Shown here: positions 1 to 64,000 of the stretch, piece by piece | How the letters are laid out: each line of letters begins with the position of its first letter | Position numbering within the stretch: the first letter of the stretch is position 1 | Source of the DNA: Octopus vulgaris | Taxonomy: Eukaryota | Length of the DNA: 64,000 nucleotides | Direction: 5' to 3' | Assembly (NCBI GenBank): GCA_951406725.2 | Contig: OX597827.1 | Coordinates: forward strand, 46,376,001-46,440,000 | Program-made: the position numbers and the translations under genes | The notes under the pieces: model-generated | What the model was told of the DNA's origin: nothing | Databases searched by the model: none | What the model saw: the letters and a program-made list of their open reading frames with translations, nothing else

Positions 1-162
1 TTCGCCTGGCGTGCTAACGTTTCTGCCAACTCGCATTGTCGGCATTGCGAGCAGACATTCACAGGCAAAGGGATAATGTCGGCATAATGAACAGACAGTC
101 TCTTCACACGCATTTCTAATTTCTGAAAGAATTAACGTTTTCCTTTCTAATATTATTATACA

Positions 163-679
163 CTAGCAGTATCGCCCGGCGTTGCTCGGGTTTGTAAGGG
201 AAATAACTATATAAGCATTTTTAGAGAGTTACTTCCTTTATAGATGCCAATTCGGGCTTTCTTAGCCATTTCTGTTTTGGTGTCTTCAAGCCATGAAGTC
301 GTTGTTCTAAAAGAACGCTGGTCTCCTTGACAACGCATTACGACGTTGATTTCCTTAAACTCCCTTCCCCACAGCTTCACGAGGGAGAGAAGAAGGGGGA
401 GAAGCAAACACAGGTGCAGGTGTTTGAGCGTGGACGCCAACTCCGCCGCCATCGACACACGAAAAATTATGCATTAAAATGGAATAAAAAATGATGTTAA
501 ATTATTTTTAAAATCGTAGACTCATCGTAGACGCGCGCTAATACTCAGACGGGCTCGATATTAATCACGACTACAAGATACCCGAATTTGGTTAAACTGC
601 ACCGCAAAATGTGGGAGGAGTTAGGAATCTAAATCGTAGGAGACAGACACTCACACAACTACAGTTTTATATATATAGA
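163..679 (-). mobile_element. Non-autonomous Helitron
   Basis: Minus strand starts A|TCTATATATATAAAA and ends CCCGAGCAACGCCGGG (hairpin)...CTGCTAG|T, i.e. 5'-TC, subterminal hairpin, 3'-CTAG and an A|T target. Related copy at 20422-20817. Confidence 0.8.
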
Positions 680-704
680 TGAATGGGTATCACATTTATC
701 TTAC

Positions 705-813
705 CTGTCCATCCATGTTCACATGAACAGAGTCCAGTTTCTGAGTCACACCTGGCAGTATTGGAAGCGGTACAAGGACATTGTTCTCTACAGTTGACAC
801 CGAAACGACCATT
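705..813 (-). CDS. MEGF10: Draper/MEGF10-like receptor, coding exon 14 (EGF repeat); gene continues beyond the left edge
   Basis: caacag|AAT...ACAG|gtaag; NGRFGVNCREQCPCTASNTARCDSETGLCSCEHGWTG; phase 0 in, matching exon 13. Confidence 0.9.
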
Positions 814-1414
814 CTGTTGAAAAAGACAGGCAGAAGGAGAAGAAGATAAGCGAAGATGAGGGGGTGCTGTGGGAGGATTAGAATTAGATCAATAAACAAA
901 TATATTAACTTGATAAAGGCGCAGGGGTGACTGTTTGTTTTAGAGAAGCAGAAGATCGGCGACCGCCTTTTGCCTTCTCCCATTAATATCATTATTTCGT
1001 TTATCATTTCATCTCATTTGTGTTATTGTCCAGCCCGCAGCTACATCTGTGTAATACCCTTGTGGCAAAATATATGAATAAATGTTTGCTTTCCAACTAC
1101 ATGGTTCGGGGTTCAGTCCCACTGCGTGGCATTTTGGGCAAGTGACTTCAGTCAATTGACTGAAACAAATAAAAGAATAAATGAATATATTCGCCTTTTT
1201 GTAGTGACTCGGTAGCCAAAAACTCAAGCTAATTCTCCCTCAAATCACACCGTGCCGTATTATTTAAAAGAACAGATTTGATAATGCCATATTGGAAGTG
1301 TAAAAATACAGGAACGCCTTTGATCAGAGATTTGCACGATTAGGGTTAATTTGAAGCAAAAAGACAACACACATACAGATAGAGAGGTGGAGAAACAGAG
1401 AAAGCGTGAGAGAA

Positions 1415-1451
<37 letters not shown>

Positions 1452-1542
1452 AGAAAAAGAAAGAGAAACAGAGAAACAGAGGGAAGAAAGACATTAAAAC
1501 AAAGTAATAAATAATATAACAGAAAAGCGAAACTGTGCTCAC

Positions 1543-1706
1543 CGGACAAGTGTCTTCACAATGAATTCCTTTGAATCCCGGCTTACAATGACATTCTCCA
1601 GTGACGTGATCGCACGATGCATCGTTCCTACAATCGCAGACTCTGCTACAGTTTTGTCCATACAAAACCCCGGGGCACTGTTCTTCGCACATATGACCTC
1701 GCCAAC
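1543..1706 (-). CDS. MEGF10: Draper/MEGF10-like, coding exon 13 (EGF repeats)
   Basis: ttttag|GT...CCG|gtgag; GWRGHMCEEQCPGVLYGQNCSRVCDCRNDASCDHVTGECHCKPGFKGIHCEDTCP; phase 1 in, 0 out. Confidence 0.93.
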
Positions 1707-2732
1707 CTAAAATAAACAGTATTGACATTGCATTCAATGCTATTGTCTTGGCAATCAACGTTTGCCACTTTTTGCATTCAATATTACTAACTTGGCATTC
1801 AGTTGTATCGACATAACAGTCAATATTCGCTACTTAACATTCAAACGTTACCACTTCGGCATTCAATGCTATCAACTTGAAATTTAACGATGCTGAATCT
1901 CCATTCAACTTTACCAATGCTATATTTAATGCTAACAATACGACGCTAAAAATTAGCCAGTTGGTATTCAAATTTATCGACTTGGAGTTCAATAACAATT
2001 TCGGTAACTTTCGTTTAATATTCAGCGCTATTGACCAGGTATGCAGTGGTAACGATCTTGGTAATGATACTTCATGCTTGGCATGTGTTCTCGTTAACAA
2101 TGCATCCCAGCTAGCAGAATCGTTACAGCACCGAAATAAAATTCTTTTGCAGCATTTGTTCAGGCTGTTTACATCTTCATTTCAAATCCACTCGGGATCA
2201 ACTTTACATTTTATCTCTCCGGGGGTCGATGAAAATAAAGTAACATAGTATTGATTTAAAATTTTGGCAAAAAGCCAGCATTTTCGGGTGAAGGGTTAAG
2301 TAGATTACTTTGACCCCGGTGCTCAACTGGTATTTATTTTATCAACTCCCGAAAGGACGAAAGGCAAAGTTGAACTCGGTGGAATTTGAACTCGCAACAT
2401 AAAGACGGACGAAATGCTGCTAAGCATTTTGCCCGGCGTGTCAACGATTCTGTCAGCTCTAAAATACCCCAATACTGATTTCAATTTTTGGTACAGGCCA
2501 GCAATTTCGGTAGATAGGGTAAGTCGATTACGTCGACACCAGTGCTCAACTGGTACTTATTTTACCGACCTCGAAAGGATGAAAGGCAAAGGCGACCTCG
2601 GTGGAATTTGAACTCAGAACGTAACGGCAGACGAAATACCTATTTCTTTACTACCCACAAGGGGCTAAACACAGAGAAGACAAACAAGGACAGACAAACG
2701 GATTAAGTCGATTATATCGACCCCTGTGCGTA

Positions 2733-2864
2733 ACATAGCCTCTCGGCCTGCTAAAAATAGCAGCATATCAACTCATCTGCAGTCGTTTTGTTCTTTTTTT
2801 TTTCAAGAACAAAAGTATTGGATAATGATACGTTGCTGTGGATATATGTGCACACACGTACTCG

Positions 2865-2900
<36 letters not shown>

Positions 2901-2908
2901 ACCATATA

Positions 2909-2951
<43 letters not shown>

Positions 2952-3074
2952 GTATGTATATATATAAGTATATGTATATATAAGTATATATATATGTATA
3001 TATATATATATATAGATGATATATATATATTATATATACATATATATGTGCTTATATATATATATATATGTGTG

Positions 3075-3121
<47 letters not shown>

Positions 3122-3274
3122 TGTGTGTCTGTGTGTGTGAGAACGAGTACGTGTGTGCACATATACCCACGACAACGTATCACTATCCAATACGTCTGTT
3201 CTTAAAAAAAAAAGAACAAAACGACTGCAGACGAGTTGATATGCTGCTATTTTTAGCAGGCTGAGAGGCTATGT
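2733..3274. repeat. Fold-back inverted repeat, arms of about 135 bp around a CT/CA/TA microsatellite core
   Basis: ACATAGCCTCTCGGCCTGCTAAAAATAGCAGCATATC...GTACTCGTTCTC is mirrored by GAGAACGAGTAC...GCAGGCTGAGAGGCTATGT. Confidence 0.85.
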
Positions 3275-4063
3275 AGAGGCCTTCCCTTGTTGGCTTGACA
3301 CCACAACTAATATAGATGTATAAATAAACAAAACATAATTAAAACAATGTACCAATAAAGTGTATGCATTCTATAAACATGTCCAACTAAGAGCGGCCAT
3401 GATGAAAACTAACAAAACATATTGTGGCAGTGTTTTGACTGTTTGGTATTCAAAGAGGATTCTCATCATATTTCCTTGAAATGTTATCACAGCAATTATA
3501 TACCTCTGATCGACATGTACATTTTTCTCTTTTTGTTTTATATATAAACAATAGCTTTACACGCTTTGAAAAAATTCTTTGTTGCTGTTGCCGTTGCCTT
3601 TTTTTATTTTTATTTGTGGTGTTGTTTAGCTTTCTCAGATTCGGCTCCAGACGAGCAAGGCTTTATGATCAAGCGGTTCCATGAATGTTCCGCGTAAACA
3701 GCAATTTTGAAGGGAGAAGAAAAGTTGGTATCATCGAATCCCGTACTTGACTGCTACTTTATTCTATGGACCCTTCAGGGAGCAAAGGAAAAACGTAAAG
3801 AGTCGAAAAATTCCCTGCTAATCGTTTTGTCTCTAATGATTCGGCCAACTGATACCCTTAATAATAATAATGATAATAATAATAATAATAATCTTTTCTA
3901 TTCTAGGCACAAGGCCCGAAATTTTTTTTGTGGTTGGGGGAGCAGTCGATTAGATCGATCCCGGTACGCAACTGTTACTTAATTTATCGACCCCGAAAGG
4001 ATGAAAGGCAAAGTCCGCCTCGGCAGAATTTGAACTCAGAACGTAACGGCAGCTTACAGCCTT

Positions 4064-4133
<70 letters not shown>

Positions 4134-4555
4134 TCAGCTGTAGGCATAAGGCCTGCAATTTGGGGGGAGGGGATAGTCGCTCATATTGACCGCAGTGTTT
4201 CACTGGTACTTAATTTATAGACCTCGAAAGGATGAAAGGCAAACTCAGAACGAAGCGACGGACTAAATGCCACTAAGCACTTTATCCGGCGTGCTAACGA
4301 TTCTACAGGCTCGCCGCCTAATTAATGATAAAAATAATAATAACTAAATTAATTAATGAAAATACTAAAAATATAATACGATAAAAAAAAAGAAACCTTG
4401 TATAAGTCTGAGATACATAGAACGAAAAAGAAAACATTGGAGAGGCTTTGCAAAAAAGAGAGAGGAAGGGAAAAAATGGGAATTATTAGAAAGGAAAAAG
4501 GAAGGAAAGAAGGAAGGAAGGAAGGAAGAGAGAAAAGAAAAGGATTTCTTGTTAC

Positions 4556-4668
4556 CTGGCGCACAAATACAGAAACCAAAGTCTGGGAGACAAGTTCCGT
4601 TGTTTTGACAAATACATTTTTGTTCACATCGTGTTCCATACGTTCCTGGGTCGCATGGTTTTGTACAA
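4556..4668 (-). CDS. MEGF10: Draper/MEGF10-like, coding exon 12
   Basis: ccccag|T TGT...CCAG|gtaac; CTKPCDPGTYGTRCEQKCICQNNGTCLPDFGFCICAPG; phase 2 in, 1 out. Confidence 0.93.
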
Positions 4669-5183
4669 CTGGGGAAGATGGAAGACGAAATAATAACCAT
4701 CACCGGGCGTGAAAACAAAATAATCACCAGTTATGTTATACTAATCTGTCTCTTGTAATATGTCACTCATGTATATATACATGCGTACAACACGCACTCG
4801 TAGACATATACATGTACTACGCCATGCATACACACATACATGCATGCATGCATATACGTACACACTAAAGAAAGCAATACAGTGTTGGGCCCCCACCAAA
4901 ATTCAATGCAAAATAATATTCAATATTCTATTTGAAATATCTAAATAACACAAATAAAAATTTTATGTACATACACATGCTACATGCATACACATATACA
5001 TATATATGTGACGAAAGAACTTTGGCCAAAATACGAGTAATGTAAAAAATAAAATAAAGCCGAAGCAAATTAACACCGAATATATAGTACGTGTGTTTTA
5101 TTGGCTAAACTGGCAACATGACCATCCCCAAATACAACAATATCTCTTTCAACACACGAGTTCACATCAAGAATCTTGCAAAA

Positions 5184-5229
<46 letters not shown>

Positions 5230-5232
<3 letters not shown>

Positions 5233-5451
5233 TAATCCCCCGGCTATCGTTGGTGTTACGTTCTAAAACCCTCTGCGATAGGTGAAAATCCGCAAAATAG
5301 AAACAGCACTGTACTGTATATATATTTTTTATTTTATAATTGGTATATATATTTATTCTATATTAAATGCAAAACAACATCACGGAGGGATTGACGTAAG
5401 CTTAAATAATAAACCGCGATATGTGGATCGCGATATGGCGAGAGATTACTG
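5230..5451. mobile_element. Tc1/mariner-pogo-type MITE
   Basis: Ends CAGTAATCCC and GAGATTACTG form imperfect TIRs, with TA on both sides. Confidence 0.7.
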
Positions 5452-5480
5452 TATACACATACATACACACACTGATATGA

Positions 5481-5571
<91 letters not shown>

Positions 5572-5867
5572 TACATGCATATATGTACATGCATATATAT
5601 ATACATAAAAGACCAACCCAAAAAGGGAGTTTCTGCATTATCGTTTGACATTAGAAATAACATCGAATTCTTCCTCAAATCATGCTCAGTTGTTTTCTAC
5701 AAATAATTAAGAATACATTTGATAACAAAAAGAAAAATGGGAGACTCAAGGTTTGAACGCCTTTAAGATAGGTTTGCTCAATGAAGACCAACTTGAGCAG
5801 CGAGGTTAAACAAAAATAACTGAAATATATTTTGTTATAGGCATCCAGTGAACTAAAAGTTGAACCT

Positions 5868-6080
5868 TTTCTACTTCTAGGCATAAGGCCCGAAATTTTT
5901 GGAGAGGGGGACAGTCGATTATATCGACCCCAGTGCGTAACTGGTATTTATTTGATCGGCCCCGAAAGGATGAAAGGCAAAGTCGATCTCGGCGGAATTT
6001 GAACTCAGAACGTAGCGGCAGACGAAATACTGCTAAGCATTTCACCCGGCGTGCTAACGATTCTGCCAGTTCCCCGCCCT
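5868..6080 (-). mobile_element. tRNA-derived SINE, family B (about 200 bp); other copies near 1, 2256, 2480, 3893, 4135, 30927, 38760, 43371, 44460, 63416
   Basis: Minus-strand head ...GCAGAATCGTTAGCACGCCGGG...GAGTTCAAATTCC (A/B-box-like) and shared central CCTTTCATCCTTTCGGGG motif; many dispersed copies. Confidence 0.8.
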
Positions 6081-6406
6081 GTTGAACCTATATATTACTT
6101 CTTGAACTGAGTGGGATGGAAGACTTACTAACATTTTCTATCCAGAGCGTGTAAAAATATATAACTAAATGGCTCAAAATATTTAATCTGGTATTTTTGT
6201 ATTCCTGCAAGTCTATCTTCCATATTTTCACATCTTTAACGAAACAAATCCACTCATTCATACATTCGCCAATTTATTTCCAGAAAATATCTGAATTACA
6301 GAGTTGACATCCCACCAAAAACAACAAAAGAATGTTACGAAATAAGCCGTAACAGAACGTAAAATTACGGAACTTTAAATCAAACGAAATTTAAATAAAT
6401 ACTCAC

Positions 6407-6589
6407 AGATGTCCTTGCCAACCAGGTGCACAGGTACAATTTCCAATAATTGGATCACAATCACCTCCGTTCTGACACTGACACATTTTTGAACAGTCTT
6501 TCCCGTAGAATGGTACCGGACAGGGCTGCTGGCATCGTTCGCCTTTGAAACCGGGACTACATTCACATTTACCAGTCCCTGGATGGCAT
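6407..6589 (-). CDS. MEGF10: Draper/MEGF10-like, coding exon 11
   Basis: ttttag|A TGC...CAT CT|gtgagt; CHPGTGKCECSPGFKGERCQQPCPVPFYGKDCSKMCQCQNGGDCDPIIGNCTCAPGWQGHL; phase 2/2. Confidence 0.93.
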
Positions 6590-6710
6590 CTAAAATAAAA
6601 CAGAATATATTTACCGAATATATAGGTATTTTAGCTTATTTTGACTAAGTACAAGATTAGTTTATATATATATATACTCAAAATAAGCAACAAGAATGAC
6701 TCCGGTAATT

Positions 6711-6794
6711 TGGTACAATCGTTTCGTACTACATCATTTTATTAAATGTTGTAAGTATTACAACAGATTTAAGATGCTGAGTACTCATCAGCCA
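6711..6794 (-). ncRNA. Type I hammerhead ribozyme (Penelope-type)
   Basis: Minus strand: UGG-CUGAUGA-GUAC...(long stem II)...GUAC-GAAA-CGAUU-GUA|CCA; sits in a short element flanked by (TA)n. Confidence 0.75.
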
Positions 6795-7171
6795 GTTATA
6801 GAGGTTTTCCATTAATACAAAAATGTTCAAATCAAGTGGCAACATTATAGAGAAGGTAGATATACAGACAAAGATGTATATATATATATATATATATAAG
6901 CCTATGTCAATTTTTATATTGGTCTACAACTCGGTAAGAATGTTACACACAAATACGTACACATACTCACGCACATACACACAGAGGCTCACACACATGT
7001 ATATATACATACATGTGTAACAAGGAATGCGTGATGCTTGTTGTCTTCTTGCAGCATGGCCTGTGACTGACCTTACACGCAATTTGACAGTTGTTTCTGT
7101 CTCTCTTTAGCCAATTATTATTCTACCATCAACTTATCGCTATCTATATCGCTGTGTATAAGACAACTTAC

Positions 7172-7241
7172 CGCATTGTGTTCTGCCAGTCACATTCACA
7201 TGTATGAGAACAGTATTTTCCATAAGTGATCGGTGAACAAA
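7172..7241 (-). CDS. MEGF10: Draper/MEGF10-like, coding exon 10
   Basis: tttcag|TT TGT...ATG CG|gtaagt; VCSPITYGKYCSHTCECDWQNTMR, like the irregular EGF repeat of MEGF10/Draper; phase 1/2. Confidence 0.92.
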
Positions 7242-7393
7242 CTGAAAGTAAAAAAAAGAATGCTCAGTACTTGGATTAGTGCTAATGTATTTTAATCTCG
7301 AGTTGTTATTCATTTTCGTGAGATTACTTGTCAAACGAAAAGTGATTACATGAAACTTGCCTGATGAACAAAAAAAGGCGAAACTCCAAAGTA

Positions 7394-8484
7394 TTGGGTC
7401 ATCCCATAAATAATGCGGATTTTGAATTGCGTGATATAAAAGTCGGAGGGAGGCGGGATAAACTACCTGTATCAACTCACTATAAAAGCAGATAGTAATT
7501 TTAACTTGCCTTATTCTTAGTGCAAATTTTGAAGAGAGCAGTTCAATTTTTACATTTTTTTAAATTTTCAAAACTATAATGGAAGTAACAAAGGAGCATA
7601 TTTTGCTTTTTGAATTCCATAAAGGCAACAACGGAAAGTGCGAGGAATATTGATGCAGCACATGGGGATCGGACAATAAGTGTAAGCCAGTTTCAACTGT
7701 GGTTCCGGAAATTCCAGGCCAGAAACTACAGCCTAGAAGACGAGCCTTGTCCTGGAAGATCTGTAGAGTTCGGCGAGGACGTCCTGCAAACCCTGGTGGA
7801 AGAAAATCTCATCGCAACTGTTGAGGAACTAGCAGAGAATCTTGGGCTTGGTCATTCAACCATTCATCGACACCTGCGTGCCATCGGAAAAGTCAGCAAA
7901 TTGGGTCAATGGGTTCCTTGCATACTTTCCAAGTCTAATCGCGCGCAGGCTAAAGAAGGTCTTCACACACGTAAGGTGTTGTTATCTGTTTAGTGGGATA
8001 GGAAAGGTTTAGTCCACTTTGAACTTTTAAACCCAAACCGAACGATAACAAAGGAGATCTACTGCGAGCAGCTCGCGCGGCTTAAGTCAGCGCAAGAAGA
8101 AAAATGACCATCTTTGGTTTCAAGACGAAAGATGTTCTTCCATCAGGATAATGCTCGGTCACAGACAGCGAGGATGATATTCCAAAGACTGGAATGTCCA
8201 TATTCACCGGACCTTGCCCCATTTGATTATTATTTATTCCACAGTCTTCAAAATCGTTTGGATCGAAAAAAAATTTGAATTCTGTAGACGAGGTCAGAAC
8301 AGTACTAGAGGAGTATTTTTCGTCACGGACAAGTGAATTTTGGAAGAGGGCCCTTGCAATAGATGGAAGAGCATTGTAGAAAATGAAGGAGAGTACATTT
8401 TAGATTAAAAAAGAACTTCGTTTATCTTAATTTTGAAAAACAAAAGAAGGTTAAATAATACCGCATTATTTATGAATGACCCAA
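7394..8484 (+). mobile_element. Degenerate mariner (DD34D) DNA transposon with internal deletion
   Basis: TIRs of about 25 bp (TTGGGTCATCCCATAAATAATGCGG / CCGCATTATTTATGAATGACCCAA), TA TSD. Transposase remnants KLGQWVP, FHQDNAR and YSPDLAPFD with stops and frameshifts; the first catalytic D region is missing. Confidence 0.92.
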
Positions 8485-8545
8485 TAGTACAGAACCTACT
8501 AGATTTAAATATAAATATCTCTACTATGAACATTTAACATATGTG

Positions 8546-8631
<86 letters not shown>

Positions 8632-9544
8632 TACACACATACATACTTACATATACATAGATACATGCATATGTATACACATATATGCATACACACACAT
8701 GTATAGGTGTAATGCATCAGTATGTGATGATGATGTCATCGTTTAATTTGCTATAAATACTCTTAATGGGGGTCCATTGTGTCATGCCAAATTACTTCAT
8801 TTTCTCCTCAAATTATCGAGGTCAAAGTAGTCTTATGGAACCTATTCATAGAATCAGGTTGTAAAATATAACTAAGAAGAGCATAGAGCATAGTCATTCT
8901 GCAAAAAACGGGAAGCTGAAATGGCTTAACTGTAAATGGAAACGCAGTTCGTCGCACCAGAACATTAATATTTATCACTGTTCTACAGGACTGTGTCTTC
9001 CGATGGTGAAGGTATATCGTCTTTAAATATACAAACGCGAGCAGAAGTAGGTATTGATGGGTGTTAAGAAGCTTACTTCCCAACCTTGTGACTTCGGGTT
9101 CGGTTCTACAACGTGGAGCCCTTGGGCAAGACTTTTTTTTGTTTATACAAGGGTATATCTTTTAATCTTTTACTTGTTTCAATCATTTGATTGCGGCCAT
9201 GCTGGGGCATCACCTTCAATTTTTAGTCGAATGTTTCGAGTCCAGTACTTCTTTTATAAGCCTGGTACTTGTTTTATCGATGTCTTTTTGCCGAACCGCG
9301 TAGTTACATGGATGCAAACACATCAACACTAGTTGACAAGCGGTGGTAGTGGTGGTGGGACAAAAACAACACACACGCACACGACGGGCTTTCTTTTCTG
9401 TTGCTGTCAACTAAATCCATTCACAAGACTTTGGTCGGCCCGAGGATTTAGTAGAAGACAGTTGCTCATGGAGCTACGCAGTGAGACTGAACACGAAACC
9501 ATGCGGTTCGGAAGCAAGCTTCTTACCACATAGCCACGCCTGCT

Positions 9545-10220
<676 letters not shown>

Positions 10221-10228
10221 AATAATAA

Positions 10229-10776
<548 letters not shown>

Positions 10777-10877
10777 ATATATATGTATATATATATGTAT
10801 ATATATATGTATATATGTATATATATATATGTATATATATATGTATATATATATATGTATATGTGTATATATATATG

Positions 10878-10922
<45 letters not shown>

Positions 10923-10923
10923 G

Positions 10924-10990
<67 letters not shown>

Positions 10991-10991
<1 letters not shown>

Positions 10992-12149
10992 AATCCTTAA
11001 AATCCTTAAAAATGTTTTAGCCGAAGGCCGCGGCCATGCTGGGGCACCACCGCTGAATGAGCTACACTAGTTTGTGAATCCACCTCTGATACATGGCACT
11101 TGATCAACAAGGGAGTTCGATGCTGCTGCCCGCATCCGTGTCTCCTGTCGTGAGGTAGGTTCATCTGGGACTCCCAACAAGAAGAGATCCAGTTTAGTTT
11201 TAAAGAAACCCACATCCACACCATGTAAGTCTCTCAGGCATTTAGGGAGGATGTTAAAGAGCTGTGGTCCTCTGAAACCCAAGCTGTTGCAGTATCTGGA
11301 CCTGTATTTTGATGGTGATGTTGGAATCCTTGGCACCACGCAGCGGCGCCCCGTTCTGCGGTTGGAGTAACTTTGAATGCCAAAGTTTGGGACAAGACCC
11401 TCCAGGATTTTCCAGATGTATATCACTGCATATCTCTCCCGCCTCCGCTCCAGGGAGAAGAGGTTTAATACCTTCAGTCTTTCCCAGTAGCTGACATTTT
11501 GTATTGAGACGATTTTCTTTGTGTAGCTTCTCTGAGTTGCTTCGAGTTCTGCTGTTTGTTTTATATTGTGTGGTGACCAAAGTTGGGAGCAGTAGTCCAA
11601 GCGGCTGAGGACAAATGTTTTCCATAGGACCATCAGTGCCTCCTTCTCTCTTGTTCTGAAAGTTCGGAGAATCCATCCAGCTAGCCGTCTGCATTTTATC
11701 ACCAGATTAGCAATATGCATTTAGAAAGATGCATCATTGCTCATGTCAATGCCCAGGTCACGCACTGATTTTGACTCAGGGATTGCAATTCTTCCTGGGC
11801 CAGTGTATCCAGTCTTCACGTCATTTACCTTTGTGTGCCAGTAGCGCAGGGCCTGGAACTTACCTGCATTAAACTGCATGTTTTTGTCCTCAGCCCACCT
11901 GTATATTGTGTCCAGCTCATGTTGCAGATGCGCAATATTTTCAGGGTTTTGTATTGCGTGGGAGACTTTTGTGTCATCTGCATAGCTAGCAAGGGTGGTC
12001 ATCGTAGCAACTGAAGGCATGTCTGAAAGGGCCACTATGAACATCAGTGGCCCCAAGACAGTGCCCTGTGGGACACCGCTTGTTATTTGCGTTTCCCTGG
12101 AGGTGGCTCCATTGCTCACAACTGCCTGTTTTCTGTCTTTTAGGAAGAC
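10991..12149 (-). mobile_element. 5'-truncated CR1/L2-group LINE (RT C-terminal half, pseudogenised)
   Basis: SGVPQGTVLGP...YADDTK...RDLGI, then an in-frame stop, then SRLDYCSQLWSP...SLERRRER; 3' tail of TTTTAAGGA repeats. Confidence 0.9.
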
Positions 12150-12168
12150 ATATATATATATATATATG

Positions 12169-12223
<55 letters not shown>

Positions 12224-12329
12224 TTATTTATTTATTTTATAGAAGGAGCTTCTATAAAATAAATTAATTTACTCTGCTATGTATTGAGTACCTTATTTAC
12301 TGTGGTTAACCCCGACTCAACCCGGGACC

Positions 12330-12397
<68 letters not shown>

Positions 12398-12460
12398 TGT
12401 ATGTATGTATTCATATATATATATGTGTGTATGTGTGTGTGTGTATATATATATATATAT

Positions 12461-12799
12461 TGGGGGAACAAGAAGAAGAAAATGAAGAATAAATGGATGT
12501 AATTACCAATTTATTTGTATGTTACAAAAAGATGACTTGGTGGGTGGGGGATAACAGTACAAATAAATTGATAAGTTGAAAGCTCAAAGAAAAGTAAATT
12601 GCGATAAAAAATAGATAAATAATAAAAAAAAAGAAATTAAAATAAAAAAGAATTGATTTATTTTTCTTTGACGATTCAACTCCTGATTAATTTATTTGGA
12701 CTGTTTTCTTTTTTTTTTTTAATGTCATCTTTTTGTAACATAGAAATGAATTAGTAATTACATCCATTTGTGCTCCATTTTCTTCTTGTTTTTCCACCA
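12461..12799. repeat. Imperfect inverted repeat (fold-back)
   Basis: AAATGGATGTAATTAC...TGTTACAAAAAGATGAC is mirrored by GTCATCTTTTTGTAACA...GTAATTACATCCATTT. Confidence 0.75.
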
Positions 12800-12826
12800 G
12801 TATTGATAATTTCAATAATCCTGAAC

Positions 12827-12985
12827 GGAGTGGCTGCGTGGTAAGTAGCTTGTCTACCAACCACATGGTTCCGGGTTCAGTCCCACAGCGTGGCACCTTG
12901 GGCAAGTGTCTTCTACTATAGCCTCGGGCCGACCAATGCCTTGTGAGTGGATTTGGTAGACGGAAACTGAAAGAAGCCCGTCGTA

Positions 12986-13016
<31 letters not shown>

Positions 13017-13234
13017 GCGTGTGTGTGTTTGTGTGTCTGTGTTTGTCCCCTAGCATTGCTTGACAACCGATGGTGTGTTTATGTCCCCGTTACTTAGCGG
13101 TTCGGCAAAAGAGACCGATAGAATAAGTACTGGGCTTACAAAAGAATAAGTCCCGGGGTCGAATTGTCGATTAAAGGCGGTGCTCCAGCATGGCCGCAGT
13201 CAAATGACTGAAACAAGTAAAAGAGTAAAAGAGT
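12827..13234 (+). mobile_element. tRNA-derived SINE, family A (about 410 bp, internal TA/TG microsatellite, GTAAAAGA tail)
   Basis: A-box TGGCTGCGTGG, B-box GGTTCAGTCCC, 3' GGCGGTGCTCCAGCATGGCCGC; many copies in the window. Confidence 0.9.
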
Positions 13235-13358
13235 ATATATCAATGACTTTTGCATTATATGATACGGATTAAACCAGTGGAATACATTGGATTATATAAT
13301 CCCTAACATTGGATTATATAATCCTCAAACTAACTGTGCGCGCGCGCGCGTGTGTGTG

Positions 13359-13652
13359 TTATTGTGTCTGAGGAGAATCATTCTCTTTTAGTACCTTATT
13401 ATTTAGCACACTCACCGGTTCGATTTCCACTCATTTACTTGTTTATTTTTTTCTGAAACTTTCGTTGAGTCTTGCAACCTTTTCAATAGTCGTTGACTCT
13501 GATAACGGATAGAGTCAACGTCTATTGAAAAGGTTGCAAGACGCAACGAAAGTTTCAGAAAAAAATTAATAAGTAGATGAATGGAAATCGAACCGGTGAG
13601 TGTGTTAAATAATAAGGCACTAAAAGAAAATGACTCTCCCCAGGCACAATAA
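13359..13652. repeat. Palindromic Penelope-like terminus with degenerate U3-A8 HHR-like motif
   Basis: Arms of about 140 bp centred near 13505; each arm carries TTGAAAAG-GTTGC-aagac-(G/T)CAAC-GAAA. Confidence 0.7.
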
Positions 13653-13722
13653 AATATGCTTCAACACATGAATTCACATAAAGAATCTTGGAAATTAAAT
13701 ACAAAAACAATATATGTATGTG

Positions 13723-13789
<67 letters not shown>

Positions 13790-13866
13790 TCAAAATGTGA
13801 CCGCGTATGTACCGTTGGCGATTTTTTTCCTCCGTCTTCCCTTCTTTGGATCTTTCCTTTTCCTAT

Positions 13867-13901
13867 GTTTCTGACGAAGAGCTCCGCTCGAAACGTTAAA
13901 C
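13867..13901 (+). ncRNA. Minimal type I hammerhead ribozyme
   Basis: GUUU-CUGACGA-A-GAGC-ucc-GCUC-GAAA-C-GUU|AAAC; self-complementary AACGUU stem III as in dimer-type Penelope HHRs. Confidence 0.75.
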
Positions 13902-13996
13902 CCTCCTTCTTTCCTTCTTTCCCGAGCGTCCAATAATACGATACTTGTTCCACGTCCCCGCGTTGTTGTTTTCTCTTTGTGTTTTCATGTTTGGAT

Positions 13997-14058
<62 letters not shown>

Positions 14059-14285
14059 GTTGGTGAGAAAACAGAAAAAACTACCTTTTATGAGCAATGT
14101 TCTCAGAAGTATTTGTTTAGCTTCGACTTGCAGACACTTCTTTACCACCACTTTTAACGTCAGAGATATGTGGAATCGGTGACTGGTCCGCTAATGTTCA
14201 CCAAATGTGAAATAAAATAAATGAAACTGAACTCTAGCAGTAGGCACAACAAAATACTCGTGCTTCTTTTTACATCCATCCGTCA

Positions 14286-14459
<174 letters not shown>

Positions 14460-14479
14460 TTAATATTAGAGATCATCAC

Positions 14480-14545
<66 letters not shown>

Positions 14546-15039
14546 TCATCATCATCATCATCATCATTCATCATCATCATCAACATCATCATCATATTCA
14601 TCATCATTATAGTCATCATTTATAAATAAATTTACGGATTATAGCTATCTTGTTTACAAAGCCATATTTTAAGAATTTCAATGTCTTGAGTTTCATCATT
14701 ACCATCAGCAGCATCAGCATCATAGGCTTAACGTACTCTTGTCTATGGTTGCATAGTTAACACGGAATTAGTTGACGCATATATTTCTACGGTCTGATAC
14801 CCTTTCTCTCATCAATATTCGTCTGTTTCTAAGCAAGAAAATATTTCCCCTTGACCAGACATGTTTGCATGCTTGTATGACGAAGAGGCCCGTTTATAAC
14901 TATCATGCAGTGACAAGGAGACACAAACGCATGCATACATACAAATACATTATATACATATAGAAACACACATACATATATACATACAAAAATATATATA
15001 CACATAAATGACTGTGTATAGAGTGATGTGATACTTTCT

Positions 15040-15290
15040 TTGTGACGGTTTTTCTTTTCCCATGGATCCTTCGAAAGAGATGTGGTATTCTGTATTTTTT
15101 TTCTGAAGGGGTTTAAAAGAGGCCATATTTTGATATAAACAACTCTTAAATGAGTTTTCAGTTAAGCCTATGTAAGAAAGTATACTACTGACTTTTCCTT
15201 CTTTGTTCTTTTGTTCATTTGCATTACCTGTTAACTGAATATTGCTAGGACATGCACAAATTTTGACGGCCATAATTATCCCCTCTTTGG
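15040..15290 (-). mobile_element. Penelope-like element GIY-YIG endonuclease remnant
   Basis: Minus ORF contains SYIGLTENSFKSCLYQNMASFK, resembling the YIGxTxxxFKxRxxxH motif. Confidence 0.6.
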
Positions 15291-15364
15291 TTTGTTTTAT
15301 ATGTGTTCACACACACACATGCGGTCATTAATTACCAAACAAAGGAATCATTATTTAAACTTAC

Positions 15365-15501
15365 CTTTCACCACTTGCACCAGGTGGGCACTGACATTCT
15401 CCCGTAAACGTGTCACACACGCCGCCGTTATAACAGCTACACACCTCCTTGCAGTTTTTACCGTAGCGGTTCTTCGGGCACGGTAGAGAACAAATATTTC
15501 C
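15365..15501 (-). CDS. MEGF10: Draper/MEGF10-like, coding exon 8
   Basis: ctgtag|GGA...GAA AG|gtaag; GNICSLPCPKNRYGKNCKEVCSCYNGGVCDTFTGECQCPPGASGER; phase 0/2. Confidence 0.93.
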
Positions 15502-16242
15502 CTACAGTGATATAAATGACATAATTATGATTTGTGACATAATTATGATTTGATAGCAAGCAGCGTTTTTTCCCGCGGTATTCCGTTAAATGCGGTTCGC
15601 CTTTAGATGTGTGATGGTGTACGAGTAAGAATGTATGAATAAATTATAGGGGATGTGTATGCACAATTGTGTATTAGTGTGTGTCTGTGTTGTGTTAGCA
15701 ATGATATAAGGTGTTATAGATAGATAATATTGATGTAGCAGCAATATACGCCATCTGGTGAGGCACTTTGTCCGTTGTGGGAACCCCCACATGCATTACG
15801 ACCATATGTGCGCGACGTGGTGGTCTCATATCAAGATAAACAGTGCATGATCTTGCAGGTAGGGCCCAAATGGAATTTTCTTCAGGTTGAGTAACTCATT
15901 CCAATCAAAACGTCCCTGAATAAGGTTTGTATAAGGATGATGAATGAAACATTCAATTTTCCTGAGGTGAATTATTCAAATCCCAAAGAATCCCTCTCAA
16001 CACATGGCTATGATGCTCTCCCACTACTTCTGCTTGTGGTTAGAGATGCAAATCCACAAAGGACATGCTCAACTGGTTAAGGTCAAACAACTAATAAATG
16101 GTATTGAGCAGAATATTTGCTGTAGCCCATCTTTTATACCAAGACAAAACAATGTACATGATAACACTTCCAATCAGTTAAGATCAGAAGCCATGAGGGC
16201 CACTGCATGGTACTGCATCAACGCATTGGAGGTTCCAGTGAG

Positions 16243-16296
<54 letters not shown>

Positions 16297-16361
16297 ATTG
16301 TTATTATTGTTGTTATTGTTGTTATTGTTGTTATTATTGTTATTATTATTATTACTATTAC

Positions 16362-16407
<46 letters not shown>

Positions 16408-16572
16408 GTTGTTGTTGTTGTTATTGTTGTTGTTGTTGTTGTTATTGTTGCTGCTGCTGTTGCTGTTGCTGTTGTTATTGGCAATAAGAGGTTAGGTACA
16501 ATAGGAGGAGCTAATACAAACACTGAAGGATTTACATCAACATATAAGACGAAATATATTCGTATTACTCAC

Positions 16573-16684
16573 AGTCCATCCTGGTGGACAGTCGCAGGAG
16601 CCATCATGGGGGTGACATATACCTCCATTGTGACATTTGCACTTAGACGAACAGTTCTCACCCTCCAGACAAACCTGATCACAC
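16573..16684 (-). CDS. MEGF10: Draper/MEGF10-like, coding exon 7
   Basis: tttcag|G TGT...TGG ACT|gtgagt; [37 protein letters not shown]; phase 2/0. Confidence 0.92.
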
Positions 16685-17925
16685 CTGAAATCAACCAAAG
16701 AATAATGATATATATTTTTTAAAGAGACAAATCAATATCTATAAGGCTGAAATGCGAAAAAGTTGTTTGATTTCTTGGTTATTTGTCTCATTTTGGGATG
16801 GGAACGGTTTAATGAGCAGTATATGGGGTTGGATTGGCGCCAAAATTTACACTGGGGGTAAAATGGGGTGGGCAATGGTGTGAGGAGGGTTGCAAGTCAC
16901 TCGGGGCTACCGATTGGTGAGGAATATGGGAAAAATTGAGTTTTATGGGATAGAATAATGGTGGCTTTTCGTGTTGCTGCAGGGACTAGAGGCGGTTATC
17001 TTTAATTGTGGGTGTAAAGATTTGGGGGATTTTGGAAAGGGGGGGGGGTAAAGAAGAGGGCAATAAAAAAGAACCAGGCAAAGACGAACAAAAGAAGAAA
17101 GGGAAAAGGAGACAACACGCACAAAACAACACCACCACCAAAACCCGAGCGAAGCACGAGTCAAAATAACTAGTTTTAATATAAAGGCAAAACTAATGTC
17201 AACGCACACCGTCATCATCAGTGTCATCGTTTTAACGTCTACTTTTCCGTGCTGGCACGGGTCCATCGAGATTTGTTGAAGCAGATTTTTTCGGCTGGGT
17301 GCTCTTCCTATCACCAACACTCGTCCGTTTCCAAGAAAGGTAATTATCCCCTATTTTCCCATCGGGAGACATTTTTCCACGGGAAATTGGAGACAGCCGA
17401 CACTGCTTTTACGACGGTGATGCTCGTTTACTACCATCATGTAATGTTAAGACAAGGAAAAACAAACACATGCAAAAAACATATCGACATATATACACAT
17501 ATCTATAAACGTATGTATGCGATGTGTTTCTTTTTTTGTCTATTTCCGTCAACCAGATCAACTCTCAAGGATTGACGCGAGACTATAATCGAAGACATTT
17601 GCTCAAAGTGCTTTGCAGTGAGATTGATCCCAAAGCCATGTGGTTGGAGAGTGAACTTCTTAATCGTGCAGCCATATCTGCGACTTAAGTAGTTCGTTAT
17701 ATCGAAATCAACACCCACCGGATGAAGAACCACTGTTGTGGCGACACGAAAAAGAAATAACGAATTCCCTTGAATGCATATGAAATTAATTTGAAATACA
17801 GAAAAAAGGATGGGTTAAAGCGTGCACTGACGTGAAATTTGAGTGCAGACACAGATGTAAAGATGTGTATGTCTTTATGCATGAATAGATAACCGTATAG
17901 TTATGCGCAAATAGAGTAAATAGAA

Positions 17926-17978
<53 letters not shown>

Positions 17979-18125
17979 TAAGAGAGTGGTCACTATATTG
18001 ATCACTCTAGCACCAGTTAATCCAAAAGGTTTCAACCACGAAAATACATGTTTCCCATGAAAGCCAGTACGACTGTTAGCTCACACGGACAGGGCAAATA
18101 AAAAATAACAAAAATACAGATTATT

Positions 18126-18201
18126 TTGGGACAATTGTTTCGCTATTAATGAATTAAATGTAATATTACTTACAATAATCCATTTGTAGCTCTTCAGCCA
18201 A
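18126..18201 (-). ncRNA. Type I hammerhead ribozyme (sense to host pre-mRNA)
   Basis: UUGG-CUGAAGA-GCUA...UAGC-GAAA-CAAUU-GUC|CCAA on the minus strand. Confidence 0.85.
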
Positions 18202-18658
18202 GACTATCTGGATGAAATCCACTCAATCACACGCCAGATTTTACCATAACGATAAATACGCGTGCGGTTCAATTGATTACATCGGACGTTATAATTCAAA
18301 TGCCCCAACCAACAGCGCGCCAAACTCACACGGAAAACAAATACAGCATTTAGAAATAAATGCAGCATAATTATAATTAATTAATAAGGGTGAGAGAATT
18401 AGATACTAATTTAATAGTATATTTATTCCACACCAAGTGGCCTAGTGCTACGAGAAACCTGGATTATTATAATATTTTATAACATATTATAATATTTTCA
18501 CAAAATAAATATAAGAGAGTGGTCACTATATTGATCACTCTAGCACCAGTTAATCCAAAAGGTTTCAACCACGAAAATACATGTTTCCCATGAAAGCCAG
18601 TACGACTGTTAGCTCACACGGACAGGGCAAATAAAAAATAACAAAAATACAGATTATT

Positions 18659-18734
18659 TTGGGACAATTGTTTCGCTATTAATGAATTAAATGTAATATT
18701 ACTTACAATAATCCATTTGTAGATCTTCAGCCAA
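18659..18734 (-). ncRNA. Type I hammerhead ribozyme, G10.1>U variant (probably impaired)
   Basis: Same as the 18126 copy except position 18723, which breaks the first stem II pair. Confidence 0.7.
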
Positions 18735-19331
18735 GACTATCTGGATGAAATCCACTAAATCACACGCCAGATTTTACCATAACGATAAATACGCGTGCGG
18801 TTCAATTGATTACATCGGACGTTATAATTCAAATGCCCCAACCAACAGCGCGCCAAACTCACACGGAAAACAAATACAGCATTTAGAAATAAATGCAGCA
18901 TAATTATAATTAATTAATAAGGGTGAGTCGTACTGGCTTTCATGGGAAACATGTATTTTCGTGGTTGAAACCTTTTGGATTAACTGGTGCTAGAGTGATC
19001 AATATAGTGACCACTCTCTTATATTTATTTTGTGAAAATATTATAATATGTTATAAAATATTATAATAATCCAGGTTTCTCGTAGCACTAGGCCACTTGG
19101 TGTGGAATAAATATACTATTAAATTAGTATCTAATTCTCTCACCCTTATTAATTAATTATAATTATGCTGCATTTATTTCTAAATGCTGTATTTGTTTTC
19201 CGTGTGAGTTTGGCGCGCTGTTGGTTGGGGCATTTGAATTATAACGTCCGATGTAATCAATTGAACCGCACGCGTATTTATCGTTATGGTAAAATCTGGC
19301 GTGTGATTGAGTGGATTTCATCCAGATAGTC

Positions 19332-19407
19332 TTGGCTGAAGAGCTACAAATGGATTATTGTAAGTAATATTACATTTAATTCATTAATAGCGAAACAATT
19401 GTCCCAA
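19332..19407 (+). ncRNA. Type I hammerhead ribozyme
   Basis: TTGG CTGAAGA GCTA...TAGC GAAA CAATT GTC|CCAA; predicted cut after 19403; stem I extended by CAGAT/ATCTG. Confidence 0.87.
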
Positions 19408-19864
19408 AATAATCTGTATTTTTGTTATTTTTTATTTGCCCTGTCCGTGTGAGCTAACAGTCGTACTGGCTTTCATGGGAAACATGTATTTTCGTGGTTG
19501 AAACCTTTTGGATTAACTGGTGCTAGAGTGATCAATATAGTGACCACTCTCTTATATTTATTTTGTGAAAATATTATAATATGTTATAAAATATTATAAT
19601 AATCCAGGTTTCTCGTAGCACTAGGCCACTTGGTGTGGAATAAATATACTATTAAATTAGTATCTAATTCTCTCACCCTTATTAATTAATTATAATTATG
19701 CTGCATTTATTTCTAAATGCTGTATTTGTTTTCCGTGTGAGTTTGGCGCGCTGTTGGTTGGGGCATTTGAATTATAACGTCCGATGTAATCAATTGAACC
19801 GCACGCGTATTTATCGTTATGGTAAAATCTGGCGTGTGATTGAGTGGATTTCATCCAGATAGTC

Positions 19865-19940
19865 TTGGCTGAAGAGCTACAAATGGATTATTGTAAGTAA
19901 TATTACATTTAATTCATTAATAGCGAAACAATTGTCCCAA
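19865..19940 (+). ncRNA. Type I hammerhead ribozyme
   Basis: Same motif, 533 bp downstream of the 19332 copy. Confidence 0.87.
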
Positions 19941-20238
19941 AATAATCTGTATTTTTGTTATTTTTTATTTGCCCTGTCCGTGTGAGCTAACAGTCGTACT
20001 GGCTTTCATGGGAAACATGTATTTTCGTGGTTGAAACCTTTTGGATTAACTGGTGCTAGAGTGATCAATATAGTGACCACTCTCTTATATTTATTTTGTG
20101 AAAATATTATAATATGTTATAAAATATTATAATAATCCAGGTTTCTCGTAGCACTAGGCCACTTGGTGTGGAATAAATATACTATTAAATTAGTATCTAA
20201 TTCTCTCACCCTTATTAATTAATTATATATATATATAT

Positions 20239-20305
<67 letters not shown>

Positions 20306-20421
20306 TAGATATAGATATAATTATAAGTTAAATAATGAGGGTAGAAATTAATATTATTAATATTAATTTAAACCAGTGGCTAGCATACTTAAAAAATCTC
20401 CGAGGACTATAAATTATATTA

Positions 20422-20817
20422 CATATATATAAAAGTGAGGTTGTGTGCTGTCTGTCTCCTACGATTTAGATTCCTAACTACTCCCACATTTTGCGGTGCA
20501 GTTTAACCAAAACCGGGTATCTTATAGTCGTGGTTCATATCGAGCCCTTCTGGGTATTAGCGCGCGTCTACGATGAGTCTACGATTTTAAAAAAATTTAC
20601 CATCAATTTTTCCCATTTTTAATGCATTTTTGACATGTATAAGGGAAGTAACTCTCTAAAAATTTATTATTAAATCTCAGAACGTAAAAAGCTACAGTAA
20701 CACCCCCCACCCTTTGTGGTTAGCCATATTGAGATGGCTATTATACTTTACATCTCTAAAAATGCTTATATAGTTATTTCCCTTACAAACCCGAGCAACG
20801 CCGGGTGAGACTGCTAG
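20422..20817 (+). mobile_element. Non-autonomous Helitron (ends shared with 163-679, different middle)
   Basis: 3' CCCGAGCAACGCCGGG...CTGCTAG|T; 5' ATATATATAAAAGTG...TGTCTGTCTCCTACGATTTAG. Confidence 0.75.
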
Positions 20818-20821
20818 TTAC

Positions 20822-21046
20822 ATATATAAATAAGAGGCATAGCCACCAAGATGGACTCCTAATATGCTAGAAGAAGAGGCCAAATCGCCTTACCACGAAG
20901 AATATCTTCTCAAAACATTTTTGGGAACATATTCTGGTGTTTGCTAAAATCTTTTGAGAACATATTCTTCGTGATAAGGCGTTTTAGCGTCTTCTTCTAG
21001 CATATTAGGAATCCACCTTAGTGGCTATTCCTTTTATTTATATATA
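20822..21046. repeat. Imperfect palindrome (Penelope-like inverted terminus)
   Basis: TAGCCAC...CCTAATATGCTAGAAGAAGA...CGAAGAATAT is mirrored by ATATTCTTCG...TCTTCTTCTAGCATATTAGG...GTGGCTA. Confidence 0.75.
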
Positions 21047-21127
21047 CATATATACATATATATGTATGTATGTATTTATGTATGTATGTATGTATGTATG
21101 TATATAGACACACACACACACAAATAC

Positions 21128-21169
<42 letters not shown>

Positions 21170-22367
21170 CCGTGCACGAGTTCCTGTGCAGTCACTTCGA
21201 TGGTACTTGTCGAATTCCTTATCGTATGCTGCATTACCAAATAGTAAGCCTGTTTAAATCAGCAAGCATCCCATGTTGCTAATATTTTTAAAAAGTTTTT
21301 ATCGTATTTTTCATCTTTTTCTGATTTTACTCTGCAGGGGATCCCTGTCTATTCTATATATAATTTCAGTAAATTGTCATCTTTTTCCAGGGATTAGTTT
21401 GTTGGTCACTTTGTTTTGCTTTTCCTATATTGCTACTTCTAATGCTACTACGCCTTAAGGATGCTTACTATGTTACTAATTCAGACAAGGTTATAATTTT
21501 TTTTTTCTAATCTAGTCTCTGCAACGTGAGATCAATTCATTTTGTTGAGCAAACATATTTGTTGAACAATTATGACATAATTTTCTGAACGGTACGGAAG
21601 GGGTGACACCCTATTATTATCCACTTTATATATTTTCTCCTGTCTACGACTGACTTTCAGGTGTTTTAACAACCGGCGCTTTGGAAGAGTCATCTCCAAC
21701 GCCTCAAAGCGCAGCCGACCGAAAAACTAGCGAAACACATACACTGTGTATGTGTGTTTGATACTGTTTAAAACATTCGAACTGCTACTAATTCATGTTT
21801 GAATTTATTCCTACGAATGCATCATTCGGGCATACCAGCTGATGGTTCTTTCGCCACTTTGCATATTCGATTTGTATCAGGTTTGTTCGGATACACGATG
21901 TTGGTAAGTTACAAAAATGTTAAAACATCCATGCATATCGCTCCTGAACGGAACTTGGCGTATTTTTGTCTCGCGTGTCTATGACTATGAATTCAGATAT
22001 TTTCACACCCACCGCTTTGAGAGGTTCATCTCCAACACCTCAAATTGGAGCCGACTGACAAACTAGCAAAGCACATATTACGTATGTGTGTTCGATATTG
22101 TTTATTTAAATTCATATTGCTATCCCTAAAATTGGTTGGCTTTACCATTATGTCCGGATTATCCTTTGTTCTTTGTTTTTTCGTTTCATGTGTTTTTTTT
22201 TTATCATCATTGTCTTGCTATGGTTCTTTTTGTTTTTCAAATCCGCTGTCGGCATTACAAGGATTCTTCTGGTTTTGTTTTTCGTAAATTTCATAAATTC
22301 ATCCTGCTGTTCTAAAATTGTCTATCTGTAAATTGATCTTCATTGGTCAATTTATTAAAATAATAAA

Positions 22368-22615
22368 TGCGCCCTTTTAAAGCCTAGCCAGGCTCATGGG
22401 CCCGGTTTCCCGGTTTCCATGGCGTATGTGTTCCCCAGCTGGATGGGACGCCAGTCCATCGCAGCGTTACTCATTTTTGCCAGCTGAGTGGACTGGAGCA
22501 ACGTGAAATGAAGTGTTTTGCTCAAGAACACAACGTGTCGTCCGGTCCAGGAATCGAAACCACAATCTTACGATCATGAAGCCGATACCCTAACCACTAA
22601 GCCACGCGCCTCCAC
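22368..22615 (-). mobile_element. tRNA-derived SINE, family C; relatives at 43590-43870, 57935-58230, 58558-58800
   Basis: Minus head GTGGAGGCGCGTGGCTTAGTGGTTAGGG...GGTTTCGATTCC (A/B boxes). Confidence 0.75.
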
Positions 22616-23009
22616 GGTCAATTTATTAGTCACCTTGAATTCGCTTGTCAATTATGTATATACAATGCTTACATGTATACACATATGCACACATTTATGC
22701 ACACACATGCACGTGCGAGTGTATGTCTCACCTGCACAAGCATAGAAATCTGAACGATAAAATGATGGTATTTTCATTATTTAACGTCCAGTTTTCCACG
22801 CTTGCATGGGTTAGACTGTATTTGTTAAGGCAGATATTCTACAGTCAAATGCACTTACTGTTGTCAACCATCTGTCTCGAAGCAAGTTTTGCCCCATGGC
22901 CAGACATGTTTTTGACGGGATACTGAAAACAAACAGCATTTCTTGAACGACAGTGATCCTTGTTTAAAACCATGATGTCCAGGCAAGAATACATACACTC
23001 TCACATATA

Positions 23010-23080
<71 letters not shown>

Positions 23081-23218
23081 TCATTCATTTGTTTTAGCCA
23101 TTTGACTGTAACCGGCTTCATTCAGCTTCCATCTACAAAATCCATTCACAAAATCCTACTATTGACCGGAGCAATAATAGGAAACACTTGCCAAAGTTGC
23201 CACGCATATGTGTTTGTT

Positions 23219-23266
<48 letters not shown>

Positions 23267-23489
23267 TTTGTATGTGTACATGTTGAAGAGTATGTACATG
23301 TTATCTTAATCCTTAATTTGTAACTAGGGTACAGGCTTATTGAAACGGAGTTTATCACGGTTTCCTTGGCCCATAAGCGACCAAGAGTACAACACCCCCA
23401 CTACCTGAATAAAACGCCATTCCATTGCAGGGCCAAGTTGCAGCTGTTGCTATTACTATTTTTTAGAGCAGAGTGGACCGAAATGTTAT

Positions 23490-24240
23490 CAAGATCCTGG
23501 TATTATATACTTTTCTCAAGGCATTTGCAATTCAGGAGGCAAGGTTTCATATTTCGATAATTGCATGTCTCTTTGCTCTACATTTGGTTGTAATAATTTT
23601 CGTGTTGGCTTTTTATGGCATCGGGCATGTTTTTCGATTAGCTGTTGCTTAATTTTGATTTTGTTGAATAGTGAATGGAATTTATAACTATTTGAGAAAC
23701 TTTTTTTCGATTAAGAAAAGGAAATATTTTGCAACACTTGTTTTTACACCAGCATTGTACGGTGGGTTATACCATATAATACTACTTTCACTGTGATTTT
23801 AAGGGTGATGGAACAATGCTGTTATAGAGCACTTTCGAAAAACTGCAAAATAATGTCTCACTGTAGTATTCTGCAGTCTTGTTGATAGTGATTTTGTCGG
23901 AAGATAAAGCACCTAACCTCTTGGTAATGCATATTAGTATATAGTCGATGACATTTGGTTGTTAATTAGATCGCATGTGTAAGTGCAATTGATCGCTACT
24001 AGCTTCTTAAAAATCCTGGTGTAATTCCCAGTTTAGTTTAAACTGAATATTCAACACAAACACTGTTGTGAGGTTAGCTCCAACTGTCACTCTCAAGCCA
24101 AATTTTTTGAATACTGTAATTATTCGTTTCTTAATGGTATCACATGTACACCTACTTGTACTGTTCGAAACCATGAGCCCAATATTTTTGTACAAGCCGT
24201 TAAAAGAAGTCACCATTCTACTGGACAAGAACCAATCTAC
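23490..24240 (-). mobile_element. Penelope-like element reverse-transcriptase remnant (degenerate)
   Basis: GLYKNIGL (decayed GLYRDDGL)...IKKRIITVFKKFGLRVTVGANLTTV; IIWYNPPYNAGVKT; Cys linker CLLNCKCLEKSIIYQ; many stops. Confidence 0.75.
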
Positions 24241-26594
24241 CTAATTTAGTCCAATAAAAGCTACATAAGATGACATCAATGTCGACCATTTCTAACTTCT
24301 TAATCCACAAAGAATTCTTGTTAAAAACAATGGATTTATTAGGCAGGCATAATAATCTGCAGGTCACGTCGTGCTATTTTCGTACTATTTTCTTATTACA
24401 CAATGGACGACTATCAGAAGGAGATTCTAACTTATAGAAAGCTCATAATAAATGACGTTGAATTTCATACATTTGCTTTTGTTATTATTTACGATGTCTG
24501 AATCGCGTGATGACTAACGTGATGTTGTCAACGTTTAATTTATCTGATTTTATTTTACTACGCGGCTTACACCATCTATAACTATTCAATTTCTTACCAA
24601 CTAGCTGACAAGTACAGTTCAGGTTTACGTAATTTTTATTCATGACGCACAAATTAACAAATATATGCGTGTAAGTTAGAGTGTGTTTGTGAGTATATTG
24701 TTATTAAGGAGGGCCACTCATTTCTAAAAATGATATATAAGTGTCTTGATCTCAAGTCATTTCTCATGAGAAAACAATGTGCTTATATTTTCTTTCGTAT
24801 ATCAAATCGTGCGGACACACACACAGACACATACAGACATATACACATGCACATACATGCGTGTATATAGAGACATACATAGAGAGAAAGAGAGAAATAG
24901 AAAGAGAGGAGAGAGAGAGAGAGAGAGAAAGAGAAAGCTAAGCAAAACAGAAGTGCTTCTTTATAAAGTATTTAGTTACATCATCTTACGCACGTTTCAT
25001 TTACAGTGAATAACAAATTAGTTATACAAAGAAAATCTTATAATCGAATTACATTGTCAAATCACTGTTTCCCTTTGGATCTTTACACATAGATTTTCTA
25101 AATACTGGTTTATTTCTCATCCATTTTAAACCTAAATTGCATTAAACATACACTCAAACACACACACACACACACACACACAAACTGACGTCTATTTTAC
25201 AATTAATTCCATCGACTCATTTTCTTATTCGCGTCGTTTTCTCCATATTTCAACGAGAGGTAAACATATTTACTTCTGTTCTTATTCTGGTTTAATGAAG
25301 TCCCAGGAAGAATAAACATGTGTTGTGCAATTAAATCCAAAAACATAGTCTTCAGGATACAGAAGTACCACCAATAAAGTAAAAACCTGCGCGCCACTTT
25401 TACGTTACACGTATTTGTTATTACAAAAGCATCTTTTAATACATGTATTCTTTGCTTATTCAGTAATTATGTAGAAGATTTAATTCTCTGCTGCGCACCA
25501 TGACCAAATAAAGGAGCCTTTTGCCAACATATCAAAGTAGGGAAAAAATTTTTTATTGTGTTTATAAACTACAAATTATATATATATATATATATATATA
25601 ATGTCGATCACCCTGTAATAATCAGATCGGCCTTACACGAAACTCGAAGTCATATGACATCGTATGATCTTCATTGAATTACAAAATGCACTCTCAAAAT
25701 ACAACCGATTACAAGCACACACATACACACGCGCATGCATGTATGTATGTATCTATGTATGTGTATATGAAATATGTCAACAGGAAATCAGCTTTTTTCA
25801 AACTTGTGTTTTTTTTGGGGGGGGGGCGGTTTTGATTAAATAAATAACTAGAAAGTCTTTGAACCAATTTAGCTTTGGCTCGTTCATATTCTCCAAACGT
25901 CTGTGAAATTCTAGTGAACGGAACAAATAGTAGTGTTCTTGATTAGATAAACGAAAGGAATAAAGGTTAACTACGGGGGTCTTCGGTTATACTTGTAGTA
26001 ATTACCTTCAGAGTCGTGAAGTTAGAAGATCACGTGTAAGTCGATAGATAAGTGAATGAGACAACATCTAGTTCAGTTCTTTTTAAAATGTTTCCAAAGA
26101 GTCCTTTCGTCTAATGCAAACAATTGCTTGACTCAGGCTTTACGGCGTTATATAAACTGAAAATTAAATCTCCTCTTGTGTACAACATCGCTGTTTCGCT
26201 CTTCACGCTTCGTTCTTCGCTTGATTTCTCAGATATTGTTCCCGTTTCTTCTACATTTTTACGTCTTTCTTGTCTTTTATCATTTCTTCTTTTTTCATTT
26301 TTTCTTTCTTGTGTTTTTTCATTTTCTTCGTTTCTTTCTTCCTTTCTTTCTTTCTTAATGCTTTTTTTTTGTTTATTTCGTTGGTATCGCCTCTTTTTCT
26401 ATCATCTATTATGCAGTTCACTTATTCTTTATTTTATTCCACTGACTCTATTCGTTTTTACATACATACACGCTCTTTCTCCCCCCCTCGTTTTCTTTCT
26501 TTCTTCTTTTCTTTTTTCTTCCTTTCTTCCTTTTTTGCCTTTCATTCTTTCCTTCTGAATCCTTCACATTCACACACCCATATAGATTATTTAG

Positions 26595-26637
26595 CTAAAC
26601 CGGTGCCGGTCGAGGCTGGTAGATTCCCAGTTCACAG
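26595..26637 (-). CDS. Putative alternative terminal exon of the Draper/MEGF10-like gene (secreted isoform)
   Basis: attgcag|C TGT GAA CTG GGA ATC TAC CAG CCT CGA CCG GCA CCG GTT TAG; phase 2 fits exon 6 and supplies the closing EGF Cys (GTF-CELGIYQPRPAPV*). Confidence 0.5.
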
Positions 26638-26817
26638 CTGCAATTGCAATGTTGGAAGTCAATCGTTAAAAATCAAACCAAAATACATTGACGATGATGT
26701 TGGTGATAGAGGTAATGGTGATGGAGGCGGCGGTGGTAGTGGCCTCTCTGGTGCAGGCGTCTGCAGTTGTGGTGTCTGTGGTGGTGGCGGCGGCGGCATT
26801 GGTGGAGGTGGTAATGG

Positions 26818-26848
<31 letters not shown>

Positions 26849-27044
26849 AGTAGTAGTGGTGATGCTGGTAGTAGTAGTGGTGATGCTGGTGGTGGTGGTG
26901 GTGGTAATGGTGGTGATGCCAGTAGCGCTGATGGTCGATACAGCCGTCGTCGTCGTCGTCGTTGTGACATCACTATTAGATAGATGGGAAATGTATGGGC
27001 TTCCATACACAACCCCATCTATCCAAATAGAATATACATAAATA

Positions 27045-27428
27045 GGCGCAGAAGTGGTTGTGTGATAAATAGCTTGCTTACCAACCACATGGTTCTGGGT
27101 TCAGTCCCAGTGCGTACCACCTTGGTCAAGTGTCTTCTACTATAGCCTCGGGCCGACCAAAGCCTTGTGAGTGGATTTGGTAGACGGAAACTGAAAGAAG
27201 CCCGTAGTATATATATGTATATATATATGTGTATATGTGTATATATGTTTGTGTGTCTGTGTTTGTCCCCCAACATCGCTTGACAACCGATGCGGTTCGG
27301 CATAAGAGACCGATAGAATAAGTACTAGGCTTCCAAAGAATAAGTTCTGGGGTCGATTTACTCGACTAAAGGCGGTGCTCCAGCATGGCCGCAGTCAAAT
27401 GACTGAAACAAGTAAAAGAGTGAAAGAG
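27045..27428 (+). mobile_element. SINE family A
   Basis: Homologous to 12827-13234; a diverged copy follows at about 27909-28410. Confidence 0.88.
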
Positions 27429-28069
27429 AACTACAATGACGTACATATTCATTCTTAATCAGTCTCGGTAGATTCGAACGTAAATATGCGAATCACTGTT
27501 GTATTTTGTCTACGGAGTACTCCTTCTTCTTGCAGACAATGTGTGTTCACAATAAACTCGATTCATCGATGTTGGGAAACTTTGAGGTACCGGTGCAGTG
27601 CATAGGATGATTGGTTGTCACATGCGCCATTATTGTTTAGATTTATTGATAAGGACATGTAGCAATAACTAGCAGAATCGAAACCAAATCGTTTTGTAGC
27701 CGAGTAAGCACCACGGCTAAGTCACTGACCTTTCACATGAACGGCCGTTATGTCTGTTTGCTCGAAAGTTGATATTAAAAAGTCCATAAATAAAGATCGA
27801 TAAAACAAGTACCTGACACAATTGACTAAAACTCTTCAAGGTTTGTACCCAAGCATTATTCCAGTCCAAACAGTGACATCAGTAAAAGAATAAAGGAATA
27901 TTTATATAGGCACATGCGTGGCAGAGAGGTAAGAAGCTTGCTTCCCACTTATATGGTTCCGGGTTCAATCCCATTGCACAGCATTTTTGGACAAATGCCT
28001 TCTAATATAGCCTCGTGCCCACCAACGCATTGTGAGTGGATTTGGTAGACGGAAACTGAAAGAAGCGCG

Positions 28070-28133
<64 letters not shown>

Positions 28134-28428
28134 AACATCAGAGTGACTCAAGGTCCGGTAGTTTCGTACGTTAGCTCTTACCAATATATGTATATGTATA
28201 TATGTATGTGTGTTTTGCGTTTGTGTTTGCCCTCCCAACCGGTGGTGGTTTGTTTACGTCCCCGTAACTTAACTGTTCAACAAAATAGATCGATACAATA
28301 AGTACCAGGCTTAGAAAAATGTAAGTAGTTGTTTCGATTCGGTCAAGTAAAAAAATTCTTCGAGGCGGTGCCCCAGCATGGTCGCAGTCTGATGACCGAA
28401 ACAAAAAAAAGACGAAAGATATACTTAC

Positions 28429-28573
28429 AATGTTCCTTTGAAACCGTCTTGGCATAGACACGCACCATTCAGATGGTCGCAAGTTGCTCCGTTTTTGCAT
28501 TTACACATCGATTGACAATTTACACCATATGTATTATCTGGACACTCGTTCTGGCATTTTCCACCAGTCCAGC
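28429..28573 (-). CDS. MEGF10: Draper/MEGF10-like, coding exon 6
   Basis: ccgtag|GC TGG...ACA TT|gtaagt; GWTGGKCQNECPDNTYGVNCQSMCKCKNGATCDHLNGACLCQDGFKGT; phase 1/2. Confidence 0.93.
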
Positions 28574-28643
28574 CTACGGGGAGAAAGACAAATAGACAGT
28601 GCGCATTTATTTTTCACCTACGAATTATCAAAACATAAATAAG

Positions 28644-28743
<100 letters not shown>

Positions 28744-28744
28744 T

Positions 28745-28795
<51 letters not shown>

Positions 28796-28848
28796 GTAGA
28801 TAGATAGATAGGTAGGTAGGTACGTAGGTAGGTAGGTAGGTAGGTAGG

Positions 28849-29023
<175 letters not shown>

Positions 29024-29112
29024 GGAGGATTCACAAAAAAGCAAAAGACGAAGACAGGTGATGTAGACAACAAACAGATGTATTAGTATAACGCTCGGGA
29101 AGTGAAAACAGT

Positions 29113-29148
29113 CTTTAACGTTTCGAGCCTATGCTCTTCCACAGAAAG
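29113..29148 (-). ncRNA. Hammerhead-like motif with CUGUNGA core (A6U variant)
   Basis: CUUU-CUGUGGA-A-GAGC-auag-GCUC-GAAA-C-GUU|AAAG; relatives at 31985-32020 and 59690-59725. Confidence 0.55.
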
Positions 29149-29497
29149 GAACACAGAAAGAAACAAGGAGAGAAAATAAAGAATGTGTAGTGGCTAGCGA
29201 TCTAGTGTCTTATTATTTACCCACGCACCAGTAAAGGTTCCATATTTATTTTTCTAAAGTTTGGAAACTTTACTGGTGAATGTGTTAAATAATAAGGCAC
29301 TAAAAAAGAATGATTCTCTCCAGACACAACAAAATATGCTTCAACACACGAACTCACATAAAGAATCTTGCAAAGCAAATCCCAAAACGAAATATATATT
29401 GAAAGACGTGGCCTCTAGGGCAAAATTCCTCATCTTTAAAATGCAGCCCGAGTAAACCCGAATGAAATCGGGTTATAATATTAGTGTATATATACAT

Positions 29498-29641
<144 letters not shown>

Positions 29642-31376
29642 GGGCAAAATTAATTAATCAATTAATAATTGATAATTTTACCAAGTAGTTTGGTATGTTA
29701 ATAGAACCATTATCAGTAAACTTATACAAAAATTCTATAATTATGAGAATAATTATAATTAGGGTTCAGCAAAATTTGCTTCACCACATACCGAAATTTA
29801 GAAATAGCAGTTAAAATACTATTTTACTACCATAAGCTATCTCCCAGAGTGCAAATTTATTATTCATAAACAAGAATGTTATTGACTGTGATTTCGAAGA
29901 TTCGGTTTGCAAAGCCATCGTCGGATTGCAGTCTGGTGGCGATTTAATCGGCTAAAACTTCGAAGTCACTGTCAATACTATTCTTGTTTAAGACTAATTT
30001 ATGTGTGTGAGTGTGAGTGTGTGCGTGTGTGTTTGTGTGTGCGCGTGTGTGCGCGTGTGTGTTTGTGTGTGTGCGTGTGTATTTGTGTGTGTGCGTGTGT
30101 GTTTATGTACGTGCGTGTGTGTTTGTGTGTGCGCGTGTGTTTGTGTGTGTGCGTGTGTTTGTGTGTGCGCGTGTGTGTTTGTGTATGTGCGTGTGTGTTT
30201 GTGCGTGTGTTTGTGTGTGTGCGTGTGTGTGCGTGTGTGTTTGTGTATGTGCGTGTGTGTTTGTGTGTGCGCGTGTGTGTTTGTGTGTGTGCGTGTGTGT
30301 TTGTGTATGTGCGTGTGTGTTTGTGTGTGCGCGTGTGTTTGTGTGTGCGCGTGTGTGTTTGTGTGTGTGCGTGTGTGTACACACGTGTGTGCGCACACAC
30401 ATGTGCAAACATAATGGACTTCTATACAGTTTCCTCTATCCAATACCACTCACAAGGAATTAGCCTGAAGGAGCCAAGGTTGAAGACACTTGCTGAAGGT
30501 GTCCAGGTGTGATATCGAACCCAAGAACAAGAGGCTACAAAACGAACACCTTAATTACATACCCTCACTTTTGTCCGAACGCTACAACATCCTATTTCAA
30601 CATCCCCTAAGTAGGTAATCCCCTTCCCATTTAAATACATAATCTCCTCTCTTCCCGAAATACATAATCCAGTTACTCCTCTCTCCCATCAATACATAAT
30701 CCCAGTTCTAGTCTCCTTAAAACGTAAATGAAAACAAAAGCTAATTATGTACATCAAGCATCGTTAAGCTTATTGCTATATTGTATTCAGCGAATTAAAT
30801 TGAAACTTTTTTTGTGTAACTTTAGAAAAGGTGTAAACATCACATCACAATGGGGTTTGCGACCAATGAGAGTGCTCCTGTTGCTTACTCATCTGAGTCA
30901 ACGTCCTGTTTGAATTATAATATTAATGGCAGCGAAGGGATCGAGCTGGTGGTGTCATTAACGAGCCAGGCAAAATGCTGAGCGGCATTTCGGCCGTTTT
31001 CACGTTCTGAGTTCAAATTTCGCCGACATCGACTTATCCTGTCATTCTTTCAGGTTCGATGAAATGACTACCAGTTGAGCATCGGGGTCGATGTAATCGA
31101 TTACCACCCAGCCCGAAAAATTTCAGGTGTTATGCATGCTGGAAGAATCGTTAGCGCATCGGACGAAATGCCTTCTGTTGTTTCTTCCGATACTTTATTC
31201 TCTGGATATTTGAATCCTTTAATGTCAAGGGTGTAACAAGCAGTTGATTCCGCTTGCTTCTCAAGATGACGCTATTTTATTTTATTTTTATTTTCCTTTT
31301 CTAAGATTCTAGCTGTTAAAAGTAATAATCCTATTGGATATTAGTTATAGTAAATAAGCAGCTATGTAAATTAGAA

Positions 31377-31431
<55 letters not shown>

Positions 31432-31442
31432 GTGCCTATATG

Positions 31443-31473
<31 letters not shown>

Positions 31474-31779
31474 GTACGTATGTACATATATGCATATATA
31501 TATATGTACATATATATGTATATACATATATATGTGTGTTAATACATATATATATGAACCTATATATAGGTATGGATATATGTGTGCGTGTATACATACA
31601 CAAAGTCAAGAGGAATGAGAAGTCAGTACATATTTATTCAACCATATGACTTCCATAGATTACAGCCGTTTCGCAACCTTCTCCATGTAGAATTAACTTC
31701 AGTATGAAAGAAATTATGCATGCATGTTTGCGTTAATACGTCAAAACCGCACGATTCCCTGAATCCATATCTTTAACTA

Positions 31780-31855
<76 letters not shown>

Positions 31856-32170
31856 TATATATATACATATATATGTATGTGTATATATATATATAGTTGA
31901 AATTTATAGAAAAAACAATAGACGAAACAGGTGTACGAACAACAAGCAAGTGTATTAGTTTGACACTACGGAAAACGAAAAAGTCTTCTACGTTTCGAGA
32001 CTACGCGCTTCAACAGAAAGGAATAAGATAAACATAGAGAGAATGAAAAAAAACTTGTAATATATATATACAACGCTGACTTGGGGCAAACGCCAACAAC
32101 GACAAATATTGTCACCACCTTGTAAACTATATTGCTCTATGTATGTAAAGAATGAGTAAAGAAACTATAC

Positions 32171-32272
32171 CTGGAATACATTGGCAGATCCCAGTAATAG
32201 GTTCGCATGATCCGTGTCCATTGCAGTCACATTTCTCTACACAGTTCACTCCCCATGTGCCATTGGAACAAT
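32171..32272 (-). CDS. MEGF10: Draper/MEGF10-like, coding exon 5
   Basis: taacag|AT TGT...CCA G|gtatag; CSNGTWGVNCVEKCDCNGHGSCEPITGICQCIPG; phase 1/1. Confidence 0.92.
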
Positions 32273-32654
32273 CTGTTATGCCATAAACAAAGGAAAAAGA
32301 AAACGCGTATAGATAAAATATGAGTCAAAATAAATATAAAAAACACAATATTTTATAAAATGGCGGCCCCCACAACTAAGAGAACTTTTTTCTGTTTGTT
32401 TTTTTTTTTTAATTTCTTAGTCGCGGAATCACATTTTGTAGAAGGAATGGTGTAGAGATTTTTAATTGCTACAAGTTCACTTTACTTCTTGAGAACTTGA
32501 AACCTAGAAATTGTGTTCAGTTCAGCGGGAGATAGGATGAAATCGATTTTAGATTACCCTTGGGTGGCCCGCCACATGCAATTTCTGATTCACGAATCAA
32601 ATCATTTATCCATTGCCTTTTTATCCCAGCAACAACAACAACAGCAGCAGCAGC

Positions 32655-32722
<68 letters not shown>

Positions 32723-32908
32723 CAGCAGTAGTAGTTGTTGTTGTTGTTGTTGTTTGTGTCATTGAGGATGTATACGCGAAAGCTGGTTCAGCCCACATAG
32801 CCCCACCACACCCCCAAGGAAAAGAAGGAAAGAAAGAACGTTCAAATAAATGGCTGACGGAATAACTAGAAAGAAAAGCAATGAAATTGTCATTTTGTTG
32901 GTACTTAC

Positions 32909-33001
32909 GGGAAGCACACGTATGTCCTCTCCATCCTGGGTGGCAATGACACATATTGGGTGCCAGACAAATGCCGTTGTTGCAACCAAATTCACAGATT
33001 G
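32909..33001 (-). CDS. MEGF10: Draper/MEGF10-like, coding exon 4 (NIM repeat)
   Basis: tttag|CA ATC...TCC C|gtaagt; PICEFGCNNGICLAPNMCHCHPGWRGHTCAS; phase 1/1. Confidence 0.93.
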
Positions 33002-33468
33002 CTAAAAAAAAATAAATGGGAAAGCAAAATGGACAATCAAAAACAGACAAAGATGCAGAGGATACAATCAACAAATGAGAAGATGAGCAAATGACGAAAT
33101 CATTAAACTCCAAATCTTGAACGGTGATTCTTTATTCAATTTATTAAGCATCTTTGTTTTGCCTTATGACTCAGAGTTACTGGACTATGGGCATGCTCCA
33201 CACACGTATACACACAAACACACACACACACACACACATACATACACACACACACATATATGAGGATGAGCACAAACCATACGATCTGGTGGTCTCGTCG
33301 GCTGCTGGAAGATAGCAGACGTTAGTTCCCCTGCTTTCAATATATATCGGGTGTAGATTGCATCGATAACCAGCTGGAGGAGCACCTCCTGGGGTTAAAA
33401 ACGGTAGTAACCTCGATCCATACGGAACAGTCATATTGATGTGGCGATAAACATTACTTCTCAGTGTG

Positions 33469-33538
<70 letters not shown>

Positions 33539-33576
33539 TGTGTGTGCGTGTGCGTGTGCGTGTGTGTGTGTGTATG

Positions 33577-33618
<42 letters not shown>

Positions 33619-33624
33619 TGTGTG

Positions 33625-33698
<74 letters not shown>

Positions 33699-33747
33699 TA
33701 AAAAGTCGTTAGAATTTTGGAAAAAAGATCTTTTTATTTCTTCACTA

Positions 33748-33787
33748 TTATAAGCGCTTTCGTTCGTTTCTCGAACTTGTCAAATAA
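33748..33787 (-). ncRNA. Minimal hammerhead ribozyme, U3-A8 core variant; mirror copy 33880-33919 (+) in palindrome 33700-33965
   Basis: UUAU-UUGACAA-GUUCG-agaaa-CGAAC-GAAA-GCGC-UU|AUAA; self-complementary AGCGCU stem III. Confidence 0.65.
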
Positions 33788-34003
33788 ATTTTGTGAAATG
33801 TACAAACAGCTTGTTCATTTATATAAAACAGATGGGTTTTTTTATATAAAAGAACAAGCTGATTTTGCATTCACAAAATTTATTTGACAAGTTCGAGAAA
33901 CGAACGAAAGCACTAATAATAATAAAGAAATAAAAAGATTTTTTTCAAAAATTCTGATGACATTTTTTCTCAATATTCAATTTCTGTACGCCACACTTAA
34001 CAC

Positions 34004-34051
<48 letters not shown>

Positions 34052-34288
34052 CATGCAGGTATGGACAAAAGTACAGATGTTTAATATGAGTGGTTCAAAA
34101 AAAAAAAAAAGAGGGCTTTCAATAAATTAGGCATCTCCCGCAGATCCCTTCGTCGATATATGAATCACTTAGGTTTTAAAAAGAAATAGAGAAATGAAAA
34201 GAAAATTCCACTCATATTGAGCAACTGGTTAAGCAATTACGTTAAAGGGCTCTCGTTATTATATTAGTTTTAGATGACTTCTACTTAC

Positions 34289-34389
34289 GATGGCAGCGAC
34301 CATTCACTTCTTCGTAGTTCATACAACACATGGCTGTCTTCTTGTAGACTAAAGACGACCGGACTTTCCTTCCGAGGCGATATTTTGTA
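34289..34389 (-). CDS. MEGF10: Draper/MEGF10-like, coding exon 3 (EMI domain end)
   Basis: gtgcag|T ACA...CAT C|gtaagt; TKYRLGRKVRSSLVYKKTAMCCMNYEEVNGRCH (CCxxY motif); phase 2/1. Confidence 0.9.
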
Positions 34390-34638
34390 CTGCACAAAAG
34401 ATAACAAATTATAATTGATAATGATTAATTTTCCTACTAACCGAACAACAAAATACATACAAGTGTATATGATGTATATATATATTATATATTGCTCCAG
34501 CATGGCCACAGACAAATGACTGAAACAAAAGAATATATAAAACAAGCAAAGCAGCTAGTTAACGCTGCAACCTGCATCCGATACATTGCAAGCAAGGGAG
34601 CGAACCCGTACCACCTTCTAGCAAAAGGACCAGCAAAC

Positions 34639-34674
34639 CAGCCCGGTTTCGGGCTATTTTGCCCTTCCTCAGTG
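34639..34674 (-). ncRNA. Degenerate hammerhead motif (cleavage triplet lost)
   Basis: CA-CUGAGGA-A-GGGC-aaaaua-GCCC-GAAA-CCG-GGC|UG, with GGC in place of GUC. Confidence 0.5.
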
Positions 34675-35018
34675 CTGGACACCATGTCTGTTAGTGATTA
34701 CAGCAGTTCGCTCTAGTTCGCAGTATATAGAAATTCAAGCGACGCTTAGTTGCTGATCTTACAACAAACAAAGCGGATAGTTATAAAATTTATGTGGGAG
34801 ATGAAAGCAGTAACAGTACAGGCAAGTAATATTTGTCGCCACATCACCACGGGTGTTCTGTACGAACGGACGTTGCCGAAATTTTTTAGCCTCAAGCTAG
34901 TTAACGACGCAACCTCAATCTGATATACTGACTGTATAAGTTAGATGTACAACTGCTACTGTGAGTTAAAACTCCACGCCGATTATCGTTATCTAGTCGG
35001 CCTCTAGTGTAGTGGTAA

Positions 35019-35560
35019 GTTAGTTAGTTAGTTAGTTAGTTAGTTAATTTGGCTCAAAAGCAAATAGCAAGGCCATGTAGGGGGACATGGAGTTAAGTAC
35101 AGGGTGGTGTTCATGTAAAGAGTTCAGGCCACTTGAGGTCAAGGGAGGCTTTGAACAAAGCGGTCGTCGGCATCTTCACCATCTCGTCTGGCAGCTTGTT
35201 CCACGGATCCGCAACCCGGACGGAGAAAGCTCCTCTCCTTCGATTGAGATGAAATCGTCGCAGGTAGAGCTTTTCGGAATGACCCCGCAGCCGATGCTCT
35301 GGAGCAGGAGTGAAGAACAGCTCTTTCGAGAGGTTACACTTTCCGCTTATGATGCTGTGGGCGAGAATGAGATCACCACGGCGGCGGCGTTTTTCTAGAG
35401 AATAAAGGTCGAGCGTCCTCAGCCTTTCTTCATAGGACAAGTTTTTGAGACCATGAACCATGCGGGTAGCCAGCTTCTGGACTCTTTCGAGATGCTGTAA
35501 GTCTTTGAGGAGATAAGGAGAAGAGGCTTGAATCCCGTATTCCAATATGGGTCTCACCGA
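35019..35560 (-). mobile_element. 5'-truncated CR1/L2-group LINE 3' end with (CTAA)n tail
   Basis: VRPILEY...LERVQKLATRMV...SYEERLRTLDLYSLEKRRRRGDLI...WNKLP. Confidence 0.88.
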
Positions 35561-35811
35561 CCACTGCACTCGGCAGTGTTACTGATTCTAATATACTGAG
35601 CATGCATAACGGGAAATTAAGATAAACACTAATATAAATATTTAGTTCCAGCGTACGTTTCGTCATTACAGTTATTCGGAATTTGGCATTGGGTGTTCCA
35701 AATGCTTTTGGATGTATAACTGCAGTGGATCACACATCAATATAAACATCCTGGAACTAAGCTATAAACAAAACAACTAAATACACAAAAATGTTTAGAA
35801 ACATAACTTAC

Positions 35812-35907
35812 ATCCATTCTGTACATCTTGGCGGGAAGGCCAGACACCAGGTGGTCGTCTTCACTCTGAACGGTTCACGATATGTAATCATGCGAGTTTG
35901 TGTTTTC
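35812..35907 (-). CDS. MEGF10: Draper/MEGF10-like, coding exon 2 (EMI domain)
   Basis: attaag|G AAA...TGG AT|gtaagt; KTQTRMITYREPFRVKTTTWCLAFPPRCTEWI (WCxxFPPRC as in Draper); phase 2/2. Confidence 0.9.
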
Positions 35908-35917
35908 CTTAATAATG

Positions 35918-35972
<55 letters not shown>

Positions 35973-35976
35973 TAAC

Positions 35977-36026
<50 letters not shown>

Positions 36027-36052
36027 CAACAACAACAACAATAATAATGATG

Positions 36053-36129
<77 letters not shown>

Positions 36130-36131
<2 letters not shown>

Positions 36132-37101
36132 AAGGAAACGGCTGGAGTCTCTTCATGGCTAATAAATATACATCTAGTGATGGTGTCACAATAAAAACAC
36201 TGGTAATTGCGCAACCTGATAATCGCTACCTCATATGAGTGACAATGAAAAAACAAATATGATATGATACCACATTCTTGGATTATTGAGTGTATGAACC
36301 TGTTTGAGATTGCATCGAATGTTGAGCGATTGCTTGGAAAAAGTATGGCGAATTAGAGGACGGACCTGACAGCATACGGAAGAAGTTTAGGGACAGTAGA
36401 AATTAGAAGGGGAATCTTCCAAGGAGACTGCCTGTCCCCACTGATCTTTGTACTGTGCTTGACACCACTGACACTGATTCTGAGGAAAACAAAAGCTGGG
36501 TATGTATTCAAAAGCCGCTGACAAAAAGTCAACCATTCGTTATTCATGGATGACCTCAAACTTTATGGTAAAGATGGAGCCCTAGTCAGTTCCCTCGTTG
36601 ATACGGTGTATACATTCAGTGCTGATATCAGAATGGAGTTCGAACTGAGAAAGTGCGGTGTGATAGTCTTGAAGAGAGGCAAAATTAAATGTATGGACGG
36701 ACAAACGATACCGTCGGGGGAGGTTATGAAGCAGATAGAAGGGACGGGCTATAAGTACTTCGGGATTTTGAAAATGGATAAATTGATGGAGAAAGAAATG
36801 ACAGAAAAACTTAAGGTGGAGTACTTGCGCAGACTGAGAGTGATCCTAAAGTCGAAACTAAACGGACGGAATAAGATCGAAGCTATCAACACCTGGGCGG
36901 TTTCACTCCCTAGATATGGAGCAGGGGTAATCGCATGGACAGTAGCAAAAGTCTCGAGAAGTACGTGGAACAAATAGGGGCTGCAATAAGGGTTGAGCAC
37001 TTGCAGAAAACAGCACTGGAACTGCTCGAATACTCCGGAAGGTGCTCGAAAAATAAGATGTACTGTAGTACATCTCCAGCGTTAGAAGCTGTGCAAAGGC
37101 A

Positions 37102-37175
<74 letters not shown>

Positions 37176-37579
37176 TCACTGGACATTGTTGTGGCGAATA
37201 AAAAAGGAAGAACATGTATGATTATCGACATAGCATACCCCGGTGACAACAAGAACAATGTGAAAGAAGAAAGAAATAAACAACTATGACGATCTAAAGT
37301 AGGAAATACGAAGGTTCTGGTCAATGAAGAGAGTGGACGTGAGACCAATAGTAATTGGTGCACTTGTAAGTGCCAGCACTCAACTACCAGCATGGCTGAA
37401 AAAGATCGGTGCAAGTGTGAAGGTAGAACACCTACAAAAATCAGCACTGCTTGGAACTGCTAGAATTCTTAAAAGAGTTCTTGAAGCATGACCAGTAAAC
37501 AAGTATCACCTTAGTCAGCTGGCTGCGGACAGCTGACACTTTCCATCATACCCAGGAAAATAAGATGAGTTTTCATCAC

Positions 37580-37580
<1 letters not shown>
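36130..37580 (+). mobile_element. Stacked R4/Dong-like (RLE) LINE fragments inserted in (TAA)n
   Basis: RGIFQGDCLSP...FMDDLKLYGK...AINTWAVS; after a TAA tract, DIVV...IIDIAYPGD...LQKSALLGTARILKRVL*. Minus-strand relatives at about 39955-40148 and 46440-47001. Confidence 0.85.
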
Positions 37581-37647
<67 letters not shown>

Positions 37648-38123
37648 TGTCTTGGTATAAAAGATGGGCTACAGCAAATATTCTGCTCAATACCACAGAT
37701 TTGCTTGTCAGTTGTTTGACCTTAACCAGTTGAGCATGTCCCTTAGTGGCTGACGATATGTGCATCTCTGATCACGAGCAGAAGTAGTGGGGGAGCATCA
37801 TGTGTTGAGAGGGATTCTTTGGGGTTTGAATAATTCACCTCTGGAAACATGGGTGGTTCTTTCAGCATCCTTAAACAACCTTTATTCAGGGACCTTTTGA
37901 GCGGGATGGGCTACTCAACCTGAAGAAAATTCTAACTGGGCCCCACCTACAAGGTCATGTGCTGTTTATCTTGATATGAGATCACCATGTCGCGCACATA
38001 TGGTTGTGATGCATGTGCCTGGTGTACCCTTATCAGACGGGTAGTCATGATGGGTATATTGGGCTTCGTATATTTTACCCCAGTGTCACTTTGATGGCAT
38101 GCACTGCTCTCTCACTCAATAAT

Positions 38124-38192
<69 letters not shown>

Positions 38193-38399
38193 AATAATAA
38201 TAATAATAATTTCGACGACGACGATGATAATGATGATGATGACGATAGCTATGATGATGATGATGATGATGTCAACAATCCCCTTTTTATTGGCCCGACG
38301 GGCCGCTAAAACATTTAGGACAATACGATGATAAAGGACACTGGGAATTTACATAGAAATGTGTAAACAATAAAAACAATAACAATTTCTAAAATTCTA

Positions 38400-38750
38400 A
38401 CAAGCAAATTCCCCAATGGTGAGTAAAACACTACCCAAGGGCACCCAAGGTACCCTACTCACCAGCAGTACCATGGCAAGTACTTCTCTCTCTTCAGCCT
38501 ATCGGTACCAATTTAGAATAAGTTCATTCACATGGGTCATCCTCGCCGTATTCACCCAAGCAAATTTACTGTGAGTGGGAGCAGCACATACCTCTCAACC
38601 CTCATCTTCCTTTTCAAATGGAATTTTTTTTAAAAACTAGATGGGGGTTTGGCTAAAGAGGAAAGTGACTGTCTTCAATCCCGTCAGTCTCATCCGTCAC
38701 ACAATCACTTTTGCTAGAGCTACAACACAGAGAAAAGCAACAACCTGCCC
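38400..38750 (-). mobile_element. Probable Tx1-like LINE 3' fragment
   Basis: Minus translation ...FLCVVALAKVIV...FHLKRKMRVER resembles a Tx1 ORF2 C-terminus. Confidence 0.4.
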
Positions 38751-39910
38751 TTAATAATACTTTCAAATTTTGGTACAGGCCCAGTAGTTTTAGAAGGAGG
38801 GATAAGTCAATTTCATTGACCCCAGTGTTCAACTGGCACTTATATTATCGAACCAAAAGGGGAAAAAAAAGGCAAAATTGACCTCGACGTGATTTGAACT
38901 TAGAACGCAAAGAATCGGAAGAAAATGCCGTTCAATCATTTTGTCCGACGCACTAACGATTCTGCTATTGTATTGCAGGTACGAGACCTGCAGGTTTAAG
39001 AGTCATGAGTTAATTGACAGTATCTACCCCCAAAACTTGATTTTATTTTACCAAAACTTGATACTTTATTTTACCGACCCTGAAGAGATAAAAACCAAAC
39101 CTGACCCTGACAGGATTTGAACTCAGAACTCAGCTGAAACAAATTTCAGAACTCAGAATTCAATTTCAGAATTGAAACAAATTTCAGAACTCAGCTGAAA
39201 CAAATGTCACAAGGGATTTTTTCTGATACCCTAATAATTCCACCAGCTCATCTGCTTCACAAAAATGGTTTCAAATTTTGGCACAGGGCCAGCAGTTTTT
39301 GAGGGGGGATGAAGCCAGTACTTGACTGGTATTTATTTTATCGACCCTAAACGATAAAAGGCAAAGTCAACACCATCACCACCACCACTACCATCACCAT
39401 CAAACACCACTACACCACTACAAACAACATTACAATCACAACCAACACCAACAACGCCTCAACCAACATTACATCCACCAACACTTACAACCATCACCAC
39501 CAAACACCATCGCGACCACATCCACCACCACCACCACCACCAACACCACCACCACCACTATCAAATTTACCAGCATTGTCACTACCACAATTAGCACCAC
39601 CCTGAAAAAACCACCACCACTAGTACTACCCCTAAATCATAAACCACCTACGTTTTGACCTTGCCACCCCGATTACTACTTCCACCGCCTTAACCACCGT
39701 AACCACAAAGCCACCCCTAACCCCATACCCATCCCCCACTTTCTAACCTCCCCCATACAACCTTAGTATGCGGGTGACTTATCACCTCCAGAGTAATGAC
39801 CAACATGTCTGGAACAAGTCTGAACGTGAAAAAAATTGCTTATTTAACAAAACAGTTCTAAAAAACATTTCTACAGAATTTTCGTTCTTTTCCTTATCAT
39901 CATCATCATC

Positions 39911-39956
<46 letters not shown>

Positions 39957-40164
39957 TAGTTTTATTTTTATAGCGTGCTTTCACTTCACTACTGAGCGCA
40001 GCTCTGTGTGCCTTGGGTATGTGCTGTGATTTGTTGTGATGCTCTGATGGTTACTGTATTGAAAGTGTTCTGCGTAGGATGTGTGCAGTGCCTAGTAGTG
40101 CAATTTTCTGTATGTTATATGTGTTTGTAAGTCCTGGTGTTTTTGTTATGTATTTGTCTGAATA

Positions 40165-40266
<102 letters not shown>

Positions 40267-40584
40267 TTTGTGATGGCATAAACGGTAGAGTACCAGGCTG
40301 ATGTCTGTTCGTGGTATCTAATTACACTTAGTTTAGATTTTGAGTTCAAAACTCCCGTAATGAGCGCGAGAACATATTTTTCGTTCCCTGTTTCTCTGTC
40401 ACGAGAAACTCATCTTTCGTTCTCCGCAAAGTTGTCTCTATATATATACATATATGTATGCATGTATGTATATGTGTGTGTATATATATACATATAAATA
40501 AATACACGCACACACACATGCATGCATGCTTACATACATATATATATACATATATATATATATATACATATATATATACATATA

Positions 40585-40660
<76 letters not shown>

Positions 40661-40862
40661 TATAAGTATGTATGTATGTATGTATGTATGTATGTATGTA
40701 TGTATGTATGTATGTATGTATGTGTGTATGTATGTATGTATGTATGTATGTATGTATGTATGTATGTATGTGTGTGTGTATGTATAAAGTAAACAGAAAA
40801 TGGAGAAATATTGATCAGCAACAGTTGACTTACATTAATTATTATTATTATTATTATTGTTA

Positions 40863-40921
<59 letters not shown>

Positions 40922-40931
40922 ATTATTATTA

Positions 40932-41487
40932 TTGAGTGAGAGAGCAGTGCATGCCATCAAAGTGACACTGGGGTAAAATATACGAAGCCCAATATACCCA
41001 TCATGACTACCCGTCTGATAAAGGTACACCAGGCACATGCATCACAACCATATGTGCGTGACATGGTGATCTATATCAAGATAAACAGCACATGACCTTG
41101 CAGGTGGGGCCCAGTTAGAATTTTCTTCAGGTTGAGTAGCCCATCCCGCTCAAAAGGTCCCTGAATAAGGATTGTTTAAGGATGTTGAAAGAACCACCCA
41201 TGTTTCCAGAGGTGAATTATTCAAACCCCAAAGAATCCCTCTCAACACATGGCTATGATGCTCCCCCACTACTTCTGCTCGTGATCAGAGATGCACATAT
41301 CGTCAGCCACTAAGGGACATGCTCAACTGGTTAAGGTCAAACAACTGACAAGCAAATCTGTGGTATTGAGCAGAATATTTGCTGTAGCCCGTCTTTTATA
41401 CCAAGACAAAACAATGTACATGATAACACTTCCAATCAGTTAAGATCAGAAGCCATGAGAGCCACTGCCTGGTACTGCATCAGGGCA

Positions 41488-41488
<1 letters not shown>
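40932..41488. mobile_element. Non-coding retroelement of about 555 bp associated with (TAA)n; copies at 15790-16222, 37648-38118, 45295-45580, 56645-56947
   Basis: Near-identical dispersed copies, each in or next to (AAT)n/(ATT)n; fixed end ...CTCTCTCACTC(AAT)n. Confidence 0.8.
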
Positions 41489-41546
<58 letters not shown>

Positions 41547-42325
41547 TATTATTATTATTATTTGTAAGTCAGTTATTGTTGATCAATATCTCTTCATTTT
41601 CTGTTTACTTTAAATTTAATTCCTGATAAACTCATGTTTATCCTTGTCATTGCCTGTAATCTATGAGCATAATATGCTTGCGTATGTATGTCCAGGGTTA
41701 ACATAGGTAATTATACCGGTAGTATAAAGGATACTGTTATCCCTCAGACGGTTATTCCAACCTCTAACTCTACTAACCTATATATATAGCACTGACCTCT
41801 TCCCAGCCCCTACACCATCATCCACACACCTACACATGCACATTATATATATATAATGCAAAGAAGAAAATGGAGAAGATAATCAATCAACAAACATCAG
41901 CCCGCAAACATTCATTTGAATCTATTAATTAATTAATTACAAGCACATGTATAAGTAAGTAAATAAACAAGTAAATAAAAAATAAATTAATTAATTAAAA
42001 TAAATGAGGGAACAATATCATAGTCTTACAGCTGTTTCTACTTTTGGGGGGTCCAAGTTGGATATAAATACATAGGTATACATCCAGTAGTATACTGGAT
42101 ATTTATTATCCCTTAGTTGGTTGTTTAACCTCTAACTCATACAGACATGTATATGTTTGCGTGCGTGTGCGCGCGCGCGTGTGTGTGTGTGTGTGTGTGT
42201 GTGGCTCTTTAAGCCGGTACATTGCTGTTTGCGTTTGGTTTAAGCACAACTGCTATCTGTTATTGAAGTTATTATTGTAACAATAAATTTTACAATCGAA
42301 ATATAGTTTACAAAATTATACTTAC

Positions 42326-42420
42326 GTTAGAATTTTCTGACACACATTCGGTCCATTCATGTCCAGTTCGCCATGGGCCAGAACCAGGATATTTAATAAT
42401 AGAAACCACAACGTAGCCAT
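42326..42420 (-). CDS. MEGF10: Draper/MEGF10-like, coding exon 1 (start codon, signal peptide, EMI start); exon extends to acceptor at 42441
   Basis: tttgcag|AAG...TCA ATG GCT: MATLWFLLLNILVLAHGELDMNGPNVCQKIL, ends AC|gtaagt; hydrophobic signal peptide plus the GPNVC EMI signature. Confidence 0.9.
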
Positions 42421-43892
42421 TGAGCGGGAAGTGATTGTCTTCTGCAAAGGAAAACATATAATATATAAGACAAAAATTTGAATTATGGAAATATATAGCA
42501 AAATAGTAGTGGGTGGGGGCTAATATTAAGTGTTTTAGCTTTTGTAATTGAATCATTGGAAATCGTTTTCGAACCTAATATGAATCACGAATAGGGATTA
42601 TGTGACTAAAATTTCTATCATGAGAATTATATCATTAAAACTAAATCAGTGAATAGATAAGCCATCGTTGGTGAAGGAGAGTGATATCTCTAAAACTAGA
42701 TTGTAGATCGGTATTTCATCTCAGAAACTGAATCATGAGAAGAAGGTAGTTTGAATCATGGGAATATTATCTATAATTACAACTGAATCACAGAAAGGCG
42801 ACTTTTCAGTAAAATTGAATCATAGTTAAACACCTCTGCCGCTATATACTGATTTCTAACACGGTTACAAAATCTCAAGTACGTGGTGGGGCAGAGGGTA
42901 GGAAGTGTAGTAAAATCTATTGATCTCCGTATTTGTTTGGGTCTTTATTTTATCGATCCAGGAAGGATGAAAGCGCGAAGTCTGTTATATTAAGAATGTA
43001 AAAGTAAAAACAAAATGATAAATCATATCCGGCGCTCTGTTGTTTCTACCCCACCATCCCCACTACCTCATCCACTGCCACCACCATCTTACGTCTTACA
43101 TTATAATAGATAAGCCGACTAGAAGGCCTCTACGTGGTCGCTAGATCTGCTAATTATAACAACCAATTATCCATCGAATCACATTATACTGTCTTTACAA
43201 AAAAAAAAAAAACAAACACGCGCACACACAGTGTGACGTAGGTAAACAATGCCTGAAAAAAAACACGACTGGAATGGCAATAGGTGAAATGCATTTGATC
43301 ATAAACCTGGTCAAACATAGCTAACCTGGGGCCATAATACAACACCAGTATAACAGAAAGTCGAAATATATTGTTCTTTTCTACTCTAGGCACAAGGCCC
43401 GAAATTAATTGGGGAGTGGGGCCAATCGATTACGTCGACCCCAGTATGCAAATGGTACTTAATTTATCGACTCCAAAGGATGAACGGCAAAGTCGACCTC
43501 GGCGGAATTTGAACTCAGAACGTAAAGACAAACGAAATAGCGCTAAGCATTTCGCTTCTGCCAGCTAGCCGCCTTAATTGTGATAATTCGATCGTCGAGC
43601 TTACGATCGTGAGGTTGTGAGTTCGATTCCCGGACCGGGCTACGTGTTGTATTCTTGAGCATATTTCACATTGCTCCAGTTAACTCAGCTGTAGAAATGA
43701 GTTGCGACATCACTGGTGCCAAGCTGTATCGGCCTTTGCCTTTCCCTTGGATAACATCAGTGGTGTGGAGAGGGGAGGCCGATATGCATGGGCGACTGCT
43801 GGTCTTCCATAAGCAATCTTGCCCGGACTTGTGCCTCGGAGGGTAACTTTCTAGGTGCAGTCCCATGGTCATTCTCTTCCTTTATATATCAC

Positions 43893-43976
<84 letters not shown>

Positions 43977-44244
43977 GAATTCCACCGTTTACTCAGTTTC
44001 GCCCCGGGTTGAGCTGTTCACGACTGCTGGGTAGGAAAAATTGTTTCCAGTTTAATATAAAGGTATGTCGACCTTGAAAAGGTGTGAGCCGTGTGTGAGT
44101 GGAGTGGTAAGTTTCTTTGAAAACCAATGTAAAGAAATGGTATGTGTAAATATGAACGGCATATGACAATCCTTAATTCTATTCATATTTGCAATCAATA
44201 GATTAAATTGAAACTATTAGAGATGACCTTTGTACTGACTAGAG

Positions 44245-44789
44245 TAGTGATTCCCAACGTAGGGCATACACCCCACCGGTGGGGCTGGGAAAATTGTGGT
44301 GGAGCGTGGCACCATAGACGTCAAGCACAAGGTTCTCCTCAAAGTGATTCATTTCTTTTCTTAGTCAATAATGTACTTTCATTTTTGTACTCAGTACTTA
44401 ATAAAGGAGTTACCAGTAGATTCTTTTGTATTAAATAATTGTGATAAAATATTATTTTCTGCTCCATGCACAAGGCCCGAAATTGGGGGGGGGGGGTGCC
44501 AGTCGATTAGATCGACACTAGTACGCAAATGGTGCTTCATTTATCGATCCTGAAAGGATGAAAGGCAAAGTCTACCTCGGCGGAATTTGAACTCAGAACG
44601 TAAAGACACATGGAATAGCGCTAAGCATTTCGCCCGGCGTGCTAAAGTTTCTACCAGCTGGCCGCCTTAATTGTGATAAAATATTGAAAATAAGGTAATT
44701 GTATTTTTCCAACCGCTGGTTGGGCATACATACTTCTGGAAAGTTATATTGGGATCTGGGGAGTGGGGGGAATAGGTTGGGGAACATTG
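44245..44789. mobile_element. hAT (Charlie-like) non-autonomous element with nested SINE
   Basis: Imperfect TIRs TAGTGATTCCCAAC / GTTGGGGAACATTG; 8-bp TSD GACTAGAG / AACTAGAG. Confidence 0.6.
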
Positions 44790-45592
44790 AACTAGAGCAA
44801 CAAGTCTTAAATGATATTGTTAGACGGAGGTTGAAATTTGTGGGCGAGTAATTGTTTTAGTTCGCAGGTCAAATTTTTGCTACGCTAAGGTCAGGTATTG
44901 TTGTGAATTGGAGATGTAAGGTCAAATATTTGTATAGATAGAAGTGCGTATAAACACATCCAAAGAATATATAAGAGAGAGAGAGAGAAAAAGAGAAAGA
45001 AAAAAAAACAGAGAGTAAAGGTAGTGAGAATAGTGATGGATGTTGAACCAGTTAGGATAATAACGACAGAAGAGATAACGATGGCGGTGGGAGTAGTGGG
45101 AGAAGGGAGGACATAGAGAGAAAGAGTATTGTGATGTAAGCTGAATCAGTGAGGGAGGGCAACAGTAACACTGGAGGTAGTGAGAGGCTGTGAGGATAGT
45201 GAGAGATGTGGGAACATGACGGGGGGAGTGAAAGCAGTGAGGGTAGTGGTGGTAGTTGTGTCAGTGATGGCAATGGTGACAGTGGGAGGTAAAAGTTTCC
45301 AGAGGTGAATTATTCAAGCCCCAAAGAATACCCCTCAACACATGGCTATAATGCTCCCCCACTACTTCTGCTCGTGATCAATGATGCACATATCGTCAGC
45401 TACTAAGGGACTTGCTCAACTGGTTAAGGTCAAACAACTGACAAGCAAATCTGTGGTATTGAGCAGAATATTTGCTGTAGCCCATCTTTTATACCAAGAC
45501 AAAACAATGTACATGATAACACTTCCAATCAGTTAAGATCAGAAGCCATGAGAGCCACTGCCTGGTACTGCATCAGGGCATTTATTATTATT

Positions 45593-46013
45593 GGCGCAGG
45601 AGTGGCTGTGTGGTAAGTAGCTTGCTAACCAGCCACATGGTTCCGGGTTCAGTCCCACTGCGTGGCATCTTGGGCACGTGTCTTCTGCTATAGCCCCGGG
45701 CTGACCAATGCCTTGTGAGTGGATTTGGTAGACGGAAACTGAAAGAAGCCTGTCGTATATATGTATGTATATATATATAAATATATGTATGTGTGTGTGT
45801 ATGTGTTTGTGTGTCTGTGTTTGTCCCCCTAGCATTGCTTGACAACCGATGCTGGTGTGTTTACGTCCCCGTCACTTAGCGGTTCGGCAAAAGAGACCGA
45901 TAGAATAAGTACTGGGCTTACAAAGAATAAGTCCCGGGGTCGATTTGCTCGACTAAAGGCGGTGCTCCAGCATGGCCGCAGTCAAATGACCGAAACAAGT
46001 AAAAGAGTAAAAG

Positions 46014-46016
<3 letters not shown>
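45593..46016 (+). mobile_element. SINE family A (full length)
   Basis: GGCGCAGGAGTGGCTGTGTGG...GTAAAAGAGTAAAAGAGT. Confidence 0.9.
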
Positions 46017-46076
<60 letters not shown>

Positions 46077-47007
46077 GACGTCGCACAATATACAATATCA
46101 TGAGGTTATTGACTGAAGATATTGTCAAGTCACAACAAGGACCTCAGGCAGTACTTTACGCAGTATGCGTGCAGTTCCAAGTAATTCCGATTGTAGAGTA
46201 TTTCTAAAGTTTTCAGATGTTTTTTTTCAGATTGGTTGGTATTGAATCGAATGTTTCGATGACAATATGGATAACCTTTATGTTTGATCCTCGTATCTGC
46301 CACATCTTAGCGATCTCCATATTTATCATATATTCTCAGATCTCCATATTTATCAACCTTTTCTCTTTCTTTCATATGTTGATCTCCTGGAACTGCCACG
46401 TCAATTATTAGGTACTCTTGTTGTTGTTGTTGTTGATTTACTTCTCAGAACGCTCGATCTTGTTTGTTCTGTTAGATTCTGTGAGAGCGAACAGCAGCCT
46501 GCTGTCAGAGACCCTGCTCGCAGGGTCTCTTTCCGCCGCACATTATAAGCTCTGATACTAGGTTGTTAATTAATGTGGGAGACATTCAACAACCAAGCAC
46601 CAATCTCAAAATCCCAGCTGACTCCAGCTGAGCAATTTTCGAGGCTCACTCTGCTCTCATGTACTTCCCAATTTCTCTGACATATTTCTCGAACTTGGTT
46701 CTTAGTGCTCCGAGTGCCCCTCAACAACTACAAGAATGACAGACACTCTCCTCATAGTCCACATTCTTGCAGTTTCATCTTTTAGTAATCTGTATTTCAC
46801 AATCTTTTCTAGTTCTTTGTCCCTTACACGTGCATCACCTTGTATTACAATATCTATAATCTTTGTTTCCCTTATTCCCATATCTACGACAACAATATCT
46901 GGTCTCCGAGCATCGATTAGGGAGTCACATAGGATTGTAAAATCCCTCAGTATCTTATATTTCTTGCCCTCAGTGACTCCTTCTGTTTCATGTTCGTACC
47001 ATTGTTG

Positions 47008-47047
<40 letters not shown>

Positions 47048-48042
47048 CATTATTATTATTATTATTATTATTATCAACCCCAAAAGGATGAAAGGCAAAA
47101 TCTATATCATGGTTGCATAACGAAATATAACGTCCCTACCGCAAATTAGTCAGGATACAGAGTAACCAGAACGAATACTGCAAAACAATCTGTCCGACTC
47201 TCTAACGAATCTGCCAATTAGCTTCTATTTAATTGCTTCATATACTTGTCTGAATTCAATAAAATATGTTTGCTCTGTCATTTGACAAAATTTACAATGC
47301 GTTAAATAAAAGGGAAACCAACGATGCAGGGTGGGGGAGGGGAATTAGGAGAGCGGTGGTAGCAATAGTTTGTTTGTTGTATTTGACCATGAACGAATAC
47401 TCATAAATCTTTCGAGCTTCTCACGATTGGTCTGTTAAATATAGGGTGTTAGATATAAGTCAACTGTTGAAATACAAAGTTGTTCTGTTTTTTTTTTTTT
47501 TAATTTATTTCATTTTCTTGGACATATTATAAGTTGATGATATTTGACACCACTGACCATTTCGTAGTTTATCAAGTCGTTCGGTCATTAACTCTGCGTT
47601 GGTAGAGTGGAACGCATGAGGGGATTTTAATCAACGTATCGACTTACAACGCTCTTGCGCACATACGTAAAACTTGTCAAATGCACACACTCACACACAC
47701 ACACACACACGTTTATATATATGCGACAAGTTTTCGAACTGTTTGCGGCAGAAGTGCATACATAAATAATGTGCATGTGCGTGTGTGTGCGTGTCTTTAT
47801 ATTTGTGTTATCCCCCACCACGGCTTGACAACCGGTGTTGGTTTGCATACTTACCCGTCACTTAGCGGTTCGGCAAAAAGTGGCCGATAGAATAAGTACT
47901 AGGGAAAAATTTGTTCGACCGAACCCCTCGTATTGGCACCCCAGCATAGCCACAGTCTAATGACAAATAAAAGATAAATGAATATATATATACATATATA
48001 TAATATATCATATATTATATATATATATATTATATATATTTA

Positions 48043-48099
<57 letters not shown>

Positions 48100-50877
48100 A
48101 GCGCAGTCGTTAATCCAGGTACGTTTCTTTTCTCTCGAATTTTTCCTCTCTCTGTTTTCCCTCTTCGTTCCTTCCTGTAGAAGAGCGTCGGCAACATGAG
48201 TGTCATCAGTTTGTGAGGACCCGTAAATGTCCGGAGTATAACCGTGCCACATGTTTAAATCTCAAAAGCGCACGGGCTCGCGTGCATACGCACACACACA
48301 CACACACTTTGGCTTGTTTTGGGCCCTCAACTCCAGGTGGAGCCATCGGAGCACGCTGTCCTGACTTAGTGCATGCTTTGAGCATCTAAGCTTGGAAGGA
48401 CACATTTTTCTTCAGGTTAAATTACAGTTGATTTCTTCTTCCGGAAAGAAGGATAAAGTAAAAGAGAGAGGAAAAATAATTGCTCCTGGAATGGTTCTTT
48501 ATTTATCGATCCCTAAATGATATTTAAAAAAAAAAGAACAAAAGCTAACAGTGGTGGGATTTGAACTCGGATTAGAATGAAGGCCGCAAAATATACTACT
48601 CAATACTGCAACGATTTTCGCAAATCGCCGTCTCGCTTCCAGAAATGCATGCATGTCTAACGTTAGGCAATTTACATCGAAACAGAATGTGCACAATTGA
48701 AAATATCAAAATGATCGAAAATATTCTATACAGAAGATTTGAAACAGATATTTATTCAATATTTTTTCATACATATGGCTCAGTGGTTATTGTGTCGAAT
48801 TATTGTGGGAGACAGGATGTGAGTTCGTGTCTTGTTTACAAACAGGACCTTCGTTTTATTTTTAATTTTATTTTATCTGTAAGCTTCTTTTATAAAACTA
48901 ATTAATAACATTGGTACAAAGTAACAAATTTTGTCAGAAAGATACAGTCGATTAAATCAACACCAATATATTACTGGTCCTTTATTTCATCGATCTTTGA
49001 AGGAGTAAAAGTCAAGGCTTACCACGACGGTATTTGAACACAGAACATGAAAGACCATATGTAATAAACACATCAGTCAACCTTCTTTTAGTTATTTGTA
49101 TAATACTGAGTCCTTTTCATGCTCTTAACAACACCAACAGATTAATAAATAAATAAGTAAATAATCCCGTTGCGATATTGATTACGTGATTGTATTCTAG
49201 TGTCCTCATCAAGGTAAGTATGTCTGATTTTGTGTTCGGATGCATTTATGTCTGCGCATGCGCACACGTGTGTGTATACCTGTGTTTATCTGTATTTGTG
49301 AATGTATTTTTATTAACGTCTGTTTTAGCATGTATTCGTTTGCGAGTGTGTTTGTGTATGTGCATGTGGACTTCTATCTATGTATATATTTGCGTATGCA
49401 ATAGTGTGTTTGTGTGTGTTTGATGTGTATCGAAGGGCAGAAGAAATAAACCGAGGTATATTTCACTCCGTTGTTCTCTTATAGAAGTTATGGAAAACGA
49501 CACAGCATCTAATTTCTCTTCCCTGTCTTTAGAAATTATATAAAAATCGAAATTTTCTTTTGAGTCCGGTAAAAAAGCTTCCCCCTCCGCACGTCCCAGC
49601 TTGGGGCTCTCGTGACCAACGTGGCCGCTATTTGCACATAATTTTACGTGTGAATTTATATTTTCTTTTCAATTAATTTTTTTCTTTATACCACTACCAC
49701 AAAAAAATATATAAAAAAATAAAAAGATTCTTGTGGTCTCGTCTGATCTCACTGAAATACGAGGTAAATGTCCCCCAAATTATGCCCTAACATTTTATAA
49801 AAAGAAACGACACATCGCAAAATATATTCTTTATAAAATATGCAATGTCCAGAGAAAAGAAAAAAATTGGGCTGGAACGTTTTTGGTCAAAGATCTGCTT
49901 CATTATCACTACATTGGTGGAGGTTTAACAATAACGTGAACTATGGAGAAGTTTCTGCAACGACGCTTAGCCTGAAAAAAACAATAGCCAAATCAGTGAC
50001 AAGACCCAGCGTCACGTTTTAAATCTCCTCTTCGATGGAATGACAGGCTGTTACTGACAACATTCCCAAGAGATCTTGCACCATATTCCCTCCTGGAAGT
50101 TATGTCAACGGAGGCAATGCAAAATGATAATAAAAGAGTCATGCTATCAGGAAACAACAAAACTCCGGTCGTGGGTTTGAACGCACAATCCATAAGCAGA
50201 CAGTTTAGTATTTTATCTATACGGCCATTTTGATACTATGTAAACCCCAAATCCATCACGTAAAAACTCCGGTTCAGTTTTTTTTTTTTTAATTTAGACT
50301 GAAATCAAATGCTGTATTCAGTGATTTAATGTGCGCATGAATGAATGCCTTCGACATCCGTAAAACTGTGCACTCACTTACAGAACAGATAAAATTCAAT
50401 AAACAAATGGTCTCTCACTCTACATAAAATAACAACTATATATCATTCAAACTGTACCCTACCATCTTGAAAATAAAAAAAAACAGGAAGGACACACTGA
50501 GTAATCTAGTCCTTAGATATCCTGCATCTGAAAATAAGACGGGATGGTCACTATTGAAACACCTTTGACCTTGACCATGGGTCTGTTTAATAGGGGCTGC
50601 TCTGGAGAGTTTAAAACAAAAGACAGCTAAGTTATTATTCTATGGAAGTGTGTTACGAGAGCAAAACTGACTAAAAGCTTTCTATGTTTCAACATCAACA
50701 TCGATCTCGCCTGAAAGGGTCATGTGACCAAGATATACAACTGTTGGCAATTACAAAATTGATGCACACTCAACATACACACACATATATATATACATAT
50801 ATGGCTACATTATTTTTGTAAGAGCAACACTTGCACATGAACAATAATAAAGTCTCTGTACTTCAAGAAGTAGAGCG

Positions 50878-50940
<63 letters not shown>

Positions 50941-51108
50941 GTGTGTAAGTATGTTAGTTATATGTATGTGTTGACAAATATATACATTAGCATATTTATA
51001 TACAAATGCGTACAAGCAAAGTATGTATGTAGCAAGTAAGTGAAATCCATTATAAAATCCAGATGGTCGATGACGAAGAATCGAGTAAGAAACACCTCAG
51101 TCAGTAAT

Positions 51109-51139
<31 letters not shown>

Positions 51140-51163
51140 TACTTTTGCATTATTTTACACTGG

Positions 51164-51493
51164 TTAATTTTCTTCCACGGTGACGGTAGGTATAGGTGAC
51201 GATTGGTCTTGGTCGAGGTCCAAGTCGACAGTTGAATCCGCTTTCGACCCGAACTTTAAACTTTCCATGGTCGGCGGTGGTGGTGATGGTGCCGTCAACA
51301 TCATCGGTGAGGAATAACTCAACATGGCACTCGCTCGTCGATGTTTCTCGGTTTCGGGAACAGACTTACGACTCGCAGGAGGCGTGATGACGTTACGCCC
51401 GAAACTCGGCGTCTCCATATTATCCGCGTTGGCATCATCCAACGATTGCCTCGCATCGAATTCCTTAAAGGTTTCCTCGTTTAAGTTAGCCAT
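51164..51493 (-). CDS. Orphan 109-aa acidic, Ser/Pro-rich, probably disordered protein (uncharacterised)
   Basis: Non-repetitive, GC/CpG-elevated ORF in an AT-rich context; in-frame TAA two codons upstream of the ATG; RRAS motif. Confidence 0.55.
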   Translation of the reverse strand: MANLNEETFKEFDARQSLDDANADNMETPSFGRNVITPPASRKSVPETEKHRRASAMLSYSSPMMLTAPSPPPPTMESLKFGSKADSTVDLDLDQDQSSPIPTVTVEEN

Positions 51494-52333
51494 TAATTAA
51501 TTAATACATCAAATATATTTGCATATAACCAAAGTGCAATACAGATTTCATACACATGTATGTTTGTGTGTATATATATATATGTATATATATATGTATA
51601 TATATATAAATTTATAACCGATATTGTTAAATATTTTTTGTATTATGTTTTAGTATGGGGCAGTGAGGGTTTAGTTGACTCAGCTATCCCCTGAACATTA
51701 AAAGCAATTAATTTATCGTGTGTGCACAAGGACGAAGTGTGGTGATTTCGCTGTCTACCTGAACTTCAAAGTAAAAATCTGAAGGACATCGTCAGAGCTT
51801 CTCTGCAGTATTATATTCCGATGATGAAGGAACCCGTTTCTATTGACTCGCCTTGGTTTTCGTTGTCTTTTTCTCTTTCTTTACAGCAAATATATATATA
51901 TATATAATATAATCAAATTATATTGATCGATACAATCAGAAATATTATGCAATCAATAAAATGACGAATTTTTGTGATCTGATCTTCATAAAGTAAAAAA
52001 TTTTCTCCATCCACTATTGCGTATGTTTGTTCGGATTTAATATGAGAAGATCGTTTACACAAGTGGTGGTGATGGCTGTTGGTGTTGGTGTTGGTGGTGG
52101 TGGTGGTGGTGGTGATGATGATGATGATAATGGTGGTGATGGTGGTAGCGGATGTGCCGAGGGCGGCAGCAGTGGTCGTCGTCGTCGTCGTGGCGATGGA
52201 TTGGTTTGAATTTTGTGTATTTGAATGTGTGTGCACGCATGCGAAAATGTCCCGCAGCGAATGATGCACGCACACGCACACATACCCGCATGCACACACA
52301 CACACACACAAAAACACACACAACACAACACAA

Positions 52334-52364
<31 letters not shown>

Positions 52365-52828
52365 TGAGCATCTATATATATATGCGTGTGTGTCTGTGTG
52401 TGTGTGTATGTATGTATGTATGAATGAGTATAATTGATTGAGATATAAAAACTGACATAAATAACTCAGAATAATATAGTCTTTTATCTTTTACTTGTTT
52501 CGATCATTGAACTGCGGCCGCGCTGGGGCAACGCAATGCCTCGAGCGACTATACTCAAACAAACCGGCCAAGTACTTTCTTTCTAAGTCAGGTTCATATT
52601 ATATCAGTCTCTAACGCCGAGCCATTAAATTACGGGAGCATAAACAAACCACCACCGGTTGACAAGCGGTGGTGGAGAACAAACGAACGAACAAACAAAC
52701 AAACAAAAATATGAAAGGTATCAACTCGAAGGAATGCAAGTTCGAATTATATATAAGACAGAAACAGATCATGGGACAAAAATTTCTGGTAGAATCGATA
52801 GATTATTTAACAATAATAGCTCCTTAGT

Positions 52829-52904
<76 letters not shown>

Positions 52905-53243
52905 GAGATAGATAGAAATGAAGAAATACAAAGAAACTTCTTAAAATTAAATTTGATTGAATAGCTTCAAATTTGTAATTGAATTTTCTTTGGTTTTGTT
53001 AAAAAAAAATAATATTAATTAAAACATTTTTCCTATATATTTTCTGTTGTCTTCTTTTCTTTTTATTATTTAAAAAAATTTTTTTCTACACTGTTTCTTA
53101 CAGACGATATATCTTTAAAACATTTTCAAGATACCGTTTTTGGAAAACGAGGAAGAGAAAAGCAACTGAAAGTAAAGGAATGCTATTAAAAAAAAGAGAT
53201 ACGAACATATACGGAGAGACAGACAGATAGAGAGATAGATAGG

Positions 53244-53375
<132 letters not shown>

Positions 53376-53530
53376 TGTTTCTTTATTAGCCACACAGGGC
53401 TGAACACAGAGGGGACAAATTACAAAGTAGAGCTTTTCTTTTGGAGGAGAAAATAGGGAGAGAGAGAGAGAGAGAATTATATAAAAAGTTAGACAGGAAA
53501 ATAGACAGACAGACTGACAGACAGATAATT

Positions 53531-53622
<92 letters not shown>

Positions 53623-54298
53623 TCCCTCTTGTCGCAATAAAAATGGCCGACAAGTACGTTAAGTTGCCTTTCTATTTGTTTGTACATTTGCTTTGTGAGT
53701 TAATCTTCCTAATACATGTCCACGATAATCTGTTGATTTATCCGTGAGACTGATAATCTGAAAATGGCTCATCTGAGAGGAAGAGAAAAAAAAGAACGAA
53801 AAAGAAGAAAGAAAGAAGGAAGGCAAAGAAGAAAGAAAGGGTGGATGGTAAAAAAAATACCAAATGAGAACGAGAGGCGCTGTCGAGATATGATTGAGAA
53901 AGAATGAAATCCTCTAATCGTACTTTGCTAGTGTTAGTAAACAGCTTAATGATGGTTTAGTCTATGTATCATTAATATATATTTATCTATTTACTTGTAC
54001 GTTACGCATTTGTTGGAAAATCGCAGTATATAGATATACAACTTAATTTCACAACCTTCACACATTCCAAAAAATAAATAAATAAATAACAACGATAATA
54101 ATATTAGTTATAAATAACTAATATATTATATAACGTAATAATTTCTCCATCGTCTTGACTTAACAACCCTCATCGTTTGTTTTTACTGTGTTATTCTTTT
54201 TGTTCTGTCTTTTACTGTTCTTGTTACCCCTTTTACCCCTCCGCAAAATATCCCAAATTTCATTGAATTTGCTTTGTGGGATGGACTGTTTCAACGAA

Positions 54299-54361
54299 TT
54301 CGCGTCTTGTCCTTACCTTCGAAACGCGGAGTAGACGACACAGGGACAACTGAAGAAGGGG
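54299..54361 (+). ncRNA. Candidate hammerhead ribozyme with non-canonical strand order (pseudoknotted)
   Basis: UUCGC-GUC|UUGUCC...CUUC-GAAA-CGCGGA...GGACAA-CUGAAGA-A-GGGG: all core motifs present and all three stems can pair. Confidence 0.5.
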
Positions 54362-54571
54362 AATATTCCTTGTGTTGTATGTCTTGTACTATGTTTTTTC
54401 ATTGTTTTAAAAAAAGTTCGTTTCCATGTTTTTGTTTTTATGTTTTCGTTTCTCATTGTGTTCAACGTTTTTTTGATGTCCTGCACCCATATATGCATGT
54501 ATATATACATATAGATGTAGGTATGTACATATATGTATGTATATATGCATATATTTATATATTATTTATAT

Positions 54572-54623
<52 letters not shown>

Positions 54624-55550
54624 ACCTACTTTGTAGGTTACACACACACTCTTCACACACGCACACGCACACACTCACACACACCCACATATGATACGTA
54701 AGTGGTAATACATTATAATTTCAAGGTTTAGTTATTTCATCTCTTCAATTTCAAATCCTGTTTCGGATTAAGCTAATCTTTTTAACAGCTTGTGTTAACA
54801 AACTGTCAACAAACTATTACGTGTGTGTGTGTGTGTGTGTATGTTTGTACACGTAAAGTATATAAATGTTTGTGAGTGCATGTATGTATATATATGTATA
54901 TATCTCTCCCTCTCTCTCTCTCTTCCTCTCTCTCTCTTCCTCTCTCTCTCTTCCTCTCTCTCTCTTCCTCTCTCTCTCTTCCTCTCTCTCTCTTCCTCTC
55001 TCTCTCTCTCTCTCATCACACTCACACACACATCTAATATTGACATACATGCATGCATATGTATGTAACTTGTCTTTACGTATTTTTGTAGGTATTTGGT
55101 ATTGTTGATCAGTTTGTAGAAAGCATGAGTTTTAATTGATGGTATAGAGTAAAATTTATTGATCATATCGACTTGAGTGGGAATTCCAACTTCCCCTTTA
55201 ACCAGTTTGGTTAAATAAGCGGTTAGCGTCAAAACTTGTCAAAAATTATATCATATCATGAAACGAGTGTATGTGGTTATGTATGTGTGTTTAACCCCGA
55301 AAGGCTCAGAGACGGTGCAGTCCTCGAGAAAAATGAAGATCATTTTCGAAATCTGCATCTCAATGACAATGTTGTCAGTAAATAATAATAATGATAATTT
55401 AATTAATAATATATGTTCCTACGAGAAATAGCTCAACTTTTAGATCTACAAATCTCCTACTCTCTATCTGTCATTACCAATCTGACTCTCTCTATTATTT
55501 ACCACACTCTTTATCGCTCTCTCTCTCTCTCTCCCTCCCCTTTGCCTCTT

Positions 55551-55590
<40 letters not shown>

Positions 55591-55882
55591 TCTCAATTAT
55601 TTCTCATGTATTGATTTCATTTTGTTTAAAACATCGTCTTCTGTTTTCTTTCATTTTATTATAGCTATCCTGTTTTCTGATTGGGTAAAAACGATCAAAA
55701 TTTAAAGCTCTATAACATTTTTCTAAACTTACTCTGGAATAAATGAATCACATAATCGTATTCCGCATGAAAAAGTACATCAATATACCAAATATGAAAA
55801 TTTTCACTTCATTTTAAAATTTCAAAATCTGTGACAGCAACAGAAAAATCTCATTTATCTCTTTCCGTTTCGGTTTTCTTAT

Positions 55883-56297
55883 ACTCTTTTACTCTTTTAC
55901 TTGTTTCAGTAATTTGACTGCGGCCATGCTGGAGCACCGCCTTTAATCGAACAAATCAACCCCTGGACCTACTTTTTGTAAGCTTAGCACTTATTCTATC
56001 GGTGCCTTTTGCTGAACCGCTAAGTTACGTGGACGTAAACACCCCAGTATCGGTTGTCAAGCGATGGTGGTGGGGGGACAAACACAGACAGACAGACACA
56101 CACACACACATACACACACACACGCACAAATATACGACAGGCTTCTTTCAGTTTCCGTCTACCAAAACCACTCACAGGGCTTCGGTCGGCCCGAGGCTAT
56201 AGTAAAAGACACCTGCCCAAGGTGTTACGTAGTGCAACAGAACCCGGAACCATGTAGTTGGTAAGTAAGCTACTTACCACACAGCCACTCCTGCGTC
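55883..56297 (-). mobile_element. SINE family A
   Basis: Reverse-complement copy of 45593-46016. Confidence 0.88.
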
Positions 56298-56593
56298 TAT
56301 GATTAAGAAAAATTTCGAAAATAATGCCGAAATTTTAGGATTGTGGGGGGATGGGGGTGGATTAATGAAAACATTTTCTTAATTCACTATTGTCTTTAAA
56401 TTACACTTCGTTTTCAGTTTGAAAGTAAAGGGAGCGGTAATTATAATGGTAATCACCGATTTCCAGGAACATTTTTGTTTTAACCTTTAAAGCTTCTCCC
56501 ATCGTTTTTGGTGAAAAAAAAAATAATCATAAATTTTCAAAATCTTTTTTCTACACAAAGGGCATCTCCCATTGTTTTTAAGCGCGCAGTGCA

Positions 56594-56646
<53 letters not shown>

Positions 56647-56946
56647 GGAATTCTTAGAGGTTTGGATAATTCACCTTTGGAAACATGGGTGTTTCGTCCT
56701 TAAACAATCCTTATTCAGGGACCTTTTGAGTGGGATGGGCTACTTGACCAGAAAAAAATTCTAACTGGGCCCCACCTGCAAGGTCATGCGCTGTTTATCT
56801 TGATAGGAGATCACCAAGTCGTGCACATATGGTTGTGATGCATGTGCCTGGTGTACCCTTATCAGACGGGTAGTCATGATGGGTATACTGGGCTTTGAAT
56901 ATTTTACCCCAGTGTCACTTTGATGGCATGCACTGCTCTCTCACTC

Positions 56947-57005
<59 letters not shown>

Positions 57006-57176
57006 GACAAATTCCGTCCGGAAGGTGAGAGAAGGGGGATTCATAAATTTTCAAAAATATTTTTCGTAAATGTTTCCCCCCACCACCATCATTTGCAAGG
57101 GTGTGCTGAAAAAAAAAGTTGTACTATTCTGAAAGTCCACCAATGCAATACCCGACAACGACGGAATACTCAGCTA

Positions 57177-57247
<71 letters not shown>

Positions 57248-57349
57248 TGTGTGTGTGTGTGTGTGGAGGGAGAGAGAGGGGGAATGGGAGAGATAACCTG
57301 ACATAAACTGACAGAGAAAGAGAAACAGAAAGAGACAGAGAGAGAGTGT

Positions 57350-57451
<102 letters not shown>

Positions 57452-59037
57452 GAACGGGCCATGGCATTCCTTTTGGTGTAATTACCTTTGATTAACGAAG
57501 CAGAGTTTGACCGCTACAACAGATATTTCAAGACATAGGATCGTGGGATTTAATAATGAGAACAATCATATCCTGAATGTTTTGTGGTTTTAAACAGAAA
57601 GGTGAGGGCGCAACTCCTATAAATTAATTAAATTTGGAATTACGCTTGATTAACCAAGCAGAATCCGACCGCGACGACAGATCTTGACTAACGAGATATA
57701 GAGGATCTTGACATTTTGTTATTAAAAAGAAAAACAGGAATAAAACATCTGTGAGTGTCTGTTGCATTTTTTATGTACTTGCTCTACTTTATTAATCTCT
57801 TGCGCTCAGTATTTGCCGATGAAGACAATCATTAGTTTGCATTGGTATATATTTACATAGATGTACTATTAAACAGATACAGAACTCGATTAAATAGACC
57901 CAGTACTTGACTGATGTTGTTGTTGTTGTTTGTTCCTTCACGAGCCACGCCTGGCTCATAAGGGCCGGTTTCTTGGTTTCCTTGGCGTATAGGTTCCCCA
58001 CCTGGACGGGACGCCGGTCCGTCGCAGGCGAGCTGCAAGATGCAGGAGGAAAGAGTGAGAGAAAGTTGTGGCGAAAGAGTCAGCAGAAGTTCGCTATTAC
58101 CTTCTGCCGGAGCCGCGTGGAGCTTAGGTGTTTCGCTCATAAACACACACATCGCCAGGTCAGAGATCCGAAACCGCGATCCCTCAACCACGAGTACGCT
58201 GCTCTAACCACTAGGCCATGTGCCTCCACAGTACTTGACTGATACTTTATTTTTATTAACCATTAACTTAGCATGCCTTATAGTATACCAGCACCTTTAC
58301 ACGTCCTAGCTTCGGAGCCTGTACGCAGTCTCTCGACATACCAGGAATAACAGCCAAATAACCTCACATCACAACCTATCGTTAAAAAGCAAGAGAAAAA
58401 TACAAAAACAAGAAAGCCACTTTGGACAACACAGCATATACAAATCGATGGGATGATCATAAACGGAACGTCTTAGGTCACAGCTCTACTCGGCCAAGAC
58501 AGGCCTGAGAATAAACAACAGCAACAGTTTCGACAAAAACGAAAGCAACAACAGGAAGTGGAGGCGCAATGGCCCAGTGGTTAGGGCAACGGTCTCGCGG
58601 TCGTAAGAACGCGGTTTCGATCCCCGGTCCAGGCATTGTGAGTGTTTATTGAGCAAAAACGCTTAAGCTACACGAGGCTCCGGCGGTGAGTGGTGGTGAA
58701 CCTCGCTGTGCAATTTCACCACAACTTTCTCTCACTCTTTCTTCCTACATCTTCCACAAAGTAGAGGAACCATGGTGTAACCCGCTATGGTGTGGTAAAC
58801 TTTCAGACCCTAGTCTAGATTGCGAATCCTCTGTACCCCAGGATGGTTCAGTTCTCCACCCGTTAAAAGCCACCGTTTACTGAATGAGGATAACAACGTA
58901 GCTTTCGCGCCCGTGCAACCGCCAGTCTATCGCGTGTGATGGGTGGATCTTCAAGTTTCCGCACGCATTCTTAGTAGCTTAGAGTAGGCTCGAATTAGAG
59001 ATTATTCTTTGTGGCTGATGGCGTGAGTCCTGATTGG

Positions 59038-59125
59038 AAGAAGAAGAAGAAGAAGAAGAAGAGGAGGAAGAAGAAGAAGAAGAAGAAGAAGAAGAAGAAG
59101 AAGAAGAAGAAGAAGAAGAAGAAGA
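59038..59125. repeat. (GAA)n microsatellite
   Basis: Direct reading of the sequence. Confidence 0.95.
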
Positions 59126-59689
59126 CAAGAGGCACAGGGTAATAGTTACTATTACATAAAACCTCAGATCTTAGATTTTAAATGTATGGTGAGAGGTGGG
59201 GGCTGATTTGTGCACTTAAATGAGGAAAGAGAATTTTCAGGTTTATAGTCACAAGTCTCTGATTGAAATTTAACTTTATCGTTCAATAATGACAGCGAAG
59301 TCATTTAAATAATTTTATGTCTTCGAGTTAACAGAAATATTAGCTTCAATAAATTTTACTATCTCAAACTACAATGACTAAATTGCATGTTTGTTTGTGT
59401 ACATTTTTATTTTGTTTTAATGTGAGCCATGGGTGGTAGAAACGGTAAAGAACCAAATAAAATGTTTTGCAATAATTAAAAATTTGGTTTCATCCAGTAT
59501 ATCCTAAATTCAAATCCCACAGCAGTCTATTAACTATCTGGTAATTACCTTGCTTTGCTGCGCTGTTCATATATATATACACACACATGTGCGTGTGTGT
59601 GTTTGTATATACACATATACACAATTCAACATTAGAAATCGTTAATCCAGACACTTTTTTTTAACTCTCTGCCTTTTCTTTCCTCTTTC

Positions 59690-59725
59690 CTTTCTGTAGA
59701 AGGGCGTAGGCTCGAAACGTCAAAG
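59690..59725 (+). ncRNA. Hammerhead-like motif, CUGUAGA core (A6U variant)
   Basis: CUUU-CUGUAGA-A-GGGC-guag-GCUC-GAAA-C-GUC|AAAG. Confidence 0.55.
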
Positions 59726-59822
59726 ACTTCTTCCATTTTTCCTGAACGTCAAATTAATACACTTTGTTGTTCCTTCGCCTGTCGTTGTCGTTTGTTTTTC
59801 GTACAATTTTGAAGTGTATATA

Positions 59823-60245
59823 TGGCTGTGGGATAAGCGGCTTGCTTCCTAACCACGTGGTTCCGGATTCAGTCACACTGCGTGGCACCTTGGGCAAGTG
59901 TCTGCTACTCTAGCCTGAAGCCAATCAAAGCTTTGTGAGTAGATTTGGTAGACGGAAACTGAAAGAAGTCCGTCATATATATATGTGTGTGTGTGTGTGT
60001 GAGCGTACGTGTATGTGTGTGTATTTGTGTGTCTGTGTCTGACCCACTACCATCGCTTTACAACAGATGTTGGTGTGTTTACGTCCCCGTAAACACACCT
60101 ATTGGCTCTTTTTGTGGTTCGGCAAAAAGAGGCCGATAGAATAAGTACTAAGGCTTACAAAGTCCAGGAGTCGATTTGTTCGACTAAAGGCGGTGCTCTA
60201 ACATGGCCGCAGTCAAAATGACTGAAACAAGTAAAATAGTAAAAA
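59823..60245 (+). mobile_element. SINE family A (diverged)
   Basis: Homologous head, body and tail. Confidence 0.85.
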
Positions 60246-60463
60246 TGAGCTATAATGAAATTCTTTCAGTTATGGCCATAAATGTTTGTACCCTGTTGAT
60301 ATTGAAATTCCGATGAAGGAGCCTTGGATCTAGGTTAGAAACTGGCTTTTTCTCTATTGGCAAGAAATCTTGAAATAAAACTGAATTATGACATACATAC
60401 ATACATACATACATACATACATACATACATACATACATACATACATACATACATACATACATA

Positions 60464-60790
60464 CTGCTTCGAAACCTCCAGCATCTATATCCAGACTATG
60501 AATTCATATTCATACCAATAATAATCGTATCACTAGGTTTTGCTAGTAAATGCTTAAAGGAGGATCTGGATAAACTGGGATTTTCAGAAAGAGAAACTGA
60601 CCGGCTGATTCGTACAATAGAAGTGCAATCTGTGAGTGGAACAGTAAAAATATGCAAGACTTTTCTCAAGTTCCAAATGTCAATTTGTCTATGTTAACTA
60701 CATCTCAAAGATGGAGCCTTGTATCTTTGTTGGAAACCGGCTCCCTCCTCAGTGAAAGATTTATGATAATTAAAAAATAGAAGAGATATA
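60464..60790 (+). mobile_element. 5'-truncated RLE-type LINE 3' end inserted in (CATA)n
   Basis: LLRNLQHLYPDYEFIFIPIIIVSLG...SVSGTVKICKTFLKF; flanked by TACA repeats; related 3'UTR at about 60255-60390. Confidence 0.7.
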
Positions 60791-61368
60791 CATACATATA
60801 TACAGATATTCATACATATATGCATGCATACATACATACATACATACATACATACATACATACATACATACATACATACATACATACTACTGACATACAT
60901 ACATATCCATGTATTCTTGAGGTTGACCCAAGGTCAGCCTTAGGTGACCTAGGATTGAAAGTTATTCAATTCATCGCCATGGTAACCCTATCTCTTCTCC
61001 AGGCACAGTACATCTCACACTGTTTTTTTTTAAAGAGATTACGTTGGAATTTTTCAAATATATTTGTGTCACATATTTTCATTTACATATTCAGGCGCGC
61101 GCGCGCGCACACACACACACACACACACATACACACACACACACGCACAAACACACATATACATACACACAAACAAATATATATGTGTATGTGTGGGTGT
61201 ATGTGTTCTAGCTTCTCCGGGAAAGCGCATACACCCTTTCTCTCCTGCGTTCTGTTTGTCTGTTTCTCATAATGTGTGTGCATGTGTGTGTGTGAGTGAG
61301 TGTGTATGTATGTGTATATATATACATATATATACATACATACACACACACTCACACACACACACACA

Positions 61369-61414
<46 letters not shown>

Positions 61415-61646
61415 AGAGAGAGACAGGCAGACAAAGTGAGTGAGTGAGAGTGAATGATAAATAGACAGAGTGAGATACATACACACACACACACATATAT
61501 ACACACACACATACACGCACATATAGATAACAATATAGAGAGAGGCAATGAGAGAAATTGGCATGCTTGTGTGTGTGATTGCAGAATGGATGGGGTTCAT
61601 TTATCTACGCTTGATTCTGTATGTGCATAACTGTGCTTATGTTTTG

Positions 61647-61714
<68 letters not shown>

Positions 61715-61833
61715 TGCACACAAACAAATATATGTGTGTTTGCCTGAGAGCGTGTGTATAGATAGATGGACGGACATACGTAAGCACTTACATAGATAAA
61801 CACATACGGAGTCACGCATATATAATCATATAT

Positions 61834-62029
61834 ACTCTTTTACTCTTTTACTTGTTTCAGTCATTTGACTGCGGCCATGTTGGAGCACCGCCTTTAGTCG
61901 AGCAAATCGATCCCGGGACTTATTCTTTGTAAGCCCGGTACTTATTCTATCGGTCTCTTTTGCCGAACCGCTAAGTGACGGGGACGTAAACACACAAGCA
62001 TCGGTTGTCAGGTAATGCTAGGGGGACAA

Positions 62030-62094
<65 letters not shown>

Positions 62095-62259
62095 TACGAC
62101 AGGCTTCTTTCAGTTTCCGTCTACCAAATCCATTCACAAGGCATTGGTCGGCCCGGGGCTATAGCAGAAGACACTTGCCCAAGATGCCACGCAGTGGGAC
62201 TGAACCCGGAACCATGTGGTTGGTTAGCAAGCTACTTACCACACAGCCACTCCTGCGCC
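61834..62259 (-). mobile_element. SINE family A (full length)
   Basis: Reverse-complement copy, near-identical to 45593-46016. Confidence 0.9.
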
Positions 62260-62575
62260 TATAAGGGGCTTTATGAAATATATGCGTACCTCTTCGTATA
62301 CGGCTATGTGTATGACCATACAAGTATGTTTATACACAGAGGCGGGCATTTCAAGAAATAGCAGCTTCTTTCGCATTGTTTGGCTTTTTCTCTGTCCTAA
62401 ATAACGCATCAACCTTAAACCAATACAATTAACAATAACAATAAGCTTCGCCTTTTTTTAATTGTTTAGTCCTTCCGACTGTTTTTGGAGTACCTAATTC
62501 TTGGATTTCTCTCTGCCATTGGATTGTGCCAACCTTTTATTCATTCGGGGTACGCCATTCCTGCACCTTTGATTG

Positions 62576-62630
<55 letters not shown>

Positions 62631-62764
62631 TTGTGTTGTCTGTGTGTGTGTGTATAGCCTATAGGGTTTTCATTGCGCCCAGCTGGCAACATTAATTCTG
62701 TATTATATATATATGTGTGTATGTGTATGTATGCATATATACATATAAATATGTGTATTATATA

Positions 62765-62816
<52 letters not shown>

Positions 62817-63137
62817 TATACACATACATATATACACACACGCACACATACGCATATATATATATGCAAGCACACGCACACACACACATATATATATGCA
62901 TATACACACATAGATACAAGCATGCATATTATATACGGAGTACGAGGTGTATTTGAGGACACATTATTACCAGTATGTTGCTCTCTCCAAACCAATTAAC
63001 AGGTTCTATTTCTTTCAAATTTTACCATAGGCAGATAAGAATGCTCACACAAGAAATGAGAAGACATGCATCGTTGCCATATGTACGGCAAACAGTGATT
63101 TGGAAATCCGCCAACGTTCTAAATGTTGCAAGACCTT

Positions 63138-63418
63138 TTTGTGGGAAGCCTGTTGTTAGAACTCTGTTGTGGGAAGCCTGTTGGAGGAGGCCTGTTGTAG
63201 GAAGCCTGTTGTGGGAAACCTGTTGTAGGAAGCCTGTTGTGAGAAGCCTGTTGTGGGAAGCCTGTTGTAAGAAGCCTGTTGTGGGAAGCCTGTTGAGGGA
63301 AGCCTGCTGTAGCAAGCCTGTTGTGGGAAGCCTGTTGTGGGAGGCCTGCTGTGGGATGCCTGTTGTGGGAAGCCTGTTGTATGAAGCATGTTGTGGGAAG
63401 CCCGTTGTAGGAAGCCCC
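63138..63418. repeat. 14-bp minisatellite (TGTGGGAAGCCTGT)n, about 20 copies
   Basis: Direct reading of the sequence; explains the repetitive ORFs in this region. Confidence 0.9.
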
Positions 63419-63781
63419 GAAAGGATGAAAGGCAAAGTCGACCTCGGCGGAATTTGAACTCAGAACGTAACGGTAGACGAAATACGGCTACGCATTTCGC
63501 CCGGCGTGCTAACGTTTCTGCCAGCTCGTCGCCTTACGTGCACGAATTATTGACTAAAATGGATTTGTTTTTTGCCGGATTAAATTACCAACTATGTCTT
63601 CAAGTACATCTTGCATCTTGTGCATATACACATATATATATATATGTATATGTGTGTATGTACATACATGTGTGTGTGTGCGTGTGTCTGTGAGAGAGTG
63701 AGAGAGAGAGAAATTGTTAATTCGAAGTTTAATATAGGGATGGACTTTACAAACTGTAAAACGTGTAAAATATAAAATATA

Positions 63782-63843
<62 letters not shown>

Positions 63844-63938
63844 ATCCAAACATGAAAACACAAAGAGAAAACACAACAACGCGAGACACACATATGAACA
63901 TATACACACACTCACACACGCACACGCACACATACATG

Positions 63939-63995
<57 letters not shown>

Positions 63996-64000
63996 TGTAT

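Follow-up and report, generated by a model that had tools for sequence, protein, structure and literature searches.

A likely hammerhead ribozyme family of reversed strand order, with a predicted split core, in a non-coding Penelope-like repeat of Octopus vulgaris

The window studied here is a stretch of 64,000 nucleotides of Octopus vulgaris DNA (assembly GCA_951406725.2, contig OX597827.1, positions 46,376,001 to 46,440,000 of the forward strand). Near its end lies a TA-tailed segment, taken for repeat-like in an earlier note on this DNA, and it is a 5'-truncated copy of a dispersed repeat (54137-54618). The copy contains a motif with the letters of a hammerhead ribozyme. The features of the copy are listed below in window positions, with the evidence for each; the helices are predicted ones.

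54137-54618, + strand: 5'-truncated copy of the non-coding Penelope-like repeat, ending in a TA run (unit about 760-850 nt); blastn against a natural copy of the full unit, 82% over 531 columns.
54236-54240, + strand: 5' strand of helix IV, CCCCU, with 54357-54361 as predicted partner; strand pairing across copies.
54241-54279, + strand: hairpin V (54241-54247 with 54273-54279), directly between helix IV and stem II; pairing and double changes.
54280-54284, + strand: predicted 5' strand of stem II, GAAGG in the family and GAUGG, with one U.U mismatch, in the window copy; covariation.
54286-54292, + strand: 5' strand of helix P0, the equivalent of the stem I-II helix of types SGC and CSG; double change in 6 of 7 pairs.
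54299-54305, + strand: 3' strand of stem III, its last base being U16.1 (54305); register and covariation.
54306, + strand: N17 (C), with the cut predicted 3' of this base; base counts in 76 copies, and copy 5' ends clustering just downstream.
54307-54312, + strand: 3' strand of stem I; double change in 6 of 6 pairs.
54316-54320, + strand: 3' strand of stem II, CCUUC; covariation with the upstream strand.
54321-54330, + strand: core GAAA (G12-A15.1) and 5' strand of stem III; conservation and covariation.
54337-54343, + strand: 3' strand of helix P0, with one mismatch in the window copy relative to the family; covariation.
54344-54349, + strand: 5' strand of stem I; covariation.
54350-54356, + strand: core CUGANGA (C3-A9); six fixed positions kept in 72-76 of 76 copies.
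54357-54361, + strand: AGGGG after A9, predicted 3' strand of helix IV and, in the earlier note, a strand of stem II; pairing across copies, with a rival pairing.
54362-54618, + strand: U-rich 3' part of the element and its TA-rich end; sequence and family comparison.

The three segments that had been read as hammerhead strands are where they were said to be: UUCGCGUC directly followed by UUGUCC at 54299-54312, CUUCGAAACGCGGA at 54317-54330 and GGACAACUGAAGAAGGGG at 54344-54361. A descriptor of the reversed order (CUGANGA, GAAA and UH, with stems I-III in hammerhead register) matched the window only at this site, with runs of 8, 4 and 7 pairs in stems I, II and III. In 300 dinucleotide shuffles, searched on both strands, there was one loose match and none that was equally good. 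The motif does escape standard searches, as had been predicted for it: Rfam gave no match at gathering score over the whole window, and in 54100-54550, up to an E-value of 10, it gave no hammerhead match but matches to the TA run and weak, below-cut-off matches to CrcZ. The observed motif is real and well supported. Its boundaries had been drawn too narrowly, the conserved fold beginning about 63 nt further upstream, at 54236.

Copies of the repeat are dispersed in the genome in thousands. A DNA search returned 4,179 candidates, and the 40 that were scored comprise the window itself and copies at 91-94% identity. A loose pattern of the motif had 4,304 genome matches vs. 15 for the reversed control, and a pattern containing none of the core letters had 2,437 vs. 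4. The copies are truncated at the 5' end, end in TA runs, and occur as partial tandems of the 760-850 nt unit or as inverted pieces; the start of a short 3' extension was present in 24 of 109. Truncation at the 5' end, partial tandem and inverted copies, an extension of 30-40 nt and TA targets (here TA microsatellites) are traits of Penelope-like insertion (PMC8557442; this and most other papers cited here were available in part, and what we say of them refers to those parts). Among the frames listed there was no credible ORF in the repeat unit, and none joining a reverse transcriptase to GIY-YIG. Judged by these sequence traits, the window repeat is a non-autonomous Penelope-like element. 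Contigs of four sequencing runs, filed under four organism labels, also match the element (the match alone could be read, and for contigs only). A second superfamily has different stem sequences and the identical layout; its pattern gave 4,069 matches (84 in the control), some of them unrelated repeats or variants of the first superfamily, that of the window. At unit junctions in three loci (L023, L008, L029) the 3' extension stops at a word resembling a splice donor, which would be expected if the start of the unit held the 5'-UTR intron described for Penelope elements.

Conservation and covariation were assessed in an alignment of 76 distinct copies, whose loci were chosen by their flanks alone, with no core letters used. 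They came from the first 30 loci of the core-free pattern, from 40 regions picked for variety among 70 others listed, and from further fetched loci. The core proved to be kept in 820 of 836 cells and was complete in 62 of the 76 copies. Position N7 was free (A 52, U 23, G 1), and N17 was C in 32, U in 25 and A in 18 copies, never G, with one gap. Double changes occurred in 17 of the 23 predicted pairs of stems I and III and helix P0, tallies that count copies rather than independent events and were made without a tree or covariance model. Paired cells made up 88% in register vs. 40-50% after sliding, and in a control that keeps relatedness the filter was passed by 7 of the 9 variable pairs of stems I and III vs. 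33 of 1,093 other column pairs. Thus the copies that the earlier note had wished to see compared retain the core and carry compensatory changes in stems I and III, and hammerhead blocks in reversed, pseudoknotted order are an appropriate description of the motif. Three properties of a hammerhead are there: the core consists of CUGANGA, GAAA and UH, its N7 and N17 being free apart from the exclusion of G at N17; stems I and III keep their exact register to this core and show covariation; and a G10.1-C11.1 pair closes stem II beside G12, being G-C in 33 of 36 copies if the upstream strand supplies the G and in 35 of 36 if the strand after A9 does. We think it very probable that the motif is the conserved core of a hammerhead ribozyme family that is active, i.e. 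self-cleaving. Outside the model, columns 44 and 109 of the alignment A1 (54314 and 54374 in the window), a linker base and a base of the U-rich stretch, covary with four pair types and are 95% paired, which may reflect a possible extra contact of three pairs.

The strand that supplies G10.1 is a matter of inference. The stem II proposed in the earlier note, GGGG/CUUC, can be drawn as it was claimed; comparison of the copies favours other partners for both of its strands. The comparison covered the two non-coding superfamilies and a Naiad-type group, whose tail is nearly identical to that of the published Naiad_Ovul and Naiad_Obim and whose pattern has 423 matches in this genome and none in the control. 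Between the superfamilies the upstream stem II changes from GAAGG/CCUUC to GAGCA/UGCUC, with 95% of 180 cells paired and double changes in 3 of 5 pairs. GGGG/CUUC is likewise paired in 97% of cells in these two superfamilies, over 4 pairs and with a single double change, which lies between the superfamilies; there are no two-sided changes within the first. The Naiad-type group has 6 pairs in the upstream stem II vs. 2 in the GGGG/CUUC register (18 of 30 loci, counted at fixed offsets; the other 12 were dropped, their upstream part not being in register). Of the three-group alignment A3, in which the 7 Naiad-type rows are misplaced and 2 rows are truncated, the first 23 of 30 rows were used. 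Since CCUUC pairs upstream in all three groups and AGGGG closes a separate helix, the stem II of the earlier note is probably wrong as judged by covariation.

The separate helix is helix IV. When hairpin V was placed without using the strand after A9, that strand paired with the sequence abutting the hairpin in 87% of cells at shift 0 vs. 50-76% at shifts 1-3 (101 of 147 copies). Helix IV varies little in the genome, double changes being found at pairs 5-6 only, and in the Naiad-type group it consists of 3 pairs and a mismatch. In hairpin V 93% of 161 cells were paired vs. 35-50% when slid, with double changes at three pairs. These pairings predict an order that would begin with the 5' strand of helix IV, hairpin V, the 5' strand of stem II, P0, the 3' strand of stem III and the UH cut site, and would continue with the 3' strands of stems I and II, GAAA, the 5' strand of stem III, P0, the 5' strand of stem I, CUGANGA and the 3' strand of helix IV. 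Helix IV and hairpin V would thus bridge A9 and G10.1, which are adjacent in other hammerheads, P0 would hold stems I and II together, and the whole would amount to a type-CSG ribozyme circularly permuted between A9 and G10.1. Base-pair covariation gives such a split core, with stem II completed by the upstream strand, a good probability. Helix P0 covaries and sits where a helix joining stems I and II is expected in the split model, their contact in three dimensions being a prediction.

The main alternative is a plain type-SGC hammerhead. One extra A would then precede a GGGG/CUUC stem II, and the pairings further upstream would play an accessory or inhibitory part. It could work as a two-state switch, in which the upstream strand would hold CCUUC until displaced by the 3' strand. 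The high share of paired GGGG/CUUC cells and the double change between superfamilies speak for it, as do rough duplex energies, which differ between the two states by at most about 2 kcal/mol, and the tail of one Naiad from the spider section, which by eye reads as plain SGC. The first two pairs of this register (G-C and G.U) also persist in all three groups in the genome, so a short conventional stem II could still form here. However, the upstream pairing is Watson-Crick, longer, and covaries more; AGGGG has a partner in exact register next to hairpin V; and of the GGGG/CUUC register only 2 pairs are left in the Naiad-type group and none in the published coral and ctenophore tails and two further ones, where by eye the strand after A9 cannot pair with C11.1. 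Moreover, P0 falls where the stem I-II helix of SGC and CSG lies only if the upstream strand forms stem II; by eye, no conserved helix joining stems I and II was seen with stem II drawn as GGGG/CUUC. We consider the plain SGC reading unlikely. Two further pairings touch the same strands. Pairing of the upstream strand with the UUCCUU that follows the core is energetically possible and was rejected, its registers shifting between superfamilies; a local AGGGG/UUCCU hairpin, present in most members of the window's superfamily, is weak or absent in several of the second.

A full descriptor of the predicted split fold was matched by 18/30, 4/30 and 6/30 loci of the three groups, and by 0/30 Neptune-type loci and 0/29 metagenome loci taken as controls; the latter are the 29 matches of a metagenome scan for the motif, none of which passed the stem tests. 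The window copy itself fails the full descriptor because of the U.U pair in stem II. It also has the mismatch in P0, and it may be impaired. Minimum-energy folding of the window copy did not recover the pseudoknotted helices.

The 5' ends of the copies may be an indirect sign of cutting. They were mapped with chained matches from anchors placed some 110-135 nt 3' of the site, 95 of them for the first superfamily (taken from the first 90 of 5,485 places) and 70 for the second (of 217 matches). In the first superfamily 27 of the 73 copies at risk end at 0 to +19 after the predicted cut vs. 28 of 633 in ten other 20-nt bins; the corresponding numbers for the second are 13/50 and 32/466, the share of ends in the other bins being 4-7%. 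By distance from the cut, ends were found in 42/125 at 0 to +29, in 8/83 at -30 to -1 and in 16/141 at +30 to +59, and 3 of the 50 second-superfamily copies begin exactly at the predicted cut. Every subfamily contributes such ends, and the bases at which they lie vary, thus they do not come from one short master copy. The pile-up would fit a reverse transcriptase that copies the cut RNA up to its end, with slight trimming afterwards; the rival cause is stalling within the structure. In five loci (L063, L129, L152, L209, L259) inverted pieces beside copies likewise stop at most about 15 nt past the predicted cut.

Stalling is part of the reading that the motif descends from a hammerhead but has lost the ability to cut, and is conserved as a structured signal in the RNA, for instance one used by the reverse transcriptase. 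There is no direct sign of cleavage, the ends are spread over 20 nt rather than fixed at one base, 42 of the 95 copies of the first set extend beyond the site by more than 59 nt, and Penelope hammerheads often cleave poorly in vitro (PMC4209133). What makes this reading improbable in our view is that the fixed positions are precisely the catalytic ones, N7 and N17 drifting inside the allowed set, that the ends come once copying has passed the 3' strands of P0 and stem I and fall away at the predicted cut, and that some second-superfamily copies start precisely there.

The earlier note left open whether the motif assembles in cis or in trans. Assembly in cis is feasible, and because all helices can form within one copy, assembly in trans or as a dimer is not needed. 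A ribozyme whose activity required a dimer, or assembly in trans between tandem units, would resemble the minimal type I hammerheads of Penelope elements, for which dimers are the rule (PMC4209133); tandem and inverted partial copies are common here, and stem III of the window subfamily holds a CGCG palindrome. On the other hand, stem III has at least 5 covarying pairs and is not palindromic in other subfamilies, and SGC and CSG RNAs cleave in cis as monomers (PMC10085705), so we regard this idea as very improbable.

On the reading that we prefer, a hammerhead that cuts in cis, the transcript would be cut after 54306 to give a 3' piece with a defined 5' end. This piece would be a favoured template of a Penelope-type reverse transcriptase, likely provided by a Naiad element, and would be copied into TA microsatellites. 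The sequence, the copy number, the conservation, the covariation and the clustering of copy ends are observed; the fold, the cleavage and the mobilising protein are all things that we infer.

Naiads were reported to lack canonical hammerheads, with no structure given in the part of the report available (Craig, Yushenova, Rodriguez and Arkhipova 2021, PMC8557442), and eight of their families are marked there 'HHR_half_core', with a second half 35-50 nt off on either side. This remark fits the window motif, and Naiad_Ovul has both the remark and the fold. By eye, the split plan can be read in the published consensus tails of Naiad_Obim, Naiad_Ovul, three Acropora families, Naiad_Bfor and two further entries, in a subset of the 54 families that was not a systematic count and in which entry names were deduced from the next header and file order. 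In two published entries helix IV begins after 2-3 unpaired bases, and in the last of the two further entries its polarity is opposite to that in the window family. Five nematode tails read by eye as plain CSG; some of the other tails viewed showed no fit at a glance. In a spider entry, the one before Naiad_Sdum in File S5 of PMC8557442, the order is reversed and, by eye, a local hairpin lying between stem I and GAAA appears to serve as stem II, which here too is detached from A9.

Naiads and the window family have in common the TA target, 5' truncation, partial tandem and inverted copies and the 30-40 nt extension. Unlike Naiads, the window family has no credible ORF among the frames listed, and among the matches listed blastn found only TA-repeat matches between it and the Naiad-type tail. 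An ORF with N-terminal GIY-YIG and reverse transcriptase was not seen within 1,500 nt upstream in the 30 Naiad-type loci; upstream of this tail it is present in the published consensus alone. Descent of the non-coding window family from a Naiad is suggested by the shared RNA plan and the TA target, with no blastn similarity.

A Neptune-type family of the same genome was considered as the source of the motif and rejected, because its hammerhead is of type I (type I form in 20 of 30 loci, reversed form in none) and it has no similarity to the unit outside one inverted junction. It is a possible mobiliser of the repeat. At this junction (L251, G000:C1:18985000-18994400) a repeat copy is joined head-to-head to a 5'-truncated Neptune-type copy; this may be a template switch, in which case Neptune proteins may also mobilise the repeat. 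All 20 pattern-matching loci of the 30 (L338-L367) carry U in place of core A6 in their type I hammerhead, and one Neptune-type element (L359:1-2193 and about 2345-2390) encodes a reverse transcriptase by Pfam and, by eye, a GIY-YIG-like C-terminus.

Other observations in the window concern different sequences. On the + strand, 13866-13905 is a minimal hammerhead of type I, which carries one extra A and whose stem III is palindromic; it belongs to another TA-tailed Penelope-like family that is also seen beside repeat copies in three loci (L023, L038, L039). At 7361 and 28389, on the same strand, CUGAUGA shortly precedes CGAAAC, possibly in decayed minimal hammerheads. The region of about 18130-19940 is an inverted duplication of a tandem pair, a stretch of at least 127 nt occurring four times, twice per strand (18197, 18730, 19336, 19869).

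Hammerheads have been divided into the blocks S, G and C, which allow six permutations, and types SGC and CSG have been validated in vitro (Eckert, Friedrich, Weinberg and Weinberg 2023, PMC10085705). Type SGC was found only in metatranscriptomes, and apart from one weak GCS candidate no example in the genome of a known organism is given in the accessible text; CSG consists of two sequences, both metagenomic. Block C was assumed there to be uninterruptible, with the 5' strand of stem II within 1-2 nt after CUGANGA. If our interpretation is true, non-circularly permuted hammerheads would move from rare metatranscriptome RNAs to animal genomes, where they number thousands of copies, and the assumption that CUGANGA and the 5' strand of stem II are inseparable would fall. 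The same interpretation would give a testable answer to how Naiads spread without a canonical hammerhead, and would explain the 'HHR_half_core' remark. The role of hammerheads in Penelope-like transposition has been called unclear (PMC8557442), and the pile-up of insertion ends at the cut would be a genomic sign of such a role. CSG, SGC and split forms in one retroelement clade would constitute a natural series for the evolution of permutations. We give a moderate probability to the combined proposal that CSG, SGC and split hammerheads serve Naiads in several phyla, that the split form is a seventh architecture that is active, and that the cut sets the 5' end in a large part of the new insertions.

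It is instructive to compare the window family with the hammerheads described before. The strand order that the earlier note had thought to be new is that of type SGC, which was validated in vitro and cleaves in cis (PMC10085705). Like HRIMA-1 and its variants, the representatives of this type, the window motif has the cut-site block, the GAAA block and CUGANGA in this order and a pseudoknotted core, with a short linker between stems I and II (about 3-4 nt in the window superfamily, about 6 in the second and 1 in the Naiad-type group; about 3 nt in SGC) and an additional helix that links the two stems at their far sides, the latter being P0 only if the upstream strand is stem II. An intact block C, as in SGC, would leave the GGGG/CUUC stem with 4 pairs in the two superfamilies and 2 in the Naiad-type group. 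Unlike SGC, the window family is predicted to separate A9 from G10.1 by helix IV and hairpin V and to have its stem II strand upstream; its host is an animal retroelement present in thousands of copies. We do not file the family as plain SGC, the upstream strand being favoured. With CSG-1 and CSG-2 (PMC10085705) it shares the same cyclic order of strands, including the stem I-II helix, with the difference that the circle is opened between A9 and G10.1 and not between stem III and the stem I-II helix.

The type I hammerheads of Penelope and Neptune pseudo-LTRs and of non-LTR retrozymes (PMC4209133; bioRxiv 10.64898/2026.07.22.740005) resemble the window ribozyme in their place near the 3' end of the unit and in one extra base after CUGANGA, and their hosts likewise form non-coding tandem units. 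They are of type I, often minimal and dimeric (PMC4209133), and the window ribozyme is not; non-LTR retrozymes have a type I hammerhead in each tandem unit, and of these two features only the tandem units are found here. The PK hammerhead (Zhan et al. 2024, PMC11300833) also forms helix II by long-range pairing and has an extra helix named IV. That helix, unlike our helix IV, is the stem of the pseudoknot-forming loop, and the accessible text mentions no reversed order. The remaining literature consulted (PMC4209133, PMC3088659, PMC13725137, PMC10162972, PMC11300833 and two 2026 preprints) describes, in the parts available, short core insertions, type I retrozymes or a different pseudoknot form. 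A literature search that covered few subscription journals returned the term 'type-SGC' from one paper alone; neither an animal hammerhead of the SGC class nor one split between A9 and G10.1 was reported in what it returned. The order of the blocks is thus known, and the animal retroelement host, the link to Naiads and the predicted split core appear to be new. If true, the window family would represent a seventh natural hammerhead architecture, active in animals, in which A9 is uncoupled from stem II and bridged to it by two inserted helices.
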